Source: an uncultured Flavobacterium sp. (GTDB lineage: Bacteria; Bacteroidota; Bacteroidia; Flavobacteriales; Flavobacteriaceae). Taken from it: DNA of 64,000 bases. A model generated the notes under the pieces. The model was not told where the DNA came from and did not search any database. It was given only the letters and a program-made list of their open reading frames with translations. The DNA lies in assembly GCA_964535705.1 (NCBI GenBank), contig CAZHVE010000001.1:56960-120959 (forward strand). Reading direction: 5' to 3'. Both the position numbers and the translations under genes were made by a program. This document shows positions 1-64,000 of this stretch, one piece after another; within the stretch, counting starts at the first letter, position 1; each line of letters begins with the position of its first letter.

Positions 1-140
1 ACCCCTGATGGATAGCGATCCCCAATTTGAAGCCCAGCCACTTTACTTGGACTAACTTCCATTTTGTTGATTAATTTGCCAATCATATCATATACTTTCA
101 CTTCTACATTTTTTGCACTCGAGGTGGTGATGTTCAAAAA
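1..140 (-). pseudogene. Fragment of a T9SS type-A C-terminal sorting domain (runs off the window start)
   Basis: Minus-strand translation FLNITTSSAKNVEVKVYDMIGKLINKMEVSPSKVAGLQIGDRYPSG resembles Flavobacterium CTD-A. The upstream YPNP motif and any cargo domain are absent. Confidence 0.6.
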
Positions 141-215
141 CGGTATAAAGGACGCGAAAAAAATCACCAAGGGGTAAAAATTTAAAACATTACAATTCTG
201 TAGCTCGATTTTTTG

Positions 216-223
216 TAGCTTTG
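216..223 (+). promoter_or_regulatory. Bacteroidota -7 promoter element (TAGCTTTG) of the TA operon
   Basis: Matches TAnnTTTG, about 20 bp upstream of the ATG at 243. Confidence 0.55.
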
Positions 224-242
224 TGTTTTAAAAGATTAAATT

Positions 243-449
243 ATGGAATTTACTATAAAAATAGATCCAAGAAAAAAGGAAGCAAAAGCACTGTTGGAGT
301 ATCTGAGAAACTTACCATTTGTTGAATTTGAGTTAGAAAAACGGCGTTATAATGCCGAAACAGAAAAAGCAATACAAGAGGCAAGAAATGGAATTGGAGT
401 AACCAAAGTAAAAAATGTTGCCGATTTGTTTCAAAAACTGAATGCATAG
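243..449 (+). CDS. Type II antitoxin (RelB/DinJ-like)
   Basis: 68 aa with C-terminal NAETEKAIQEARNG...VADLFQKL typical of DinJ/RelB-type antitoxins; directly precedes a YafQ-like frame. Confidence 0.75.
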   Translation: MEFTIKIDPRKKEAKALLEYLRNLPFVEFELEKRRYNAETEKAIQEARNGIGVTKVKNVADLFQKLNA

Positions 450-722
450 ATATACACCATATCCTTTTCAAATAAATTCAAAAAAGACTATAAACTTTGT
501 CTAAAAAGAGGATATGATATTGCTAAACTGGAAGAAGTTATTAATTTATTAGCAATAAATGGTAAACTTCCTGCAAAATATAAACCTCACGTTTTAAAAG
601 GAAATTATCACGGTTTATGGGAATGTCATATAAAGCCCGATTGGCTTTTAATTTGGCTACAAGAGGATAATGAACTTACGTTACTATTTATCAATACAGG
701 AACCCGCAGCGACTTATTTTAG
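450..722 (+). pseudogene. yafQ: YafQ-family mRNA interferase toxin, probably inactivated (ATA in place of ATG; catalytic His->Arg)
   Basis: Manual translation IYTISFSNKFKKDYK...PHVLKGNYHGLWECHIKPDWLLIW...GTRSDLF*; the family consensus ends GTHSDLF. Confidence 0.8.
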
Positions 723-952
723 TCGCTTTTTTAGTACTACCAAAAAGTCATATAAAATAATCCAAAATGTATGGCTATTTGTCACTCCTTAGGAGTCGCA
801 ATGCACGAGAGTAGGGACGCTTTACAGCGTTACAAACAGGGTCATAAGATTGGATTAAATATAATAATGTATGGTATAAAAAGAATTAAAACTAGATTCT
901 ACAAATTACAGAAAGTAATGGGTTGCGGTTTGGATTTTAGTAAAAAATACTC

Positions 953-986
953 CACACTCCTCAAATTCTGGGACTTTGAGGATGTG
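953..986. repeat. REP-like hairpin
   Basis: CACA(C)TCCTCAAA-TTCTGGGAC-TTTGAGGATGTG inverted repeat. Confidence 0.45.
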
Positions 987-1052
987 TTTGTCAGTCTTTG
1001 ACTGAAAAAAATAAATAGCACAAAACTAAATCGGTTGAAAACCGAAAGACCC

Positions 1053-1083
1053 TAGCTCAAAGTCGTAGACTTTGCGGAGCGAG
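1053..1083. repeat. REP-like hairpin (CAAAGTC-GTA-GACTTTG)
   Basis: Perfect 7-bp stem with extended flanks; shares GACTTTG with the 953-986 hairpin. Confidence 0.45.
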
Positions 1084-1113
1084 TTCAGGGGATGGGATTA
1101 TTTATGTTTTTTT

Positions 1114-1145
1114 CCTCACCCCAGCCCTCTCCGAAAGAGAGGGAG
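1114..1145. repeat. CCTCACCCCAGCCCTCTCC...GAGAGGGAG REP-like palindrome
   Basis: GC-rich CCCTCTC-N5-GAGAGGG hairpin of a widespread extragenic repeat type. Confidence 0.55.
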
Positions 1146-1226
1146 ATGAAGCCGGATTTTGTTATTGCTTTTTATTTTTTTAATCTGAATACTCCAAACT
1201 GCAAACTAAAATACTGCAAACTGATT

Positions 1227-1301
1227 TTACCCGCCCACGCGTTTTACCTTAAATCCTTTTTCTTTTAAAAGCTCCATTATTTTATCGCGGTAATCGCCTT
1301 G
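1227..1301 (-). pseudogene. yciH: 3' remnant of SUI1/YciH translation initiation factor
   Basis: Minus-strand QGDYRDKIMELLKEKGFKVKRVGG* matches the C-terminus of Bacteroidota SUI1 proteins. An in-frame stop lies 5 codons upstream and there is no N-terminus. Confidence 0.75.
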
Positions 1302-1603
1302 ATTTAGTATGCTAAGTTAACTATGCTACCGCGGTGAAATTGTTGCTTGGTCAGGACGCATGAGAATCTTTGTCTTGAGGAGCAATAAACAAGCTCTTGA
1401 ACAGCAGTATATTTCATTTTAGACATTTTTTCTCAGTCTTTATTTATTTTTTGAAGAAAAGAGTTTCGAAACGAAAGTAAAAAAAAAACGATATACGCCT
1501 GATAATAAGTATTTTTATTCTTAACTTTATAGAGAAGATTAGTGGGTAATTTCCTGTTTTTTTAGGTACGATTAAGACTTAATCCCATTAAAAATAAAAC
1601 CAA

Positions 1604-2701
1604 ATGAAAGGAGCCATAAAACTAGGAAAAATTGCGGGAATCGATCTATTTATCCATTGGACTTTTTCGTTGCTCATTCTGTTCATTGTTTACATCAATC
1701 ACAAGGCGGGTCAAAATGCGACACAAATTTTATGGTCGGTGTCGTTTATTTTATGCCTTTTTACAACTGTTATTTTGCATGAATTAGGGCATGCACTGAC
1801 AGCAAAAAAATACAATATCAAAACCATAGACATTACCCTTTTGCCTATTGGCGGCATGGCTCGATTAGAAAGGCTTCCCGAAAAACCTTCAGAAGAATTA
1901 GCGGTTGCTTTTGCAGGTCCTTTGGTAAATATAGTCTTGGCGCTAATTACCAGTTTGTTTATTACCCTGCCCAATACTTCGGAGCAAATGCTTTCCCAAT
2001 TATCAAATGGGGTCAACTCGAATAATTTCTTGCTGAATTTCTTTTTGGTAAACATCGTGTTAGCCGTTTTTAATTTAATTCCGGCATTCCCAATGGATGG
2101 CGGAAGGGTATTACGAGCCCTTTTATCCTATAAATTAGAAAGACATGTTGCCACAAAAATTGCGGCACGAATTGGCCAGATACTGGCAATAGGCTTTATT
2201 TTCCTAGGTTTCTTTTCCAATCCATTCTTGATATTTATTGGACTATTCGTATTTATGGGTGCCCAAATTGAGTCGGAATATACCGAGTCAAAACACCTGC
2301 TTAAGGGCTTTACAGTTCGGGATGTGCTGATGAAACACTATCAAACTATGGATGTTAATGAAAATCTAGAAACCGCTGTAGCCATGTTACTTGACGGCTC
2401 GTACAAGAATTTTTTAGTAACTCAAGAAAACTTACCCGTAGGGACACTTAACCGCGATCAAATTATAGAAGCGCTTTCTAAAAAAGAGGAAGAAACAAAG
2501 CTGTCTTCCATTATGGACAGCCATTTAATTCTACTTCAAGCCGACTCCTTTTTGGAAGATATTTTTGAGCTTGTTTACAAAAACAAATCCACTTTAATGC
2601 TCGTCATGGAAAACGACCAACTCATCGGCACCCTAGATACCGAAAATCTTTTGGAGTTTATTTTGATAAAAGAGTTTAAATCAAAAGGAGCACATGTTTA
2701 A
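1604..2701 (+). CDS. Site-2 protease (M50) with C-terminal CBS pair
   Basis: HELGH and FNLIPAFPMDGGR motifs, TM segments, CBS domains (VRDVLM...). Confidence 0.92.
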   Translation: MKGAIKLGKIAGIDLFIHWTFSLLILFIVYINHKAGQNATQILWSVSFILCLFTTVILHELGHALTAKKYNIKTIDITLLPIGGMARLERLPEKPSEELAVAFAGPLVNIVLALITSLFITLPNTSEQMLSQLSNGVNSNNFLLNFFLVNIVLAVFNLIPAFPMDGGRVLRALLSYKLERHVATKIAARIGQILAIGFIFLGFFSNPFLIFIGLFVFMGAQIESEYTESKHLLKGFTVRDVLMKHYQTMDVNENLETAVAMLLDGSYKNFLVTQENLPVGTLNRDQIIEALSKKEEETKLSSIMDSHLILLQADSFLEDIFELVYKNKSTLMLVMENDQLIGTLDTENLLEFILIKEFKSKGAHV

Positions 2702-3857
2702 TGCCGAAACTACACTTTCCGAAACAAAATATGCAGCGTTAGTTCATAGCGGTGAAGATTATTTTTCTCGGCTGGAAGGGATTATTTTAGAATCTAAATC
2801 TGAAATCCACATTCAAACCTATATTTTTGAATATGATGGCATTGGAAAAAGAATCATTGCTGCACTGAAAATAGCGGCTTCGCGCCATGTCAAAATATAC
2901 ATTTTATTAGACGGTTTTGGCTCGTTTTCGTTCCCAAAACAGGTGTTGAACGATCTCAAACAAAACGGAATTCACATTCGGTTTTTCTCTCCTTTTTTCT
3001 CCGCAAATTCTTTTTATCTTGGTAGAAGACTGCATCATAAAGTAATAGTTTCTGATTGCAAAATAGCCTTAATTGGAGGGATCAATATTGCCAACAAATA
3101 CCATGGAACCGAAAATTCAAAGCCATGGCTAGACTATGCTGTTCAATTGGATGATGAAAAAATTGGGGCAGCACTCTCTAAGCTGTGTTGGAACATTTAT
3201 TACAGGAAAAGAGTCGGGAACAGAAAAAAAACAGCCTCTGCTGATTATTGCAATAAAACCGTTGCCGTTCAAATTCTTCAAAATGATTGGTTGAAAAGGA
3301 AAAAAGAAATCTTAGATACGTACATAAAATCCATTGGCAAAGCCAAAAATGAAATCGTAATTGTGGGAAGTTATTTCCTTCCCGGTAGAAAATTGATTGC
3401 CACCTTAAAAAAAGCATCCCAAAATAAGGTAAAAATCAAGTTAATCCTATCTGGAATTTCAGACCTTCCCATGGCAAGACGTGCTAGTTGCTATTTATAT
3501 TCAAAATTGTTGCGGTATAACATTGAACTATACGAATGGAAATCATCTATTTTACACGGAAAAGCAGCGATTGTGGACAATACTTGGACGACCATTGGTT
3601 CTTTTAACCTGAATAATTTGAGTTCGTTTGCAAGCATCGAAATGAATGTGGGAATCAACTCTGCCGAATTTTCTAATCATTATCTTTTACACCTCAACCA
3701 AATCATGGCGCAATGCGAAAGAATAACCTCTGAATCCCTAGAATTAAGCGATGGAGTACCTACTAGATTCATCAACTGGGTTTCGTATTGGATTACAAGA
3801 ACAATCGAGATCCTCGTTACCTACTTGCCCCATAAACGATTCAGAGGACTGTATTGA
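2694..3857 (+). CDS. Phospholipase D / cardiolipin synthase (ClsB-like)
   Basis: Two HxKxxxxD motifs (LHHKVIVSD...GGINI; LHGKAAIVD...GSFNL). Confidence 0.88.
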   Translation: MFNAETTLSETKYAALVHSGEDYFSRLEGIILESKSEIHIQTYIFEYDGIGKRIIAALKIAASRHVKIYILLDGFGSFSFPKQVLNDLKQNGIHIRFFSPFFSANSFYLGRRLHHKVIVSDCKIALIGGINIANKYHGTENSKPWLDYAVQLDDEKIGAALSKLCWNIYYRKRVGNRKKTASADYCNKTVAVQILQNDWLKRKKEILDTYIKSIGKAKNEIVIVGSYFLPGRKLIATLKKASQNKVKIKLILSGISDLPMARRASCYLYSKLLRYNIELYEWKSSILHGKAAIVDNTWTTIGSFNLNNLSSFASIEMNVGINSAEFSNHYLLHLNQIMAQCERITSESLELSDGVPTRFINWVSYWITRTIEILVTYLPHKRFRGLY

Positions 3858-3996
3858 AATCTACAATAAGGAAAATAACCGTCTCTAATAAAACCCATTC
3901 TTCTGTTTTAGTAAAGAAAAATTCACTAAATTTATAATAATGATTCAACATTATTATTACACGAATCTAGGCGAAGTATTTAGAAAAAAGATGAAA

Positions 3997-4905
3997 ATGG
4001 CATTTGTAGACTACTACAAAATATTGGGAATCGACAAAAACGCAACCGAAGCCGAGGTGAAAAAAACGTACCGAAAACTTGCCCGAAAATACCATCCCGA
4101 TTTAAATCCCAACGACAAAGCAGCCGAGTTAAAATTCAAGGAAGTCAATGAAGCTAACGAAGTATTAAGCCATCCTGAAAATCGCAAAAAATACGATCAA
4201 TATGGCGAAGACTGGAAACATTCTGAAGAATTTGAGAAACAAAGACGGCAACAACAATCTAGCAGTCGTGGGGGGCAGCCCAAAGGTTTTGCGGGATATG
4301 GAGGATTCTCGGGTGGCGGAGATTATTCTGATTTTTTCGAGTCCATGTTTGGCGGGCATTCTAAAGGAGGAAGAAGTCGGACTGCACAGTCGAAAGGTGG
4401 CGATTACAATGCCGAATTGCATTTGGATTTAAAAGATGTTTACACCACCCACAAACGTACCTTGACCATTAACGGCAAGAATATTCGGCTTACCATTCCC
4501 GCAGGTGTTGAAAATGGTCAGGTTATAAAAATCAGCGGGATGGGTGCTGAAGGTTTAAATGATGGTCCAAAAGGAGATTTGTACATTACCTTCACCATTG
4601 AAAACCGAACCAAATTTAAGCTGGAAAAACACCATCTTTATTCCACTGTGGAATTGGACTTGTACAGCGCCATTTTGGGTGGCGAAATTACAGTTGAGAC
4701 TTTTGATGGAAAAGTAAAACTGAAAGTACTGCCGGGAACCCAAAACGGCACCAAAGTAAAACTAAAAGGAAAAGGCTTTCCTGTCTATAAAAAAGAGGGC
4801 GTGTTTGGCGATTTGTATATAACTTATCAAATCGGCATACCCACAAATCTTAGCGAAAAAGAAAAAGAATTGTTTGAAGAACTCGCCAAGTTAAAAATGA
4901 CTTAA
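3997..4905 (+). CDS. cbpA: J-domain co-chaperone CbpA/DnaJ class II
   Basis: DYYKILG, HPD motif, G/F-rich linker, DnaJ C-terminal domain without zinc finger; start placed at MAFVDYY. Confidence 0.85.
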   Translation: MAFVDYYKILGIDKNATEAEVKKTYRKLARKYHPDLNPNDKAAELKFKEVNEANEVLSHPENRKKYDQYGEDWKHSEEFEKQRRQQQSSSRGGQPKGFAGYGGFSGGGDYSDFFESMFGGHSKGGRSRTAQSKGGDYNAELHLDLKDVYTTHKRTLTINGKNIRLTIPAGVENGQVIKISGMGAEGLNDGPKGDLYITFTIENRTKFKLEKHHLYSTVELDLYSAILGGEITVETFDGKVKLKVLPGTQNGTKVKLKGKGFPVYKKEGVFGDLYITYQIGIPTNLSEKEKELFEELAKLKMT

Positions 4906-4995
4906 GAGCATAAAAAATATTACTCTTAAAACCTTAAAATCAGAAGGTTATTCGTATATTTGAGAAGCCCTTTAAAAAAATTAACTCCTTTGTTG

Positions 4996-5778
4996 ATGGA
5001 TACTATTTTTAAAATAATCGAATTATTAAAGGCTTTCTTGCTAGATATTGGTGAACTCTCCCATTTTGCTGGTCGTTTTTTCAGGGAAGTTTTTAAACGC
5101 CCCTGGGAATTTAAGGAATTTATTCGGCAATGTTTTTATATGGGAAACCGTTCCTTACTCTTGGTAGGTGTTACAGGTTTCATAATCGGATTAGTTTTTG
5201 ACCTTCAGTCAAGACCTACACTACAAGAATTTGGGGCTGTTTCCTGGATGCCCAATATGGTTAGCATCTCCATCATTCGAGAAATAGGTCCCATTATTAC
5301 TGCCTTGATATGTGCTGGACGAATCGGTTCTGGAATTGGTGCTGAGTTGGGCTCCATGAGAGTTACGGAACAAATTGACGCCATGGAAGTTTCGGGAACA
5401 AATCCCTTTAAATATTTAGTAGTTACCCGAATTTTGGCTACCACCTTAATGCTTCCCATTTTAGTTTTTTTTGGTGACTTTATAGCTATATACGGTTCTT
5501 ATTTAGTTGAAAACATTAAAGGGAATGTGTCCTTTTTATTGTATTACAACAAGGTTTTTACCGCCTTGGAATTTGGCGACTTGATCCCGGCAACCATTAA
5601 GACTTTCTTTTTTGGCTTTGCTATCGGCCTAGTGGGTTGTTTCAAAGGATATAATTGTAAAAAAGGAACTGCTGGGGTAGGACTCGCCGCTAATTCTGCC
5701 GTGGTTTTCACCTCAATGTTACTTTTTATAATTGACTTTGTTGCTGTATTTATTACTGATATTTTTTATGATTTATAA
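4996..5778 (+). CDS. mlaE: MlaE-family ABC permease
   Basis: REIGPIITALICAGRIGSGIGAELGSMRVTEQIDAME motif. Confidence 0.9.
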   Translation: MDTIFKIIELLKAFLLDIGELSHFAGRFFREVFKRPWEFKEFIRQCFYMGNRSLLLVGVTGFIIGLVFDLQSRPTLQEFGAVSWMPNMVSISIIREIGPIITALICAGRIGSGIGAELGSMRVTEQIDAMEVSGTNPFKYLVVTRILATTLMLPILVFFGDFIAIYGSYLVENIKGNVSFLLYYNKVFTALEFGDLIPATIKTFFFGFAIGLVGCFKGYNCKKGTAGVGLAANSAVVFTSMLLFIIDFVAVFITDIFYDL

Positions 5779-5787
5779 AACTTCTAG

Positions 5788-6528
5788 ATGAACAAACAAA
5801 AAATTGTCATAGAAATAAAAGACTTACGAAAAAGTTATGGAGATAATCATGTTTTAAATGGTTTCAATATGCGTTTGGTCGAAGGAGAGAATTTGGTTAT
5901 TATGGGAAAATCGGGCTCCGGAAAATCGGTGATGATAAAATGTTTGATTGGACTCGAAGAATATGATCGTGGAACTATCATGGTAATGGGCAAAGACATT
6001 AGCAAACTTGAACATGAGGAATTGGATGAACTTCGAACTGAAGTTGGATTTCTTTTTCAAGGTAGTGCCCTTTATGATTCGATGACGGTCAGGGAAAATT
6101 TGGAGTTTCCTTTAAGACGACATACTAAGAAGTTTGGTAAAATAAAAGACACCACGCCAATGGTGATGGAAGCACTTGAAAATGTAGGTTTAGCCCACAC
6201 CATAAACTTGATGCCTGAAGAACTTTCAGGAGGAATGAAACGCCGGGTTGCATTGGCTAGAACCTTGATACTCCAACCCAGTATTATTCTTTATGATGAA
6301 CCTACAACCGGATTAGACCCCATAACAGCAAAAGAAATATTGTTGTTGATGATTTCTATCCAAAAAAAATACAATACCTCATCCATCATTATTACACATG
6401 ATGTGGATTGTGCAAGAGCGATTTCGAATCGAATGATTTTATTAGTCGATGGTATCAATTATGCTGAAGACACTTTTGAAGAATTAATTGCTTCAAACGA
6501 CCCCAAAATACAAGCATTCTTTAAATAA
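5788..6528 (+). CDS. mlaF: MlaF-family ABC ATP-binding protein
   Basis: GKSGSGKS, LSGGMKRRVALAR, LYDEPTTGLDP. Confidence 0.9.
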   Translation: MNKQKIVIEIKDLRKSYGDNHVLNGFNMRLVEGENLVIMGKSGSGKSVMIKCLIGLEEYDRGTIMVMGKDISKLEHEELDELRTEVGFLFQGSALYDSMTVRENLEFPLRRHTKKFGKIKDTTPMVMEALENVGLAHTINLMPEELSGGMKRRVALARTLILQPSIILYDEPTTGLDPITAKEILLLMISIQKKYNTSSIIITHDVDCARAISNRMILLVDGINYAEDTFEELIASNDPKIQAFFK

Positions 6529-6536
6529 GCAATAAA

Positions 6537-7529
6537 ATGGAAAAAACAACCTCACAAAAAATTAGACTTGGTCTTTTTGTAATCATCGGATTATTGATTT
6601 TCATACTTGCCGTTTATTTTATTGGCGACAAGCAGAAAATGTTTGGAAAAACAAATCATTTGGAAGCTGTTTTCAACAATGTAAATGGTCTGCAATTGGG
6701 AAATAATGTTCGCTATTCCGGAATAAGTGTGGGAACAGTTCGTGGGATTGAGATGGTTAATGATACGACCATTCGTGTCGATATGATAATAGATAAAACC
6801 ATTTTTCCTCACATTAAAAAAAATGCCATTGCCACAATTGGTTCTGATGGATTGGTGGGGAACATGATTATTAACATTATTCCAAGTGAAGGCGATGAGA
6901 CTTCTGTTCAACCCGGCGACGAGATTCGTTCCCGTAATCGTGTGAGTACCGACGATATTTTTAACACCCTTAGCAAAACTAATAAAAATGCTGCCACTCT
7001 TAGCGCCAATTTACTTAAAATCACCGATAAAATGATTGACGGAAAAGGAACTATGGGTTCCTTGCTCAACGACACCTTACTGTCGAGAGACCTCAAAGAA
7101 ACCATGCGTTATTTAAAAATAACGGGGAAAGGAGCCTCTGAAACAGTGCTCAAATTAAACCAACTTATCGAATCTTTAGACAACAAGGACAATGTTATTG
7201 GGGTCATAAAAGATTCGGCTGTAGCCCAAAAATTAAAAAATATGGTCACTAATTTAGATCAGTCAAGTGTTGGGATTGATAAAACGATTACGAACCTTAA
7301 TGCAACCATTCAAAATATCAAAGAAGGGAAAGGCGCTATTAATTATCTTTCTAATGACCCCAAATTAGTCAGAAAAATTGATTCGACAGTGACCAATATT
7401 AACCAAGCTAGTTTCCGATTGAATGAGAACCTAGAAGCCTTAAAACACAATTTTTTGTTTAGGGCTTATTTTAGAAAATTAGAAACCGAAAAGGTGAAAG
7501 CTGCCCAATTGGGCAAAACTAAAAAGTAG
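6537..7529 (+). CDS. mlaD: MlaD/MCE-family protein
   Basis: N-terminal TM, GLQLGNNVRYSGISVGTV MCE motif, helical C-terminal region. Confidence 0.88.
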   Translation: MEKTTSQKIRLGLFVIIGLLIFILAVYFIGDKQKMFGKTNHLEAVFNNVNGLQLGNNVRYSGISVGTVRGIEMVNDTTIRVDMIIDKTIFPHIKKNAIATIGSDGLVGNMIINIIPSEGDETSVQPGDEIRSRNRVSTDDIFNTLSKTNKNAATLSANLLKITDKMIDGKGTMGSLLNDTLLSRDLKETMRYLKITGKGASETVLKLNQLIESLDNKDNVIGVIKDSAVAQKLKNMVTNLDQSSVGIDKTITNLNATIQNIKEGKGAINYLSNDPKLVRKIDSTVTNINQASFRLNENLEALKHNFLFRAYFRKLETEKVKAAQLGKTKK

Positions 7530-7801
7530 CCCATTTAGAATAAAAATATGTTTTCGAAACAATAAATAGTTATCCCCAAAACGCCCCTAAAATTTTTATA
7601 AAAACCTAGAAACCTAGAAAAAGAGATTACAGTCAACATTTTTTAAATCCTCTCTTCCAAATTTATTGGAAATTTTAGGAGTATTGAAATCAATATTGAT
7701 AAGAATCTTAAACATGATTTCTATGCAAATCTATTATTCTAGGCATTGGAAACTGCAAATAGTCTATGGCATTATTACGAATGTTTACTAAAAAATAAAT
7801 C

Positions 7802-8845
7802 ATGGTTACAATAGAAAAAATTGGAATAATACTGAGTCCCACCAACAATGAATTTGAAAACAATGGTGTGTTAAATCCCGGAATATATCAGGAAGGAAAT
7901 ACTGTACATATTTTATATCGAGCAGTACAAAACGGAAATATTTCGACTATAGGTTATGCAAAAACCGATGGTCCATTTAATATTGTCGAAAGACGAAATT
8001 ATCCCTTGATTAACCGGGATTTCGATTATGAAAGTCGCGGAGTGGAAGATGCGCGAATCGTCAAAATTGAAGATACTTATTACATAACCTACACGGCTTA
8101 TGATGGTTCAAATGCAATGGGAGCACTCGCCACTTCAAAAGATTTGGTCACTTTTGAAAAACATGGAATAATCACGCCAAAAATAAACTATGAAAATTAT
8201 GAACGCTATGCGCTTTGCAATGGCTATAAACTAAATCCAAAATACCATCATTACTATCGGCTTCATAAAGAAATGGGATTAATTAATGACGATTTACGAT
8301 TACTAAGAGACAAAGATGTGGTACTTTTTCCAAGAAAAATAAAAGGGAAGTTTGTCATGTTACACCGAATCTGGCCTGGAATTCAGATTGTATTTTTTGA
8401 CCATTGGAGTGAATTGACAGACCTATTTTGGAAAAAATATATCGAAAATCTGGCGGATTATATTGTTCTTGATCCGAAGGGAATTTTCGAAGTAAATTAC
8501 ATTGGAGCTGGAGGCCCTCCTATCGAAACGGCTGATGGCTGGTTACTAATTTACCACAGTGCACAAGAAACAACAACAGGGTGTATTTATCATGCCAAGG
8601 CTGCCTTATTGCAATTAGACAAACCCGAAGTTGAAATCTCAAGATTGGATATGCCGCTCTTCTCCCCCACCAAAAATTGGGAAATAGAAGGAGAAGTCAA
8701 CGATGTTGTCTTCCCCACCGGTCACGCCTTGTTTGGAGAAGATCTCTATATCTATTATGGGGCTGCTGACAAACATATAGCTGTTGTTAAAATGAAAATC
8801 CATGAAGTGTTGAATGAATTAAAAAACAATCCTAAAAATAAATAA
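7802..8845 (+). CDS. GH130-family glycosidase/phosphorylase (five-bladed propeller)
   Basis: VLNPG, GVEDARI, YITYTAYDG, DKDVVLFP, VVFPTG, YYGAAD motifs. Confidence 0.8.
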   Translation: MVTIEKIGIILSPTNNEFENNGVLNPGIYQEGNTVHILYRAVQNGNISTIGYAKTDGPFNIVERRNYPLINRDFDYESRGVEDARIVKIEDTYYITYTAYDGSNAMGALATSKDLVTFEKHGIITPKINYENYERYALCNGYKLNPKYHHYYRLHKEMGLINDDLRLLRDKDVVLFPRKIKGKFVMLHRIWPGIQIVFFDHWSELTDLFWKKYIENLADYIVLDPKGIFEVNYIGAGGPPIETADGWLLIYHSAQETTTGCIYHAKAALLQLDKPEVEISRLDMPLFSPTKNWEIEGEVNDVVFPTGHALFGEDLYIYYGAADKHIAVVKMKIHEVLNELKNNPKNK

Positions 8846-8846
8846 C

Positions 8847-11099
8847 ATGAAATATGAAAAAGGAATAAAAATGCTGATTGTGAGTTCTTATCCACCTCGA
8901 GAGTGTGGGTTGGCCACTTTTTCGAATGATATCGTCAACTCCGTAAAAAAAGTTTTTGGGAACACCCTCCCCATTGAAATTTGTGCGCTGCAAAATAGCG
9001 AACAGCAATTTGAATATGGAGAGGACGTAAAATATATTATTACATCTTCTTCAATAGAAGATTACAGACTAATTGCAGAAAAGATAAATGAACGTAACGA
9101 CGTCGGATTGGTATGCATACAACATGAATTTGGACTTCATGGTGGTGAATATGGCGATTATTTCCTCGCTTTTCTATTGGCACTTAACAAACCCATAATT
9201 ACGGTTTTTCACACGGTTTTACCTGATCCCGACGAAAAAAGAAAAAAAGTAGTTCAGGCAATTGTTGATTTGTCTAATAGAATTGTGGTGCTAACCAATA
9301 AATCAAAGGCGATTTTGACCAAACAATATGGTTGTCAGGAATCAAAAATAAATATGATTCCCCATGGAACACATACCGTGCTTTGGGAACAAAAAGAACT
9401 GCTGAAAAACAAATATCATTATTCAGATAAAATCGTGATGTCCACCTTTGGACTGATTAGCGAAAACAAAAACATTGAAACTGTGTTATATGCCTTACCC
9501 GAAATCGTTACCAAAAATCCTGAAGTCATTTACATGGTCATAGGAAAAACACATCCTGAAATCCTCAAAAGAGAAGGTGAAAAATACCGCAACAAACTTA
9601 TCGATATTGTTCAAGATCTCGAGTTAGAGAATAATGTACTATTTATAAATGAATATCTAGAATTGAAACAATTACTAGAATATTTAACCTTATCGGACAT
9701 TTATTTATTTTCTTCCAAAGATCCTAATCAGGCAGTAAGCGGCACCTTTGCCTATGCTTTAAGCTGTGGTTGCGCTGTTATATCAACACCTATACCACAT
9801 GCCTTAGAAGCCTTGGAAGATGGAAACGGAATATTATTGAAGGAGTTTGACAATCCTCTAGAATTTCAAAAAGCCATACTGAAACTTATTGAAAATAAAG
9901 AAAAAAGAGTTGCAATGGGAAAAATTGCTTATTCTCTCTCCCATTCGACAATTTGGGAAAATGTTGCCATCAAATATGGACTGTTATTTGGAGAATTAAC
10001 GAACCGAGAAGAAGATTTAAAATTCAGTTTGCCTCCTATAAAACTGGACCATATTAAGAAACTTACGACGGATTACGGAATGTTGCAATTTTCAAAATTT
10101 AGTGAGCCGGATCCTGAATCCGGTTACACCCTAGATGACAATGCGAGAGCATTAATCAATATTGTGATGTATTATTCTATTTATGAAGATGAAGACGTTT
10201 TAAAATTGGCGGATATCTATTTGAATTTCATAGAAGAAATTCAACGAGAAGATGGTTTTTTTGATAATTATAAAAATTTTGATCGCCAATTAACTTCACA
10301 AAATTTAGATGTCAATCTTGAAGATGCCAATGGCAGAACGATATGGAGTCTGGGTTATGTCATTTCACACAAAGAAATACTTCCTTTGCATTTAGTTCTT
10401 CGAGCTGAAAATTGTTGGAAAAAAGCATACAAAAGAATATACGAGATAACCTCGCCAAGAGCTATCGCCTATACCCTAAAAGGATTATATTACTACTATT
10501 CCCTATATCCAGAAGAAACAGTTCGGGTATATATTGAGCAACTTGCCGATAAGTTATTGGAACTTTATAATATCAATTCTGAGGAATCTTGGTGCTGGTA
10601 TGAGGATTACATGACTTATGTGAACAATGTTCTCCCCGAAGCGATGATGTTTAGCTATTTAGCAATAGGAGAGCCCAAATATTTAAAAATCGCCACAATA
10701 ACATTTGATTTTCTTTTATCACACTATTTCATGAAGGGACAACTCAAGGTAATATCGAATAGAGGTTGGTTCAAAAAGGAAAACGAAAGAGTATTTTACG
10801 GAGAACAACCTATTGAAGTGGCAACTACAATAATCACTTTAGATTTATTTTACCAAATAACTGGAAACGTGAAATATAAAGAACAAATTGAAGTAGCTTT
10901 TAATTGGTTTTTAGGAAATAATCACCTGAAGCAAATTATGTATAACCCCGAAAACGGAGCATCATATGATGGATTGGAAGATACTATCGTTAATATTAAC
11001 CAAGGAGCCGAATCGACATTATGTTTTTTTAAAGCGCGATTAATCATGAATAAATATGCAGAAAAATCCGTTCGAAAAAGAAAGATTTTGGAGATATGA
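8847..11099 (+). CDS. GT4 glycosyltransferase fused to an (alpha/alpha)6-like C-terminal domain
   Basis: YPPRECGLATF, QHEFG, QAVSGTFAYA (GT4); GYTLDDNARAL...NQGAESTL C-terminal domain. Confidence 0.85.
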   Translation: MKYEKGIKMLIVSSYPPRECGLATFSNDIVNSVKKVFGNTLPIEICALQNSEQQFEYGEDVKYIITSSSIEDYRLIAEKINERNDVGLVCIQHEFGLHGGEYGDYFLAFLLALNKPIITVFHTVLPDPDEKRKKVVQAIVDLSNRIVVLTNKSKAILTKQYGCQESKINMIPHGTHTVLWEQKELLKNKYHYSDKIVMSTFGLISENKNIETVLYALPEIVTKNPEVIYMVIGKTHPEILKREGEKYRNKLIDIVQDLELENNVLFINEYLELKQLLEYLTLSDIYLFSSKDPNQAVSGTFAYALSCGCAVISTPIPHALEALEDGNGILLKEFDNPLEFQKAILKLIENKEKRVAMGKIAYSLSHSTIWENVAIKYGLLFGELTNREEDLKFSLPPIKLDHIKKLTTDYGMLQFSKFSEPDPESGYTLDDNARALINIVMYYSIYEDEDVLKLADIYLNFIEEIQREDGFFDNYKNFDRQLTSQNLDVNLEDANGRTIWSLGYVISHKEILPLHLVLRAENCWKKAYKRIYEITSPRAIAYTLKGLYYYYSLYPEETVRVYIEQLADKLLELYNINSEESWCWYEDYMTYVNNVLPEAMMFSYLAIGEPKYLKIATITFDFLLSHYFMKGQLKVISNRGWFKKENERVFYGEQPIEVATTIITLDLFYQITGNVKYKEQIEVAFNWFLGNNHLKQIMYNPENGASYDGLEDTIVNINQGAESTLCFFKARLIMNKYAEKSVRKRKILEI

Positions 11100-11110
11100 A
11101 GGATTCTATT

Positions 11111-12235
11111 TTAAATACTTTTCAGGGCTTCAATCAATAAATTCAAATCTTCTTTAGTATTAAAATGACTAAACGAAATTCGTAAACTTGATTTTTGTAA
11201 ATTATCATCAGAGAGTATCTCCTCCAACACATGAGAAGGCCTGTTACTTCCAGATTGGCAAGCGCTACCACGGGAAACAGCAATACCTTTCATATCTAAA
11301 TGAAACAAAATCATAGCGGTCTTATCTTCCGAAAATGACAATAAAACATTCAAAATAGTGTAAAAACCCTCTTGAGTACCATTGATTTCAAAAGTCGGAA
11401 ATTCAATCTCGAGTTGGCTAATCAAATAATTTTTTAAATCCAAAATATGACTCCTTTCCTTATCCAAATTGGCGCAGGAAAGCACCATAGCCTTTGCCAT
11501 TCCTGCGATTTGATGTACCGCTTCTGTTCCTGGACGCATGCCTTTTTCTTGATCCCCACCATAAAAAAATGGCCGCAATCCATAATTTTTTCGGACAAAA
11601 GCAAAACCAATTCCTTTTGGACCATGAAATTTGTGAGCGCTTGCTACCACAAAATCAATAGGCAGTGTTTGTAAATCAATTTCTGTTTTACCTATGGATT
11701 GCACCATGTCCGAATGAAAAAGTGCATGGTGTTGTTGGCAAATACGTCCTACTTTATCCAAATCCAACACCGTTCCTATTTCGTTATTGACATGCATCAG
11801 GCTTACCAAGGTTTTTGTTTCTTGGGAAAGCAAGTCTACTAAATCCGTAATGTCAATTTCGCCATTAGGCTTAACCGCCACATAATCCACTTGAATCTCG
11901 AATTCTTTTTGCAAAGCTTGTGCCGTGAATAAAACGGCGTGATGTTCTATTTTACTAGTAATAATTCGTTTTACCCCCAAATCTTTGACCGCGGAACGAA
12001 GAATCCAATTATTAGCCTCTGTTCCGCAGGAAGTGAAAATAATTTCTTGGGAAGAAGCATTTAACTGTTTAGCGATTGCTTTTCTAGAAAGTTCTAATAC
12101 ACTTTTGGCGTTTCGCCCAAAACTGTGTGTTGATGAGGGATTACCATAATCTTCCGACAACACTTTTATCATTTCCTGAACGACTTCCGGACGGAGTTGC
12201 GTGGTAGAGGCGTTATCGAGATATACTTTTTTCAT
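11111..12235 (-). CDS. Cysteine desulfurase (IscS/NifS family)
   Basis: YLDNASTT, SAHKFHGPKG (PLP Lys), SRGSAC catalytic Cys; TAACTTTG promoter just upstream of the ATG at 12235. Confidence 0.92.
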   Translation of the reverse strand: MKKVYLDNASTTQLRPEVVQEMIKVLSEDYGNPSSTHSFGRNAKSVLELSRKAIAKQLNASSQEIIFTSCGTEANNWILRSAVKDLGVKRIITSKIEHHAVLFTAQALQKEFEIQVDYVAVKPNGEIDITDLVDLLSQETKTLVSLMHVNNEIGTVLDLDKVGRICQQHHALFHSDMVQSIGKTEIDLQTLPIDFVVASAHKFHGPKGIGFAFVRKNYGLRPFFYGGDQEKGMRPGTEAVHQIAGMAKAMVLSCANLDKERSHILDLKNYLISQLEIEFPTFEINGTQEGFYTILNVLLSFSEDKTAMILFHLDMKGIAVSRGSACQSGSNRPSHVLEEILSDDNLQKSSLRISFSHFNTKEDLNLLIEALKSI

Positions 12236-12320
12236 CGGTGCAAAGTTATGAAATATCAATTGTGATTTCACTACTATAAATTCGCGTTTTTTTTCTATTT
12301 TTGAGCAAATATTTTATACA

Positions 12321-13280
12321 ATGAAAATAATTGTTGGCCTATTGGTTTTAGTATTACTATTAAACGGTTGCGATGACGGGAACTTAGTTCTGGAAACCAT
12401 TAATTTTGAAGAAGCCACCACACAAAGTTGCAGCACCAACAACATTCTCTACAAACTAAAGGAAAAAGAAGCTTTGTTGCTCGAAATCCCCACCAACTCT
12501 TTCACAAATGAACCTTCCGAGATTGGAATTCCTACCGAAATAAACATTAGTGGAAGCAATCGTGTCGTCTACCGTTTTTATAACGGAACCGTGGCTGCCA
12601 ATAACATTTGCGAAACCATACCACCGGCAACGCCTAGCGTTACTGACCAATGGACTGCCACGGGAGGGACTATCCAAATCATCACAACTGTCCTAAAAAC
12701 CACAAATACGACTGACAATAGCACCAAGATTACAGGTTACAACCACAATATTGTTTTCAAGAATATTACTTTTGCAAAAGCAAATGGAACTCAGGTTTAC
12801 GAAACCTTCCCTTTTGGAAATTATATAACAACAGCAACCAATTTACCTTTTGGCTTTGACAAAACGATAGAAAGATGTGCTGCAAACACACCAAATCTGC
12901 TCTATAATTATACGGGTAGCGAGGCTTTAACTTTAGACATTGACCCTGATTTAATAATCAATGCCGTAACACCCCTCAATACTCCAAGAACGGGATTAAT
13001 TGGTTCATCAACTAATACACTAACCTACCGCCTCTATGCTGGACTTATACCAACCAGTTATTTCTGTAACACTTCAATCCCCACTACCCCTGCTATAAAT
13101 CAAGAATGGAATGCTATAGCAGGAGTTTCTGGCATAAGTGGTATAGTCGAGGTTACGACTACCACTAACGGAACGGGTTTTAAGCACACCATTTTACTCA
13201 AAAAAGCCACTTTAAAGAAAGGCAACAGCGATTTCTCTCTTGGTGACAGCTACATCTACGGAGAGTTACTGACGAATTAA
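12321..13280 (+). CDS. Hypothetical lipoprotein with two related domains
   Basis: Lipobox LLNGC; internally repeated YRxY...C...P...W motif. Confidence 0.7.
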   Translation: MKIIVGLLVLVLLLNGCDDGNLVLETINFEEATTQSCSTNNILYKLKEKEALLLEIPTNSFTNEPSEIGIPTEINISGSNRVVYRFYNGTVAANNICETIPPATPSVTDQWTATGGTIQIITTVLKTTNTTDNSTKITGYNHNIVFKNITFAKANGTQVYETFPFGNYITTATNLPFGFDKTIERCAANTPNLLYNYTGSEALTLDIDPDLIINAVTPLNTPRTGLIGSSTNTLTYRLYAGLIPTSYFCNTSIPTTPAINQEWNAIAGVSGISGIVEVTTTTNGTGFKHTILLKKATLKKGNSDFSLGDSYIYGELLTN

Positions 13281-13286
13281 CTAAGC

Positions 13287-13838
13287 TTATTTACTATTCT
13301 GCTTGATAAAAACCTCCGTGGCTCCCAAGCCGTATTTTTGATAATTGGCATCTTGAAATGCAATGTTGTCATAACGCCCCAATAAAAAATCAAGTTCTGA
13401 CTTTAAAACTCCTTCTCCAACACCGTGAATAAAAACAATTTTAGGAATGCGATTTCGTATAGCAAATTCTATGTGTCGTTTTGCCGTTTCGGATTGCAAG
13501 GTAAGAATGTCATAATTTGACATGCTACGATGGTTGGGAACTAATTTTTCGATGTGTAAGTCAAATTCCGGTGCCGAAATCTCATGCTTGTCTTTACGTT
13601 CTTTTACAAAACTTCGGGGTTTTGGAATTTCTTTTTCCTTAGCAATAGCACGAGTATTAATACTTTTAATAGAGTCCAATAAGTTACTGGAATTGTTTAT
13701 TTTAAGCAATTCATTTGCAAAAAATGTCATCATAAAACCATCCTCCGTTTCTATAGTTACTTCCTTATCTTTGATTGAAACAACAACGCCATTTATAGCC
13801 TCATCGAGTACGCTAACTTGGTCTCCTTTACAGAACAT
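13287..13838 (-). CDS. Smr/MutS2-family protein
   Basis: DLHIEKL...IVFIHGVGEGVLK...GATEV Smr domain. Confidence 0.88.
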   Translation of the reverse strand: MFCKGDQVSVLDEAINGVVVSIKDKEVTIETEDGFMMTFFANELLKINNSSNLLDSIKSINTRAIAKEKEIPKPRSFVKERKDKHEISAPEFDLHIEKLVPNHRSMSNYDILTLQSETAKRHIEFAIRNRIPKIVFIHGVGEGVLKSELDFLLGRYDNIAFQDANYQKYGLGATEVFIKQNSK

Positions 13839-14014
13839 CTTCTTCTTTTTTTTCTTGATTTTTACTCGGTGTTTTACTACTCAAACGCATCATCCCGAAC
13901 ATAAAAACCACAATGGCAATAACCATTATGTATACATTTTTTTTGCGCACTTCGTTGCTCGTACAAGGCAACTAGAATTGCCAAAATCAATATCGGAATT
14001 ACAATCTTTTTCAT
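13828..14014 (-). pseudogene. Small two-TM membrane protein with a +1 frameshift in an A8 run
   Basis: With 7 instead of 8 T at 13937-13944 it reads MKKIVIPILILAILVALYEQRSAQKNVYIMVIAIVVFMFGMMRLSSKTPSKNQEKKEEDVL*; its stop overlaps the smr start. Confidence 0.6.
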
Positions 14015-14117
14015 ATCTTTAACCATTGAATCTCCAAAAGTAAGGAACTTTAAAATAGCATCATTTAGTATTGAAAATGTTTTTTTGTTAAATAATAATT
14101 CGAAAAAAGGAACACCA

Positions 14118-14396
14118 TTGAATTTAGAAAACTACATGCTTCCCTGTTGGAGCAAAACCCTATTCGGAGTGGAATGCTTGGGTTGTGGTTTGCAACGCGC
14201 TTTACTCCTCCTGCTCAAAGGAAACTTTGTTGGCGCTTTCGAAATGTATCCTGCAATTTATGTAACGCTGTTGTTTTTTGGTTTAATCGGTTTAAATGTG
14301 GTAGACAAAAGCAGAAATTACCAGAAATCCATCATAGTGATGGCGATTCTTACAGGATTTTTTATGCTCGGGGGATATCTCTATAAAAACTATTAA
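14118..14396 (+). CDS. DUF2752-domain membrane protein
   Basis: LPC...FGVECLGCGLQRA motif; start uncertain (TTG 14118 or ATG 14136). Confidence 0.8.
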   Translation: MNLENYMLPCWSKTLFGVECLGCGLQRALLLLLKGNFVGAFEMYPAIYVTLLFFGLIGLNVVDKSRNYQKSIIVMAILTGFFMLGGYLYKNY

Positions 14397-14474
14397 AATA
14401 GAACCATCAGACCTCTTGTTGTGCTTATTTGATATATTTGCAGTGCTTTTTTTAAAATCAACCAAAAAAAATCC

Positions 14475-15401
14475 ATGAATTTTTTAAAACTCATTCGTTA
14501 TCAAAATTTACTGATGCTAGCTTTAATGCAGCTCCTTTTTAGATACGGATTTTTGAAATTACAAAACATTCCCTTGGCTTTAAGCGATTGGCAATATGGG
14601 TTATTGGTTCTGGCAACCGTATTCATAGCTGCTGGCGGTTATATAATCAATGCTATTTTGGACGTAGCAACTGATACGGATAATAAGCCGGACGCTGTTA
14701 TTATTGGCAAATCCATTTCTGAAACTAAGGGGTATAACTTGTATATTGGCTTCACCATTATTGGAGTAGTCTCCGGGTTTTATTTATCAAACATCATCAA
14801 TAAACCGAGCTTTGCCTCCCTATTCATTATTATTGCGGCTACACTTTATTTTTACTCCTTGAGTTTAAAAAAAAGCTTACTAATTGGAAACCTAATTATT
14901 GCCCTACTTCTTTCGGTTAGTCTTTTAATTGTTGGAGTTTTTGATTTGTACCCTGTTACTTTTGAAGAAAACAGATCCGTCATGGGATTACTTTTTGGCA
15001 TCCTTTTAGATTATGCTATTTTTGCTTTTCTCCTGAATTTTATTCGAGAAATTGTCAAGGATTTGGAAGACGTAAAAGGGGATTCCAACCAAGGGATGCA
15101 TACCCTGCCGATTGTTTTTGGGGTGAAACGAACCACAATATTGGTTTTTGTATTGAGTATAATTCCCATTCTTTGTGTCTTATATTATCTCAACTACTAC
15201 CTATTCCAGTCGGGATTAATCCTTAGTACCATTTATGGGGTTGTCTTTATACTAGCGCAGCTTATTTATTTTACTCTTAAAATTTGGTCTGCAAGACAAA
15301 CAAAAGATTTTCACCACCTGAGTACCGTTCTAAAATGGGTGCTTCTTTTCGGAATACTTTCGATTGTGGTTATCAGCCTAAACATAAAAAACAATGCTTA
15401 A
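14475..15401 (+). CDS. UbiA-family prenyltransferase (DGGGP synthase-like)
   Basis: Multi-TM; NAILDVATDTDNKP and REIVKDLEDVKGD Asp-rich motifs. Confidence 0.88.
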   Translation: MNFLKLIRYQNLLMLALMQLLFRYGFLKLQNIPLALSDWQYGLLVLATVFIAAGGYIINAILDVATDTDNKPDAVIIGKSISETKGYNLYIGFTIIGVVSGFYLSNIINKPSFASLFIIIAATLYFYSLSLKKSLLIGNLIIALLLSVSLLIVGVFDLYPVTFEENRSVMGLLFGILLDYAIFAFLLNFIREIVKDLEDVKGDSNQGMHTLPIVFGVKRTTILVFVLSIIPILCVLYYLNYYLFQSGLILSTIYGVVFILAQLIYFTLKIWSARQTKDFHHLSTVLKWVLLFGILSIVVISLNIKNNA

Positions 15402-15978
15402 AAATAAATTACAAAACTATCACCTGGTTCTAGCTTCGGGTTCGCCAAGACGCCAGCAATTTTTCAAAGATTTAGACTTGGATTTTGAAATCAGACTGAA
15501 AGAAATAGAAGAGGTTTATCCCCAAGAATTAAAAGCAGAGGAAATCACCAACTATTTGGCCGAATTGAAAGCAAATGCTTTTGAAGGCGAATTGCAAGCC
15601 AATGAAATCCTCATCACGAGCGACACCATCGTTTGGCACAACAACAAAGCTTTAGGCAAACCAAAAGACGAACAAGACGCTTTTACTATTCTAAAATCAT
15701 TATCGAACGCGACTCATGAAGTAATTACTTCCGTTTGCTTTAAAACCAATAGCGAAACCAAGCTGCTTCACGAAATAACCAAAGTAACTTTCAATGAATT
15801 AAGCGAGGATGCAATTCGCTTTTATATTGAGAACTTCAAGCCGTTTGACAAAGCTGGCGCTTACGGCATTCAGGAATGGATTGGTTTTGTGGGTGTTTCA
15901 AAAATAGAAGGTTCTTATGCCAATGTTATGGGAATGCCTACGGATAAAGTTTATGAGTATTTGAATAATTTAGCCTAA
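15394..15978 (+). CDS. maf: Maf nucleotide pyrophosphatase
   Basis: LASGSPRR, DKAGAYGIQ motifs. Confidence 0.93.
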   Translation: MLKNKLQNYHLVLASGSPRRQQFFKDLDLDFEIRLKEIEEVYPQELKAEEITNYLAELKANAFEGELQANEILITSDTIVWHNNKALGKPKDEQDAFTILKSLSNATHEVITSVCFKTNSETKLLHEITKVTFNELSEDAIRFYIENFKPFDKAGAYGIQEWIGFVGVSKIEGSYANVMGMPTDKVYEYLNNLA

Positions 15979-16204
15979 ACTGAAAGTTATGGAATTTATA
16001 ATGATTTCGTTGCGGAAGTAAGTTTACCAAAAAATTACTGTTGCAAAGGATAATTTCAATCATCGAATATCCCTCGAAAGTACTAATTTTCACGTTTTGA
16101 TTGGTTCAAAATAGTCCTGTTTTTGCCAAAGAAAATGAAAAATAGTATTTAGAAATTCATTTAATTACTACATTTGGTCTTATTGCAAATTAAATTCTCA
16201 AAAA

Positions 16205-18736
16205 ATGCAAAAAGCTTTTTTACTTACCCTAGTTATCTTACTTTTTACCTTCCAAATAATAAACGCACAAAAACCCCAGAAACTAAATTCTGTTGAAATT
16301 TACAATCAGATTAATAAATTAAATTTCCTGGGTTCGGTACTATATATTGCCGCACATCCCGATGACGAAAACACCCGTTTGATTTCCTATTTATCGAATG
16401 AAACTAAGGCAAGAACCGCTTATTTATCACTGACACGAGGCGATGGAGGTCAAAATTTGATTGGGTCGCAACTAAGGGAATTATTGGGCGTCATTCGAAC
16501 GCAAGAACTCATTGAAGCTCGAAAAATTGATGGTGGAGAACAGTTTTTTTCGCGTGCCAATGATTTTGGTTTTTCCAAAAATCCAGAAGAAACCCTGCAA
16601 ATTTGGGATAAAGAAAAAGTCCTCGCCGATATTGTTTGGGCAATCCGAAAATTTCAACCCGATATTATCATCAATCGGTTTGACCATCGAACGTCCGGAA
16701 CTACCCATGGCCACCATTCGGCATCGGCAATGTTGAGTGTCGAGAGTTTTGATTTAACCAATAACCCAAATGTATTTCCTGAACAGTTAAAATTAGTGGA
16801 ACCTTGGCAAGTCAAACGTCAATTTTTCAATCCTTCATGGTATTTTTATGGAAGCAAAGAAAAATTTGCGGCTGCTGATAAATCAAACTTCATTTCCTTA
16901 CAAACCGGTGTCTATTATCCTTCCATTGGAAAATCAAACCAAGAAATTGCAGCCTTAAGTCGGAGTTGCCATCAATCGCAAGGTTTCGGAAGTACCGGAA
17001 GCCGTGGTGAAGATACCGAGTACTTAGAACTTATAAATGGAGTCGCTCCAACGGATAAAACCACCATTTTTGAGGGAATTGATACCACATGGAATCGGGT
17101 TAAGGGCGGAAAACCTATTGGCGAATTATTGACTAAAATTACCACCCAATTCGACTTTACAAATGCTGCTGCTAGCATTCCAGATTTGGCAAAAGCCTAT
17201 TTGATGATTCAATCATTGGAAGAAAACCATTGGAAACCAATAAAATCAGAAGAAGTAAAAAAAGTAATTGCTGCCTGTTCTGGATTATTCCTTGAAGCAG
17301 TAGCGCAAAATCAAGAAGCTACACCAGCGAGCCTTTTAAAATTAAAGCTCGAAGCCATTAATAGAAGTTCGGTTCCCATGCAACTGTTAAGCGTTACTAC
17401 TTTGCCGAACCAAAAAACAACCATTGAAAATGTGGTACTAAAAAACAATAGTGCACAAACCATACCTCTTGATTTGCAATTACCATCAACGATTGAATAC
17501 ACCCAACCCTATTGGCTAAAAGAAAAAGGGAATATGGGCATGTACACCGTTGCTGACCAAAAAAACATTGGGGTTCCGGATGTCATTCGGGAAGTAAAAG
17601 TGGTTTTTAATATTCAAATTAATAGCGTTGAAATACCGTTTGAACAAACCGTAATTTACAAATACAATGACGATGTGAAAGGCGAAGTCTATAATTATTT
17701 GGATATTGTTCCCGATGTGACTACAAGCATTCTTGACAAAGTGTCTCTTTTTAAGAATAGCACAACTACCCCAATAGCCGTAAAAATCAAAGCAGGAAAA
17801 GACAACCTAAAAGGGGATCTGCAACTGGAATTGCCTCAAAATTGGTTGGTTTCACCAAAATCCATTCCTTTTCATTTAGATAAAAAAGGAACGGAGGAAG
17901 TTGTTTATTTTGAGGTGACGCCACCAAGTAAAGCTGAGGAGGTTATTGCGAAAAGTGTCGCCTTTATAGATGGAAAAAGATACGACAAAGACCAAATTAT
18001 CATTGATTACAACCACATCACAAAACAACAGGTTTTAAAACCCGCCGAAGCCAAGTTCGTTCGATTGGATTTAAAAACAAATGGAGAAAAAATCGGCTAT
18101 ATTATGGGAGCCGGTGATGAAGTTCCTAATAGTTTAAAACAAATGGGGTATAAAGTAACGTTACTTAAACCCGAAGAAATCACTCCCGAAAAACTGGCGA
18201 ATTTTGATGTTATAATGACTGGAATCCGAGCCTATAATACCGTGCAAGAATTGGCAAAAAAACAAAACATCTTATTTGATTTTGTAAAAGGCGGCAAGAC
18301 AATGCTCGTACAATACAATACATCAAATGATTTAATAACCGATAATTTAGCACCATTTCCCTTGAAAATTTCACGCGACAGAGTCACGGAGGAAAATGCT
18401 GAAGTCCGATTTTTAGCTCCCAATCATCCCGTTTTAAATTATCCTAATACAATTACTTCGAAAGATTTTGAAGGATGGAAACAGGAGCAAGGATTGTATT
18501 ATCCGGTCGAATTTGACAAAGCCTTTACTCCTATTTTATCGTCAAACGACAAAGGGGAAACGCCTAAAAATGGATCGTTGCTGATTGCTCCTTATGGAAA
18601 GGGGTATTATGTTTATACTGGACTAAGTTTTTTTAGGGAATTGCCGGAAGGCGTTTCAGGTGCCTATAAATTATTGGCCAATATGATTTCTTTAAATAAT
18701 CCAGTAACTATTACCGCTGAAAAAACAAAACTTTAA
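16205..18736 (+). CDS. PIG-L/LmbE-family deacetylase (secreted, multidomain)
   Basis: Signal peptide; AAHPDDE, TRGDGGQN, HGHH motifs. Confidence 0.88.
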   Translation: MQKAFLLTLVILLFTFQIINAQKPQKLNSVEIYNQINKLNFLGSVLYIAAHPDDENTRLISYLSNETKARTAYLSLTRGDGGQNLIGSQLRELLGVIRTQELIEARKIDGGEQFFSRANDFGFSKNPEETLQIWDKEKVLADIVWAIRKFQPDIIINRFDHRTSGTTHGHHSASAMLSVESFDLTNNPNVFPEQLKLVEPWQVKRQFFNPSWYFYGSKEKFAAADKSNFISLQTGVYYPSIGKSNQEIAALSRSCHQSQGFGSTGSRGEDTEYLELINGVAPTDKTTIFEGIDTTWNRVKGGKPIGELLTKITTQFDFTNAAASIPDLAKAYLMIQSLEENHWKPIKSEEVKKVIAACSGLFLEAVAQNQEATPASLLKLKLEAINRSSVPMQLLSVTTLPNQKTTIENVVLKNNSAQTIPLDLQLPSTIEYTQPYWLKEKGNMGMYTVADQKNIGVPDVIREVKVVFNIQINSVEIPFEQTVIYKYNDDVKGEVYNYLDIVPDVTTSILDKVSLFKNSTTTPIAVKIKAGKDNLKGDLQLELPQNWLVSPKSIPFHLDKKGTEEVVYFEVTPPSKAEEVIAKSVAFIDGKRYDKDQIIIDYNHITKQQVLKPAEAKFVRLDLKTNGEKIGYIMGAGDEVPNSLKQMGYKVTLLKPEEITPEKLANFDVIMTGIRAYNTVQELAKKQNILFDFVKGGKTMLVQYNTSNDLITDNLAPFPLKISRDRVTEENAEVRFLAPNHPVLNYPNTITSKDFEGWKQEQGLYYPVEFDKAFTPILSSNDKGETPKNGSLLIAPYGKGYYVYTGLSFFRELPEGVSGAYKLLANMISLNNPVTITAEKTKL

Positions 18737-18747
18737 AAAGTCAAATT

Positions 18748-18855
18748 ATGGAAACCAAAAAAGTTAAAACTTGGAAAAAAAGCTACACTTGTGTACTCGT
18801 GGCAAATGCAATCTATATTTTGATATTTTATTTTTTAATGAAATTATATTCCTAA
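18748..18855 (+). CDS. Small single-TM protein (35 aa) preceding the SSS transporter
   Basis: METKKVKTWKKSYTCVLVANAIYILIFYFLMKLYS* fills the gap between the lmbE-like gene and the symporter (11 and 3 bp spacers). Confidence 0.6.
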   Translation: METKKVKTWKKSYTCVLVANAIYILIFYFLMKLYS

Positions 18856-18858
18856 ACT

Positions 18859-20580
18859 ATGCAGTTATTCGATTGGATTGTTCTTGTTGTTACTTTACTC
18901 TTTATAGTAATTTATGGAGTTTGGAAAACGAAGGGAAGCAAGAACGTAGAGGATTATATTTTGGGAAACAACGAAACACCATGGCATACCGTGGGACTTT
19001 CGGTTATGGCAACGCAAGCCAGTGCGATTACCTTTCTTTCGACTCCAGGACAGGCCTATCATGACGGAATGGGTTTTTTGCAATTCTATTTTGGTTTGCC
19101 CATTGCGATGGTGGTTATTTGTGTCACTTTTATCCCCATATATCATAAATACAAAATTTTTACTGCTTATGAATATCTTGAAAAACGCTTTGATTTAAGA
19201 ACTCGTTCCTTAGCGGCTATACTTTTCTTGGTACAAAGAGGTTTGGGAACTGGACTTACCATTTATGCACCCTCAATCATTTTGTCGGCACTATTGGGCT
19301 GGAATCTAACTTTAATGAATATCATCATAGGGGTTCTCGTAATAATCTACACGTTTTCGGGCGGTACAAAGGCGGTAAACGTGACCCAAAAGCAACAAAT
19401 GTTCGTTATCATGTCAGGGATGTTCATCACTTTTTTACTTATTTTGTATTATTTACCCAATGACATGACTTTCAACAATGCGTTGCATATTGCAGGAGCC
19501 AATGACAAAATGAATATCGTTGATTTTTCATTTAACCCAGAAGAAAAATATACTTTTTGGAGTGGAATCACGGGCGGTTTTTTCTTGGCGTTGGCTTATT
19601 TTGGCACCGACCAATCCCAGGTAGGACGCTATTTGTCAGGGAAATCTGTTAGGGAAAGCCAAATGGGATTAATAATGAACGGGCTTTTAAAAGTACCTAT
19701 GCAGTTCTTTATTTTGCTTACTGGAGTCATGGTTTTTGTGTTTTTTCAATTCAATCCGGTGCCTTTGAATTTTAATCCCAATAACAAAATAATCATAGAA
19801 AAATCCCAATACAAAAATGAATACCACGTTTTAGAAAAAAAACTAATTGCCTTATCCGAAGACAAGAAAGTAATCAACTTATTATATATCGACCAACTCA
19901 ACCAGGACTTCGACAATCCGATTCTTCGAAAAGAGTTAATTGGATTATCCAATAAAGAAAAAGATTTGAGGGATAGAGCCAAGGAAATTATTCTCAAGGC
20001 GGACAGTAACAGTGAAACGAATGACAAGGATTACGTGTTTTTTCACTTCATACTGCATTATTTGCCTAAAGGATTAATTGGATTGTTGCTTGCCGTAATT
20101 ATTTCGGCTGCAATGTCCTCGACCGCTTCGGGACTTAACGCACTGGCATCGACAACTGCAATCGATATTTATAAACGTAATCTAAAGGAAGAAAAATCAG
20201 AAAGGCATTATGTGAATGCAACCAAATTTTTTACCTTGTTTTGGGGAATTGTTGCTATTTTATTTGCCAGCATAGGAACATTGTTTGAGAATTTAATCCA
20301 ATTGGTCAATATCGTGGGTTCCATTTTCTACGGAACCGTTTTGGGTATTTTTATGGTGGGTTTTTATGTAAAACGAGTACAGGCAAAAGCCATTTTTTTC
20401 AGTGCAGCCATTAGCCAAATTACCATTTTTATCATTTATTATTATGCCATTTTCATATTTGAAAGTGGCGAAGAAAAGCTGGGTTATTTATGGCTCAACT
20501 TCATCGGGGCTTTACTCACCATTGTTTTGTCGGTATTGATACAAGCTACTGTTTTCAGTAAAAAAAGGCAAGACCAATAA
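18859..20580 (+). CDS. Sodium:solute symporter
   Basis: ATQASAITFLSTPG, YFGTDQSQVGRYL, multiple TM segments. Confidence 0.92.
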   Translation: MQLFDWIVLVVTLLFIVIYGVWKTKGSKNVEDYILGNNETPWHTVGLSVMATQASAITFLSTPGQAYHDGMGFLQFYFGLPIAMVVICVTFIPIYHKYKIFTAYEYLEKRFDLRTRSLAAILFLVQRGLGTGLTIYAPSIILSALLGWNLTLMNIIIGVLVIIYTFSGGTKAVNVTQKQQMFVIMSGMFITFLLILYYLPNDMTFNNALHIAGANDKMNIVDFSFNPEEKYTFWSGITGGFFLALAYFGTDQSQVGRYLSGKSVRESQMGLIMNGLLKVPMQFFILLTGVMVFVFFQFNPVPLNFNPNNKIIIEKSQYKNEYHVLEKKLIALSEDKKVINLLYIDQLNQDFDNPILRKELIGLSNKEKDLRDRAKEIILKADSNSETNDKDYVFFHFILHYLPKGLIGLLLAVIISAAMSSTASGLNALASTTAIDIYKRNLKEEKSERHYVNATKFFTLFWGIVAILFASIGTLFENLIQLVNIVGSIFYGTVLGIFMVGFYVKRVQAKAIFFSAAISQITIFIIYYYAIFIFESGEEKLGYLWLNFIGALLTIVLSVLIQATVFSKKRQDQ

Positions 20581-20614
20581 AAAATCCCGTCTCGAAATAA
20601 TCAGGACGGGATTC
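20579..20614. terminator. Bidirectional intrinsic terminator
   Basis: AATCCCGTC...GACGGGATT stem with A-tract, between convergent genes. Confidence 0.65.
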
Positions 20615-20633
20615 ATGTTAAAAGACAACGCAC

Positions 20634-21479
20634 TTATTTTTTACTCCATTCTTCTATGCTTTCTTTATTCATTTTTATATAGTCTTGGTTTTTGGCGATT
20701 TCAGCAGCGGCAAGGGAAAGTTTGGCCGTTTCGATAGCGCCTTTTTTGTCGCCTAGTTTTGACTGAATCAAGGATTTCAAACGATAATAATGAAATGGTT
20801 TTTCTTGCTTCATATCCAACGCTTTGTTAACATAAATTAGGGATTTTGCCACATCGCCATTGGAGTCAAATAAATATTTTGCGGATGAAAAGTAATCTCC
20901 GGCAGTGGGTCCTGCCAATACTTTTTCAATGCTCGTCATAGCCTTTTTCTGAGATGGGACTTCAAACTTCAGGGGAACAATTGTTTTTTCCCAAGACAAT
21001 TCTAAATGAGCAAAGTTAAAATCTAGATTGTTAATCCCAATGGTAAAACTTTCCACATTTCTATCTAATGTTTCAGGTGTTGCGTTCGTCCTCAATGCCA
21101 CTTTGGTTTCGTCCCAAACTTCTGGAGTTCCCCAATTATCTGTTTTGGAATAAAAGATGATTTCCCAATTATCGGCTTTAGGAATGGCATATAAAGCATA
21201 TTTCCCTTTAGTCAATATTTTGCCATCGATAACAACATCATCACTGAAGGATAGGGTTGTATTCTCGTTGGCCCCTGTTCGCCACAATTTTCCAAAAGGC
21301 ACCAAATCCCCAAAAATAGGCCTTCCCTTAGTACTTGGCCTCGAATAATTAATCTCCACTTCGGTTAAACCAACCATTTGGGTCAATGTCGACTTCGGAC
21401 TTTGCTGTGGTGTTTTAACTTGTGCCTCAATAATAAGCGGAGCAATAAAAAAAGTCAATGCAAAAATTATTTTTTTCAT
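20634..21479 (-). CDS. DUF2911-domain protein
   Basis: Signal peptide; YSRPS.KGR.IFG.LVPFGKLWRTGAN motif. Confidence 0.85.
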   Translation of the reverse strand: MKKIIFALTFFIAPLIIEAQVKTPQQSPKSTLTQMVGLTEVEINYSRPSTKGRPIFGDLVPFGKLWRTGANENTTLSFSDDVVIDGKILTKGKYALYAIPKADNWEIIFYSKTDNWGTPEVWDETKVALRTNATPETLDRNVESFTIGINNLDFNFAHLELSWEKTIVPLKFEVPSQKKAMTSIEKVLAGPTAGDYFSSAKYLFDSNGDVAKSLIYVNKALDMKQEKPFHYYRLKSLIQSKLGDKKGAIETAKLSLAAAEIAKNQDYIKMNKESIEEWSKK

Positions 21480-21548
21480 AATAGAATATTTTAGAAGTTT
21501 TTCCAAATTTACAAATACCTGCCATCTAAACAAAATTATTGCAATAAA

Positions 21549-22202
21549 TTATAAAACAAGCACTTTTTCAAAACTCAACTCACCAAAATGATTAATAACG
21601 AAATCCGCCAATGATAAATCCTGCATTTTTGAATGTTCGCTATTGTAGCCTACACAAAAAATCCCTGCCGCTTTTGCAGCAATAACGCCATTGGTGCTAT
21701 CTTCTATCACGATGCAATTTTCTTTTGAAGCAACTGACAAGGAAGCTGCATACTCAAATATGGCAGGATGTGGTTTCGAATTAGGGAAATCCTCACCGCT
21801 GACGATATGGGTAAAATATTGATACAATCCAAAACGTTTGAAAACACGATCAATAGTCACTTTAGAAGCTGAAGAAGCCACTATCAATTGTATTCCGTTT
21901 GCGTGTAAATCTTTGATCAATTTCTCCACGCCATCCAATAATGCCAAATCTTCTTTCGTATCGAAAGCGTCATTGAAAATAGTGCGCTTCCTTTGGATTA
22001 AATCTTCCACTTCCGCTTCGATAGGAAATAAATCTTTCAATTTTTGAAAGGTATTACGAGTAGAGTTTCCCGTGAATGAAGTATAAATTTCCTCTGATAC
22101 GACTATGTTTAGTTCGGCAAATTGTTTAAAATAAGCGTAATGGTGAACGGGTTCCGTGTCAACGATTACGCCATCCATATCAAAAATTACGGTTTGAATC
22201 AT
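21549..22202 (-). CDS. HAD-family phosphatase
   Basis: IFDMDGVIVD, KPHP, IEDS motifs. Confidence 0.9.
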   Translation of the reverse strand: MIQTVIFDMDGVIVDTEPVHHYAYFKQFAELNIVVSEEIYTSFTGNSTRNTFQKLKDLFPIEAEVEDLIQRKRTIFNDAFDTKEDLALLDGVEKLIKDLHANGIQLIVASSASKVTIDRVFKRFGLYQYFTHIVSGEDFPNSKPHPAIFEYAASLSVASKENCIVIEDSTNGVIAAKAAGIFCVGYNSEHSKMQDLSLADFVINHFGELSFEKVLVL

Positions 22203-22204
22203 AT

Positions 22205-22239
22205 TGGGTATTAGGTCTTGGGTTTTGGGTTATGAGTTT
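22205..22239. repeat. Degenerate heptamer tandem repeat (TGGGTWW)
   Basis: TGGGTAT TAGGTCT TGGGTTT TGGGTTA TGAGTTT. Confidence 0.55.
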
Positions 22240-22267
22240 TAATTTGAGACTGATTACTGATGATTGA

Positions 22268-22984
22268 TTAGTCTTTTTTAAGTAAATGTCGAATCACGGT
22301 TTCGGCGGCATACAAGCCAAATAATCCCGGCATATAACTATTAGTTCCGTAAAAGGATTTCTTATAATTAGACCCATCGGTCATTTTTAAACTGGAATCA
22401 TCTTGAATTTCCGACGAAAAAACCACTTTCAATTTGTCAATTTTCACTTCTTTCAAACGTCGGCGAATCGTTTTAGCCAGAAAGCAATTTACGGTATTGG
22501 TAATATCGGCCACCTTCACTTTAGAAGCTTCCATCTTCCCTCCCGCTCCCATACTGCTGATAATTTTCACTCTCTTGCGCTTGGCACCAATAATCAAATT
22601 CAATTTGGGTGTGATGCTGTCAATACAATCCAAAACATAATCATATTCCTCCGAAACAATTTCGAAAGCGCGCTCTGGCGATAGAAATTCTTTAATGCGG
22701 GTTAGTTTCAATTCGGGATTAATATCCATCAATCTATCGCCAACAATAGTTACTTTGGGCTGACCAACTGTTGAATGCAAGGCCGGCAATTGTCGGTTGA
22801 TATTGGTAATATCCACTATATCCCCATCCACAATTGTCATGGTTCCCACGCCGGCTCTTGCCAAAAACTCGGCTGCAAAGGAACCCACGCCTCCCAATCC
22901 CACAACCAAAATATTGGCGTTTTTTAATTTTTGTAATCCTTCGGGTTTAAATAAAAGTTCCGCTCTTTCTGTCCATTCGGCCAT
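22268..22984 (-). CDS. tcdA: tRNA threonylcarbamoyladenosine dehydratase (ThiF family)
   Basis: GLGGVGS, TNINRQ, SSMGAGGK motifs. Confidence 0.88.
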   Translation of the reverse strand: MAEWTERAELLFKPEGLQKLKNANILVVGLGGVGSFAAEFLARAGVGTMTIVDGDIVDITNINRQLPALHSTVGQPKVTIVGDRLMDINPELKLTRIKEFLSPERAFEIVSEEYDYVLDCIDSITPKLNLIIGAKRKRVKIISSMGAGGKMEASKVKVADITNTVNCFLAKTIRRRLKEVKIDKLKVVFSSEIQDDSSLKMTDGSNYKKSFYGTNSYMPGLFGLYAAETVIRHLLKKD

Positions 22985-22994
22985 AAGTAATAAG

Positions 22995-23657
22995 TTATGT
23001 GTTGATATGTATGGGGTGAAATACAGTATTGAAATTTAAATTCACCATTTCCTGTAGCGCTATCAATTGAATATTTTTATATTTCGCTGCCAATTCATAA
23101 ACGCCTTGAATTCCCTTTTCAATAGTATCGGTTTCCAAGAAAAACCGATCGTTTGGAATACTCGTAAAAACAGATTCCAATGCTGGATTTCGTAACAAAT
23201 TTTTACCAAACGAAACATAAAATCCAGCATCAATTACTTGTTGGGCCAACTGTTCGTTTTTTGAAAATCCGTGAATGAGCATTGGGACGGTAATTTTCAA
23301 TCTTTTCTTGATTTCGATGAGTTCCTGAAAAGCCGCAACACAGTGTATCACAACTGGTTTTTGGTGTTTCGCAGCCAAAGCCAATTGTTTTTCGAATACC
23401 GCTTGCTGCAATCCAAAAGGCGTTTCACTACGTTTGTCCAATCCACATTCGCCCAAAGCTAGGCATTCCGGCAAAGCCAATTTCTGGTCTACGATTTGGA
23501 AATCCTTTTCCAATCGATTTTCGTCAATATACAAAGGATGAATTCCAATCGAATAAAACGGAATCGTGGCGTCAAATTCTTGTGGATATTGATTGACTAA
23601 TTCCAAGACATCCGGTTGATTCGTGAATTGGTGGGTATGTAAATTGAAGAATTGCAT
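22995..23657 (-). CDS. tatD: TatD-family hydrolase
   Basis: HTH, GIHP, GECGLD, IHCV, HGF, LETD motifs; start at MQFFNLHTH. Confidence 0.88.
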   Translation of the reverse strand: MQFFNLHTHQFTNQPDVLELVNQYPQEFDATIPFYSIGIHPLYIDENRLEKDFQIVDQKLALPECLALGECGLDKRSETPFGLQQAVFEKQLALAAKHQKPVVIHCVAAFQELIEIKKRLKITVPMLIHGFSKNEQLAQQVIDAGFYVSFGKNLLRNPALESVFTSIPNDRFFLETDTIEKGIQGVYELAAKYKNIQLIALQEMVNLNFNTVFHPIHINT

Positions 23658-23724
23658 AGCGCAAAAATAGTTTAAAGTTACTATGCCACAAAGTTTTTTA
23701 TCTTTGTGAAAATAAATAGTATTT

Positions 23725-23865
23725 ATGTTCCAAATTTTAGCCCAAATAAACAAACTCCTGCTGCCTAGTTTTACCAAACAAGGAGTGGATTTGGCCAAAG
23801 CCAAGAAATGGCAAAAAGCGCTCATTGGCCATCGGTATTACGTAACCGCAAGAGCATTAGATTGA
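23725..23865 (+). CDS. Small basic protein (46 aa)
   Basis: MFQILAQINKLLLPSFTKQGVDLAKAKKWQKALIGHRYYVTARALD*; preceded by TATCTTTG (-7 element); resembles a small conserved Flavobacteriaceae protein. Confidence 0.6.
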   Translation: MFQILAQINKLLLPSFTKQGVDLAKAKKWQKALIGHRYYVTARALD

Positions 23866-23928
23866 AGAATGACGATTTTAGATTCTTGATTTAAGAATGA
23901 GAAAAAAAGAATGTTTTTTTAATTTTCA

Positions 23929-23960
23929 ATTTGCAAGGTTGTCAAAATTACCTATATTTG
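23929..23960 (+). promoter_or_regulatory. Bacteroidota sigma-A promoter of the tRNA
   Basis: TTTG ... TATATTTG immediately upstream of the tRNA. Confidence 0.65.
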
Positions 23961-23973
23961 CACCCACAAAATA

Positions 23974-24047
23974 GGCCTTGTGGCGCAACTGAATAGCGCA
24001 CTTGATTACGGCTCAAGAGGTTACTGGTTTGAATCCAGTCAAGGTCA
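23974..24047 (+). tRNA. tRNA-Arg(ACG)
   Basis: Acceptor GGCCTTG/CAAGGTC, anticodon arm CTTGA-TTACGGC-TCAAG, T arm ACTGG-TTTGAAT-CCAGT; no encoded CCA. Confidence 0.95.
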
Positions 24048-24067
24048 CAAATAAATACTACTATAAG

Positions 24068-24099
24068 AAAAAACGCCAAGCTCGCTTGAGCGTTTTTTT
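24068..24099 (+). terminator. Terminator after tRNA
   Basis: AAAAAACGC-CAAG...CTTG-AGCGTTTTTT. Confidence 0.65.
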
Positions 24100-24263
24100 G
24101 TTATTAGTATTTTCAAAGCGGAGCTTTATTGGATGTTGCGGAGCAAAATCCAGCCAAAAACAATATATTGAAATCTTTGATTGAAAAGATTTCCCATTTC
24201 CACTACGGAGCTCTATCTGGAAGGACGAAGTCAATCCACGTAAATACGCATTCCCTTAAATAA

Positions 24264-24833
24264 ATGATGGACTATTTCCTAGATATTGAATACAACAACC
24301 TTACTTACGGCGAGGAAGAAGTCAATTTCAAGGAATTCGAATGTTGCACATTCAATTACTGTGATTTTTCGCAATGTGTGTTTCTGGCCGTCACTTTTAT
24401 CGATTGTGTTTTCAATGATTGTAATTTCAACGCTGCCAAAATCAATTATGTGGCGCTGAGAACGGTGACTTTCAATCGTTGCGAGATGAAAGAAGTCAAT
24501 TTTGCCATGTGCGACAAATTGATTTTCGACATTGCCTTTACCCATTGCTTGCTGGATTTCTCCAAGTTTTACACCTTAAAGCTCAAAGGCACTTCCTTTG
24601 AGCATTGCAGCCTTATAGCCGTTGATTTCATGAGCGCCGATTTAACCGAAGTCGTTTTTGACCGTTGCGATTTGTACCGCTCAGAATTTGCCAAAGCCAT
24701 TGCCAACAAAGCTAATTTCAAAACCAGCTACAACTACACCATTGACCCCACTAAGACCAAAATCAAGAAAGCCGTTTTTGCTTTGGACGGTTTAAAAGGA
24801 CTTTTAACAAAATACGAGGTAGTGGTGGAATAA
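24264..24833 (+). CDS. Pentapeptide-repeat protein
   Basis: Regular F/L-x-x-C/A-x-F pentapeptide periodicity over about 170 aa. Confidence 0.9.
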   Translation: MMDYFLDIEYNNLTYGEEEVNFKEFECCTFNYCDFSQCVFLAVTFIDCVFNDCNFNAAKINYVALRTVTFNRCEMKEVNFAMCDKLIFDIAFTHCLLDFSKFYTLKLKGTSFEHCSLIAVDFMSADLTEVVFDRCDLYRSEFAKAIANKANFKTSYNYTIDPTKTKIKKAVFALDGLKGLLTKYEVVVE

Positions 24834-24883
24834 TTTCTATTCATACCCGAACAATCTAGATTTAGTAGTATATAAAAAATCCT

Positions 24884-24916
24884 TTTGAGACTTATAAGAT
24901 AAATTTGATATATTTG
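24884..24916 (+). promoter_or_regulatory. Consensus Bacteroidota promoter facing the cassette array (Pc-like)
   Basis: TTTG(24884-87)-N21-TATATTTG(24909-16). Confidence 0.55.
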
Positions 24917-24923
24917 GACTGCA

Positions 24924-25011
24924 ATCCGCTAAGGAGTAGCGACAACCTAACCAATTTTGGGTCTATAATCGCTACTTTATAGCGAGTATATACAAGTTTA
25001 CAAGCAACCCT
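24924..25011 (+). repeat. att-like site 1 (truncated attC or attI-like)
   Basis: CGCTAAGGAGTAGCGA...TCGCTACTTTATAGCG stem followed by core GTTTACAAGCAACCCT; no left TAAC box. Confidence 0.55.
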
Positions 25012-25118
25012 AAGAGAACTGCAAAAAAGAAAATTATTGCTAAAATTTAATTTTTATCATAAGTCGAATATGCAAACTAAATTTTACGATATTTACCAAA
25101 ATATAAGATTTAACAAAA

Positions 25119-26063
25119 ATGTACAATACTGTCCCAGAACAACTAAGAAAATTAGCAATTGAAAATGTTTTTAGTACACCTACCTATAAAAATTGTTGGA
25201 AAATTTGGCAACCAGAAATTATAAGACTCTTAGGAAATCACTATTCTGAAAATGAAATTTTAAATCTAGGTGACAATCTTTCAGATATATTCAAGTCAAC
25301 TGGAGGTGGCGGAAGAGGTCAAGGGGAATTATCAGCAAGCGGAACAGCTTGGGAATCTTTAGTTTGTTGGTATATTAATCTTTGTACAGCAGGAAGCAGA
25401 GTTGTCGCCATAAAAAAAATGAGTATTGTTCCTAAAGCAATACAAGATGCAATAACGGTGAATTATGGTAATTTTGCTTGTAATACCGAATCTGATATAA
25501 CAATTATTGTCTTTCCTGATTTACCCGAGTATAATACTGATGTAAATCAATTAAATATTTTAAATAGTAGCGGAAATCAAATTTTGCCAATTTTAAAAAA
25601 CAAATTTAATCTTGAACTAACAAATCATTTAGCAGAAAGAGATTTCAATCTATTTGAAATCGGAATTATTCAATGCAAAACAAACTGGAATGACAACGCT
25701 CAAATACCAATGTTATGGGATATGATTTATTCTGCTGGCGGTTTTCGTGGCAGAAATATAACAATAGGTAGAAATGGTTATAATATTCAAAATGCACAAA
25801 GTTTTAGTTATTCGTTTGTAACAGTTCCATCAAACGCAAATACTATTTACAAACCTGATGGAGTAGCAGTTAAGCGAGTTACTAATTTATCTGGAGGAAA
25901 CTATTGGGGTAATCCAAGTGTACAAAATGTTGCCAAATCATTAAAAGAAATTTTTACTAATAATTTCAATTCTGGCTCAAGAACTGGATTGAGAACTGAC
26001 ATTCGAACAGCAATTCCTGAATTGACAGCAAACAATCCATTGTCTTATTTTGGTCTTTATTGA
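25119..26063 (+). CDS. Putative type II restriction endonuclease (PD-(D/E)xK-like)
   Basis: Convergent with and overlapping a C5-MTase; candidate catalytic motif WES...ESDI...IIQCK. Confidence 0.6.
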   Translation: MYNTVPEQLRKLAIENVFSTPTYKNCWKIWQPEIIRLLGNHYSENEILNLGDNLSDIFKSTGGGGRGQGELSASGTAWESLVCWYINLCTAGSRVVAIKKMSIVPKAIQDAITVNYGNFACNTESDITIIVFPDLPEYNTDVNQLNILNSSGNQILPILKNKFNLELTNHLAERDFNLFEIGIIQCKTNWNDNAQIPMLWDMIYSAGGFRGRNITIGRNGYNIQNAQSFSYSFVTVPSNANTIYKPDGVAVKRVTNLSGGNYWGNPSVQNVAKSLKEIFTNNFNSGSRTGLRTDIRTAIPELTANNPLSYFGLY

Positions 26064-28282
26064 ATATTTTTCAATATTTCCATAGCAACCGCTCTAGCCA
26101 TTAGTGGGGGAACTGCGTTCCCTACTAATGTAAATTGGGGAACTTCAAATTTACGTTTATTTCCACCTGTTGAGCGTTTTCCTTGAAAAACAAAAGAATC
26201 ATCAAATGATTGAAGTCTAGCCATTTCACGAACAGTTAATGCTCTTGGATTTGAATAATGAATATAATCATCCGCTATAGTCATAATTGTAGAACTTTGT
26301 CCTTCGGGTTTTAATACAGTATAACTTCTTTTGTCAGATTCTAAACCTATTTCTTTAAGATTCGACTTTGCAGATTCATAGTTTCCTGATTTCAAAATAA
26401 CATTTAATCTTTTAATTACATCACTATTTTGCTTGCTTGTTTTATGATTTTGTAATGGTGCAACTAAATGAGCTAAGGTATTTTCAAGTTCTTCAAAATT
26501 CCTAACATAAAACGGATTCTTTGCATTTGCAAATCGTCCATTTAAACGTCCTTTTTTTGACCATTCAGAATAACTTAATCCATCATTATCATTTGGCTTT
26601 CCATCAATGTTTCTTTTTTGAATTAATTTTTTCATTTTTTCAGTAGAGCCATTGTATTGAGCTTTTAAATCTATTTTTTCATAATCAAATCTTTCATCAT
26701 CATTTCCGACAAAATCCAAATCATAAATAGCTTCAAAAACATTAACCTTTTCATTGTGTTTTACGGTTGCTGGAACATCATTTATAAGTTTTTGGTCTTT
26801 TCTACAACCAATAAATAAAACCCTTTCACGGTTTTGTGGCACTCCATAATTTGATGCTAATGCAACAAATGGTTGCTCAATATTATATAGTCTTATTTTT
26901 GATAAAATAGTTTCAAATTCTTTCTCTTTATTTGCTTTTGTCACAAATAAATCGAGTCCTTTTACACATTCATCAAAAGAGTAATCAAATATTTCAAGTG
27001 CAGTAATAATTTGTTTTACGTCATCTAAAAAAACTTCATTTGGTTTTAAATTATTAAAAGCGGTATGAATTTTATTTATAATTGTTTCAGACTCTATTGA
27101 AGTTAAAAAAAAATCAAAATCATCAGCAAAAAAATCGTTGTCCACATTTGAAAATGCTTTTTCGTTTATAACTTTTTTTCTAATATATTCAAGTTCTTTA
27201 ACACGTTTTAAAAGATTAAATCCGTGACGAATTGTGCTTATGTTTTTATCTGTTTTACTCGTCTTGTAATCAACAATTTTAGGTGTTAATAATCTGAATT
27301 TATTTTCTAAATTATTAATGTAATTGTTCTTTAAAGCATCAAGTTCTTTATCAGTAGATTTCTCAAATTGCAAACGCAAATTGTAACACTCCAAAATAAA
27401 AGATTGCTCAATTTCAACTTTTTTAAGTTGAGCAACAAAATGAATAAGTTGACTAAATTCTTTTAAATCTACAATCGATCTAATTTCTTGCAAAATCATA
27501 TCTTTAATTTTGCCTTGTTCTTTTGTCAAAATTCCTTTGACATTTTCCATAACAAAATACTTAGGACGTAATTGTCTTATTACTTTTAAATAATGTGCAA
27601 ATAAATCATCTTTTTTATCAAATTTTTTTCTTTTACCAGCCAAACTAAAACTTTGGCAAGGTGGACCGCCACAAACAATATCAATCTCTTTATCTCCTAT
27701 TTTTTTTAAAAAATTATCTAAAAAATCTGGCTCTGTAATGTCTTGACGAAGAAATTCAGCATCTAAACCTAGTTGGTAATTATATCTTGCCAAATGCGTA
27801 AGTTCACAATTTTCATTTATATCACTACCTAATCTAAAATCATAATATTTGTTTCCGTATTCAGCTTGAAGAAAGCCTTCGCTAAATCCACCCGCACCAG
27901 CGAATAAGTCCACAAAAGTAATTTTAGATTTCTTTTCATATTCAGTTGAAGGTTCTGAAACAATATTAATATCAGTGTTTTCTCTTCTACTATTAACCAA
28001 CGAAGCGATTTTTTCTTTAATTTTTTTATCCGTAAAATTAGAATGTAATTCAGTTTCAAAATATTTTTCAACTTCTTGTTTTAAAAAATTTAAAAACTTA
28101 TTTATTGACTTATGAGAATATTCGGAATCCTTTACCAACTGATTGGTATTATCCCAATCTTTCTTCATTATCTTTTCACCAGTTGCAACTTTGATTTGCA
28201 AATCTTTTTGACGCAATACCAAATGAATTGGAAATCTTTTGCTTTTATCTTCTTTATCGAGGTAGAACTTAACATTTATCAT
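26057..28282 (-). CDS. dcm: DNA (cytosine-5)-methyltransferase with N-terminal integrase Arm DNA-binding domain
   Basis: FVDLFAGAGG (I), GGPPCQSFS (IV), ENV (VI), YGVPQNRER (VIII), LTVREMARLQSF (IX), VGNAVPP (X). N-terminus VKFYLDK...PIHLVL...KVATGEKI...WD...IN..L is Arm-DNA-bind_5-like. Confidence 0.9.
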   Translation of the reverse strand: MINVKFYLDKEDKSKRFPIHLVLRQKDLQIKVATGEKIMKKDWDNTNQLVKDSEYSHKSINKFLNFLKQEVEKYFETELHSNFTDKKIKEKIASLVNSRRENTDINIVSEPSTEYEKKSKITFVDLFAGAGGFSEGFLQAEYGNKYYDFRLGSDINENCELTHLARYNYQLGLDAEFLRQDITEPDFLDNFLKKIGDKEIDIVCGGPPCQSFSLAGKRKKFDKKDDLFAHYLKVIRQLRPKYFVMENVKGILTKEQGKIKDMILQEIRSIVDLKEFSQLIHFVAQLKKVEIEQSFILECYNLRLQFEKSTDKELDALKNNYINNLENKFRLLTPKIVDYKTSKTDKNISTIRHGFNLLKRVKELEYIRKKVINEKAFSNVDNDFFADDFDFFLTSIESETIINKIHTAFNNLKPNEVFLDDVKQIITALEIFDYSFDECVKGLDLFVTKANKEKEFETILSKIRLYNIEQPFVALASNYGVPQNRERVLFIGCRKDQKLINDVPATVKHNEKVNVFEAIYDLDFVGNDDERFDYEKIDLKAQYNGSTEKMKKLIQKRNIDGKPNDNDGLSYSEWSKKGRLNGRFANAKNPFYVRNFEELENTLAHLVAPLQNHKTSKQNSDVIKRLNVILKSGNYESAKSNLKEIGLESDKRSYTVLKPEGQSSTIMTIADDYIHYSNPRALTVREMARLQSFDDSFVFQGKRSTGGNKRKFEVPQFTLVGNAVPPLMARAVAMEILKNIQ

Positions 28283-28284
28283 TT

Positions 28285-28339
28285 TACGGACGTTTTTACG
28301 GATACGGACAAATTTACGGACAAATTTTAAATACACAAG
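28285..28339 (-). promoter_or_regulatory. MTase promoter overlaid by four TACGGA direct repeats
   Basis: Repeats at 28285, 28297, 28303, 28315 (last two are a perfect 12-bp tandem TACGGACAAATT). Minus-strand CTTG-N19-TAAATTTG with the -7 element at 28309-28316. Confidence 0.7.
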
Positions 28340-28399
28340 AAAAAAAGGATATATTTTTGAAAACTATAAATTAAAACAAGTAGATTTGAAGTAAATAAA

Positions 28400-28548
28400 G
28401 GGCGGCTTGTAACAGCGCCTACAAAAAATTGGCGGTTCAGTGCTTCGTATGACAGTTTTGTGGTCTAACAAACATTTATTCTTCGTATGAACATTTGTGG
28501 TAAAAATCGCCAACTTCTTGCAGCAGCAACCCGTTACCAGTAATTTTT
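28400..28548 (+). repeat. attC-like site 2
   Basis: GTAAC...GTTAC ends; arms CTACAAAAAATTGGCGGTT / AATCGCCAACTTCTTGCAG form an imperfect hairpin that pairs better on the bottom strand. Confidence 0.7.
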
Positions 28549-28584
28549 CGAAAGTGTAAAAAAAACAAACTTTTTCTTAGAGTA

Positions 28585-28601
28585 TTACCAATTTTTGGTA
28601 A
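28585..28601. promoter_or_regulatory. Probable ParD operator palindrome
   Basis: TTACCAA-TTT-TTGGTAA overlapping a TAACTTTA -7-like element upstream of parD. Confidence 0.55.
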
Positions 28602-28622
28602 CTTTACAGAAAATAAAAAATT

Positions 28623-28871
28623 ATGGGACGTAACACATCAGTTTCTTTAGGAGACTATTTTGAAAATTTTGTTGATAATACTGTTTCTGAAGGCAGATTT
28701 AAAAATGCAAGTGAAGTTATTCGAGCAGGTTTAAGATTATTGGAAGAAGAAGAAAACAAAATAGTTGCTCTTAAGAAAGCAATTAGCGAAGGTGTTGAAA
28801 GTGGATTTGTTGAAAATTTTAATCCTAAAAAACATCTTGAATTACTAAAAGCCAAAAAACGAAATGGCTAG
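28623..28871 (+). CDS. parD: ParD-family antitoxin (RHH)
   Basis: NTSVSLG...GRFKNASEVIRAGLRLLEE motif. Confidence 0.92.
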   Translation: MGRNTSVSLGDYFENFVDNTVSEGRFKNASEVIRAGLRLLEEEENKIVALKKAISEGVESGFVENFNPKKHLELLKAKKRNG

Positions 28872-29163
28872 ATACATTCTTACCAACAAAGCTGTTGAAG
28901 ACTTATCAAAAATTTGGGAATATACATATGAAGTTTGGTCAGAGAATCAAGCTGACAAATATTATTTTGAGTTATTAGTTGATTGTCAAGAATTGGCTGA
29001 AAATCAATCTTTAGGTAAAAATTATAATGAAATAGAAAAAAATATTTTTGGTTTTAAGTCTAGTCAACATCTTATTTTTTATAGAATACTGAATACAGCA
29101 AAAATAGAAATTATTAGAATTTTGCACTCAAGAATGGATTTGAAAAATAGAATTCAAGAATAA
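28864..29163 (+). CDS. parE: RelE/ParE-family toxin
   Basis: LTNKAVEDLSKIWEYT...W...QADKY...IIRILHSRMD. Confidence 0.92.
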   Translation: MARYILTNKAVEDLSKIWEYTYEVWSENQADKYYFELLVDCQELAENQSLGKNYNEIEKNIFGFKSSQHLIFYRILNTAKIEIIRILHSRMDLKNRIQE

Positions 29164-29304
29164 AAAACTACTGGTAATCCCCGTTTGAAGCAATTGCTGC
29201 AATTGCTTAAACCAGTTGTCGTTTTCCGCTGGAAAATCTTATCTTAGCAGGAAATAATGGTTCACGAAGCCGCTACACTGGCTTCAAGCCGCGAAACGTT
29301 AAAC
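29163..29304 (+). repeat. attC-like site 3
   Basis: Begins at the parE stop: CTACTGGTAAT...CGTTTGAAGC ... GCTTCAAGCCGCGAAACGTTAAAC. Confidence 0.65.
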
Positions 29305-29409
29305 AATCCTCCCGTCTTCCATTGTAATAATCCTATTGGTTCTTTTGGCAAAATCAATATCGTGGGTGACAATCAACAAAGTTTGGTTGTTTTCTTGGGT
29401 CAGTTTTTT
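29299..29409 (-). pseudogene. 3' remnant of a LolD/MacB-type ABC ATPase
   Basis: Minus strand KKLTQENNQTLLIVTHDIDFAKRTNRIITMEDGRIV* (H-loop VTHD). Confidence 0.75.
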
Positions 29410-29565
29410 ATGAAACAGGAAAGACTACTTAGAAAAAATATAGAAAGGAATGATACTATCGTAGCCCTCATTTTTGATACTTTTAAAAACTATTGATAAA
29501 TGGGTAGAATTTTTCACACTCAAACACACGACAAAAAAGCGTCGTTTTATCACTAAAAAATTGAG

Positions 29566-30063
29566 CTACAAATTCAACTCCATTTTATAATCTTCCATGA
29601 AATAGCCTTGCCCAATAGCTATATCTTCCTCAGCAACAATTTCAAAACCCATTTTTTGATAAAAAATAAAAGCCTTGTTGAATCGGTTCACATTCAAAGA
29701 AAGGGTGTCGGAGCGGTTTTCTTTGGCTAAAGCCACAATTTTGTCCAGCATCAATTTCCCCAATCCTCTACCATGAGCATCCGGGAGAAGGTATAATTTG
29801 TGCAATCGGGTGCAGTTGGTATTCAAATAATGGTGTTCATAAGAGGTATAGCCAAGGCAATCTGTATCTTCTTTTAGCAACAAAAAATGATGTCCTATGT
29901 TCACTAGCTTATCCGTCAAAGTTTCTTCGGAATAGAAACTATCCAACATAAAATTGATTTGCGCTTTGGATAAGATTTCAGCATAGACCACTGGCCATGT
30001 TGCAAAGGCTATTTTCCGAATTGTTTTGAAATCTTTTATCGTAGCCTCAGAAATTGTTATCAT
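29566..30063 (-). CDS. GNAT N-acetyltransferase
   Basis: LHKLYLLPDAHGRGLG, LNVNRFN, FYQKMGF. Confidence 0.9.
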   Translation of the reverse strand: MITISEATIKDFKTIRKIAFATWPVVYAEILSKAQINFMLDSFYSEETLTDKLVNIGHHFLLLKEDTDCLGYTSYEHHYLNTNCTRLHKLYLLPDAHGRGLGKLMLDKIVALAKENRSDTLSLNVNRFNKAFIFYQKMGFEIVAEEDIAIGQGYFMEDYKMELNL

Positions 30064-30137
30064 GATGGGTGTATGAATTTCGTTAGAAACTTCAAATTGT
30101 ATTCAGATACAGAAAAACTACAAAAGCAGGCTACATA

Positions 30138-30665
30138 CTAATCGAGCTTGCCATCAAAATAGGACATCCATTTTCCTTGTACTTTCATAACCTGTTCAAT
30201 AACGTCACGAGCGGCTCCTTTCCCTCCGTTTCTATGGGAAATATAACTAGAAATGGCTTTGATCTCTGGGCTTGAATCTTGGGGACAAGTTGGTAATCCT
30301 ACTAATTGCATCACATGATAATCGGGAATATCATCACCCATATACAAAACCTGTTCTGGTTTAATATCGTAAAGTTCGATGTATTCCTTAAAAGTGGCTA
30401 CTTTGTCAGGCGTTCCCAAATAAATGTCCGTAATACCCAGATTTCTCAATCGCACCCGAACTCCCTCGTTACTCCCTCCTGAAATAATGCATACGTTATA
30501 CCCACTTTCTACGGCGGCTTTCATCGCATAGCCATCGCGAATATTCATCACCCGCAGAATCTCCCCTTCATTGGTCACAAAAACGGAACTGTCGGTGAGA
30601 ACTCCATCGACATCAAAAATAAAAGTGGTGATGTCGTTCATTATTTGTTTATAGCTTTTTGCCAT
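30138..30665 (-). CDS. kdsC: KDO-8-phosphate phosphatase (HAD)
   Basis: FDVDGVLTD, RDGY, GDDIPD, GGKGAARDV. Confidence 0.85.
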   Translation of the reverse strand: MAKSYKQIMNDITTFIFDVDGVLTDSSVFVTNEGEILRVMNIRDGYAMKAAVESGYNVCIISGGSNEGVRVRLRNLGITDIYLGTPDKVATFKEYIELYDIKPEQVLYMGDDIPDYHVMQLVGLPTCPQDSSPEIKAISSYISHRNGGKGAARDVIEQVMKVQGKWMSYFDGKLD

Positions 30666-31410
30666 TATTTTGTATGGATTGGGTTATTATTTTATAGATA
30701 TTTTTCCGGTTTTCGTCTGATAAAAAATTCAAATGACGCTCAATGGTTTGCTTGTCATTGCGACTAGCAGGACCTGTTTGCACCTCTTTTGGCGAAAGTG
30801 TTGTTCCCTTATTTGCTGTTTCCAAAATTAAGGGTTTTAAAACTTCAAAAGGAATATTATTTTCAAGGCAAATTTCATTGCCAATTTGGTATAGCTGATT
30901 CACAAAATTATTGACAAAAACTGCCGAAACGTGCAAGGCTTGTCTTTGCAACTCAGTAATTTTTAAAACTTTATTGGAAATTGAGTCAGCTACTTTTCCC
31001 AATAGGTCAAAATCTACCTCATTTTCACTTTCCAAACAAATGGGAATTCCACTGAAATCAACAACCACATTTTTCGAAAAAGTTTGTACGGGATAAAAAA
31101 CTCCTCTCCTATTCTTAGAGTCCAATAGATCAATGGAAATACTTCCCGAAGTATGGACAACAAGGCGTTTTTCGAAAGGCAATTGAGAAGAAACCGCCGC
31201 AATGGCATCATCAGAAACCGCTAAAATATATAGGTCAGCTTCAGCCAAATCAGCATATTTATCGGTGATTTTATGAGAATCTAAAAGGGGTACTAATGAT
31301 TCTTTTTGTCTTGAAAACACTTGTACCAAATCGATTTTTTTGCTTTTGGAAAAAGCATGTATCAAATGTTGGGCAACATTTCCGGAACCAATAATTATCA
31401 CTTTAAGCAT
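30649..31410 (-). CDS. Rossmann-like and DUF2520-domain protein
   Basis: GSGNVA, HTSGS, FYPVQTFS, QTGPASRND. Confidence 0.88.
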   Translation of the reverse strand: MLKVIIIGSGNVAQHLIHAFSKSKKIDLVQVFSRQKESLVPLLDSHKITDKYADLAEADLYILAVSDDAIAAVSSQLPFEKRLVVHTSGSISIDLLDSKNRRGVFYPVQTFSKNVVVDFSGIPICLESENEVDFDLLGKVADSISNKVLKITELQRQALHVSAVFVNNFVNQLYQIGNEICLENNIPFEVLKPLILETANKGTTLSPKEVQTGPASRNDKQTIERHLNFLSDENRKNIYKIITQSIQNNGKKL

Positions 31411-31597
31411 TGGACAAAATTAGCAAAAAAAAATAAAAACCAATACTCGATGTCAACAATTGAAATTCAAAAAGAAATTACAATAAAACTGCCCTTTATA
31501 AGTCTTAATTTTAGATTAAATTAACAATTGTACAAATAAGCAAGTGAACAATTTTAAGTACTTTTGTCCCACTTACACAAAATGTAATTTCTTACAG

Positions 31598-34500
31598 ATG
31601 AATTCAAAATTAGTTTCCATTTTATTCTCCACACGTTTAATGGCGATGCTTTTCCTGACTTTTGCCATTACAATGGGTGCCGGAACTTTTATCGAAAGCA
31701 AATACAATACCGATACCGCCCGAATTTTAGTCTATAATGCTTGGTGGTTTGAAGGAATCATGTTGCTTTTTATGATCAATTTTATAGGAAACATTAAACG
31801 CTATCAGCTGCTAAGAAAAGAAAAATGGGCTACCCTCTTGTTGCATTTGTCTTTTGTTTTTATCATCACCGGAGCTTTTATTACCCGATACATCAGTTAT
31901 GAAGGCATGATGCCCATTCGCGAAGGTGCTGCCGAAAATAAATTTTATTCAGACAAGATATACCTCACCCTTTTTGTCGACGGGGAATATAAAGGCGAAA
32001 TGAAACGAAGAGTTTTCGAAAAACCGTTGTTGCTTTCGCCAGTTACCAATAATGATTTTTCAATTTCAGACCACTTTGCCGACACCCAATTCAAGATAAA
32101 GTATGACAACTTTATTCTGGGGGCAAAACAAATTATCAAACCCGATGCAAAAGGGGTTTTATATTTGAAATTAGTGGAAGCCGGAGACAGCGGTCGGGAA
32201 GAACATTTCCTGAAAGAGGGAGAAGTTCAAAACATTCATAACGTTCTTTTTGCCTTAAATAAATTTACGCAAGGTGCTATAAACATTACTATAGAAGGAA
32301 ACACTTCCACAATTCAAACGCCATTTGAAGGGAATTTTATGCGCATGGCTGACAAATTACAAGGAAAAGTTGTCAAAGATATAACACAACCCTTAATGAT
32401 GCGTTCGTTATACAGCATTGGAGAAAAACGTTTTGTTTTTCCCGATCCCGCTGAAAAGGGGGTGATAGATTATGAATCAAAAAATGATTTTAAATCGAAG
32501 GAAGGAGATAATGCTTTGACAGTAAAAGTACTGGCTGATGGACAAGAGAAATCGGTAACGGTGTTGGGAACCAAAGGCAAAATTGGAGAATCTAAATCGG
32601 TTAAAATTGGTGATTTAGACTACACTTTTTTCTATGGAAGCAAGGCCTACACCCTGCCTTTTAATATCAAACTCAATGATTTTATTGCTCAAAAATATCC
32701 TGGAACAGAGAAAAGTTATTCTTCTTTTGAAAGCCAAGTTACCGTTCAAGACTCTATTAAACCTTTTGATGCCAGAATATACATGAATCACGTTTTGGAT
32801 CATAAAGGATTCCGATTTTTTCAATCTTCATTCGATCCGGACGAAAAAGGAACCGTGTTATCCGTAAACCATGATTTCTGGGGAACTTTGATTACGTATA
32901 TTGGTTATTTTATGTTGTTTTTTGCCATGATGTCGATACTGTTTACCAGTCATTCCCGATTTGCTGATTTGAAACGAAAACTGGAAGTGGTGAAAGATAA
33001 AAAATCGAAACTGATTCCAATGTTAGTTTTATTGTTCGGTTTTACAGCTTTCGCCCAAAATCATTCCGCACATGCTCCAAGCCTGAAAGAATTAGACTCC
33101 CTAATCAATAAACGCAAAGTAACCGAGGTTCACGCGGCTAAATTCGGAAGATTGATTGTTCAAGATGCCGGCGGAAGAATGAAACCCATAAATACCTTCT
33201 CGTCTGAATTGTTGCGAAAAGTAAGCCACAAAGACAGCTATAACGGAATGAATTCGGATCAGGTCTTTTTATCGATGATAGCCGATGGAAATCTCTGGAT
33301 ACAAGTTCCCATGATTTATATCAAGGCCGGAAACGACAGTATTCGAAAAATTATTGGTCTCGACAAGAATGCAAAATACGCTTCTTTTATATCCTTTTTT
33401 GACACCACTGGGAATTATAAATTAGGGCCTTATTTAGGTGATGCCTACAAGAATGCAAATCCCAACCAATTCGAAAAAGATTTTATCGAAACCGATAAAA
33501 AAGTAAATCTGATGGACAACGCGCTAAGCGGAAGCATTTTGAAAGTTTTTCCTATACCAGATGACAAAAACAACAAATGGATTTCTTATGCCGAATTAGA
33601 GCATGCCGGTTTAAAAGGAATGGCAGCAACCTATACCCGCAGTGTTATGCCCTTGTATTTTGGCGCATTAGACCGCGCTAAAACTAACAATAATTACAAA
33701 CAAGCTGATGAATTATTGGAGAGTATCAATGGATTCCAGAAAAAATTTGGTAGCAAAGTAAGGCCAAGTGAAGAAAAAATAAATCTCGAAATCCTGTATA
33801 ATAAATATGACATACTACCAAAATTGTTTTATTATTATTTGTTGGGTGGTATTTTTATGTTGGTGTTTGCATTATTAAACATCTTCTTTGATAGAAAAAT
33901 ATGGAGAATAACAGTCAATACATTTCATGTTTTGATTGGTTTCTTTTTTGGCCTGCATACTTTGGCTTTAATCGCCCGCTGGTGTATTTCCGGTCACGCG
34001 CCTTGGAGTAATGCCTATGAGGCCATCGTATATGTAGCTTTGGCTACCATGTTTTTTGGATTGGCCTTTGACCGAAAATCAAAACTTACCGTGGCTTCGG
34101 CGGCTTTTGTTACCTCCATGATTTTTATGGCTGCCAACGCCAATTGGATTGATCCAGAAATAGCCAATCTCCAACCCGTATTAAACTCCTATTGGTTGAT
34201 GATACACGTGGCGGTAATCGTGGCAAGTTATGGCCCATTTGCCTTGGGAATGATTTTGGGAACCGTTTCCTTACTGTTGATTCTGTTTACCAACGAGAAA
34301 AACAAAGCTAAAATGAATTTAAACATCAAAGAAATCACTTATATCAACGAAATGTCATTAACGATTGGCTTGATTATGTTAACGATTGGTAATTTCCTTG
34401 GTGGACAATGGGCAAATGAAAGTTGGGGCCGCTACTGGGGTTGGGATCCAAAAGAAACTTGGGCATTAATCAGTATTATGGTGTATGCTTTTGTAATTCA

Positions 34501-34741
34501 CTCTCGTTTTGTACCTTCACTTAGAGGGAAATGGTTTTTTAATTTGATGAGTATTTTTGCCTTCTTATCCATTTTGTTCACTTATTACGGCGTGAATTTT
34601 CACTTGGTTGGACTGCATTCCTATGCCAGTGGCGAAGCTCACTCCTTAGCTTGGATTTGGTATTCATTAGGAACAATTTCGTTGTTTGGAGCAATCACCT
34701 ACCCAAAATACAAGAAGTATTATAAAAAGTTACCTAATTAA
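31598..34741 (+). CDS. ccsA: Cytochrome c biogenesis protein CcsBA fusion (system II)
   Basis: WWD motif WANESWGRYWGWDPKETWA, GLHSYA, ResB-like N-terminal region. Confidence 0.9.
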   Translation: MNSKLVSILFSTRLMAMLFLTFAITMGAGTFIESKYNTDTARILVYNAWWFEGIMLLFMINFIGNIKRYQLLRKEKWATLLLHLSFVFIITGAFITRYISYEGMMPIREGAAENKFYSDKIYLTLFVDGEYKGEMKRRVFEKPLLLSPVTNNDFSISDHFADTQFKIKYDNFILGAKQIIKPDAKGVLYLKLVEAGDSGREEHFLKEGEVQNIHNVLFALNKFTQGAINITIEGNTSTIQTPFEGNFMRMADKLQGKVVKDITQPLMMRSLYSIGEKRFVFPDPAEKGVIDYESKNDFKSKEGDNALTVKVLADGQEKSVTVLGTKGKIGESKSVKIGDLDYTFFYGSKAYTLPFNIKLNDFIAQKYPGTEKSYSSFESQVTVQDSIKPFDARIYMNHVLDHKGFRFFQSSFDPDEKGTVLSVNHDFWGTLITYIGYFMLFFAMMSILFTSHSRFADLKRKLEVVKDKKSKLIPMLVLLFGFTAFAQNHSAHAPSLKELDSLINKRKVTEVHAAKFGRLIVQDAGGRMKPINTFSSELLRKVSHKDSYNGMNSDQVFLSMIADGNLWIQVPMIYIKAGNDSIRKIIGLDKNAKYASFISFFDTTGNYKLGPYLGDAYKNANPNQFEKDFIETDKKVNLMDNALSGSILKVFPIPDDKNNKWISYAELEHAGLKGMAATYTRSVMPLYFGALDRAKTNNNYKQADELLESINGFQKKFGSKVRPSEEKINLEILYNKYDILPKLFYYYLLGGIFMLVFALLNIFFDRKIWRITVNTFHVLIGFFFGLHTLALIARWCISGHAPWSNAYEAIVYVALATMFFGLAFDRKSKLTVASAAFVTSMIFMAANANWIDPEIANLQPVLNSYWLMIHVAVIVASYGPFALGMILGTVSLLLILFTNEKNKAKMNLNIKEITYINEMSLTIGLIMLTIGNFLGGQWANESWGRYWGWDPKETWALISIMVYAFVIHSRFVPSLRGKWFFNLMSIFAFLSILFTYYGVNFHLVGLHSYASGEAHSLAWIWYSLGTISLFGAITYPKYKKYYKKLPN

Positions 34742-34758
34742 TTCTAAAAAAAAACCAT

Positions 34759-35331
34759 ATGAAAAACCTATTTATTTATGCCTTTGGAATATTACTTTTT
34801 TGGAATTGTCAAGGCCAAAACAAACCAAGTAAAACAGATGTAATTATGCAAAAGCAAACCATTTACCAATTTAAAGTAGAAGATTTATCAGGAAAAATAT
34901 TTGATTTTGCTTCTTTGAAAGGAAAGAAAATAATGATTGTAAACACCGCTTCAAAATGTGGCAAAACGCCACAATACAAAGATTTAGAGGCAATTTACAA
35001 ACAGTACAAAAATAAAAACTTTGTAATTGTAGGCTTTCCAGCCAATAATTTTGCCTCTCAAGAACCGGGGACTAATGAAGAAATTGCTTCTTTTTGCCAA
35101 TTGAATTATGGTGTCACTTTCCCGATGATGGCAAAAATATCAGTTAAAGGTAAAGACATCCACGAAGTATATCAATACCTAACCCAAAAATCTAAAAACG
35201 GGCTGGAAGATTCTGAAGTGGGATGGAATTTCCAAAAATATCTTTTGAACGAAAAAGGGGAACTCGAAAAAGTAATTTCTCCGAAAACATTGCCAACAGA
35301 TCCTGAGATTATTGATTGGCTGACAAAATAG
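34759..35331 (+). CDS. Glutathione peroxidase-family protein (Cys type)
   Basis: VNTASKCG, GFPANNF..QEPG, WNFQKYL. Confidence 0.92.
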   Translation: MKNLFIYAFGILLFWNCQGQNKPSKTDVIMQKQTIYQFKVEDLSGKIFDFASLKGKKIMIVNTASKCGKTPQYKDLEAIYKQYKNKNFVIVGFPANNFASQEPGTNEEIASFCQLNYGVTFPMMAKISVKGKDIHEVYQYLTQKSKNGLEDSEVGWNFQKYLLNEKGELEKVISPKTLPTDPEIIDWLTK

Positions 35332-35388
35332 TGTTAATCAACATTTTTGTCTAAAACTATTCGGGGCATTATCAGAAAAAAAAGCTGA

Positions 35389-36204
35389 TTAATGCCCTTT
35401 ATAATTGTCTACCGCTTTTCTTACGCTACCATATTTAGTGAGTAATTCGGATGCTGCTGCATACGAAACAGGAATTTCTCCCATAATCATTTTTACGCCA
35501 CGATCAACGAGTTTACTGTTGCTCAATTGCATGTCGACCATCTTATTTCCTTTCACTTTCCCAAGCTGAATCATGGTGGCTGTCGAAATCATATTGAGTA
35601 CTAATTTCTGAGCCGTTCCTGCTTTCATTCGGGAACTTCCCGTTACAAATTCAGGCCCCACAACCACATCTATTGGAATTTTAGCGGTTTGTGACATTGG
35701 ACTGGCAGCATTACAAGAGATACTTCCAGTAATAATATTATTTTCATTGCAAGCTTTTAACCCTCCAATAACGTAAGGTGTTGTTCCCGAAGCGGCAATC
35801 CCAACGACAACATCATATTCGTTGATGTTGTGTTCTTGCAAATCAATCCAAGCTTGGTTGGCATCGTCTTCGGCATTTTCTACCGCTTTGCGAATGGCCT
35901 TGTCGCCACCAGCAATGATTCCGTTGACTAAGTCAAAAGGAACGCCAAATGTAGGCGGACATTCCGATGCATCAACAACTCCCATACGCCCCGAAGTTCC
36001 TGCGCCAATGTAGAACAATCGTCCTCCCAATTTCATTTTCTCAACGATTTGGGTTACTAAAACCTCGATTTGTGGCAAGGCTTTTTCTACGGCAAAAGGG
36101 ACAGTTTTGTCTTCTTGATTGATATTGGACAGTAATTCCGATACAGACATTTTTTCTAAATGTTCGTATATCGAGGATTGTTCGGTAGTTTTTGTAAAGG
36201 TCAT
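35389..36204 (-). CDS. murQ: N-acetylmuramic acid 6-phosphate etherase
   Basis: GAGTSGRMGVVDASECPPTFG, GPEFVTGSSRMKAGTAQK. Confidence 0.95.
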   Translation of the reverse strand: MTFTKTTEQSSIYEHLEKMSVSELLSNINQEDKTVPFAVEKALPQIEVLVTQIVEKMKLGGRLFYIGAGTSGRMGVVDASECPPTFGVPFDLVNGIIAGGDKAIRKAVENAEDDANQAWIDLQEHNINEYDVVVGIAASGTTPYVIGGLKACNENNIITGSISCNAASPMSQTAKIPIDVVVGPEFVTGSSRMKAGTAQKLVLNMISTATMIQLGKVKGNKMVDMQLSNSKLVDRGVKMIMGEIPVSYAAASELLTKYGSVRKAVDNYKGH

Positions 36205-36214
36205 TTTTAATTTT

Positions 36215-36559
36215 TTAACGTATGCATTCGACATGATTTTCTTTTGCAATAATAAGTCTTGAATTTTCTATTTCAGATTGAATTTTAACCCAATTGTCAT
36301 TAAAATATTGGTGTAATTGTTTCAAAGAACAATTACCTAATTGAAAATAAATTATTTTTGGAGTGTTTTTCGAAACCAAGAAGCGGTTATAAAAATCGGT
36401 GTCTTTTGTTAGTATAATCAACTCGTTTTTCAACGCATAATCCCATATTTCACTATCTGTCATTTGCAAATTAATGTCAGAAACAAAAACATAACGATTG
36501 TCATTAAAAAAGTTGAAATGTTTTGGTAAATTGACATCGACTAAAAATGAACAATTCAT
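36215..36559 (-). CDS. DUF5615 PIN-like toxin (VapC45-like)
   Basis: FLVDVNLP, D.EIW.YA, ILTKDTDF. Confidence 0.85.
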   Translation of the reverse strand: MNCSFLVDVNLPKHFNFFNDNRYVFVSDINLQMTDSEIWDYALKNELIILTKDTDFYNRFLVSKNTPKIIYFQLGNCSLKQLHQYFNDNWVKIQSEIENSRLIIAKENHVECIR

Positions 36560-36561
36560 TA

Positions 36562-36801
36562 TTAACTAGCTAATTGAATGTCATTTTTGTACGAGGAAAG
36601 ATTTTTCAAGGCAAATGCTATACAAGCCTGAATATCTTCTTTTTCAAGAAATGGATAAGCTTCTAAAATGGCTTCCATTGAATCTCCGGCTGATAAATAC
36701 TGTAAAATGGTTTCCACAGTAATTCTCATTCCTCTCACCGTGGGTTTGCCATTGCAAAGGTCAGGTTTTATGGTAATTCTTTCTAAAAGAGTCGCTTCCA
36801 T
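36562..36801 (-). CDS. DUF433 antitoxin-like protein
   Basis: RITIKPDLCNGKPTVRGMRITV...YPFLEKEDIQAC. Confidence 0.92.
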   Translation of the reverse strand: MEATLLERITIKPDLCNGKPTVRGMRITVETILQYLSAGDSMEAILEAYPFLEKEDIQACIAFALKNLSSYKNDIQLAS

Positions 36802-36846
36802 CTTTTTATTGTTTTTACAAATTTAGCAAAATAAATCAATAAAAGC

Positions 36847-37515
36847 CTAAATAAAATACGCCAACACAATTCCAAAAATTATCATCGAAACTTTGGCGAT
36901 ATTGAACTTGTGTCCTTCGCTACTTTCAAAAATAATGGTAGATGAAATATGGAATAGTATCCCAATAACGATGGCGGTAATTTCAGTATAATAGGCATTT
37001 AATTGAGGCAAATAATCTGATACAATTGTACCTAATGGAGTCATAATAGCGAAAGTAATCATAAAAGCAAAAATTGCTTTTTTGTTCAGACTGGAATTGA
37101 TAAAAAAAGTGGTTAAAATGATGGCAATAGGCAAGTGATGAATAGCAATTCCCAACGCTAAGCTGTGAAGATGACTAACGGGAAATCCTTCTAAAAAAGC
37201 ATGAATACATAGACTGATAAAAAGCAGCCATGGGATGTGAAATATTTTATCGTGACCGTGTACATGTCCGTGTTCAGCACCTTTGGAGAAAAACTCCAAT
37301 ATGATTTGGAATAAAATTCCAGTCATTATAAAAAGTCCTATGTTGTGACTGTCACTTTTGTATACGTCCGGCAATAAGTGCATAACAGTTAACGACAGTA
37401 AAAAGGAACCGCTGAAAGCCAATAATAATTTAAGATTGGTTTTGTTTTTCGGTTTCAAAAACAAGGCAATACTATAACCTATCAGGACAGAAAATAAAGG
37501 TAAAAGGTAATTCAT
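36847..37515 (-). CDS. ZIP-family metal transporter
   Basis: HGHVHGH loop, HAFLEG, IAIHHLP. Confidence 0.85.
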   Translation of the reverse strand: MNYLLPLFSVLIGYSIALFLKPKNKTNLKLLLAFSGSFLLSLTVMHLLPDVYKSDSHNIGLFIMTGILFQIILEFFSKGAEHGHVHGHDKIFHIPWLLFISLCIHAFLEGFPVSHLHSLALGIAIHHLPIAIILTTFFINSSLNKKAIFAFMITFAIMTPLGTIVSDYLPQLNAYYTEITAIVIGILFHISSTIIFESSEGHKFNIAKVSMIIFGIVLAYFI

Positions 37516-38279
37516 TACTTGAATATCATGATTAATCGTTCGCTTTCGGTTTTGTGGAATTTTTTCAATTTATAATCTCCAAAAATGTCCAAAAGATAAA
37601 TCCCTGCTTCTTCCATTAATTCTTCAAAATCCTGGAGCGTTAATGCTTTTACTTTTTCGGTAAAATGAAATTTCTCGCCTTGGTCTACAAAATCAATTTC
37701 TTTGTAAATATGGCCTTCACTCACATAGCGTTTGATACGAAAATCAATGTTTTCAACAGTTTTGACTTCTTCTGGAACTAAATTAGTAATGACCTGGTTG
37801 ACGTTCATAAAATCAATAACGGCAAATCCATATTCCGTCAGGCTTTCTTTCATCGCCTTCAAAGTGGTCAGGTTGTCTTCGTCATTTTCGAAATAACCAA
37901 AACTAGTAAACAAATTGAATATGGCATCAAATTTATCTTCAAAAGTTTCCCGCATGTCATGAACCTGAAAATGGAGCGTTTCATTCTGGTTTTTATTGGC
38001 CTCCATAATACTATTTTCGGACAAATCAACACCCACAACTTCATAGCCCAACTGGTTCAAATAAATAGCATGACGCCCTTTGCCACAAGCCAAGTCCAAC
38101 ACTTTTGCTTTCTCAGGAAGATTCAGGTAGTGCGTCAAATTGTCCATAAAAATCTGGGCTTCCCGATAATTTCTTTCTTTATAAAGAATGTGATAATAAG
38201 GAGTGTCGAACCATGAGGCAAACCAATTATGGGTTTTGGGATTTGGGATTTGGGATTTAGGATTGGTCAAATCTGACAT
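37515..38279 (-). CDS. Class I SAM-dependent methyltransferase
   Basis: VLDLACGKGRH, NLFTSFGYF. Confidence 0.9.
   Translation of the reverse strand: MSDLTNPKSQIPNPKTHNWFASWFDTPYYHILYKERNYREAQIFMDNLTHYLNLPEKAKVLDLACGKGRHAIYLNQLGYEVVGVDLSENSIMEANKNQNETLHFQVHDMRETFEDKFDAIFNLFTSFGYFENDEDNLTTLKAMKESLTEYGFAVIDFMNVNQVITNLVPEEVKTVENIDFRIKRYVSEGHIYKEIDFVDQGEKFHFTEKVKALTLQDFEELMEEAGIYLLDIFGDYKLKKFHKTESERLIMIFK
38230..38264. repeat. Heptamer tandem repeat (TGGGATT-like x5) inside the MTase 5' end
   Basis: TGGGTTT TGGGATT TGGGATT TGGGATT TAGGATT encodes NPKSQIPNPKT. Confidence 0.75.
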
Positions 38280-38346
38280 TTATTAATTTGAATTTCAATT
38301 AAAGTGCAAATTTAGACTATTTTTGCACCGAATACGTGATTTTACA

Positions 38347-39522
38347 ATGGAAAATAATTTTAGAATGATTGCCAAAACCTTTTTTGGTTTTGAAGAAATA
38401 CTAGCAAATGAATTGAAAATGCTAGGCGCACAAGACGTCGATCAAGGCGTAAGAATGGTTAGTTTCAAAGGCGATAAAGGTTTTATGTACAAGGCAAATT
38501 TGTCTTTGAGAACCGCTTTAAAAATCTTGAAACCTATTTATTTTTTCAAAGCAAGAGACGAACAAGGGCTGTATAAAGGCATTTCGGGTGTAAACTGGTC
38601 GAAATTCATCAGTGCCAACCAGACTTTTGTAATAGATGCGACTGTCCATTCAGAGTATTTCAACCATTCGGAATTTGTTTCCCAAAAATGTAAAGATGCC
38701 ATCGTGGATCAATTTCGGGAACGAACGGGACAACGTCCAAGTATAGAGAAAATACATCCCGATTTGAGGATTAATATTCATATTGATAAAGACCAAGTTT
38801 CTGTAGCTTTAGACACCTCTGGGAATTCGTTACACCAACGCGGGTACAGAACCGCAACTAATATTGCTCCTATAAATGAAGTTTTGGCTGCAGGAATTCT
38901 GCTCCTCTCCGGCTGGGATGGTCAAAGCGATTTCTTGGATCCCATGTGCGGTTCAGGAACTTTTCTAGCCGAAGCAGTGATGATTGCCTGCAATATTCCG
39001 GCAAACATCAACCGCAAGGAATTTGCTTTCGAAAAATGGAACGATTGGGACAATGATTTGTTTGATCAAATCATGGATTCCCTGATGAAAAAAATCCGGG
39101 AATTTCATTACACCATAAAAGGATACGACAAAGCACCGTCTGCGGTTCAAAAAGCAAAGGACAATATCAAGAATGCTAATTTAGACGAATATATCTCTAT
39201 CGAGGAACGTAACTTTTTTGATACGGAAAAAACATCTCAAGGAAAATTGCACGTAGTTTTTAATCCGCCTTATGATGAGCGATTGGATATTCACATGGAA
39301 GAATTTTACAAAAATATTGGCGACACCTTGAAGAAAAATTATCCGGGTACAAATGCTTGGTTCATTACTGGAAACTTGGAGGCTTTGAAATTTGTTGGAT
39401 TGAAACCCTCCCGGAAAATCAAACTTTTCAACGCCAGCATCGAAGCCCGATTGGTAAAATACGAAATGTACGAGGGAAGCAAGAGAACAAAATTTCAAAC
39501 AGTTGATGACAGTGTTCAATAA
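38347..39522 (+). CDS. THUMP-domain RNA methyltransferase (RlmL-like)
   Basis: LHQRGYR, DPMCGSGT, NPPY. Confidence 0.88.
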   Translation: MENNFRMIAKTFFGFEEILANELKMLGAQDVDQGVRMVSFKGDKGFMYKANLSLRTALKILKPIYFFKARDEQGLYKGISGVNWSKFISANQTFVIDATVHSEYFNHSEFVSQKCKDAIVDQFRERTGQRPSIEKIHPDLRINIHIDKDQVSVALDTSGNSLHQRGYRTATNIAPINEVLAAGILLLSGWDGQSDFLDPMCGSGTFLAEAVMIACNIPANINRKEFAFEKWNDWDNDLFDQIMDSLMKKIREFHYTIKGYDKAPSAVQKAKDNIKNANLDEYISIEERNFFDTEKTSQGKLHVVFNPPYDERLDIHMEEFYKNIGDTLKKNYPGTNAWFITGNLEALKFVGLKPSRKIKLFNASIEARLVKYEMYEGSKRTKFQTVDDSVQ

Positions 39523-39588
39523 TTAGAGTTTGAATTGTAAAAAATAACAACTAGAACCCTACACCCAAAACCTAATACCACTAAAAAC

Positions 39589-39825
39589 ATGACCAAATTA
39601 CAAGTACGAGCATTTCTATACCAACTAGGTTGTTTTGCTATTTTATTTATTTCGTTACAATTTTTGATAGACAAATACACCCAATTATCTGGTTTATGGA
39701 TTCCAATGACGGCTTTTGTTGTGGGAACCATTCTGGCACCGAAGTTTCAAGCTGTTAAAACCAAAGACGGTGAAAAACTATTCATGAAATGGATGTTCGT
39801 AAAAGGAGTAAAGGATATAACATAA
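39589..39825 (+). CDS. Hypothetical small membrane protein
   Basis: 78-aa ORF with two hydrophobic segments. Confidence 0.7.
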   Translation: MTKLQVRAFLYQLGCFAILFISLQFLIDKYTQLSGLWIPMTAFVVGTILAPKFQAVKTKDGEKLFMKWMFVKGVKDIT

Positions 39826-39936
39826 TCATCAATTCCTAATTATTTTTCTGATTATCATTTTGGGTTATAATCTGCGATGTTTGCAATAACAGGATAACTC
39901 TTTTAAATTGCTTATTTTTGTATAAAAAGATACAAA

Positions 39937-41184
39937 ATGCAACATATCATAGACCGTTTTATTAGTTACGTGATTATCGACACTGAATCAGATCCAAATT
40001 CAGAAACCACACCAAGCACAAAAAAACAATGGGACTTAGCCAATAAATTGGTTGAAGAACTGAAATCCATTGGAATGCATGAGGTAACTATAGACAAAAA
40101 CGCCTATATCATGGCCACTTTACCCTCTAATGTTGACCATAAAGTACCCACGATAGGATTTATTTCGCACTTTGACACCACTCCGGATTTTACTGGCGCC
40201 AATATAAAACCACAAATAATCAGTGATTATGATGGCAAAGACATTGTATTAAATGCCAAGCAAAACATCATTTTATCTCCAAAGTATTTCAAGGATCTAT
40301 TACAATACAAAGGGCAAACGTTAATCACCACAGACGGAACCACCCTTCTTGGTGCGGATGACAAAGCTGGAATTACCGAAATTGTGACTGCAATGGAATT
40401 TCTAATACAGAATCCCGAAATCAAACACGGAAAAATTAGAATCGGATTTACCCCGGACGAAGAAATAGGACGTGGAGCCCATCATTTTGATGTAGAAAAA
40501 TTTGGTTGCGATTGGGCTTACACTATGGATGGAAGCCAAGTGGGCGAATTGGAATATGAAAATTTTAATGCGGCTGGAGCCAAAATTACGTTCAAAGGAA
40601 AAAGCGTTCATCCGGGCTATGCCAGAGGAAAAATGATCAATTCAATGCTTATCGCCAATGATTTCATCAATGAGTTGCCCAAAGGTGAAACCCCTCAGGA
40701 AACAAAGGGTTACGAGGGATTTTTCCACGTGCATCATTTAGCAGGAAGTATTGAAGAAACAGTTTTGCAACTCATTATTCGAGATCACAGCAAGAAGAAA
40801 TTCGAAAAACAAAAAGAATTAATCGAAAAAATCACCAAAAAAATCAATAAGAAATTTGCCAAACAGTTTGGCGGGGATATCGTAATTACCGAAATAAAAG
40901 ATCAATACTATAATATGAAAGAAAAGGTTTTACCCGTAAAACATATTGTGGATATTGCCGAAAAAGCGATGAAAGAACTAGGCATTAAACCCCTTATTAA
41001 ACCAATACGAGGTGGAACTGACGGTTCCCAGTTATCTTATAAAGGTTTGCCTTGTCCCAATATTTTTGCGGGGGGTCACAATTTTCATGGAAAATATGAA
41101 TATGTTCCCCTGGAAAGTATGCAAAAAGCGGTTGAAGTAATTGTGAAAATTGCTGAATTGACCGCTAATTTTAATACAAAATAA
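39937..41184 (+). CDS. pepT: Peptidase T
   Basis: [30 protein letters not shown]. Confidence 0.95.
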
Positions 41185-41341
41185 ATTAACAAAAATTCAA
41201 CAGAATTACAAAAAACCATCACATGAGGGTTTTTTTTTTGAAAAATAATTGATAAAAAACTTAACATTGGCGCATTGATATAATGATTACATTTGTTAAC
41301 AATATATTTACAATTAATTAACATTAAAGATAGAATCTATT

Positions 41342-41770
41342 ATGGAAGAAAAAAAAGAAGAAATTGCAAATGAAATTACTACCAAAAAAGTTGAAGTATT
41401 TACAACGCCAAAAACTAATAAACCTAGAGTAAGCAAAATAACCAAAGATGTAAAAGCCATTGAAATTGCTGTTGTCGAAGAAAACCAACAAGAACCTTTG
41501 ATAGAAGAACTTGATTCTTCAATAGAATTATTAGAAACAAAAAAAGAAAAAAAAGACAAGAAAAAAAACAAGATGAAAGAGAAAGAAAAAGAGAAAGCCA
41601 AAAAGGCTAAAGCGAAAGAAAAAGCTAAGTCTAAAGCAAAAAAGGCAAAAAAAGCTAAGAAGGAAAAAGCCAAAAAAGCAAAAGTAAAAGCGAAGGCGAA
41701 AGAAAAAAAGGCTAAAGCAAAATCAAAAAAAGCAAAGAAAATAAAGAAAAACAAAAGTAAGAAAAAGTAA
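41342..41770 (+). CDS. Lys/Ala-rich histone-H1-like hypothetical protein
   Basis: Acidic N-terminal half, KAKKAK-rich C-terminal half. Confidence 0.65.
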   Translation: MEEKKEEIANEITTKKVEVFTTPKTNKPRVSKITKDVKAIEIAVVEENQQEPLIEELDSSIELLETKKEKKDKKKNKMKEKEKEKAKKAKAKEKAKSKAKKAKKAKKEKAKKAKVKAKAKEKKAKAKSKKAKKIKKNKSKKK

Positions 41771-41792
41771 TTTTTCTAAATTATATTAAAAC

Positions 41793-41832
41793 AAAATTCC
41801 CAACTCTTCTAAAAGAATTGGGGATTTTTTTT
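41793..41832. terminator. Bidirectional terminator
   Basis: AAAATTCCCAA...TTGGGGATTTTTTT between convergent genes. Confidence 0.6.
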
Positions 41833-41850
41833 ATGAATGGAATTTGGTAT

Positions 41851-42126
41851 TTAATCCTTTTTATTAAAAGACGCGCTCATTTCCATAGAAATGGCAGAAC
41901 GCTCCATTTTAAGTTTTCCGGCCATTGTTTCGATAACAACAGTAGTTTCTGAAACTTCAGCTACCTTACCGTGAAGTCCACTTTTTGTGATGATTTTGTC
42001 GCCTACTTTCAAAGCGCTTTCAAATTCTTTTTCAGCTTTTGCCTTCTTCTGTTGCGGTCTGATCATAAAGAAATAGATAACGACGAACATTAATAAAAAC
42101 GGCGCAAATTGAGTTAACTGTTCCAT
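41851..42126 (-). CDS. yajC: Preprotein translocase subunit YajC
   Basis: YFFMIRPQQKK, LKVGDKIITKSGLHGKV. Confidence 0.95.
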   Translation of the reverse strand: MEQLTQFAPFLLMFVVIYFFMIRPQQKKAKAEKEFESALKVGDKIITKSGLHGKVAEVSETTVVIETMAGKLKMERSAISMEMSASFNKKD

Positions 42127-42161
42127 AATTTTGTTTTAATTTTTTTGTTTATAAATTGGTT

Positions 42162-43106
42162 TTACATTAATCCACGACCAACTTTTACAATTCTGTTGCC
42201 GGTCTGTAGTTCTTTTACTAAATTGTCTAAAATTCCGTTGATAAAAATACTACTTTTTGGAGTAGAATATTCTTTGGCAACTTCTAAATATTCATTAAGT
42301 GTAACTTTTACAGGAATTGAAGGGAATTTCAAAAATTCGCAAATCGCCATTTTAAGAATAATAGTGTCAATTTCTGCAATTCGATCACTATCCCAATTTG
42401 GAGTTTTATCCATATATTCTTTTGCAAATTCAGATTCGTTGAGAACTGTCTTTCTGAACAAGTCTTTAACAAAATCCTGATCTTCATTGTCTTTGAATAA
42501 TTTTGGAACCCTAAAATTCCCTTCCTCAATAGGTGTTATGGCTTTCAATTGTTTGATAATATGTGTGTTTACCAAAGGAATATCATCCACCCAAGTCAAT
42601 TTGTCATCTTCTAGATAATCGTATAATTTCTCATTTGGAACAATCACGTCCATAAATAAATCAACAATAAATTCCTTGTCTTCTTCAAATGTATTAATCG
42701 CATTACTCATGTATTTATCATACAATTTGCTTTGCTTGATGTCATTAAGGAGTAGTAAAATATAATCATCGTTTAAAACCCAATTGTTTATTTTACGATT
42801 TTCAAGGGCAATACGAAGTGATTTATTTTCGGTTAATATTTGGAAAATACTGTTCTTAATAAACTTTTCGTTGGGTTTTCGCTCTTGGGCTGTGGCGAGA
42901 TGTTTTTGGCTTGATTTCTGTAAAAAGATAGTTTCTTTTTTACAAATTTCTATCAGGGAGGATATCATCGTAAGGTATAAATCTTGAATGGAGTCTATAC
43001 TATAAAATAAGAATTTTTCTTCTTTTTCTAGATCATCTGACCCATTTTGATGCATCGCATAAATGGACTGCATGACCTTAACGCGAATATGTCTTCTATT
43101 TACCAC
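42162..43106 (-). CDS. nusB: Transcription antitermination factor NusB
   Basis: NRRHIRVKVMQ; VTLNEYLEVAKEYSTPKSSIFINGILD. Confidence 0.93.
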   Translation of the reverse strand: MVNRRHIRVKVMQSIYAMHQNGSDDLEKEEKFLFYSIDSIQDLYLTMISSLIEICKKETIFLQKSSQKHLATAQERKPNEKFIKNSIFQILTENKSLRIALENRKINNWVLNDDYILLLLNDIKQSKLYDKYMSNAINTFEEDKEFIVDLFMDVIVPNEKLYDYLEDDKLTWVDDIPLVNTHIIKQLKAITPIEEGNFRVPKLFKDNEDQDFVKDLFRKTVLNESEFAKEYMDKTPNWDSDRIAEIDTIILKMAICEFLKFPSIPVKVTLNEYLEVAKEYSTPKSSIFINGILDNLVKELQTGNRIVKVGRGLM

Positions 43107-43264
43107 CTTGTAAGAACTTTTATTAATTAGTTGGCAAAAATAAGAATTTCATTTTTTAAAACAGAATTAAAACACAAAAAATAAGGCTATCTTTTTTTGT
43201 CATTAAACATGTATCTTTGAACATTAAAAAAACTACCCGGATTATAGAATTCAACATATAAAAA

Positions 43265-45025
43265 ATGAAAGAATTAGGCTATTTAAATAAGTATTTCATC
43301 AAATATAAATACAGTTTTCTGCTAGGAATTTTTATTACGATAATTGCACAAATATTTTCCCTGTTTACGCCAAAATTAATCAGCAAATCTTTTAAAGTGA
43401 TTGAGGGATTTTCAAAAGATAACACGGTATCGAAATCAATCATTCAGCAAGAATTAATTACAAATATTTCCCTAATAATACTCACCACGATTATCGCTGG
43501 ATTTCTTTCTTTTTTGATGCGACAAACCCTAATCGTGATGTCCCGTCACATTGAATTTGATTTAAAAAATGAAGTTTTTCGCCAATATGAAAACCTTTCC
43601 CAAAATTTCTACAAGCAAAATCGAACAGGCGATTTGATGAATCGCATCAGTGAAGACGTTTCAAAGGTAAGAATGTACGTGGGACCGGCAGTTATGTATA
43701 CCATAAATACTTTTATACGCTTTACCATCGTGATTGTGTACATGTTTAGTGTGTCACCGAAATTAACTTTGTATACTTTACTTCCTTTACCGATTCTATC
43801 GTATACCATATTCAAATTAAGTTCCGAAATCAACAAAAGAAGCACTGTATTTCAACAGTATTTATCCAAAGTTTCGAGTTTTACCCAAGAAATATTTTCG
43901 GGGATTCGGGTGATAAAAGCGTATTCACTTGAAGAGCAACATCAAAACAACATGGTGGAATTGGCTAATGAAAGCAAAAAAAAGAGCATGAATTTGGCTA
44001 AAATTCAGGCTTTATTTGGGCCATTAATGATTGCCTTAATCGGAATAAGCAACTTGGTGGTTATTTATTTTGGTGGATTAATGTACATTCATGGAAGTAT
44101 CAAAAACATTGGTGTCATTGCCGAATTTATTCTATATGTAAATATGCTTACCTGGCCCGTGGCTTCTTTGGGTTGGGTTTCATCCATGGTTCAGGAAGCC
44201 GAAGCTTCCCAAAAACGTATCAATGAGTTTCTAAAAATCGAACCGGAAATACATAATAAAAATCAAGAGAATTCAATTATTGAAGGTGCTATTTCTTTCG
44301 AGAATGTAAGCTACACCTATGCAGACACCCTCATAAAAGCTTTAGAAAATGTATCTTTTAAGGTACATAAGGGAGAAACTCTGGCCATCCTAGGAAAAAC
44401 AGGTTCCGGAAAATCGACTATTGTTTCCCTGATTTCTCGTTTATATGACACAACCGAAGGTCGGATCACCATTGATGAAAAAGAAATTTGCAGCTTAAAC
44501 TTGAATGATTTAAGAAACAGTATCGGGATTGTGCCGCAAGATGCTTTTTTGTTTTCAGATACTGTGAAAAATAACATCAAGTTTGGCAAAGAAAATGCTA
44601 CCGATGAGGAAGTGGAAACTGCCGCAAAAAGTGCCGTAGTTCACGACAATATTATGGGATTCAACAAGCAATACGACACCATTCTTGGCGAAAGGGGTAT
44701 TACACTTTCCGGCGGACAAAAACAACGGGTTTCTATTGCAAGAGCGATTATTAAAAATCCTAAAATTTTACTTTTTGACGATTGTTTGTCAGCTGTGGAT
44801 ACCGAAACCGAAGAAGCAATTTTGAATAATCTACAGGAAATATGCAAAGACAAAACCACAATTATTGTGAGTCATAGGGTTTCTTCAGCAAAAAATGCAG
44901 ACAAAATTATTATTCTTGATGAGGGAAAAATTTTGGAACAAGGTTCTCATAATCAATTGATAAATCTTGAAGGCTACTATGCTGCCTTGTACACAAAACA
45001 ACTTTCTGAAAAAGAATTGGAGTAA
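43265..45025 (+). CDS. ABC transporter permease/ATPase (MdlA/MsbA-like)
   Basis: TMD plus GKTGSGKS, LSGGQKQR, DDCLSAVD. Confidence 0.92.
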   Translation: MKELGYLNKYFIKYKYSFLLGIFITIIAQIFSLFTPKLISKSFKVIEGFSKDNTVSKSIIQQELITNISLIILTTIIAGFLSFLMRQTLIVMSRHIEFDLKNEVFRQYENLSQNFYKQNRTGDLMNRISEDVSKVRMYVGPAVMYTINTFIRFTIVIVYMFSVSPKLTLYTLLPLPILSYTIFKLSSEINKRSTVFQQYLSKVSSFTQEIFSGIRVIKAYSLEEQHQNNMVELANESKKKSMNLAKIQALFGPLMIALIGISNLVVIYFGGLMYIHGSIKNIGVIAEFILYVNMLTWPVASLGWVSSMVQEAEASQKRINEFLKIEPEIHNKNQENSIIEGAISFENVSYTYADTLIKALENVSFKVHKGETLAILGKTGSGKSTIVSLISRLYDTTEGRITIDEKEICSLNLNDLRNSIGIVPQDAFLFSDTVKNNIKFGKENATDEEVETAAKSAVVHDNIMGFNKQYDTILGERGITLSGGQKQRVSIARAIIKNPKILLFDDCLSAVDTETEEAILNNLQEICKDKTTIIVSHRVSSAKNADKIIILDEGKILEQGSHNQLINLEGYYAALYTKQLSEKELE

Positions 45026-45095
45026 TTGTTGTTTAATACAACTATTTTTTAGATTTTTGATTACTGATTAAGTATACTAAATAGACAGAAAGATT

Positions 45096-45476
45096 ATGAG
45101 AGAAAATGATATGTTAGAAAAAGAAGAGATATTTTCGAAGGTTTTACGTGCCGGAAGAAGAACTTATTTCTTTGATGTTAGAGCCACAAAAGCTGATGAT
45201 TACTATATTACTATTACTGAAAGTAAAAAGTTTACGGAAGTAGATGGCTCTTTTCACTTCAAAAAACATAAAATATATTTGTATAAAGAAGATTTTGCCG
45301 CTTTTGCTGAAATTTTAGAAGAATTGACTTCCTATGTTTTGAATCACAAAGGCGAAGAAGTAATTTCTGAAAGACACCAAAAAGATTTCAAAAAAGAGTA
45401 TGAAACCGAAAAATCAGAAGAAGACGAAATACCTTCAACATCAAGTTTTACCGATATTGAATTTGACGATATTTAA
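45096..45476 (+). CDS. PUR-family DNA/RNA-binding protein (DUF3276)
   Basis: RAGRRTYFFDV...ITESKK...KHKIYLYKEDF. Confidence 0.88.
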   Translation: MRENDMLEKEEIFSKVLRAGRRTYFFDVRATKADDYYITITESKKFTEVDGSFHFKKHKIYLYKEDFAAFAEILEELTSYVLNHKGEEVISERHQKDFKKEYETEKSEEDEIPSTSSFTDIEFDDI

Positions 45477-45504
45477 TACAAAAACGAACCAAACCATGCT
45501 AATT

Positions 45505-45537
45505 AAGTCCAAAAAAAACATTTTTGGACTTTTTTTA
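45505..45537 (+). terminator. Intrinsic terminator
   Basis: AAGTCCAAAA...TTTTGGACTT followed by T-tract. Confidence 0.65.
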
Positions 45538-45571
45538 TTAAATTCAAACAAATAACGCACATACTATTCTA

Positions 45572-46129
45572 ATGTCCAAAACCGCTTCAAATATGGTTCC
45601 GCTGGGAACTACTGCTCCCGATTTTTATTTAAAAGACACCAATTCTGCTGATGCCTCTTTTTCTTTTGCAGATATAAAAGGCGAAAAAGGAACTCTCGTC
45701 ATGTTTATATGCAATCACTGTCCGTTTGTGCATCATGTTATTCGCGAAGTGGTGCGAATTGCCAATGATTATCGCGTACAAGGCATTGGCATTGTCGCAA
45801 TTTCCAGTAATGACGTATTGAATTTTCCTCAAGATTCCCCTGAATTAATGACCAAATTTGCATTCGAAAACAACTTTGAATTTCCTTATTTGTATGATGA
45901 AAAACAGGAAGTTGCCAAAGCATACAATGCTGCTTGCACACCTGATTTCTTTTTGTATGACGATCAAACCAAATTAGTTTATCGTGGTCAACTTGACGAT
46001 AGCCGACCGGGAAATGGCATTCCGTTAAGCGGAAGTGATTTACGTGGCGCCATTGATGGCGTGATTTATAACCGAGTTATAAATCCCACCCAAAAACCGA
46101 GTATAGGTTGCAATATTAAGTGGAAATAA
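45572..46129 (+). CDS. Thioredoxin/AhpC-TSA family protein
   Basis: CNHCPFV, AACTPDFF, GCNIKW. Confidence 0.9.
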   Translation: MSKTASNMVPLGTTAPDFYLKDTNSADASFSFADIKGEKGTLVMFICNHCPFVHHVIREVVRIANDYRVQGIGIVAISSNDVLNFPQDSPELMTKFAFENNFEFPYLYDEKQEVAKAYNAACTPDFFLYDDQTKLVYRGQLDDSRPGNGIPLSGSDLRGAIDGVIYNRVINPTQKPSIGCNIKWK

Positions 46130-46145
46130 AAAGCACTACAATATT

Positions 46146-46201
46146 TGTCAAGTCGAGCGTAGAATAGACCTATGACAATCTCGACTGCGCTCGACTTGAT
46201 A
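46146..46201. repeat. REP-like palindrome
   Basis: TCAAGTCGAGCG...CGCTCGACTTGA inverted repeat. Confidence 0.65.
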
Positions 46202-46202
46202 C

Positions 46203-46233
46203 AAAAAAATCCCAAAACTTTCGCTTTGGGATT
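46203..46233. terminator. Terminator between convergent genes
   Basis: AATCCCAAA...TTTGGGATT with A-tract. Confidence 0.6.
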
Positions 46234-46287
46234 CTAAATGAATTCGATTGCTCAATTCTGCAAACTGCGACTGAACACTGAAAACTA

Positions 46288-47220
46288 TTATTTAACGTCC
46301 ATTAATTCTACGTCAAAAATCAAGGTAGCATTTGGTGGAATTACTCCTCCTGCTCCTGCTGGTCCGTATCCTAAATCGGATGGAATAACGAAACGGGCTT
46401 TGTCTCCTACTCTCAACAAGGCAATTCCTTCATCCCAGCCTTCGATAACTTGACCTTGGCCTAATCTAAATTCGATTGGTTTTTTTCTTGGATAAGAAGA
46501 ATCAAAAACTTTTCCATTTTCTAATGAGCCCTCGTAGTGAACCGAAACTGTTTTTCCAGCTTCTGCTTGTTTTCCTTCTCCTTTTTGGATGAATTGGTAA
46601 CGCAAACCACTTTCTGTTTTTTCGAAACCGGCCGCTAGTTTTTCCATTTTTGCTTCTGATTCTGCTTTTAAAGCCGCATCGCGTTTTAGACGAGCCCCTT
46701 TCAAACCTACGAAAGCCTCAATGGCATTCCAATTCTTGGCTTCCTCACCCACTCTAATGATTTCAACCGATTCCAAAACATCACCTTGAGCAATGGCGTC
46801 AACAACATCTTGTCCTTCTATTACATTTCCAAAAACAGTGTGTTTGTTATCCAACCAAGGCGTGGCAATATGCGTGATGAAAAATTGAGAACCGTTGCTT
46901 CCCGGACCTGAGTTTGCCATTGACAAAACACCTGGTGCATCGTGACGTAAATCTTGATGAAACTCATCATCAAATTTGTATCCAGGATCTCCAGTTCCGG
47001 TTCCTAAAGGACAACCACCTTGAATCATAAAATCTGGAATAACTCTATGAAATTTTAATCCATCATAGAATTTTACCCCTTGAGGTTTTATTTTATTCTC
47101 CATATTTCCTTCTGCAAGAGCTACAAAATTCCCTACAGTTCCTGGAGTTAAATCGTGTGTTAGTTTTACTAAAATCGAACCTTTTGCTGTGTTGAATTTA
47201 GCATATATTCCGTTTTCCAT
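46288..47220 (-). CDS. Dual cyclophilin-FKBP peptidyl-prolyl isomerase
   Basis: FHRVIPDFMIQGG, SMANSG, SQFFIT; VHYEG, VIEGWDEG, IPPNATLIFDVEL. Confidence 0.93.
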   Translation of the reverse strand: MENGIYAKFNTAKGSILVKLTHDLTPGTVGNFVALAEGNMENKIKPQGVKFYDGLKFHRVIPDFMIQGGCPLGTGTGDPGYKFDDEFHQDLRHDAPGVLSMANSGPGSNGSQFFITHIATPWLDNKHTVFGNVIEGQDVVDAIAQGDVLESVEIIRVGEEAKNWNAIEAFVGLKGARLKRDAALKAESEAKMEKLAAGFEKTESGLRYQFIQKGEGKQAEAGKTVSVHYEGSLENGKVFDSSYPRKKPIEFRLGQGQVIEGWDEGIALLRVGDKARFVIPSDLGYGPAGAGGVIPPNATLIFDVELMDVK

Positions 47221-47337
47221 TTTTATTGTTTTTTATTGAAGGGCAAATTTACGAATTAAATAGAGAATTTGAAAATTTGAAAACCTTGAACTTTTCAATC
47301 TTCAAACTTTGTACCTTTGCAACCTAGAAACTCAATT

Positions 47338-48024
47338 ATGCGCATTGATATTATTACTGTCCTCCCCGAATTGCTGCGAAGTCCTTTTGAAGCCTCAATG
47401 ATGAAGCGCGCCATCGACAAAGGAATTGTAGAAGTTCACATTCACAATTTACGGGATTACACGACCAACAAACAAAAAAGTGTGGATGATTATCCCTATG
47501 GCGGCGGCGCTGGAATGGTAATGAATATTCAACCTATTGACGATTGCATCACGCATTTAAAAAGCGAGAGAACCTACGACGAAATCATTTATATGTCGCC
47601 TGACGGAAAAACCTTGAACCAAAAAATGGCTAACACAATGTCAATGTATGAAAACATCATTATTCTTTGCGGTCATTATAAAGGGGTGGATCAACGCGTT
47701 CGAGACCATTTTATTACCAAGGAAATATCAATTGGCGATTATGTTTTGTCTGGCGGAGAATTAGGAGCCTTGGTTTTGTGCGATACCTTAATACGACTGA
47801 TTCCTGGAGTTTTGAGTGATGAAACCTCTGCATTGACAGATAGTTTTCAGGATGATTTATTGTCGGGACCTATATATACTAGACCTGCCGACTACAAAGG
47901 CTGGAAAGTTCCCGAAGTTTTAACTAGCGGAAATTTTGCAAAAATCGACAAATGGAGAGAGGATATGGCTTTTGAACACACTAAAAATAGAAGGCCGGAT
48001 TTACTTGATGAAAAAAAATCATAA
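47338..48024 (+). CDS. trmD: tRNA (guanine-N1)-methyltransferase
   Basis: [23 protein letters not shown]. Confidence 0.96.
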
Positions 48025-48047
48025 TTCATAATTCATAATTCATAATT
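48019..48047. repeat. Heptamer tandem repeat (TCATAAT)x4
   Basis: Seen directly at the trmD stop. Confidence 0.8.
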
Positions 48048-48064
48048 ATTTTTTAGTTTTGCAT

Positions 48065-48132
48065 GCTCATTAGACCAACCTCTGGCGAAATCCGTGAATG
48101 TTGCTCTTTTTAAAACCATAATAAAAAATAAA
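48065..48132 (+). promoter_or_regulatory. Candidate L19 ribosomal-protein leader RNA
   Basis: TAGTTTTG -7 element at 48054-61, then CAAC...GTTG-closed structured segment in the rplS 5' UTR; an L19-Flavobacteria leader has been described. Confidence 0.45.
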
Positions 48133-48483
48133 ATGGCAGATTTAATGAAATTCGTTCAAGACGAATTTGTAACAAGAAAAGATTTCCCTGTATTCGGAGC
48201 TGGTGATACCATCACAGTTTTCTATGAAATTAAAGAGGGTGAAAAGACAAGAACACAGTTTTTTAAAGGTGTTGTTATTCAAAGAAGAGGTTCTGGAAAC
48301 ACAGAAACTTTCACTATTCGTAAAATGTCAGGTTCAGTTGGTGTAGAACGTATCTTCCCAGTCAATTTGCCAGCTTTGCAAAAAATTGAAATCAACAAAA
48401 AAGGTCATGTTCGTAGAGCTAGAATTTTCTACTTCAGAGAACTTACTGGTAAAAAAGCCAAAATTAGAGATAAAAGAAGATAG
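48133..48483 (+). CDS. rplS: 50S ribosomal protein L19
   Basis: GDTITV, RTQFFKGVVI, GVERIFP, VRRARIFYFR. Confidence 0.97.
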   Translation: MADLMKFVQDEFVTRKDFPVFGAGDTITVFYEIKEGEKTRTQFFKGVVIQRRGSGNTETFTIRKMSGSVGVERIFPVNLPALQKIEINKKGHVRRARIFYFRELTGKKAKIRDKRR

Positions 48484-48502
48484 TCAATTATCGACTTATA
48501 AT

Positions 48503-48533
48503 AAAACTCCCAACCTGTTTGGGAGTTTTTTTT
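48503..48533 (+). terminator. Intrinsic terminator
   Basis: AAAACTCCCAA-CCTGT-TTGGGAGTTTTTTT. Confidence 0.75.
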
Positions 48534-48750
48534 GAATAAAAATCGGGCTTTTGTTATAAAAAAATTTACACCCCTTTTAGTTGAATCCTTTGTATTTTGA
48601 TTTCGATAAAAAAAGAACTCAATTTTCAACAATTCACTTTCAGGAAAATAAAAAATAAGTATTCCGTAATTTTTTCAATAAAACCAAACATAATCGGGGT
48701 CTATTCCCTTTTACGAAAACGTTTTTCTTACATTTGTACCCCAAAAATAA

Positions 48751-50994
<2,244 letters not shown>

Positions 50995-51023
50995 TATAAA
51001 ATAGTCGAATCTATTTCATTTTT

Positions 51024-51051
51024 AAAGGCAACTGGAAACAGTTGTCTTTTT
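51024..51051 (+). terminator. Intrinsic terminator
   Basis: AAAGGCAACTG-GAAA-CAGTTGTCTTTT. Confidence 0.75.
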
Positions 51052-51128
51052 ATATTTACAAAAATTTAACAGTTGTTAAAAAAATTATCAATACAAATTA
51101 ACGAATTTTGCGTTGCTAAATTTTATAA

Positions 51129-53528
51129 ATGAAATCACACAAAATTGTTGCGTTTTTCCTGTTTTTTTTAATCCCATTTTCTTCATTTTCTCAGGAAAAA
51201 ACTGTAGAATCAACCAAACAAAAATATACCATTAGCGGAACTATTTCCGATGTAAACACCAACGAAACTCTAATTGGTATAAATGTTTCAATTCTAGAAT
51301 TGAGAACAAATGTCACTACAAATGAATATGGTTTTTATTCGTTAACAGTTCCCAGAGGAGACTACACTTTACAGGTTAGTTATTTAGGCTACCAATCTAT
51401 CGATGAAAAGATTCAATTATCGCAAAACATTAAAAAAAGTTTTAAACTAAAAAGTAGCGAGCAACAGCTAGAGGAGGTCGTGGTTACTGCCAATAAAAAA
51501 AGTACCAATATCAAAACTCCCGAAATGAGCGTTAACAAACTCACTATGGCAACCGTCAAAAAAATGCCTGTAGTTTTGGGCGAAGCTGATATTTTGAAAT
51601 CTATTTTGCTGCTTCCGGGAGTCACCAGTGCAGGCGAAGGACAATCAGGATTTAATGTTCGTGGCGGGGGGGCAGACCAAAACTTAATTTTATTAGATGA
51701 AGCTACAATATTCAATTCTTCGCACGTTTTTGGGTTTTTCTCGGTTTTCAATCCTGATGCCGTAAAAGACTTAAAACTATATAAAGGTGGAATTCCTTCA
51801 AGATATGGTGGTAGGGCATCTTCTGTTCTAGATATTTATCAAAAAGAAGGCAATAGTAATTCCTTCCACATGAACGGTGGAATTGGCTTAATTTCTAGCC
51901 GATTGCTAGCTGAGGGCCCACTTGTAAAAGACAAAGGTTCTTTTATAGTTGCAGCTAGAACGTCTTATGCGCATTTATTTCTTAAGTTAACCGATAATGA
52001 AAATTCAGCCTCTTTTTATGATTTGAATGCCAAATTGAATTATAAATTTAATGATAATAACAGCCTTTTTCTCTCTGGTTATTTTGGTAGAGATTTTTTT
52101 AATATTAGTGATCAGTTCGAAAATACTTACGGAAACTCAACCTTTAACCTAAGGTGGAATCATTTATTTTCAGATAAGCTTTTTTCTAATCTTTCCCTTA
52201 TTTTTAGTGATTATTATTATGGATTAACCCTAACCAATGTTGGTTTTAACTGGCAATCGAGTATTAAAAATTTTAATTTAAAATATGATTTAAAATACTA
52301 TTTGAATGACAAAGTAAAATTGAATTTTGGCTTGAATTCTATTTATTATAAATTCAATCCAGGAGCTATTGAACCAATCGATAAAAATTCCAACATCAAT
52401 TTCAGTCAATTAGATAAAAAAAATGCTTACGAACATTCAATTTATGTAGAAGCAGAGCATCAAGCTACTGAAAAATTGTCCTTTTTATATGGCTTACGAT
52501 ATAGTATGTTTTATCGTTTGGGCGCTTCTAAAGTCAATTTATACCAAGACAATCAAGCAGTCACTTATAATGACCAACTCAAAATTTACGAAAAAGGAGT
52601 TCCAATTGGCACTAAAACTTATGGCTATAATGAAGCAATCACTTCCTTTTCGAACCTAGAACCCCGTTTTTCGAGTTCTTATGTTTTAAACGAAAAATCA
52701 TCGGTAAAAGCAAGTTATAACCGAATGGTGCAATACCTTCAGTTAGTTTCAAACACGGCCTCACCCGCGCCATTGGATATTTGGACCCCAAGCGACCAAT
52801 ACATAAAACCTCAAATTGCCGATCAAGTTGCCGTTGGCTATTTCAGAAATTTCAAAGACGATATGTATTCTTTAGAAATTGAAAGTTTTTATAAAAAAAT
52901 AAAAAACCGCATTGATTACATAGATGGTGCCGATTTAATAGCAAACAATGCCATCGAACAAGTCGTCCTCAATGGACAGCTAAGAGCTTACGGTTTAGAA
53001 TTCTTGATTCGGAAAAACATAGGAAAACTAAATGGTTGGATTGCTTATACCCTATCCAATTCCGAACAACAAACTCCTAGTCGAACTGCTAATGAATCGG
53101 GAATTAACTACGGAAATTGGTACAAAACAGGCTTTCATAAATTACATAATCTGGCCGTAACGGCCAATTATAGTTTAAATTCAAAATGGTCTTGTGGAGG
53201 AAACTTTATTCTTCAGTCAGGCCAACCGGTCACTTTTCCTGAAGGCCAATATGAATATCAAGGAATCGTGATACCTAGTTATGGCTTGAGAAACAAAAAC
53301 AACCTACCATTATACCACCATTTAGACATCTCAGCAACTTATGTTCCAAAACCAAATAAAAGAAAAGGATGGCAAGGCGAATGGGTATTTAGCATTTATA
53401 ATATCTACAATCGAAAAAATGCGGCCTCCATTAGCTTTAGGGAAAACCAAACCTCTGGCGCAAATGAAGCCGTTAAGTTGTCCATTTTCGGCGCAGTACC
53501 ATCGGTAAGTTATAATTTCAAATTCTAA
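51129..53528 (+). CDS. TonB-dependent receptor
   Basis: CarboxypepD-like N-domain, plug NVRGGGADQNLILLD, terminal YNFKF. Confidence 0.9.
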   Translation: MKSHKIVAFFLFFLIPFSSFSQEKTVESTKQKYTISGTISDVNTNETLIGINVSILELRTNVTTNEYGFYSLTVPRGDYTLQVSYLGYQSIDEKIQLSQNIKKSFKLKSSEQQLEEVVVTANKKSTNIKTPEMSVNKLTMATVKKMPVVLGEADILKSILLLPGVTSAGEGQSGFNVRGGGADQNLILLDEATIFNSSHVFGFFSVFNPDAVKDLKLYKGGIPSRYGGRASSVLDIYQKEGNSNSFHMNGGIGLISSRLLAEGPLVKDKGSFIVAARTSYAHLFLKLTDNENSASFYDLNAKLNYKFNDNNSLFLSGYFGRDFFNISDQFENTYGNSTFNLRWNHLFSDKLFSNLSLIFSDYYYGLTLTNVGFNWQSSIKNFNLKYDLKYYLNDKVKLNFGLNSIYYKFNPGAIEPIDKNSNINFSQLDKKNAYEHSIYVEAEHQATEKLSFLYGLRYSMFYRLGASKVNLYQDNQAVTYNDQLKIYEKGVPIGTKTYGYNEAITSFSNLEPRFSSSYVLNEKSSVKASYNRMVQYLQLVSNTASPAPLDIWTPSDQYIKPQIADQVAVGYFRNFKDDMYSLEIESFYKKIKNRIDYIDGADLIANNAIEQVVLNGQLRAYGLEFLIRKNIGKLNGWIAYTLSNSEQQTPSRTANESGINYGNWYKTGFHKLHNLAVTANYSLNSKWSCGGNFILQSGQPVTFPEGQYEYQGIVIPSYGLRNKNNLPLYHHLDISATYVPKPNKRKGWQGEWVFSIYNIYNRKNAASISFRENQTSGANEAVKLSIFGAVPSVSYNFKF

Positions 53529-53532
53529 AATT

Positions 53533-54357
53533 ATGAAAATCTATAAATATATATTGCTTATCATTGTCTCAGTATTCGTTCAAAGTTGCGAGGAAGTTAT
53601 CGACGTCGATTTGAATACTGCTTCACCAAGACTCGTTGTCGATGCAGCAATCAATTGGCAAAAAGGAACCACAGGAGCAGAACAAAAAATTATTTTATCC
53701 ACCACCACCAGTTATTACAGCAATGTAGTTCCTAAAGTTTCAGGAGCAACTGTTTCAATAAAAAGTGGTGAAAATTTAATTTATATTTTCACTGAAGTTC
53801 CCAATACAGGCGAGTATAAATGCACCGATTTCAAACCCATCATTGGGGAAACTTACACCCTAACGGTGGTGTTTAACGGAGAAATCTACACTGCAACTGA
53901 AACTATGCAATCAGTCACTGAAATTGAACCCATTACACAAAAAAAAGATGGTGGTTTCTCCGGCAAAGAATATGAAATTGAGGCGCCATTCAAAGACCCT
54001 CTTGATAAAAAAAATTTCTATTTAGGCAAATTCTTTACAGACATTTATAAAACGGCAAGTTATAGCATTCTAAAAGATGAATTCACCAACGGAAATCTAA
54101 AATCTTGGCAATTTAGCGACGAAAATTTAAAACAAGGAACCAATATTGCCATCACTCATTATGGAATTTCAGAATCCTACTATAATTATATGAATAAAAT
54201 TATTTCGATTTCGAGCAGTTCTGGTGGCGGAAGCCCATTTCAAACTCCCCCTGCAACTGTGAGAGGTAATATTGTCAATCAGAATAATATCGATAATTAT
54301 GCACTAGGTTTCTTCTCCATAAGCGAAATTGATGTTCAAAATTACACTATCCAATAA
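53533..54357 (+). CDS. DUF4249 lipoprotein
   Basis: Lipobox VQSC, CEEVIDVDL, PPATVRGNI...LGFF. Confidence 0.85.
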   Translation: MKIYKYILLIIVSVFVQSCEEVIDVDLNTASPRLVVDAAINWQKGTTGAEQKIILSTTTSYYSNVVPKVSGATVSIKSGENLIYIFTEVPNTGEYKCTDFKPIIGETYTLTVVFNGEIYTATETMQSVTEIEPITQKKDGGFSGKEYEIEAPFKDPLDKKNFYLGKFFTDIYKTASYSILKDEFTNGNLKSWQFSDENLKQGTNIAITHYGISESYYNYMNKIISISSSSGGGSPFQTPPATVRGNIVNQNNIDNYALGFFSISEIDVQNYTIQ

Positions 54358-54445
54358 GTGGCTAATTCTTTCTGATTTTTGGATTTTTCATACATTTACA
54401 AAAAATCTGAATGCTAATATTCTGAAATCAAAAAACTGAAACCAA

Positions 54446-55108
54446 ATGTCTTCACACCATATTGTCCGCGATGACCAAGAACCCGCTTTAATTATTGCCA
54501 ACGGTGCTTCCTGCAACATCGAATTATTGGGACAATTACTCGAATGGTCTCCATTGGTTATTGTGTTAGACTCTGCAATAGAACGCGTTGTGGAATTGGG
54601 CATAAAAGTCGATGTTTTATTGGGTGATTTCGACCGCGGTTTCGATGCCAATTATTATAAAGAAACCCATTTCCCACTAGAAATTGTTCACACACCAGAT
54701 CAAAACAAAACCGATCTAGAGAAAGCATTCGATTATCTTATCGAAAGAAAAATTCCTGCTGCAAACGTGGTTTGGGCTACCGGAAAACGCGCTGATCACA
54801 CCATAACAAACCTGACCAATATTACTCGATACCGAGATTTATTGAAAATCGTGGTACTCGACGACCATTCCAAAGTCTATTTATTGCCCAAAAAATTTGA
54901 AAAATGGTATCCTGCCAGTACCCCTATTTCTCTCATTCCCATTGGGAACGTTACAGGAGTCCATTCCGAAAATTTATTTTACCCATTGGCAAACGACACG
55001 CTAACCATCGGTTATAGAACCGGAAGCAGCAATCACGTAATAATAGATGGAATGGTCACCATAGCACACGAAGAAGGCGATTTGTTGTTGATGGAATGTT
55101 GGGATTAG
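54446..55108 (+). CDS. thiN: Thiamine diphosphokinase
   Basis: GDFD, DQNKTDLEKA, GKRADH, GSSN. Confidence 0.88.
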   Translation: MSSHHIVRDDQEPALIIANGASCNIELLGQLLEWSPLVIVLDSAIERVVELGIKVDVLLGDFDRGFDANYYKETHFPLEIVHTPDQNKTDLEKAFDYLIERKIPAANVVWATGKRADHTITNLTNITRYRDLLKIVVLDDHSKVYLLPKKFEKWYPASTPISLIPIGNVTGVHSENLFYPLANDTLTIGYRTGSSNHVIIDGMVTIAHEEGDLLLMECWD

Positions 55109-55214
55109 TCTTCAGATTGCAGGTTTCAGATAACAGTATTCAGATTTAAATTATTATAAATCTACATTCTGAAATCATTATAAATCAACTATATTTGCCT
55201 TCTGAATTCAAAAA

Positions 55215-56159
55215 ATGAAACTGAAACAGATTACCGAAAAAACGAATTTACATCCCAGAAACCAACACCGATTGGGATATAATTTTGAACAATTAATTGC
55301 AACTTGCCCTGAACTTCAACAATTTGTGGGGATCAACGAACACCAAATTAAAACCATTGATTTTGCTAATCCAAAAGCTGTAAAAGCACTCAATAAAGCC
55401 ATATTAATTGCCCATTATGACATCCAAAATTGGGATATTCCCGAAAATTATTTATGTCCACCCATTCCGGGAAGAGTTGATTATATTCATTATATCGCCG
55501 ATTTATTGGCATCCAATAATAACGAGATTATTCCAGAAGGTGAGAATGTACAAGTACTAGATATTGGGATCGGTGCCAATTGTATTTATCCCATACTAGG
55601 AAACTCGGTTTATGGTTGGTCATTTGTTGGAACTGAAATAGATGAAAAAGCCATTCACAACTGCAAAAAAATCATTGAAGCAAACCCAAAATTGATGGAC
55701 TTCATCAGTTTACAATTGCAAACTGAATCGCGTTTTATTTTCAAAAACATCATCACGCCCGAAGATCGATTTTCGTTCACGATTTGCAATCCCCCTTTTC
55801 ACAACTCCCAAGAAGAAGCTACAAAAGCCTCCATTCGTAAAATCAACAATCTCGAAAATACTAGAACCAATACCCCTGTTCTGAATTTTGGCGGACAAAA
55901 CGCCGAATTATGGTGTGAAGGTGGCGAATCTGGCTTCGTGACACAAATGATTTTCGAAAGTGCCAAATACCCCATGCAATGCCTTTGGTTTACGACTTTA
56001 GTTTCCAAGAAAGAGAATCTGTCGAGTTTTTACAAAACGTTAAATAAAGTAAATGTAGCCGATGTAAAAACAATCAATATGGCGCAAGGGCAGAAAACCA
56101 GCCGAATTCTGGCTTGGACTTTCCAAACCGAAGCACAACAGAGGAATTGGAAGTTTTAA
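55215..56159 (+). CDS. rlmF: 23S rRNA m6A1618 methyltransferase
   Basis: LHPRN, LCPPIPGRVDYIH, DIGIGANCIYP, CNPPF. Confidence 0.95.
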   Translation: MKLKQITEKTNLHPRNQHRLGYNFEQLIATCPELQQFVGINEHQIKTIDFANPKAVKALNKAILIAHYDIQNWDIPENYLCPPIPGRVDYIHYIADLLASNNNEIIPEGENVQVLDIGIGANCIYPILGNSVYGWSFVGTEIDEKAIHNCKKIIEANPKLMDFISLQLQTESRFIFKNIITPEDRFSFTICNPPFHNSQEEATKASIRKINNLENTRTNTPVLNFGGQNAELWCEGGESGFVTQMIFESAKYPMQCLWFTTLVSKKENLSSFYKTLNKVNVADVKTINMAQGQKTSRILAWTFQTEAQQRNWKF

Positions 56160-56220
56160 GTTTTTCTAAACTCTTTTTTCTGGATTTCCTTTGTAACTTT
56201 GCGATTCTGAAAAAGTTTAA

Positions 56221-58209
56221 ATGAAATTCCAAGTTATCTCCGATTACCAGCCCAAAGGCGACCAACCCCAAGCTATTGAAAAATTAGCGCATGGAATTGA
56301 AGTTGGCGAACGCTATCAAACTTTGCTTGGAGTTACCGGTTCAGGAAAAACTTTTACGGTTGCCAATGTAATTCAAGAAGTGCAAAAACCTACTTTGATT
56401 TTGGCACACAACAAAACCTTGGCGGCGCAATTGTATTCAGAGTTCAAGCAATTTTTCCCGAATAATGCCGTGGAATATTTCGTCTCTTATTACGATTATT
56501 ACCAGCCCGAGGCTTTTATGCCGGTTACCGGCGTTTTCATCGAAAAGGATTTATCCATCAACGAAGAGTTGGAAAAAATGCGTTTGAGCACTACTTCTTC
56601 CCTACTTTCGGGGCGAAGAGATATTATTGTCGTGGCATCGGTTTCATGCATTTATGGTATTGGAAATCCTGTTGAATTTCAGAAAAATGTCATTGCCATC
56701 GAGAAAAACCAAATTATTTCCCGCACCAAATTATTGCATAGTTTGGTTCAAAGTTTATATTCCAGAACCGAAGCCGATTTCAATCCGGGAAATTTCCGAA
56801 TCAAAGGCGACACGCTCGAAGTCTATCCCAGTTATGCCGACGAGGCGTTTCGAATTCATTTCTTTGGGGATGAAATTGAAGAAATCGAGGCCTTTGATAT
56901 CAAGTCTTCCAAAGTGATTGAACGACACGACCAACTCACGATTTATCCTGCGAATATGTTCGTGACTTCGCCCGATGTATTGCAAAACGCGATTTGGGAA
57001 ATCCAACAGGATTTGGTCAAGCAAGTCGATTATTTCAAGGAAATTGGCAAACATCTCGAAGCCAAAAGACTGGAAGAACGCACCAACTTCGATTTGGAAA
57101 TGATTCGCGAACTCGGTTATTGCTCCGGAATCGAAAATTATTCCCGTTATCTTGACGGAAGGGAAGCCGGCACAAGACCCTTTTGTTTATTAGACTATTT
57201 TCCAAAAGATTATTTAATGGTGGTCGATGAAAGTCACGTTACGCTTTCGCAAGTCCACGCCATGTACGGTGGCGACAGAAGCCGAAAAGAAAACTTGGTG
57301 GAATACGGATTTCGACTTCCCGCTGCCATGGACAATCGTCCCTTGAAATTTGAGGAATTTGAAGCGATGCAAAACCAGGTCATTTATGTTTCAGCAACGC
57401 CAGCAGATTATGAATTGCAGAAAACGGATGGTGTCTATATCGAACAGGTCATTCGGCCAACGGGATTATTGGATCCCATTATTGAAATCCGTCCGAGTTT
57501 GAATCAAATTGATGATTTGATTGAGGAAATTCAGGCACGAGCCGAAATTGACGAACGGGTTTTGGTCACTACCTTAACCAAAAGAATGGCCGAAGAATTG
57601 GCTAAATATTTGACGAAAGTTTCCATTCGGTGTCGGTACATTCATTCCGATGTGGATACATTGGAACGTATCGAAATTATGCAGGATTTACGAAAAGGAT
57701 TATTCGATGTGCTGATTGGTGTCAACCTGTTGCGCGAAGGATTGGATTTACCCGAAGTTTCCCTTGTAGCCATTCTCGATGCCGACAAGGAAGGATTTTT
57801 ACGAAGTCATCGTTCGCTTACCCAAACCATAGGCCGTGCCGCGAGAAACCTCAACGGAAAAGCGATTATGTATGCAGACAAAATTACGGCTAGTATGCAA
57901 AAAACAATTGACGAGACCAATTATCGAAGAACCAAACAAATTAATTTCAACATTGCAAACAATCAAGTTCCAGAAGCATTAAACAAGAAAATAGAGAGTG
58001 CCTTTACGAAAAACCCTTTGGTTGATTATGAATTGGGCTACGCCACTTCCATAGCCGCGGAACCCATGACGGAATACCTTACGAAACCGGAAATTGAAAA
58101 ACGGATTCGGGAGAAACGAAAAGCAATGGAGAAAGCCGCAAAAGACTTGGATTTTATGCAAGCCGCAAAACTGCGGGACGATATCAAAGCGTTGCAAGAA
58201 AAAATATAA
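56221..58209 (+). CDS. uvrB: Excinuclease ABC subunit B
   Basis: GVTGSGKT, YYDYYQPEA, DESH, C-terminal UVR domain. Confidence 0.97.
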   Translation: MKFQVISDYQPKGDQPQAIEKLAHGIEVGERYQTLLGVTGSGKTFTVANVIQEVQKPTLILAHNKTLAAQLYSEFKQFFPNNAVEYFVSYYDYYQPEAFMPVTGVFIEKDLSINEELEKMRLSTTSSLLSGRRDIIVVASVSCIYGIGNPVEFQKNVIAIEKNQIISRTKLLHSLVQSLYSRTEADFNPGNFRIKGDTLEVYPSYADEAFRIHFFGDEIEEIEAFDIKSSKVIERHDQLTIYPANMFVTSPDVLQNAIWEIQQDLVKQVDYFKEIGKHLEAKRLEERTNFDLEMIRELGYCSGIENYSRYLDGREAGTRPFCLLDYFPKDYLMVVDESHVTLSQVHAMYGGDRSRKENLVEYGFRLPAAMDNRPLKFEEFEAMQNQVIYVSATPADYELQKTDGVYIEQVIRPTGLLDPIIEIRPSLNQIDDLIEEIQARAEIDERVLVTTLTKRMAEELAKYLTKVSIRCRYIHSDVDTLERIEIMQDLRKGLFDVLIGVNLLREGLDLPEVSLVAILDADKEGFLRSHRSLTQTIGRAARNLNGKAIMYADKITASMQKTIDETNYRRTKQINFNIANNQVPEALNKKIESAFTKNPLVDYELGYATSIAAEPMTEYLTKPEIEKRIREKRKAMEKAAKDLDFMQAAKLRDDIKALQEKI

Positions 58210-58256
58210 TCACTCAAGTCTCAAAAAATCTATCTTTACAAACAAAATATATAAAA

Positions 58257-58724
58257 ATGACAAATAACGATATCCTCAAAAAACTACGTGTTGCCTTGAT
58301 GTTACGAGACGACCAAATCGTTGAAATACTGGAATTGGTAGATTTTAGAATTTCAAAATCAGAATTAGGTGCTTTTTTCCGCGCCGAAGACCACCCTAAT
58401 TATGTGGAATGTGGCGACCAAGTGTTACGCAATTTCCTAAATGGCTTGGTTATTCACCTCCGTGGCACAAAGGAAAACCCTAAGAACCCAACGGCCGTTT
58501 TAGCCAAACATAAAGCTCAAATTCCCGCAAAAGTAGGTCAGAAAGACAGACCAGAATTTAAGGCAAAACCAAAAGACGAAGACAGAGCTAGAGGAGATCA
58601 AGCCCCCTCTAAATCGAAACCCGCCGCAAAAAGAACTTCCAAAAAAGAATTCCCAAAAGGGAATAACAAAATTCAGGTGGTAGAAAAAGTGAAATTTAAT
58701 TTCGGGAAGAACAAAAAATCGTAA
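58257..58724 (+). CDS. DUF1456-family protein
   Basis: MTNNDILKKLRVAL...CGDQVLRNFLNGL. Confidence 0.88.
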   Translation: MTNNDILKKLRVALMLRDDQIVEILELVDFRISKSELGAFFRAEDHPNYVECGDQVLRNFLNGLVIHLRGTKENPKNPTAVLAKHKAQIPAKVGQKDRPEFKAKPKDEDRARGDQAPSKSKPAAKRTSKKEFPKGNNKIQVVEKVKFNFGKNKKS

Positions 58725-58726
58725 TA

Positions 58727-59392
58727 GTGAAAACGGGTTTGATTATTGGCAGCACCGGATTGATCGGTTCCCAACTTTTAGAACTTCTTTTAGAAAGTAA
58801 GGAATATTCAACAGTGATTGCCTTTGTCAAAAGAGATTCAGGTATTCAGCACCCGAAATTAAAACAATATATCATTGATTTTGACAAACCGGAAACTTAT
58901 AGGAAATTAGTCGTTGGTGATGATTTCTTTTGTACCATTGGCACGACCATAAAAAATGCCGGGAGCCAGGAGGCTTTCAGAAAAGTGGATTTTGAATACC
59001 CCCAGCAATTTGCTAAAATCGCCCTTGAAAACAAAGTAAAACATTTCTTGATTGTTTCCTCTCTTGGAGCTGACACCAACTCCTCAAATTTTTACTTGAA
59101 AACAAAAGGGGAAATTCAAGATTTTCTCAAAAAATGTCCTTTTAAAAGTGTTTCTGTATTTCAACCTTCCATCCTTTTAGGAAATCGAGTCGAATTTAGA
59201 TTGGGAGAAAAAATTGGCAGCTTTTTTATGAAACTTTTTTCATTTTTACTAATCGGCAATTTAAGAAAATACAAACCCATACAAAGTGAAGCTGTTGCTA
59301 TAGCTATGTTTATCATTGCCCAAAAGGATAACAAAGGATTTTATGCTATAGAATCTGACAGCATACAAGAAATTGCAAACAAAAAATCCTGA
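58727..59392 (+). CDS. NAD(P)H-binding oxidoreductase (TIP30/YraR-like)
   Basis: GSTGLIG, CTIGTTIKNAGS, FYLKTKGE. Confidence 0.85.
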   Translation: MKTGLIIGSTGLIGSQLLELLLESKEYSTVIAFVKRDSGIQHPKLKQYIIDFDKPETYRKLVVGDDFFCTIGTTIKNAGSQEAFRKVDFEYPQQFAKIALENKVKHFLIVSSLGADTNSSNFYLKTKGEIQDFLKKCPFKSVSVFQPSILLGNRVEFRLGEKIGSFFMKLFSFLLIGNLRKYKPIQSEAVAIAMFIIAQKDNKGFYAIESDSIQEIANKKS

Positions 59393-59411
59393 GCGAAAGC
59401 TCAGGATTTTC
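59381..59411. terminator. Bidirectional terminator
   Basis: AAAATCCTGAGC-GAAA-GCTCAGGATTTT. Confidence 0.8.
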
Positions 59412-59432
59412 ATCATATAACTATTTCTTTGA

Positions 59433-60626
59433 TTACGAAAGTGCCGCTTTTACTTGGTCCGCTGCTTCTTGAAATTCTACAGCTGATAAAATTGGCATTC
59501 CTGAATTATCAATTAATTCTTTTGCAATAACTGCATTGGTTCCCTGCAAACGAACAATAATTGGCACTTTAATCGCATCTCCCATGTTTTTGTAGGCATC
59601 TACAACACCTTGAGCCACACGGTCACAACGAACGATTCCACCAAAAATGTTAATCAAAATTGCTTTTACATTTGGATCTTTCAAAATGATACGGAACGCT
59701 AATTCCACACGTTTTGCATCAGCAGTTCCACCAACGTCCAAGAAGTTTGCAGGTTCAAAACCGGCATATTTTATTAAATCCATCGTTGCCATTGCTAATC
59801 CAGCTCCATTTACCATACAACCTACAGTTCCATCAAGATCTACATAATTCAATCCTGCTTCTTTTGCTTCTACTTCGATTGGGTTTTCCTCACGAACGTC
59901 ACGCATTTCTGCTAAGTCTTGATGTCTGAACAACGCATTGTCATCTAAATTTACTTTAGCATCAACCGCAATAATTTTGTTATCCGAAGTTTTCAAAACT
60001 GGATTGATTTCAAACATCGAAGCATCAGAACCAATATACGCTTTGTATAAAGCATCTACAAACTGAACCATTTCTTTGAAAGCATTTCCAGAAAGACCTA
60101 AATTAAAGGCAATTCTTCTTGCTTGAAACCCTTGTAATCCAACTGTTGGATCAATTTCTTCAGTAAAGATTAAATGGGGAGTGTGTTCTGCCACTTCTTC
60201 AATATCCATTCCACCTTCGGTAGAATACATAATCATATTGCGACCTTTACTTCTATTCAATAAAACCGACATATAAAACTCCGAAGTTTCCGTTTCACCC
60301 GGGTAATAAACATCTTCAGCAACTAAAACCTTATGTACTTTTTTTCCTTCCGCAGATGTTTGAGGTGTAATCAATTGCATTCCGATGATTTGACCTGAAA
60401 TATCTTCTACTTGTTGAAGGTTTTTAGCAAGCTTCACCCCGCCCCCTTTTCCGCGTCCACCAGCATGAACTTGAGCTTTAATAACATGCCATCCTGTTCC
60501 CGTTTCGGCAGTCAATCGTTTTGCAGCAGCAACTGCTTCTTGTGGATTATTCGCCACATAGCCACGTTGCACTTTTACGCCATAGCTGGCCAATATTTCT
60601 TTTCCTTGGTATTCGTGTATATCCAT
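59433..60626 (-). CDS. sucC: Succinate--CoA ligase beta subunit
   Basis: [44 protein letters not shown]. Confidence 0.97.
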
Positions 60627-61061
60627 ATTGAGGTATTTGACAAGATTCTGAATGTATTCCAGAAATTAAGTGCGGCAAAAATAACACAATTCATCTTAAA
60701 ACTAAAATCTTTTTTGATAATTCAAGCAGTCTTTAAATTTGATTAAAGAAAAATTAGCCTTTAAATTTTAATGTGCACTCCCCAACTATTTATAAACTAG
60801 ATTTTAAGTCTCAAAAATTATATTAGAATCTGCTATATCGATTAAAACAATAAATAAATGGAATAATTTGAATCTTATTATCTTAAATTAAATAAAAAAA
60901 ATCATAATGAATTGTCAATTTATCAATTTGAATCTATAAGATTGCTTATATCATTAATAAATATGCTTTTTTCTGCCATTACTATAAAAATAGATGTCTT
61001 ATGATGTTTTCAATTCATTATAATTAATGAAATCTTTATTTTTGCATAAAAATTAATAAGC

Positions 61062-64000
61062 ATGAAAATTAAAGAACAAGGTCTTTATTTGCCTGAATTT
61101 GAACATGAAAACTGCGGGGCAGGGTTTATCTGTAACCTTAAAGGCGAAAAAACAAATCAAATCATACATGACGCCTTAGAAATCCTTGTAAAACTCGAAC
61201 ATCGTGGAGGTGTTAGCTCGGATGGAAAAACTGGTGATGGAGCCGGATTATTAATTGATATCCCTCACGAATATTTCAATAGGGTTTGTGATTTCAAGCT
61301 GCCCGAAGCTCGTGAATATGCCGTTGGAATGGTGTTTTTACCAAAAAATGAAAATCAATATGTTTTTTGTAAAAAAACATTCGAAAAAGAAATAAAAGGT
61401 CAGGGATTAACCATTTTAGGATGGAGAGAAGTTCCTGTAGATTCATCACAATTAGGACAAATAGCCGCCGCTTCTGAACCAAGAATTGATCAAATTTTCG
61501 TTGGGAAAAGCGAACCAATTGATGATGCCACATTCAAAGCAAAGCTTTATGCGGCCCGTAAAATAACGGAACACACTATTATCAATTCTAAAATATCTGA
61601 GAGCTCTTATTTTTATATCCCTAGTTTTTCAACTACTACGCTTATTTATAAGGGGATTATTATGCCCGAAGACATTGGTCCGTATTACATTGATTTACAG
61701 CAAACTGATTTAGTAACGCGATTAGCATTAGTACACCAACGTTTTTCTACCAATACAATGCCTTCTTGGGAGTTGGCCCAACCCTTTAGATATATATGCC
61801 AAAATGGGGAAATCAACACTTTGCGCGGAAATGTAAGTAGAATGCGCGTTAGAGAAGAAATCATGAAGAGCGATGTTTTTGGCCCGCAAATTGAAAAATT
61901 ATTTCCAATTATTATTCCAGGAAAGTCGGATTCAGCCTCTATGGATATGGTGGTGGAATTATTGATGCACACTGGAAGGTCATTGCCAGAAGTGATGATG
62001 ATGATGATTCCAGAAGCATGGGAAAAACACCAAACTATGTCATCAGAACGAAAAGCATTCTATGAATACAATGCCTGTATTATGGAGCCTTGGGATGGTC
62101 CTGCCTCTGTTCCGTTTTCAGATGGTGATTATGTGGGTGCCTTATTGGATCGTAATGGTTTGAGACCTTCTAGATATACGGTAACCAAGAGTGGAAAATT
62201 GATCATGGCATCCGAAATTGGTGTTGTAGCAATAGCTCCTGAAGATGTCGAAAGCCACGGTAGATTAGAACCAGGTAAAATGTTCTTGGTTGATATGAAC
62301 GAAGGACGCATCATTAATGACGAAGAAATCAAAAGCAAAATTGTTTCTGAAAGACCTTATCAGGAATGGTTAAACCAATATAGATTAAATTTAAAAGACG
62401 TACCAAGTACATCAGAAGTTTGTTCTATTGAAACTACAGATTTAGCTACGAGAGAACGTTTGTTTAATTATACTTTAGAGGATATTCAGGACATTATTAC
62501 TCCAATGGCTCAAAGTGGTAAAGAAACATTAGGCTCAATGGGTACAGATACACCATTAGCCGTTTTATCAGACAGACCACAATTAATCTATAATTATTTC
62601 AAACAATTATTTGCGCAAGTCACCAATCCTCCATTAGATGGAATTCGTGAGGAAATCGTTACTGATATTAGTTTGGCGTTAGGTCAAGACAGAAATATTT
62701 TTGACATTTCAAGTGAGCAATGCCGAAAATTAAGAATTCAGAATCCTGTAATTTCAAACAAAGATTTAGAAAAAATAAGAAATATTTCGGTAGATAACTT
62801 CAAAGCAGAAACTATTGAAATATTATATCCAAAAGCCAAAGGGTTAAATGGACTAGAGGATGCCTTAGAAGCAATTATTGTTCAAATTACAAAAGCAATA
62901 GAAAGAGGCACTAATATCATTATTTTATCCGACAGAGGGGTTACCAAAGATTTGGCTCCGATACCTTGTTTACTTGCATGTTCTTACATAAATCATCAGA
63001 TGAATCGTTTACGTAAGCGATCTTATTTTGATATTATCATTGAATCTGCCGAGCCACGAGAGCCACATCACTTCGCTACTCTTTTTGGATATGGAGCAAG
63101 TGCCATCAATCCTTATATGGTCAATGAAATCATCCGTGTTCAAGTAAGAGAAGGATTTATTACTGGTATCGATGAAGAAAAGGCGGTTCACAATTTCAAT
63201 AAAGCCATTGGTTATGGGATTTTAAAAATTATGAATAAAATAGGAATCTCTACTTTACATTCCTATAGGGGTTCGCAAATTTTTGAAATTGTAGGTTTTA
63301 ATTCTAAGTTCGTTCAAAAATATTTTCCATACACTACTTCAAGAATTGAAGGTATTGGACTGTATGAAATTGAAAAAGAAATTAATGAAAGATACAAATA
63401 TGCCTACCCAGATACTTTAATCCAAAACAGATTGGGATTAAACATTGGTGGGGAATATAGATGGAGACGTAATGGGGAAAGACACATGTTTAATCCTACT
63501 ACAATTGCTAAATTACAACAAGCGGTTCGATTGAGTGATCAAACTAGCTATGATGAATATGCAAAAGCTGTAAATGATCAAGCAAAAAGTTTAATGACCA
63601 TTCGTGGTTTATTCGAATTTACAAATCTTGATCCTATTCCTTTGACTGAGGTAGAACCGTGGACCGAAATCGTAAAACGATTCAAAACTGGCGCTATGTC
63701 TCTTGGTTCGATTTCCAAAGAAGCTCACGAAAACTTGGCTATTGCCATGAACCGAATTGGGGGTAAATCGAATTCTGGAGAAGGCGGTGAGGATAGAAAC
63801 CGTTTTCAACCGGATATCAATGGTGACAGCCGTAACTCGGCAATTAAACAGGTTGCCTCTGGACGATTTGGTGTTACTTCTCATTATTTGTCTAATGCAA
63901 GAGAAATTCAGATAAAAATGGCTCAAGGTGCAAAACCTGGCGAAGGCGGACAATTGCCTGGCGAAAAAGTAGATCCTTATATTGCTGCCACACGTAATTC
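61062..64000 (+). CDS. gltB: Glutamate synthase large subunit (5' part, runs off the window)
   Basis: [22 protein letters not shown]..., [35 protein letters not shown] in the same frame; absent from the ORF track because it has no stop in the window. Confidence 0.95.

Follow-up and report, generated by a model that had tools for sequence, protein, structure and literature searches.

The locus studied here raises the question of whether two defence units in a Bacteroidota genome, flanked by hairpin-like sites, are integron cassettes, and which enzyme could have placed them there. The original prediction, made for the window (the whole 64,000-nt stretch of Flavobacterium DNA that was analysed), had described three attC hairpins delimiting a restriction-modification (R-M) unit and a parDE unit; all the strings it quoted were present at their positions, and a recombinase gene was indeed absent from the 64-kb window. 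With a probability of roughly 75%, we consider the region to be a recombinase-less platform (an attI-like site with a predicted promoter) of a Bacteroidota integron-like system, holding two cassettes, which a tyrosine recombinase related to IntI and acting from another locus likely inserted at G|TT. Judged by sequence comparison, both defence cassettes are real mobile units. Rather than three attC hairpins, the array appears to comprise an attI-like head (site 1) with a promoter and a recombinase-gene remnant, one intact attC-like site (site 2), and one decayed site (site 3) (Table 1).

Table 1. Features of the platform and its two cassettes, in window coordinates
Feature	Position	Strand	Evidence or remark
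Decayed remnant, last ~8 codons and stop of family recombinase (..KSPFDDL*)	24872..24897	+	Ungapped 16/24 match to intact gene end
Predicted cassette promoter	24884..24916	+	TAnnTTTG -7 box 24909-16; TTTG 21 nt upstream, within remnant
attI accessory box A, 17-bp palindrome, CGCT type	24926..24942	.	43 bp upstream of box B
attI accessory box B, 17-bp palindrome, CGCT type, predicted recombinase binding site	24969..24985	.	Ends 10 bp before GTT
attI-like core ending GTT (G 24996)	24986..24998	+	Best non-self matches stop here
Cassette 1, R-M unit, 3536 bp, 28-31% GC	24998..28533	+	Unit starts at 24998 in runs of 4 other studies
Predicted restriction endonuclease, 314 aa	25119..26063	+	Usually beside methyltransferase in homologous loci
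C5 cytosine methyltransferase, convergent with endonuclease	26057..28279	-	PF00145 E 2e-52; MTase_II
Site 2, intact attC-like site	28407..28539	-	Core box 28399-28413, G|TT at 28533; 86.8 bits, E 7e-20
Cassette 2, parDE toxin-antitoxin unit, 765 bp, 27% GC	28534..29298	+	Homologous loci with model matches
ParD antitoxin	28623..28871	+	PF03693 E 1e-24
ParE toxin	28864..29163	+	PF05016 E 2e-17
Site 3, decayed attC-like site	29172..29304	-	AAT for AAC, mismatched arms; 20.1 bits, E 0.12 genome-wide
Array distal end, common to both orthologous loci despite different arrays	29299..29311	+	G004 rejoins 29285, G157 29294

Site 1 was rejected as an attC site, as it gave no match with our attC-like model and its counterparts in relatives lie immediately 3' of a tyrosine recombinase gene. 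Of such a gene, just the last ~8 codons are left upstream in the window, and 16/24 of their positions match the end of an intact gene; for G004 and G157, the orthologous loci, the figure is 20/24. As at the head of a canonical integron, a conserved sequence ending in GTT is followed by variable DNA: 39 of the best 50 non-self matches ended at 24998, beyond which the DNA differed. The TTTG upstream of the TAnnTTTG box is presumably its -33 element; the promoter is predicted, and the -7 consensus used for the call is that given in the accessible part of PMC9723704. RNA runs covered only small parts of the stretch. Of 85 recombinase genes, 68 were followed by a called attI-like GTT, some of the calls falling on internal GTTs, and site 1 folded with z between -2.5 and -3.9. 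No family recombinase lay upstream of 23 of the 28 site-1 homologs, 11 of which had an attC-like match within 1.5 kb. Site 1 is best described as an attI-like site with a predicted promoter at the array head.

The R-M unit was found in runs of four other studies at ~99% identity, starting exactly at 24998 and without the flanks of the window locus. An attC-type end immediately precedes 24998 in run X6, and the unit lies between two attC-like sites at L166. Compared with the cassette start elsewhere, the window junction carries an extra T (24997), which is either real or an assembly error. An attC-like model match was found at 13 of the 29 parDE homologous loci, whose neighbours differ. The predicted integron-like cassettes with G|TT breakpoints were borne out, as both units were found elsewhere cut at the same junction, which corresponds to the unit movement of canonical integrons; the comparison that the original prediction had proposed, of breakpoints in homologous R-M and parDE loci and of repeats beside variable genes elsewhere, came out in its favour. 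As many R-M homologs lacked attC-like sites and 16 of the 29 parDE homologs gave no model match at the locus, these genes occur outside cassettes too. The 3.5-kb R-M cassette, which had been called unusually large, is unexceptional, since the sister locus contains a type I R-M cassette of 4.9 kb whose ends match.

The endonuclease had no match in Pfam, NCBIfam, or PADLOC and no homolog among 400 genomes of the phylum, its homologs coming from metagenomes; its likeness to Bse634I/NgoMIV-like clusters (score 0.85) is a lead only. The methyltransferase carries an N-terminal Arm-DNA-binding-like domain (PF17293, E 6e-4, under the cut-off). At the other end of the array, the minimum free energy (MFE) structure of site 3 is not an attC-like fold, and the decayed site likely locks the last cassette. 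We infer cassette circularisation and single-strand recombination at the locus; neither recombination nor a circle or excised junction was seen, and joints restoring a circle or an empty site were not listed in four contig sets, which would not reveal rare forms.

The recombinase left unidentified in the original prediction could be assigned to an IntI-related family, an intact member of which is encoded on contig C7 of the same genome. Only two proteins of the genome matched PF00589, a XerD-like protein and the C7 enzyme. The latter is IntI-related without being a canonical IntI: it scored 201 bits against TIGR02249 (cut-off, 265), lacks the IntI insertion, and is ~42 aa shorter than VchIntI4 at this point, its residues 249-268 spanning VchIntI4 180-241. 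The enzyme scored equally well against Xer proteins. The catalytic residues R204, K229, H294, R297, H320, and Y329 were invariant in 66/66 members. The family profile matched 120 of 250 genomes of the genus. Among 201 genomes of Bacteroidales it matched 100 at E<=1e-60, although the lower tail may include other recombinases.

IntI requires its insertion for attC recombination according to the accessible part of PMC8138268, and the lack of this insertion in the family enzyme counts against the preferred reading. Speculatively, an N-terminal domain like HARP of the SMARCAL1 type could replace it in recognising folded single-stranded DNA. The recombinase N-terminus had no Pfam match, and the HARP likeness is weak: 4O66 was the top PDB profile match (E 0.042), Foldseek gave a match at rank 2 (E 0.83), and the VIA rows for UvsW (Z 4.0, 51 aligned at rmsd 2.6) and MotA (Z 3.9, 53 aligned at rmsd 2.5) stood among unrelated ones, not above background. 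The fold searches thus yielded no clear match to HARP.

The type of the attI boxes co-varied with recombinase residue 276. In the training set, CGCT was paired with Q in 11/11 cases, GTNTG with S/N in 13/13, and CGAA with L in 8/13, and the code held out of sample for 15/15 new members of the genus; exceptions include CGAA boxes with Q276 (L015, L023, L049, and L272). Box labels were scattered over a helix-masked tree with 19 changes; the tree, made by a quick method, left out, of 66 rows, 12 without an attI call, 10 typed as 'other', and one false call, and one row was re-typed by eye. The test of phylogenetic independence was underpowered, with just three independent pairs on well-supported branches, all in the same direction (p 0.25), and the covariation may reflect a joint transfer of helix and attI within a single block of DNA. 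In the Bacteroidales set, our pattern called no attI at 16 of 30 loci, and 10 of the 14 that it did call belonged to other types. The covariation suggests that recombinase dimers would bind the two palindromic boxes via helix 270-276. On the same covariation, the CGCT-type site 1 is predicted to need a Q276 enzyme, and the resident S276 enzyme on C7 is therefore predicted to be non-cognate.

In the preferred reading, a recombinase from another locus would insert cassettes at the G|TT of the platform. Action in trans is favoured by the lack of a family recombinase in G004 and upstream of most site-1 homologs, and by full-length family genes on two Chryseobacterium plasmids; the phage collection held no close homolog (three records, 36-38% identity), and a phage source in trans was therefore not supported. 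The recombinase gene has been lost from all the orthologous loci, which nevertheless differ in their arrays, a wholly different 7.2-kb array starting from the same GTT in the sister genome. An unlikely alternative is that the orphan site is inert and that the arrays of G000, G004, and G157 were replaced whole by homologous recombination via the flanks, or trimmed from a large ancestral array. The predicted non-cognate C7 enzyme, the lack of any family recombinase in the G004 genome (99% complete), the decayed terminal sites of all three loci, the truncated attI of G157, and the extra T at the window junction would fit such replacement. However, G000 and G004 diverge exactly at the GTT, which requires a site-specific event at this attI in some gene-less lineage, and the near identity of the R-M cassette to copies in other contexts argues for a recent arrival.

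A covariance model was built from sites outside the window and run genome-wide; its training sites were picked by stem score, which inflates the percentage paired. In a hairpin scan, 74 sites were found in 259 kb on the strand of the recombinase gene and 3' of it (2.86 per 10 kb), and the opposite strand and the upstream DNA had 0.04-0.05 per 10 kb; their spacing had a mode of 118 nt, and they were tied to this recombinase family over 80 loci. The sites share a covarying stem, with compensatory changes in 19/24 pairs, and a 4-nt bulge on the 3'-core side, an asymmetry that was fixed in the second scan and present in 68/87 sites of the unconstrained scan. Two bottom-strand G.T pairs are invariant (columns 8/133 and 26/119, 36/36 sites), with A.C on the top (mRNA-sense) strand. 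The conservation of a bottom-strand hairpin is that of canonical integrons, and the geometry is unlike canonical attC. The proposal of a Bacteroidota-type att site held. A permissive hairpin scan (score >= 15) was set aside in favour of the covariance model, as it gave many chance matches over the window; a stricter scan of the genome left site 2 and one C101 site as the only credible ones. An Rfam scan of the window retrieved a tRNA and an L19 leader and nothing at sites 1-3, although Rfam may contain no attC model.

At site 2, the three A-C mismatches noted for the top strand (28421/28521, 28425/28517, and 28428/28514) were confirmed, and a fourth lies beside the core (28414/28532). The expected bottom-strand asymmetry was found as well, with G.T wobbles and a 4-nt bulge in the bottom-strand hairpin and A.C on top, and the two core boxes were joined in the bottom-strand MFE only. 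As had also been claimed, cassette ends match each other better than hairpin ends do. The R-M end box (28399-28413) matched the reverse complement of its own left end at 13/15 positions once the extra T is allowed for (7/15 ungapped) and the far end of its own hairpin at 8/15, and the parDE box (29163-78) matched its own start at 14/16 and the other end of the hairpin at 4/16. In relatives, the 4 nt before AAC perfectly matched the cassette's own start in 44/67 cases and the hairpin's own end in 8/67, the mean boundary match being 5.2/7 versus a maximum of 3.4 over 1000 shuffles.

These sites could also be inverted core boxes on which the recombinase acts as double-stranded DNA in a XerCD/Cre-like manner, the hairpins being RNA elements (terminators or processing sites) or accessory double-stranded binding sites. 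The absence of the IntI insertion, the equally good Xer scores, and the folding energy of site 2, which was no better than that of shuffles (bottom z=0.05, top z=0.86), agree with this reading, which we nevertheless hold to be improbable: no strand but the one opposite most cargo genes can form the invariant wobble pairs (139 vs 73 overall), and the stem sequence varies with pairing kept, while unrelated cores have only GTT in common. A classical CALIN served by a canonical IntI is very improbable and largely refuted, for although the G|TT core, the AAC/GTT boxes, the bottom-strand bias, and a toxin-antitoxin (TA) and R-M cargo recall sedentary integrons (accessible part of bioRxiv 2024.07.02.601686), the genome encodes no other PF00589 protein than the two above, the sites follow the C7 enzyme family, and site 1 is attI-like.

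The preferred reading of a platform loaded in trans has a wider, more tentative extension. Possibly, Bacteroidota harbour a second, parallel integron system, in which an IntI-sister enzyme, its HARP-like domain standing in for the IntI insertion, would read folded single-stranded sites, residue 276 (Q, S/N, or L) would correspond to CGCT, GTNTG, or CGAA boxes, many solo platforms of attI and promoter, the present one among them, would lie dispersed over chromosomes and be loaded in trans by any cognate enzyme at hand, and tet(X3) and blaVEB cassettes entering Proteobacteria would have their source. Integrons are reported as nearly absent from Bacteroidota in the accessible part of PMC9024848; because the recombinase profile is nonetheless common, a large cassette-exchange system seems to have been missed by standard tools. 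The locus offers exact att sites, a cassette whose boundaries agree to the base pair in several settings, an orphan attI at which the array changed once the recombinase gene had been lost, and a prediction, from one residue, of enzyme-attI pairing. If true, the reading would mean that R-M systems of 3.5-5 kb directed against phages move as cassettes, and a recombinase that recognises hairpins but lacks the IntI insertion would bear on the evolution of integrons from Xer proteins.

Among described systems, rAID-1 (recombinase-associated acquired interbacterial defence) of Bacteroidales comes closest, and for clusters of this kind the reading, if true, would supply the missing mechanism. According to the accessible part of 10.1101/471110, rAID-1 occurs in 226/423 Bacteroidales and is defined by a tyrosine recombinase resembling XerD that lies 5' and is >44% identical to BF9343_RS08045, followed by a low-GC array of at least two co-directional genes (GC <= 41%). 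Motifs 'reminiscent of integrons' are described just after the recombinase stop and between genes (10.1101/471110; 10.1101/2025.05.03.651265). In the accessible parts of these accounts, neither a crossover point nor a hairpin, a cassette, or movement is defined, with 'cassette', 'excis', and 'circular' being absent from that of 10.1101/2025.05.03.651265, and a search of the open-access literature found no description of the mechanism. The locus has two motif classes (3' of the recombinase stop and between genes), which may overlap with the published logos. Its array has a GC content of 27-31%, with three of four genes co-directional and the methyltransferase reversed. The two systems resemble each other in a XerD-like recombinase 5' of a low-GC array, with motifs that may correspond, whereas rAID-1 carries orphan T6SS immunity genes and the locus, in a freshwater Flavobacterium-like genome, has none of these: its cargo is R-M and parDE, two of its genes are convergent, and the recombinase gene is missing.

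Like integrons, above all sedentary chromosomal ones (accessible part of PMC8618304; VchIntI4 2A3V), this system has a tyrosine recombinase that combines Phage_int_SAM_4 with PF00589 and whose C-terminal SP.. motif aligns with VchIntI4, a G|TT crossover, attI and promoter at the array head, bottom-strand sites conserved in structure, and TA and R-M cargo. Unlike integrons, it lacks the IntI insertion, has an extra ~60-aa N-terminal domain, and places attI 3' of the gene and co-oriented with the array, with palindromic accessory boxes that change type together with a residue of the enzyme. Its attC-like site also differs (~132 nt, 3/7-nt spacers, bulge on the 3'-core arm), the extrahelical bases of canonical attC being on the other arm. 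With CALIN and In0 elements (accessible part of PMC9024848, which reports one complete integron in Bacteroidetes, in Salinibacter ruber), the locus shares a small array without a recombinase gene and a decayed terminal site; the predicted CALIN assignment does not apply, as at least two attC sites are needed and the locus has one intact and one decayed, both non-canonical, and keeps attI and the promoter. Finally, the accessible parts of PMC7473080 and PMC11194056 name the tet(X)-adjacent neighbour XerD ('xerD/tpnF') without assigning it a role or describing att sites. On plasmids, homologs of the C7 enzyme that are truncated at the 5' end and ~50% identical to it are found directly 5' of tet(X3) and blaVEB-3, followed by GTT-type cores. 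The xerD genes of these reports may belong to this recombinase family, and the preferred reading may explain their recurrence beside tet(X) genes.

The boundary strings quoted in the original prediction were all present in the window at the positions assigned to them, and the box at the end of each unit agreed more closely with the beginning of that unit than with the opposite end of the hairpin (R-M unit, 13/15 with an extra T allowed vs. 8/15; parDE unit, 14/16 vs. 4/16), as had been proposed. The cargo had a GC content of 27–31% against 36–38% in the flanks and comprised genes for a 314-aa protein, a C5 methyltransferase, ParD, and ParE. The 314-aa protein, for which family searches returned no family match, is a predicted endonuclease, based on methyltransferase linkage in homologous loci and a weak language-model lead. 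TACGGA repeats upstream of the methyltransferase gene, which occurred at least three times within 70 nt in 13 of 80 homologous loci, are a possible autoregulatory operator.

The feature is real, and we consider it about 75% probable that an IntI-related recombinase acting in trans inserted circular cassettes at the window attI, via G|TT and a folded bottom strand. The family recombinase (an IntI-related tyrosine recombinase without the IntI insertion), supplied from elsewhere, would act on an orphan attI; the bottom strand of the attC-like site of a circular cassette would fold and recombine with attI at G|TT. The R-M cassette would be the last arrival, with parDE and its decayed site anchoring the array end.

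Three imperfect hairpin sites had been described as attC-type; they are not equivalent. A covariance model for attC-like sites, trained on 36 non-window sites, upheld this description for site 2, between the cassettes (86.8 bits; genome-wide E of 7e-20); site 3, at the distal end, was decayed (20.1 bits; E of 0.12), and site 1, at the array head, did not match the model. In site 2, only the bottom strand folded so that both core boxes were joined; folding energy did not single this site out (z about 0).

The orthologous locus of a related genome (G004) was 91% identical to the window up to 24998 and rejoined it at 29285, enclosing a 7.2-kb insert with four different cassettes, which encode a type I R-M system (4.9 kb, with ends that match), a membrane protein, a different parDE, and an oxidoreductase. 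The 3.5-kb cassette of the window can thus no longer be called unusually large. In a second genome (G157), attI was truncated, the cargo was again different, and the sequence rejoined at 29294; the same recombinase-gene remnant was common to all three loci. The family recombinase was absent from G004 (99% complete). As an alternative, we weighed a platform that is itself inert and whose arrays changed by homologous recombination; we consider this unlikely. The R-M unit was present in sequencing runs of all four studies compared with the region; coverage at ~99% identity began exactly at 24998 and reached into site 2, so the expectation that the same cassette would occur elsewhere with a G|TT breakpoint was borne out. 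The upstream gene and parDE were almost uncovered by the contigs of the same runs; in one run (X6), an attC-type end occupied the 20 nt preceding 24998. The window junction, as assembled, reads one T more than the cassette start elsewhere. Among homologous loci, one (L166) had the R-M unit flanked by two model matches, after a type I R-M system, and two (L172 and L176) had one match each; no attC-like sites were found in many of the 80 R-M loci (23 left and 18 right ends inspected). For parDE homologs, 13 of 29 loci, with varied neighbors, had a model match and 16 had none.

In relatives, a hairpin scan 3' of the recombinase gene, on the same strand, retrieved 74 sites in 259 kb, compared with 1 to 3 sites in each control scan (0.04–0.05 per 10 kb), and at least one attC-like site was found in 32 of 80 loci. 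The AAC-to-GTT distance peaked at 118 nt, and the box before AAC perfectly matched the cassette's own start in 44 of 67 cases vs. the hairpin's end in 8 of 67. In the bottom-strand consensus structure, 19 of 24 pairs showed compensatory changes, and all 36 attC-like sites had two G.T pairs; a 4-nt bulge adjoins the 3' core, and this asymmetry was already present in 68 of 87 sites before being imposed. As the sites were chosen by stem score, their percent pairing is inflated. Top-strand A-C mismatches outnumbered G-T (139 vs. 73), a bias that was not built in because the scan scored both alike. The G.T pairs would not form in mRNA, since cargo genes are mostly on the top strand. These strand-specific pairs fit a single-stranded DNA substrate, from which we infer bottom-strand use; double-stranded, Xer-like recombination, in favor of which the unremarkable folding energy of site 2 may be cited, is improbable. 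The sites at the starts of two other contigs of the genome, C101 and C64 (L246, L248, and L249), mark where one or two further arrays end distally.

Of 250 other genomes from the genus, 55 contained matches to site 1, and 39 of the best 50 matches ended exactly at window position 24998 (the query extended only 2 nt beyond); DNA past GTT was dissimilar among them. An intact tyrosine recombinase gene ended ~100 nt before GTT at four of 28 evaluable loci (among L084-L112), a piece of 70 codons was left at one, and the upstream gene was absent from 23. Solo attI heads, as read from sequence, are common. Eight of the 23 gene-less loci retained the last 8 recombinase codons, which contain the predicted -33 promoter element. 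Two 17-bp palindromes, putative binding sites, lie 43 bp apart in site 1, the second ending 10 bp before GTT, and most of 80 recombinase homologs in named Bacteroidota genomes are followed by DNA laid out in this way. The TAnnTTTG box corresponds to the flavobacterial sigma-A -7 consensus as given in PMC9723704. Because site-1 homologs lie 3' of recombinase genes, the remnant persists, and the layout is shared, site 1 is attI-like, carries a predicted promoter, and belongs to a platform that no longer has its recombinase gene. At six other loci (L028, L037, L050, L051, L057, and L061), a similar small ORF began directly after the recombinase, in place of an attI-like site.

Coordinates of features in the window and on other contigs of the same genome
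Feature	Location	Remark
tRNA gene	window 23974-24047	about 0.9 kb upstream of attI
Recombinase-gene remnant	window 24872-24897	start of site 1
TAnnTTTG box	window 24909	after gene remnant
Methyltransferase N-terminus	window 27950-28279 (-)	resembles Arm-DNA-binding domain of Bacteroidetes integrases
TACGGA repeats (x4)	window 28280-28335	directly upstream of methyltransferase gene
Missing ABC-transporter operon (about 2.9 kb)	window 29387-29409	present after G157 array; first genes also in G004
DUF433/DUF5615 gene pair	window 36215-36801 (-)	outside array; likely toxin-antitoxin module
L19-Flavobacteria leader	window 48076-48103	
Intact 347-aa recombinase (L002)	C7:1-1468	own GTNTG-type attI 105 nt past stop
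attC-like sites (two full, one partial)	C101:1-2780	bounding two cassettes; at contig start
Partial attC-like site	C64:1-106	at contig start

The recombinase, left unidentified in the original prediction, could be assigned to a family with an intact member on contig C7; that the window itself carries no integrase gene was correct. The genome had two PF00589 matches, a XerD-like protein (contig C118) and the 347-aa C7 protein, which combines Phage_int_SAM_4 with PF00589 and whose catalytic residues were invariant in 66 of 66 homologs. It scored under the TIGR02249 cut-off and aligned with VchIntI4 in two pieces, having ~42 fewer residues where the IntI insertion lies; PMC8138268 calls this insertion essential for integron function. 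The best PDB profile match of its N-terminal domain (~60 aa, predicted beta-beta-alpha-beta-beta-alpha) was the SMARCAL1 HARP domain (E 0.042); fold searches gave weak matches, and any role of a HARP-like domain is speculative. The first cassette of the C7 array holds an antisense ORF and is cut off at the contig edge. Within the genus, the recombinase profile matched 120 of the 250 genomes (E<=1e-100), and among Bacteroidales 100 of 201 (E<=1e-60), counts that include broken copies and distant subfamilies. Full-length genes with a GTNTG-type attI were carried by Chryseobacterium plasmids NZ_CP041688.1 (L270) and NZ_CP094530.1 (L271), one possible source of the enzyme in trans; the L270 array had four attC-like matches and contained IS110 and a group II intron. 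No source of the family recombinase was found in the phage collection.

The palindrome type varied between close recombinases, and the alignment columns most tied to it (276, 270, 205, 272, and 271) lie where the helix preceding the HxxR box begins and beside the catalytic arginine. Among the 43 rows of this set, CGCT occurred with Q276 (11/11), GTNTG with S or N at 276 (13/13), and CGAA with L276 (8/13). The box labels required 19 changes on a column-masked tree vs. a shuffled mean of 23.5. Out of sample, all 15 typed new genus members obeyed the rule (the rest of the 29 loci comprised 4 without an attI call, 6 already used for training, and 4 of type 'other'); in a second set, all 12 typed rows in which the palindrome was clear and the residue readable fit, with exceptions among weaker rows. 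Transfer of the gene end and attI as one DNA block may also explain the association, and well-supported branches gave only three independent pairs, in the same direction (p=0.25). The window attI is of the CGCT type and the C7 enzyme has S276 with a GTNTG attI; thus, this enzyme is probably non-cognate for integration here, as judged from these residues, and might excise cassettes.

Related recombinases were found beside resistance genes. On an Acinetobacter plasmid (L269, NZ_MK134375.1) and a Klebsiella plasmid (L272, NZ_CP084417.1), 5'-truncated ~50% homologs lay directly before tet(X3) and blaVEB-3, respectively. The latter had a two-box attI-like site with GTT about 30 nt before blaVEB-3; the former had GTT before tet(X3) and, after it, what may be the start of a truncated hairpin, with no model match. 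A 'xerD' near tet(X) is described in PMC7473080 and PMC11194056, and the available portions of these texts mention no att sites. No description of the sites or mechanism was found in the open-access literature.

The window system works like an integron (PMC8618304) but falls outside the IntI-based definition. A canonical CALIN is highly improbable. The CALIN-like label was abandoned, as the locus falls short of the two attC sites of the IntegronFinder rule (PMC9024848); the same source lists one complete integron for Bacteroidetes. Toxin-antitoxin and R-M cargo is reported as typical of sedentary integrons, whose systems are usually small (bioRxiv 2024.07.02.601686). Among published descriptions, that of rAID-1 (bioRxiv 471110; bioRxiv 2025.05.03.651265) comes closest, with this gene order and two motif classes that may correspond to those found here; the accessible parts of these texts give no mechanism. 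The present locus adds base-exact evidence of cassette movement, array turnover at a recombinase-less site, and a testable attI specificity rule.

Follow-up and report, generated by a model that had tools for sequence, protein, structure and literature searches.

An N-terminal Arm domain of the tyrosine-integrase type is fused to a C5-cytosine DNA methyltransferase in an uncultured Flavobacterium sp., and the methyltransferase most likely represses its own promoter through this domain, which would occupy an array of direct repeats lying over the promoter. From sequence comparisons, we give this reading a probability of roughly 0.7. The gene, referred to here as the Arm-MTase gene, was analyzed in a window of 64,000 nucleotides, by which we mean the whole stretch of DNA under analysis, and occupies positions 26057..28282 on the minus strand. 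Coordinates below are on the minus strand unless otherwise given.

Organization of the Arm-MTase

The gene was assigned by its open reading frame, translation, Pfam matches, and motifs. The first-pass annotation had described about 100 residues joined to methyltransferase motif I through the linker IVSEPSTEY in one open frame, and this was confirmed by a stop-free translation of 741 amino acids, which starts with MINVKFYLDK and carries the linker at residues 107 to 115 and motif I (FVDLFAGAGG) at residues 123 to 132. Residues 119 to 741 constitute the C5-methyltransferase (PF00145, E value of 1.8e-52). Its class (PF00145/TIGR00675) was assigned by a profile score above the cut-off and by motifs I, IV, VI, VIII, IX, and X in order, and the fold gave Z scores of 15.8 to 18.9 against C5-methyltransferases in structure comparison. 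Motifs I, IV (PCQ, residues 208 to 210), VI (ENV, residues 246 to 248), VIII (QNRER, residues 483 to 487), and IX-X were invariant or nearly so in 57 homologues.

The catalytic part with motifs I to VI (residues 119 to 270; 27473..27928) was delimited by PF00145, and motif VIII, the variable (target-recognition) region, and motifs IX-X (residues 466 to 741; 26060..26887) were delimited by homologue alignment, motifs, and fold. Between motifs VI and VIII lies an all-helical insertion of about 195 amino acids (residues 271 to 465; 26888..27472; AF2 pLDDT of 73 to 93; dN/dS of 0.072), which is present in every aligned family member and holds the invariant-rich stretch DYKTSKT...IRHG. The insertion matched no known family in Pfam or the PDB, and an integrase core-binding domain at this place was rejected, with an hhalign probability of 0.15%. 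The variable linker (residues 101 to 118; 27929..27982), which includes IVSEPSTEY, was 11 to 83% identical among homologues, with a pLDDT below 50 at residues 101 to 110.

An in-frame GTG upstream of the ATG would give a frame of 759 amino acids. Because the spacing between the upstream repeat motif and the ATG is not frame conserved across 67 loci (37, 15, and 15 loci by remainder modulo 3), the GTG start was ruled out, and the ATG at 28282 is the likely translation start. Methionine is absent between residues 39 and 245. An independent study yielded a contig that covers positions 24998-28516 with 32 differing letters and zero gaps, and since it takes in the whole cassette ungapped, the fusion is not an assembly artefact.

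Identity of the Arm domain

The resemblance of residues 1 to 100 (27983..28282) to the Arm-DNA-bind_5 domain of Bacteroidota integrases was examined by Pfam, hhalign, and structure prediction. In the window protein, PF17293 (Arm-DNA-bind_5) matched residues 10 to 76 with 16.3 bits for the whole protein and 20.8 bits (E value of 5.9e-4) for the N-terminal piece, and both scores fall just under the gathering cut-off of 22.6 bits. Nine of 10 diverse homologues passed this cut-off (24.5 to 38.6 bits), with the tenth at 22.4, and precomputed PF17293 annotation was found on 26 of the best 120 homologues. Alignment of 57 family Arms with 10 integrase-type proteins by hhalign gave a probability of 99.7% over 100 columns; this comparison was not blind, as the 10 proteins had been found with the Arm domain itself. 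Neither an integrase core-binding (SAM_5) nor a catalytic (PF00589) domain was matched in the Arm-MTase at an E value of ≤1 in Pfam, which agrees with the first-pass annotation. Altogether, profile comparisons confirmed the N-terminal residues, about 100 in number, as an integrase-type Arm-DNA-bind_5 domain.

A search of a 50% library with the N-terminal domain returned 54 proteins. Among the 23 that were scanned, five were complete Arm_5 + SAM_5 + Phage_integrase proteins of 404 to 425 amino acids with 31 to 36% identity, and three further Arm_5 + SAM_5 combinations were present in shorter records. When the family Arm profile was run against 301 genomes of the phylum, four Arm-MTases ranked first, followed mostly by frames of 400 to 470 amino acids in 62 of the 301 genomes. 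In a tree of 55 rows, the placement of 20 methyltransferase Arms as one group among integrase Arms (support of 90/91) was neither shown nor rejected.

The AF2 model of the Arm (pLDDT of 86.9) comprises a three-stranded sheet (residues 3 to 8, 17 to 25, and 28 to 38), a helix at residues 57 to 77, and a second helix at residues 85 to 103. This matches the layout with three beta strands and a single helix published for the PF17293 domain, which was defined for the Int-CTnDOT subgroup (10.1101/542381). Foldseek and VIA-align searches with the model gave no significant structural match (best Z score of 5.0), with the AP2 domain 6sy0 (Z score of 4.2) among unrelated rows, and these structure searches turned up no solved relative of PF17293. 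When the PDB was searched by sequence, neither the Arm by itself nor a profile of it returned anything relevant. Atlas features of the Arm suggested PF17293 clusters, at 0.86, as a lead only.

Distribution and selection

The best 120 database homologues, including a few entries of the window's own sequence, were 87 to 100% identical, and all 120 carried the Arm. In a genus scan, the Arm-MTase was present in 13 of 401 genomes. A class scan with residues 270 to 741 alone found 13 family members in 401 genomes, all 13 of which begin with the Arm; the next-best methyltransferases (about 40% identity, 406 to 407 amino acids) had no N-terminal extension. The plasmid and phage collections searched held no close relative of the methyltransferase or the nuclease-like partner. 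The fusion is not strain specific and occurs across Bacteroidota.

Pooled over 29 disjoint pairs, dN/dS was 0.068 for residues 1 to 100 and 0.030 for the catalytic core, with dS of 1.1 to 1.5, near saturation. These ratios indicate that the Arm is under purifying selection, and neither a fusion unique to this strain nor translation from a start downstream of the domain fits the data. Selection by itself does not show regulation, because the insertion and the variable region have ratios (0.066 to 0.072) equal to that of the Arm. Disrupted copies were also seen: one locus (L066) has lost the start of the Arm and retains an Arm-less methyltransferase frame of 635 amino acids, another (L079) has a transposase-like insertion just past the first Arm-MTase codons, and two (L009 and L010) have truncated methyltransferases, with L010 additionally missing one repeat and the -7 box.

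A direct-repeat array over the predicted promoter

Repeat and locus comparison revealed an array that the first-pass annotation had not noticed. This candidate operator (28284..28323) lies between a predicted TTG-N19-TAnnTTTG promoter and the ATG of the Arm-MTase gene and consists of four direct-repeat units with the core GTCCG, arranged in tandem as two pairs whose period is 12 bp. Pair one comprises 28323-28314 and 28311-28302, and pair two comprises 28305-28296 and 28293-28284. Between the first two repeats lies the predicted sigma-A -7 box TAAATTTG (28309..28316), which follows the Bacteroidota consensus TAnnTTTG at -12 to -5 (PMC9723704), and a predicted -33 TTG (28336..28338) is 19 nt upstream of this box; the published promoter consensus is TTG-N17-23-TANNTTTG (10.1101/172254). 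Transcription is predicted to start at about 28304, giving a 22-nt leader, so that pair one straddles the -7 box and pair two spans +1 to the ATG. Counting of spacings in 67 loci placed a TTG exactly 19 nt upstream of the -7 box in 46 loci and in 0 to 4 loci at each other spacing from 12 to 30, with only mild enrichment at 19 nt in the host genome (20/372). Three loci carry G at -10, which is nearly absent from Flavobacterium johnsoniae promoters (PMC6847099). Comparison of the RNA run X15 with the window gave short, scattered contigs only, with no transcript end among them.

Four repeat units were present in 49 of 67 full-length loci, and 8 had only two units. In 25 loci anchored by the protein, the first repeat pair was retained within two mismatches in 23, even with an Arm of 33% identity and unrelated flanks, and the -7 box was present in 21. 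The other two were a truncated gene with three units and a locus with an intact Arm-MTase (L188), in which the array has been replaced by what we take to be an IS-like end. An exact scan of GTDB with a 19-mer from the array found at least 119 loci: 67 adjoin a full Arm-MTase, 3 adjoin a partial one, 37 have the Arm visible on short loci, and 3 of the remaining 12 listed are broken or cut Arm-MTase copies. Thus, 110 of the 119 listed matches directly precede the Arm of a methyltransferase, and 5 are without explanation. In a phylum sample, the 19-mer was present in 4 of 401 genomes, and these are also the four that carried the Arm-MTase among the 301 searched by profile. Five viral matches to an 18-mer lay in or beside unrelated genes and were taken as chance.

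Because the 19-mer partly coincides with the promoter box, some conservation is expected without a repressor; the GTCCG cores lying outside the box are also conserved. This co-conservation suggests that the Arm likely binds the arm-type repeats sequence specifically. The first-pass annotation had proposed the Arm as the regulatory module of a restriction-modification (R-M) system. Part of this proposal gained support, in that a co-conserved array covers the predicted promoter of the methyltransferase gene itself, and part did not: no operator copy was found before the window's convergent partner gene, and control of that nuclease-like gene is therefore unsupported. As a separate observation, the plus-strand reading of 28310-28323 shares nine letters with the SsoII palindrome (PMC6100179), which is probably a coincidence, as the domains differ.

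Likeness to integrase arm sites

The upstream regions of Arm integrases were compared with that of the Arm-MTase. An exact repeat of ≥8 nt with a period of 11 to 12 was present within 200 bp upstream in 21 of 40 integrase-sized loci and in 13 of 25 once these were dereplicated, compared with 26 of 1,157 control host open reading frames (ORFs); starts were picked by script, and 4 of 44 loci had been dropped (L035, one masked, and two short). From these comparisons, the repeats of the Arm-MTase look like integrase arm sites. In Escherichia coli, the KplE1 integrase IntS represses its own gene, which has an arm site overlapping the -10 box, and single arm-site mutations left repression in place (PMC2951348). 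Gut viral contigs (L217-L289) contained an abundant tRNA-adjacent Arm integrase of 401 amino acids with its own tandem repeat of 12-bp period upstream.

In a Tannerella metagenome-assembled genome (MAG) (L035), the same 19-mer lies reversed between the 3' end of a tRNA-Lys gene and the start of an Arm_5 integrase. A second locus (L112) has the same tRNA-integrase junction with the 19-mer, and in a third (L087) the 19-mer is 35 bp from the 3' end of a tRNA-Arg gene. The L035 integrase was rejected as the donor, with an Arm only 22% identical (probability of 13%) and repeats facing the opposite way. Among the loci compared, of which two P0158 loci ended short of the upstream region, none held a donor integrase that combined a close Arm with GTCCG repeats, and the closest integrases carry repeat sequences other than GTCCG.

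Partner genes and the cassette

The convergent partner gene (25119..26063, plus strand) encodes 314 amino acids and overlaps the methyltransferase stop by 7 nt. Its family has invariant E79, D126, and Q185-x-K187, which we read as a PD-(D/E)XK-like motif, and fills the slot held by known restriction endonuclease families in other loci. From these two features, the protein likely belongs to an unnamed family of PD-(D/E)XK-type restriction endonucleases. Pfam, NCBIfam, PADLOC, and PDB searches gave no match, and Atlas leads to NgoMIV/Bse634I/BsaWI reached only 0.80 to 0.85, under 0.9. The family had 1,929 database matches, and its Atlas clusters also list Bacillota, Pseudomonadota, and phages.

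The first gene past the methyltransferase in the 67 loci was MvaI/BcnI related (PF15515 related) in 35, the 314-aa family in 15, Dazbog DzbA(-B) in 5, an unnamed gene with a GmrSD_N protein in 5, EcoRII-C-like in 3, another gene in 1, and not visible in 3. The partner was downstream and co-oriented in 45 loci, convergent in 19, and not visible in 3, and HhH-GPD glycosylase genes followed the methyltransferase in several loci. These counts point to an R-M or defence cassette with exchangeable effectors, for which the 19-mer is a near-diagnostic marker of a slot with varied cargo, including the unnamed nuclease-like family. In five loci (L045, L049, L055, L067, and L068), dzbA-dzbB lies directly 3' of the Arm-MTase, with no restriction enzyme there (PADLOC E values of 1e-105 and 1e-48 in L067). 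From the partner families only, the target site is tentatively placed in the CCWGG/CCNGG class. In a site-avoidance comparison, GATC, GGCC, and CCWGG/CCNGG were all depleted in the genome, and within-gene counts were small. Identity with F. psychrophilum M.FpsJVI or other enzymes was not established from the available portion of PMC11837570.

The two genes form a low-GC cassette shared with other strains (24998..28516), with a GC content of 0.27 to 0.31 versus about 0.36 around it. In three other studies, contigs matched the stretch between 24998 and about 28470-28520, without the flanks. Imperfect hairpin-like intergenic repeats at 28400-28545, 24900-25015, and 29170-29305 bracket the R-M and parDE pairs, and the other strains' contigs begin and end at them. 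These repeats, which to us resemble attC-like cassette ends, have copies in many Flavobacterium genomes and gave no Rfam match, as Rfam found tRNA only; only 6 of 65 cassette loci had a related copy upstream. The ParD-ParE toxin-antitoxin pair (28623-29163, plus strand) is divergent from the methyltransferase gene and does not travel with the cassette in the compared strains. A tRNA-Arg(ACG) gene (23974-24048) followed by a pentapeptide-repeat gene (24264-24833) borders the variable slot as its left host flank.

Discussion

In the reading that we favor, a Bacteroidota tyrosine-integrase gene would have passed on its entire 5' end, comprising the promoter, tandem arm-type sites, and an exon-like Arm-coding module, to a methyltransferase, once. 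When the gene enters a new host, its promoter would be free of repression and allow a burst of methyltransferase; Arm domains would then fill pair one and pair two and block RNA polymerase, so that repression of the gene would grow as the enzyme accumulates. A downstream co-oriented partner would share Arm control, and the window's convergent partner would have its own promoter outside this control, as with EcoRII.

Several other explanations were weighed against this one. The Arm may bind the array as an activator, as a two-state switch with one activating and one repressing pair, or in a way that requires a methylated genome, as for M.EcoRII. The two pairs are separable and the second is lost in part of the loci, and there is precedent in the dual action of C proteins and the methylation-dependent repression of EcoRII (PMC12707154). 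However, both pairs overlap the -7 box or fall downstream of +1, which are polymerase-blocking positions, and the promoter already matches the consensus and needs no activator; we consider such action unlikely. It is somewhat more doubtful that the Arm serves the enzyme, through non-specific DNA anchoring, stability, or processivity, while a host factor binds the repeats or they persist as promoter only. The dN/dS shared by the Arm, the insertion, and the variable region would suit this, as would the intact gene without an array in L188. In contrast, the array is tied to the Arm-MTase gene across many families of the phylum, its GTCCG cores are conserved beyond the promoter box, an Arm-less frame exists in L066, and the host genome holds the exact tandem pair a single time, which is not the pattern of a host-regulon site.

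The 19-mer at tRNA-integrase junctions and beside a tRNA gene, the patchy occurrence of the cassette in many different flanks, and the tRNA-Arg gene 4.2 kb from the array in the window raise the question of whether the repeats are working att arm sites, with an integrase elsewhere mobilizing the cassette and the fused Arm tying the methylase to recombination or gating it. A working att site is argued against because integrase-like ORFs were present in only 3 of 67 Arm-MTase loci versus 41 of 44 control loci (flanks of ≤5 kb). In addition, tRNA genes were called in only 2 of the 55 cassette loci that were scanned, one call lying within a predicted gene, and no second tandem pair was found elsewhere in 570 kb of the 67 loci, which leaves this explanation very unlikely. 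The weak Pfam score in the window strain would be expected of a functionless relic, an integrase fragment fused by chance, but a dN/dS of 0.068, retention in 13 of 13 members found by their C-terminal part, and persistence at 27 to 92% Arm identity in 56 homologues make a relic barely credible.

Autorepression through the Arm can be extended, speculatively, to a wider proposal that we hold with little confidence. An integrase autoregulation unit (promoter, arm sites, and Arm) may, through a single domestication, have become a portable control head for a methylase that is found phylum-wide and fronts interchangeable effectors (three unrelated restriction endonuclease types, Dazbog, and GmrSD-like). 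Elements that carry the same arm sequence and are integrated at tRNA genes are still extant, so they and the cassette might cross-regulate each other through shared sites.

R-M systems must time the methylase against the nuclease on entering a new host. In the fused-repressor solutions known so far, a small domain acts on a palindrome, and the Arm-MTase family appears to use an integrase arm domain on direct repeats. If true, this would be a clear case of a recombinase regulatory head domesticated as a transcription factor, and the Arm and array provide a precise candidate domain-site pair for PF17293, testable with a 105-aa protein and a 40-bp oligonucleotide. No paper describing the fusion was found in the open literature, the search covering neither subscription journals, REBASE, nor preprint supplements; among the papers found, only 10.1101/542381 contains both 'Arm-DNA-bind_5' and 'methyltransferase', in unrelated passages.

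Comparison with known systems

Among recombinases, the integrases of the Int-CTnDOT subgroup (Arm-DNA-bind_5 PF17293 + Phage_int_SAM_5 + Phage_integrase) have an Arm homologous to that of the Arm-MTase and, like it, tandem repeats of 11- to 12-bp period just upstream. KplE1 IntS likewise has an arm site over its own promoter (PMC2951348), as the Arm-MTase has repeats over its predicted promoter. Unlike these integrases, the Arm-MTase has no core-binding or catalytic recombinase domain and no second arm array, and an integrase or tRNA gene is rarely nearby. Among restriction systems, the commonest partner, directly 3' of the Arm-MTase, is related to the MvaI/BcnI-family and UbaLAI-like enzymes through PF15515, whereas the window's partner belongs to an unrelated, unnamed family; the portion of PMC5766183 available holds no description of a UbaLAI methylase with an Arm.

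The N-terminal domain of M.SsoII has a helix-turn-helix fold. Methyltransferases with fused repressor domains provide a precedent (PMC12707154; PMC6100179). In M.SsoII/M.Ecl18kI (CCNGG), two molecules bind through a 55-residue domain to a 15-bp palindrome between divergent genes (PMC6100179; PMC12707154). Like the Arm-MTase, these enzymes combine a C5-methyltransferase, an N-terminal DNA-binding domain, and a flexible linker, and their regulatory site lies over the methyltransferase promoter, as the candidate site of the Arm-MTase does over its predicted one. In contrast, the Arm-MTase has an integrase Arm of about 100 residues with a predicted three-stranded sheet, four direct repeats, a partner placed downstream or convergently, and a catalytic domain split by a 195-aa insertion, and the palindromic operator between divergent methyltransferase and endonuclease genes is absent from its loci. 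Autoregulation by M.EcoRII is limited to the methyltransferase gene and leaves the endonuclease gene unaffected, which fits the convergent layout of the window; EcoRII-C-like partners occur in 3 of 67 Arm-MTase loci, and the N-terminal domain of M.EcoRII differs. By analogy, the Arm-MTase would work like M.SsoII, M.Ecl18kI, and M.EcoRII, although its domain differs and its candidate operator consists of direct repeats.

Follow-up and report, generated by a model that had tools for sequence, protein, structure and literature searches.

The window considered here, a 64,000-nucleotide stretch of DNA from an uncultured Flavobacterium sp., contains a gene for a C5-cytosine DNA methyltransferase (MTase) with an integrase-type Arm domain at its N-terminus. 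The gene is read from the minus strand with its ATG beginning at 28282, and it converges with a gene that likely encodes a restriction endonuclease. Just upstream of the ATG lie four copies of a short direct repeat, arranged as a leader pair and a core pair, together with a predicted promoter. The relevant features are:

25119..26063, plus strand: convergent partner gene, likely a restriction endonuclease, 314 aa; no repeats upstream
26057..28282, minus strand: C5-cytosine DNA methyltransferase with N-terminal Arm domain, 741 aa; PF00145 match (E 1.8e-52) from residue 121
28013..28282, minus strand: Arm-type DNA-binding domain, MTase residues 1-90, the proposed binder
28285..28291, minus strand: repeat 1, GTCCGTA, downstream member of the leader pair, separated from the ATG by 2 nt
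28297..28302, minus strand: repeat 2, TCCGTA, upstream member of the leader pair; of the four copies it varies most
28303..28309, minus strand: repeat 3, GTCCGTA, downstream member of the core pair, spanning the predicted transcription start (~28304)
28309..28316, minus strand: predicted Bacteroidota -7 element TAAATTTG, nested in the core (upstream) pair
28315..28321, minus strand: repeat 4, GTCCGTA, promoter-distal, upstream member of the core pair, lying before the predicted start site
28336..28338, minus strand: predicted -33 TTG, 19 nt upstream of the -7 element

The first-pass annotation had recognised an integrase-type Arm domain at the MTase N-terminus. This assignment is backed by matches to Pfam family PF17293 (Arm-DNA-bind_5) in relatives and by a profile match to integrase N-termini at 99.5% probability (hhalign), a comparison that is partly circular in that the integrases were chosen by similarity to the MTase Arm domain. 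In the window MTase itself the PF17293 match is weak (residues 10-76, E 0.015, 16.3 bits versus a cut-off of 22.6), and most of its close relatives exceed the cut-off. The N-terminal 95 residues as a query returned 49 proteins, and PF17293 was matched in 35 of 38 scanned relatives: some are fragments, some are other MTase fusions, and some are genuine integrases that also have core-binding domains. The predicted fold consists of three strands followed by a long helix (pLDDT 89.8, 30-sequence alignment), and 17 of the 21 conserved columns fall within residues 1-48, the predicted sheet. Among solved structures in the PDB, no clear match to the model was found by Foldseek, VIA-align (best Z 5.0) or sequence profile. 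Elsewhere in the protein, a long insertion is present in the catalytic region (window 26060-27925, residues ~270-480) and is common to orthologues without the Arm domain. One Arm domain of the clade 2 described below is joined to an unrelated C-terminal sequence (P0139; 222 aa, single small contig) and may be a frameshift or a chimera.

The hexamer TACGGA starts at positions 28285, 28297, 28303 and 28315, which bears out the four copies with spacing of 12, 6 and 12 bp described at first sight. Of 752 occurrences on both strands of the 2.36-Mb genome, this cluster is the sole place with more than two copies in 40 bp. A relaxed four-copy pattern has one occurrence per 4.7 Mb (both strands of the genome), the genome holding 32 pairs and one four-copy block. 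The repeat unit is better read on the gene strand as GTCCGT, in two pairs with 12 bp within each. The -7 element had been placed at the junction of repeats 3 and 4; its position is largely as described, overlapping the last two bases of repeat 4 and abutting repeat 3. In F. johnsoniae the final G of the Bacteroidota -7 consensus occupies position -5 (PMC6847099, in the part available), and a G at -5 puts the predicted start at ~28304, inside repeat 3, with a leader of ~22 nt. This predicted 22-nt leader, beside the ATG, holds two and a half repeat copies.

The presence of the -7 box within a conserved block could mean that the repeats are an extended promoter element or a host-factor site. They could also be N-terminal coding sequence read from GTG 28336, a 759-aa form being called in some databases. 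This group of readings is highly improbable. The four-copy block is unique in the genome, hence there is no host regulon for a host factor to serve, and GTCCG falls outside the consensus published in the accessible part of PMC6847099. Coding from GTG 28336 is ruled out, as 64 of 136 regions have the first repeat in a different frame from the ATG, and in 40 the block contains an in-frame stop. The copies in the leader might instead act as RNA, the Arm head binding them on its own mRNA and blocking translation, and the P4 Vis protein has been proposed to bind mRNA (PMC2951348, from the excerpt available). Such control is very unlikely, however, given that the best-conserved copy precedes the predicted start and that, of the two pairs, it is the leader pair that loci can do without. 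Further, there is no RNA structure (z 0.10), by which a hairpin in the repeat block is ruled out.

Conservation of the block was examined across two clades of Arm-MTase fusions. Clade 1 comprises 79 genome loci from the best 80 of 416 relatives (69-94% identical); by the strict pattern, the pair is present in 78 of the 79 and all four copies in 75. Clade 2 was represented by 80 of 171 metagenome loci, and here the Arm domain shares 25-41 of 90 residues with that of the window (~35%). The pair was found in 76 of the 79 usable loci and four copies in 68. Pooling gave 168 loci, which after removal of 2 that were too short and 21 duplicates left 145 distinct upstream regions, mutually related and thus not independent; under the relaxed pattern 144 of these contain the pair and 136 four copies. 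Absence of upstream repeats from homologous fusions had been named by the first-pass annotation as the finding that would speak against it, and 144 of the 145 carry the pair. A nested -7 box, TAnnTTTG, accompanies the repeats in 137 of the 145 regions (relaxed pattern; the promoter is predicted from the consensus). When aligned on the core pair, GTCCGTA is invariant in 77 clade-1 and 76 clade-2 loci, and in clade 1 conservation drops to background beyond about -37 from the first repeat. The block persists although flanks and partner nucleases differ between fusion loci, and no second repeat pair was found elsewhere in the clade-1 or clade-2 loci. Across 401 genomes of the phylum, the exact 18-nt pattern occurs in three, always at Arm-MTase loci; with a fourth genome that has one mismatch, these are the four in which the fusion is present. 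One-mismatch genome matches to the 18-nt pattern are about as frequent as those to a reversed control. Among the 21 exact viral matches listed, none stands before an integrase or an MTase. Judged by this pattern of sequence conservation, the repeat block is a real, strongly conserved cis element.

A single fusion (L076) has an intact Arm domain and neither repeat pair. Its contig stops 129 nt upstream, and the sequence directly against the ATG is a dispersed repeat. The upstream sequence is also present in five other loci, there in unrelated intergenic positions; its identification as an IS end was considered and dropped, with no plasmid match or transposase in support.

The two pairs are unequally conserved: in seven of the 145 loci the leader pair is missing and the core (promoter) pair is kept, and in one locus it is mainly the leader pair that is kept. 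This inequality would suit an Arm head that binds the repeats but activates, or that works in two modes as C proteins do, one pair activating and full occupancy repressing. The weak -33 TTG of clade 2 (19-nt spacing in only 17 of 76 loci, versus 63 of 77 in clade 1) and the co-directional nuclease gene downstream in most loci point the same way. Nevertheless, activation is improbable. With its two copies on either side of the -7 box and one of them over the predicted start, the invariant pair is placed where a bound protein would likely exclude polymerase, and an activating MTase would delay protection.

A different role for the repeats is suggested by the CCG in each copy, since the enzyme is a C5-MTase: its catalytic or target-recognition part might read them as a methylation-sensitive promoter switch, with the Arm domain as a passenger. 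The partner nucleases belong, however, to the MvaI/BcnI and EcoRII-C families, known members of which cut CCWGG, CCSGG or CCNGG (PMC5766183, in the sections available). With the target inferred from these partner families, only 2 of 136 upstream regions contain CCNGG or CCGG, in both cases outside the core pair. Orthologues without the Arm domain also lack the repeats, and a switch of this type can be given little credence.

Such Arm-less orthologues exist naturally, and five loci were compared (L346-L348, L370 and L371), a set of few loci that are mostly from one clade and phylogenetically non-independent. None of the five contains the repeat pair or an Arm remnant. The co-variation of repeats with the Arm domain, put forward as a check by the first-pass annotation, thus holds for presence (144 of 145 fusions, none of five Arm-less loci); within the fusion family the repeat sequence itself hardly varies. 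The partner is of the MvaI type in L346-L348 (Pfam-checked for L347) and of the window's convergent type in L371. The orthologue of L348 is probably inside an operon. In L347, a 74-aa Cro/C1-type helix-turn-helix (HTH) gene lies directly upstream of the orthologue (1766-1987) and is a candidate alternative controller. L346 and L370 have in common a conserved leader (1930-1995 in each) with a GGTTTGGTCGCCTGTC core between complementary arms, unlike the repeats. This leader is possibly an RNA hairpin regulator that replaces them; an Rfam match was absent in the three loci searched, which included Arm-less leaders. Six more Arm-less proteins (P0381, P0378, P0359, P0370, P0325 and P0376) sit among or beside the fusions on a quick midpoint-rooted tree. 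Among 331 genomes of the class, no Arm-less MTase was found, all 13 matches being fusions.

The candidate binders of the repeats are few. No conserved upstream neighbour of at least 90 aa was found in 159 loci, and in the window no small controller gene lies between the repeats and parD. With the upstream neighbours unconserved and the partner nucleases swapping, the MTase is the only constant candidate. The 314-aa partner in the window has no Pfam or PADLOC match; its Atlas neighbours at 0.80-0.85 are restriction endonuclease families, which is a lead only. This type of partner adjoins the MTase in 26 of 159 loci, and the commonest partner is a ~390-aa MvaI/BcnI-family nuclease. The first downstream gene, surveyed in 135 loci, is co-directional in 103 and convergent in 26, with none called in 6. 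By type, it is of the MvaI/BcnI family in 86, of the window's convergent type in 22 and of the EcoRII-C family in 4; another 17 are other co-directional genes, besides the 6 with none called. The co-directional MvaI/BcnI-type nuclease of those 86 loci would likely share the MTase promoter. In several loci (L016, L042, L049, L066, L075, L012 and L059) extra genes either separate the MTase from the MvaI-type nuclease or stand in the nuclease's place, encoding uncharacterised proteins of 380 and 358 aa, or a protein of 200 aa together with a GmrSD_N protein. Being placed behind the MTase promoter, they indicate an operon that gathers candidate defence genes.

The cassette looks mobile, as it is patchy (present in 11 of 300 other genomes of the genus) and low in GC (0.28-0.32 versus 0.37). 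Viral scans with the window MTase and with P0139 gave no relatives, and plasmid and phage searches gave no close MTase or partner. Upstream in the window, a parD-parE toxin-antitoxin pair (28623-29163) stands between repeat elements at 28410-28545 and 29163-29300, with 15-nt inverted arms at 28534-28548 and 29163-29177 around it. Contig C101 has two copies matching the left element, one on each side of a single gene, and the parD-parE unit looks like a gene-cassette unit. Sequence similar to this unit is found upstream of several homologous fusions. On the other side, a tRNA-Arg(ACG) gene (23974-24048) lies ~1 kb from the left end of the cassette, with a pentapeptide-repeat gene between.

A patchy, AT-rich cassette with varying flanks, whose repeat layout matches integrase 5' ends, might suggest that the repeats are working or relic att arm sites at which an integrase moves the cassette in trans. 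This is extremely unlikely. No second PF17293 gene is present in the 91%-complete genome, no integrase match was obtained with four integrase queries in 159 loci, and there is no second repeat set at the other cassette end. Further, an integrase with the exact MTase repeat was not found in the phylum genomes, the viral matches listed or the set used for the Arm tree, and a relic would not have been kept unaltered at 58% protein identity.

Related integrases are informative about the origin of the arrangement. In a first set of 30, collected with a profile of those closest, a repeat of at least 8 nt at 12-bp spacing lies within 120 nt upstream of the start in 18, compared with 10 of 936 control regions of this genome; other spacings are found in at most 2 of the 30. 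A further set was ordered by resemblance to the MTase Arm domain and has three loci in common with the first; here 19 of 56 carry such a repeat. These repeats are presumed to be arm sites. Two integrases, L248 and L277, have near-copies of the MTase pair upstream, and in L248 a -7 box is nested in the same manner. Upstream of the integrase in L262 (120 nt before its start), a 12-bp unit is expanded to about seven tandem copies. In a tree of 97 Arm domains (96 columns, weak resolution), all 18 MTase rows form one clade with support of 99/93. A 17-row integrase clade has mostly TGTT-type repeats, a 28-row integrase clade mostly has no repeat near the start, and the remaining integrases have TGTCCC, TGTACG, TGTCAG and related cores. 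No integrase sister group of the MTase Arm domain was resolved on this tree. Joint capture of the Arm domain and its repeats from an integrase 5' end, as originally surmised, is plausible: the 12-bp pairs before related integrases favour it, whereas no donor integrase is pinpointed on the tree.

Taken together, the GTCCGT block is probably an operator that is bound by the MTase's own Arm head, which would thereby repress transcription. With Arm heads sitting on the two copies that flank the -7 box 12 bp apart, RNA polymerase would be blocked. The leader pair would be auxiliary, because it is missing in seven loci that keep the core pair. Precedents exist on both sides of the fusion. IntS represses itself via an arm site overlapping the -10 box, the core site being dispensable (PMC2951348, in the portion available), and M.Ecl18kI represses its own promoter by steric exclusion of polymerase (PMC2760811, likewise an excerpt). 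The isolated N-domain of M.Ecl18kI did not bind its operator according to the same excerpt (PMC2760811), which implies that the catalytic part may be needed for the Arm-MTase too. The resulting negative feedback loop would cap the MTase level and, in tandem loci, the nuclease level as well. The early methylation burst proposed by the first-pass annotation is a weak element of its account, because in most loci the nuclease follows the MTase on the same strand. Feedback would cover the nuclease in tandem loci and spare it in convergent ones, leaving the burst conjectural. As to origin, the domain, repeats and promoter may have been captured once from an integrase 5' end. We lean towards a self-repression module of an integrase (Arm domain, paired arm sites and nested promoter) having been captured a single time and kept across Bacteroidota as a plug-in feedback repressor of a restriction-modification MTase.

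Restriction-modification (R-M) systems must time methylation against cutting. If the proposed reading is true, direct repeats serving as the operator of an integrase Arm domain would be a further solution to R-M control and a clear case of a whole mobile-element regulatory module being reused. It would also mean that an arm-binding domain can work as a transcription repressor with no recombinase attached. The 12-bp pairs before many Bacteroidota integrases would be autoregulatory operators, their sequence tracking the Arm clade. The 90-residue head and its 37-bp site offer a compact test system for Arm-DNA recognition in Bacteroidota, and possibly a self-limiting promoter part for Bacteroidota genetics.

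Known solutions to R-M timing include HTH controllers, palindromic operators and methylation switches. In switch promoters of the CfrBI type, the promoter contains the enzyme's own target site. In contrast to C-protein R-M systems, no separate small HTH controller gene accompanies the Arm-MTase, neither among upstream neighbours of at least 90 aa in 159 loci nor between the repeats and parD in the window. In the literature searched, to which subscription papers, REBASE and supplements did not belong, no description of an Arm-MTase direct-repeat operator was found. A paper on F. psychrophilum (PMC11837570) was also considered, and the part of it available established no tie to the Arm-MTase protein.

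Several known systems resemble the Arm-MTase in part. As with UbaLAI, MvaI and BcnI, the commonest partner of the MTase is an MvaI/BcnI-family nuclease (PMC5766183, excerpt), whereas the window's partner is a different, convergent 314-aa protein with no family match. The domain is homologous to the N-terminal domain of the IntCTnDOT subgroup (Pfam Arm-DNA-bind_5; PMC8138268, in the part available), and close to the start codon of related integrases lie repeats spaced 12 bp whose TGTC/TGTA cores are similar. Unlike in that subgroup, the Arm domain here has no recombinase attached, and the methyltransferase is the only gene at which the exact GTCCGT four-copy block turned up. The paired short direct repeats close to the 5' end of an Arm-domain gene also recall the arm-type sites of integrase att regions, but the loci and the 91%-complete genome searched yielded no cognate tyrosine integrase, core site or second arm set nearby. 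In KplE1 IntS and P4 Int, arm-type sites overlap the gene's own promoter, P'1 overlapping the -10 box (PMC2951348, portion available). The Arm-MTase differs from them in having no core-binding or catalytic recombinase domain, att core or excisionase, and in that the cargo of the Arm domain is a methyltransferase, in Bacteroidota.

The closest parallel is with the SsoII, Ecl18kI, EcoRII and MspI enzymes, which are likewise C5-MTases with an extra N-terminal DNA-binding region (PMC2760811, excerpt). In these systems the MTase promoter, which in our case is predicted, is overlain by a site that serves this role alone and is not the methylation target, and the nuclease families are related and of the CC(N)GG type (same excerpt, PMC2760811). 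The differences are in the parts used. The head of the Arm-MTase is a predicted integrase Arm fold and matched no HTH family in Pfam. Its site consists of four direct repeats, theirs is a palindrome (inverted repeat). Its nuclease and MTase genes are tandem or convergent, whereas theirs are divergent with a shared intergenic operator. Self-repression is putative in the Arm-MTase. The wiring is thus best read not as an att site but as one that would work like SsoII-type autoregulation, with neither HTH, palindrome nor divergent genes.
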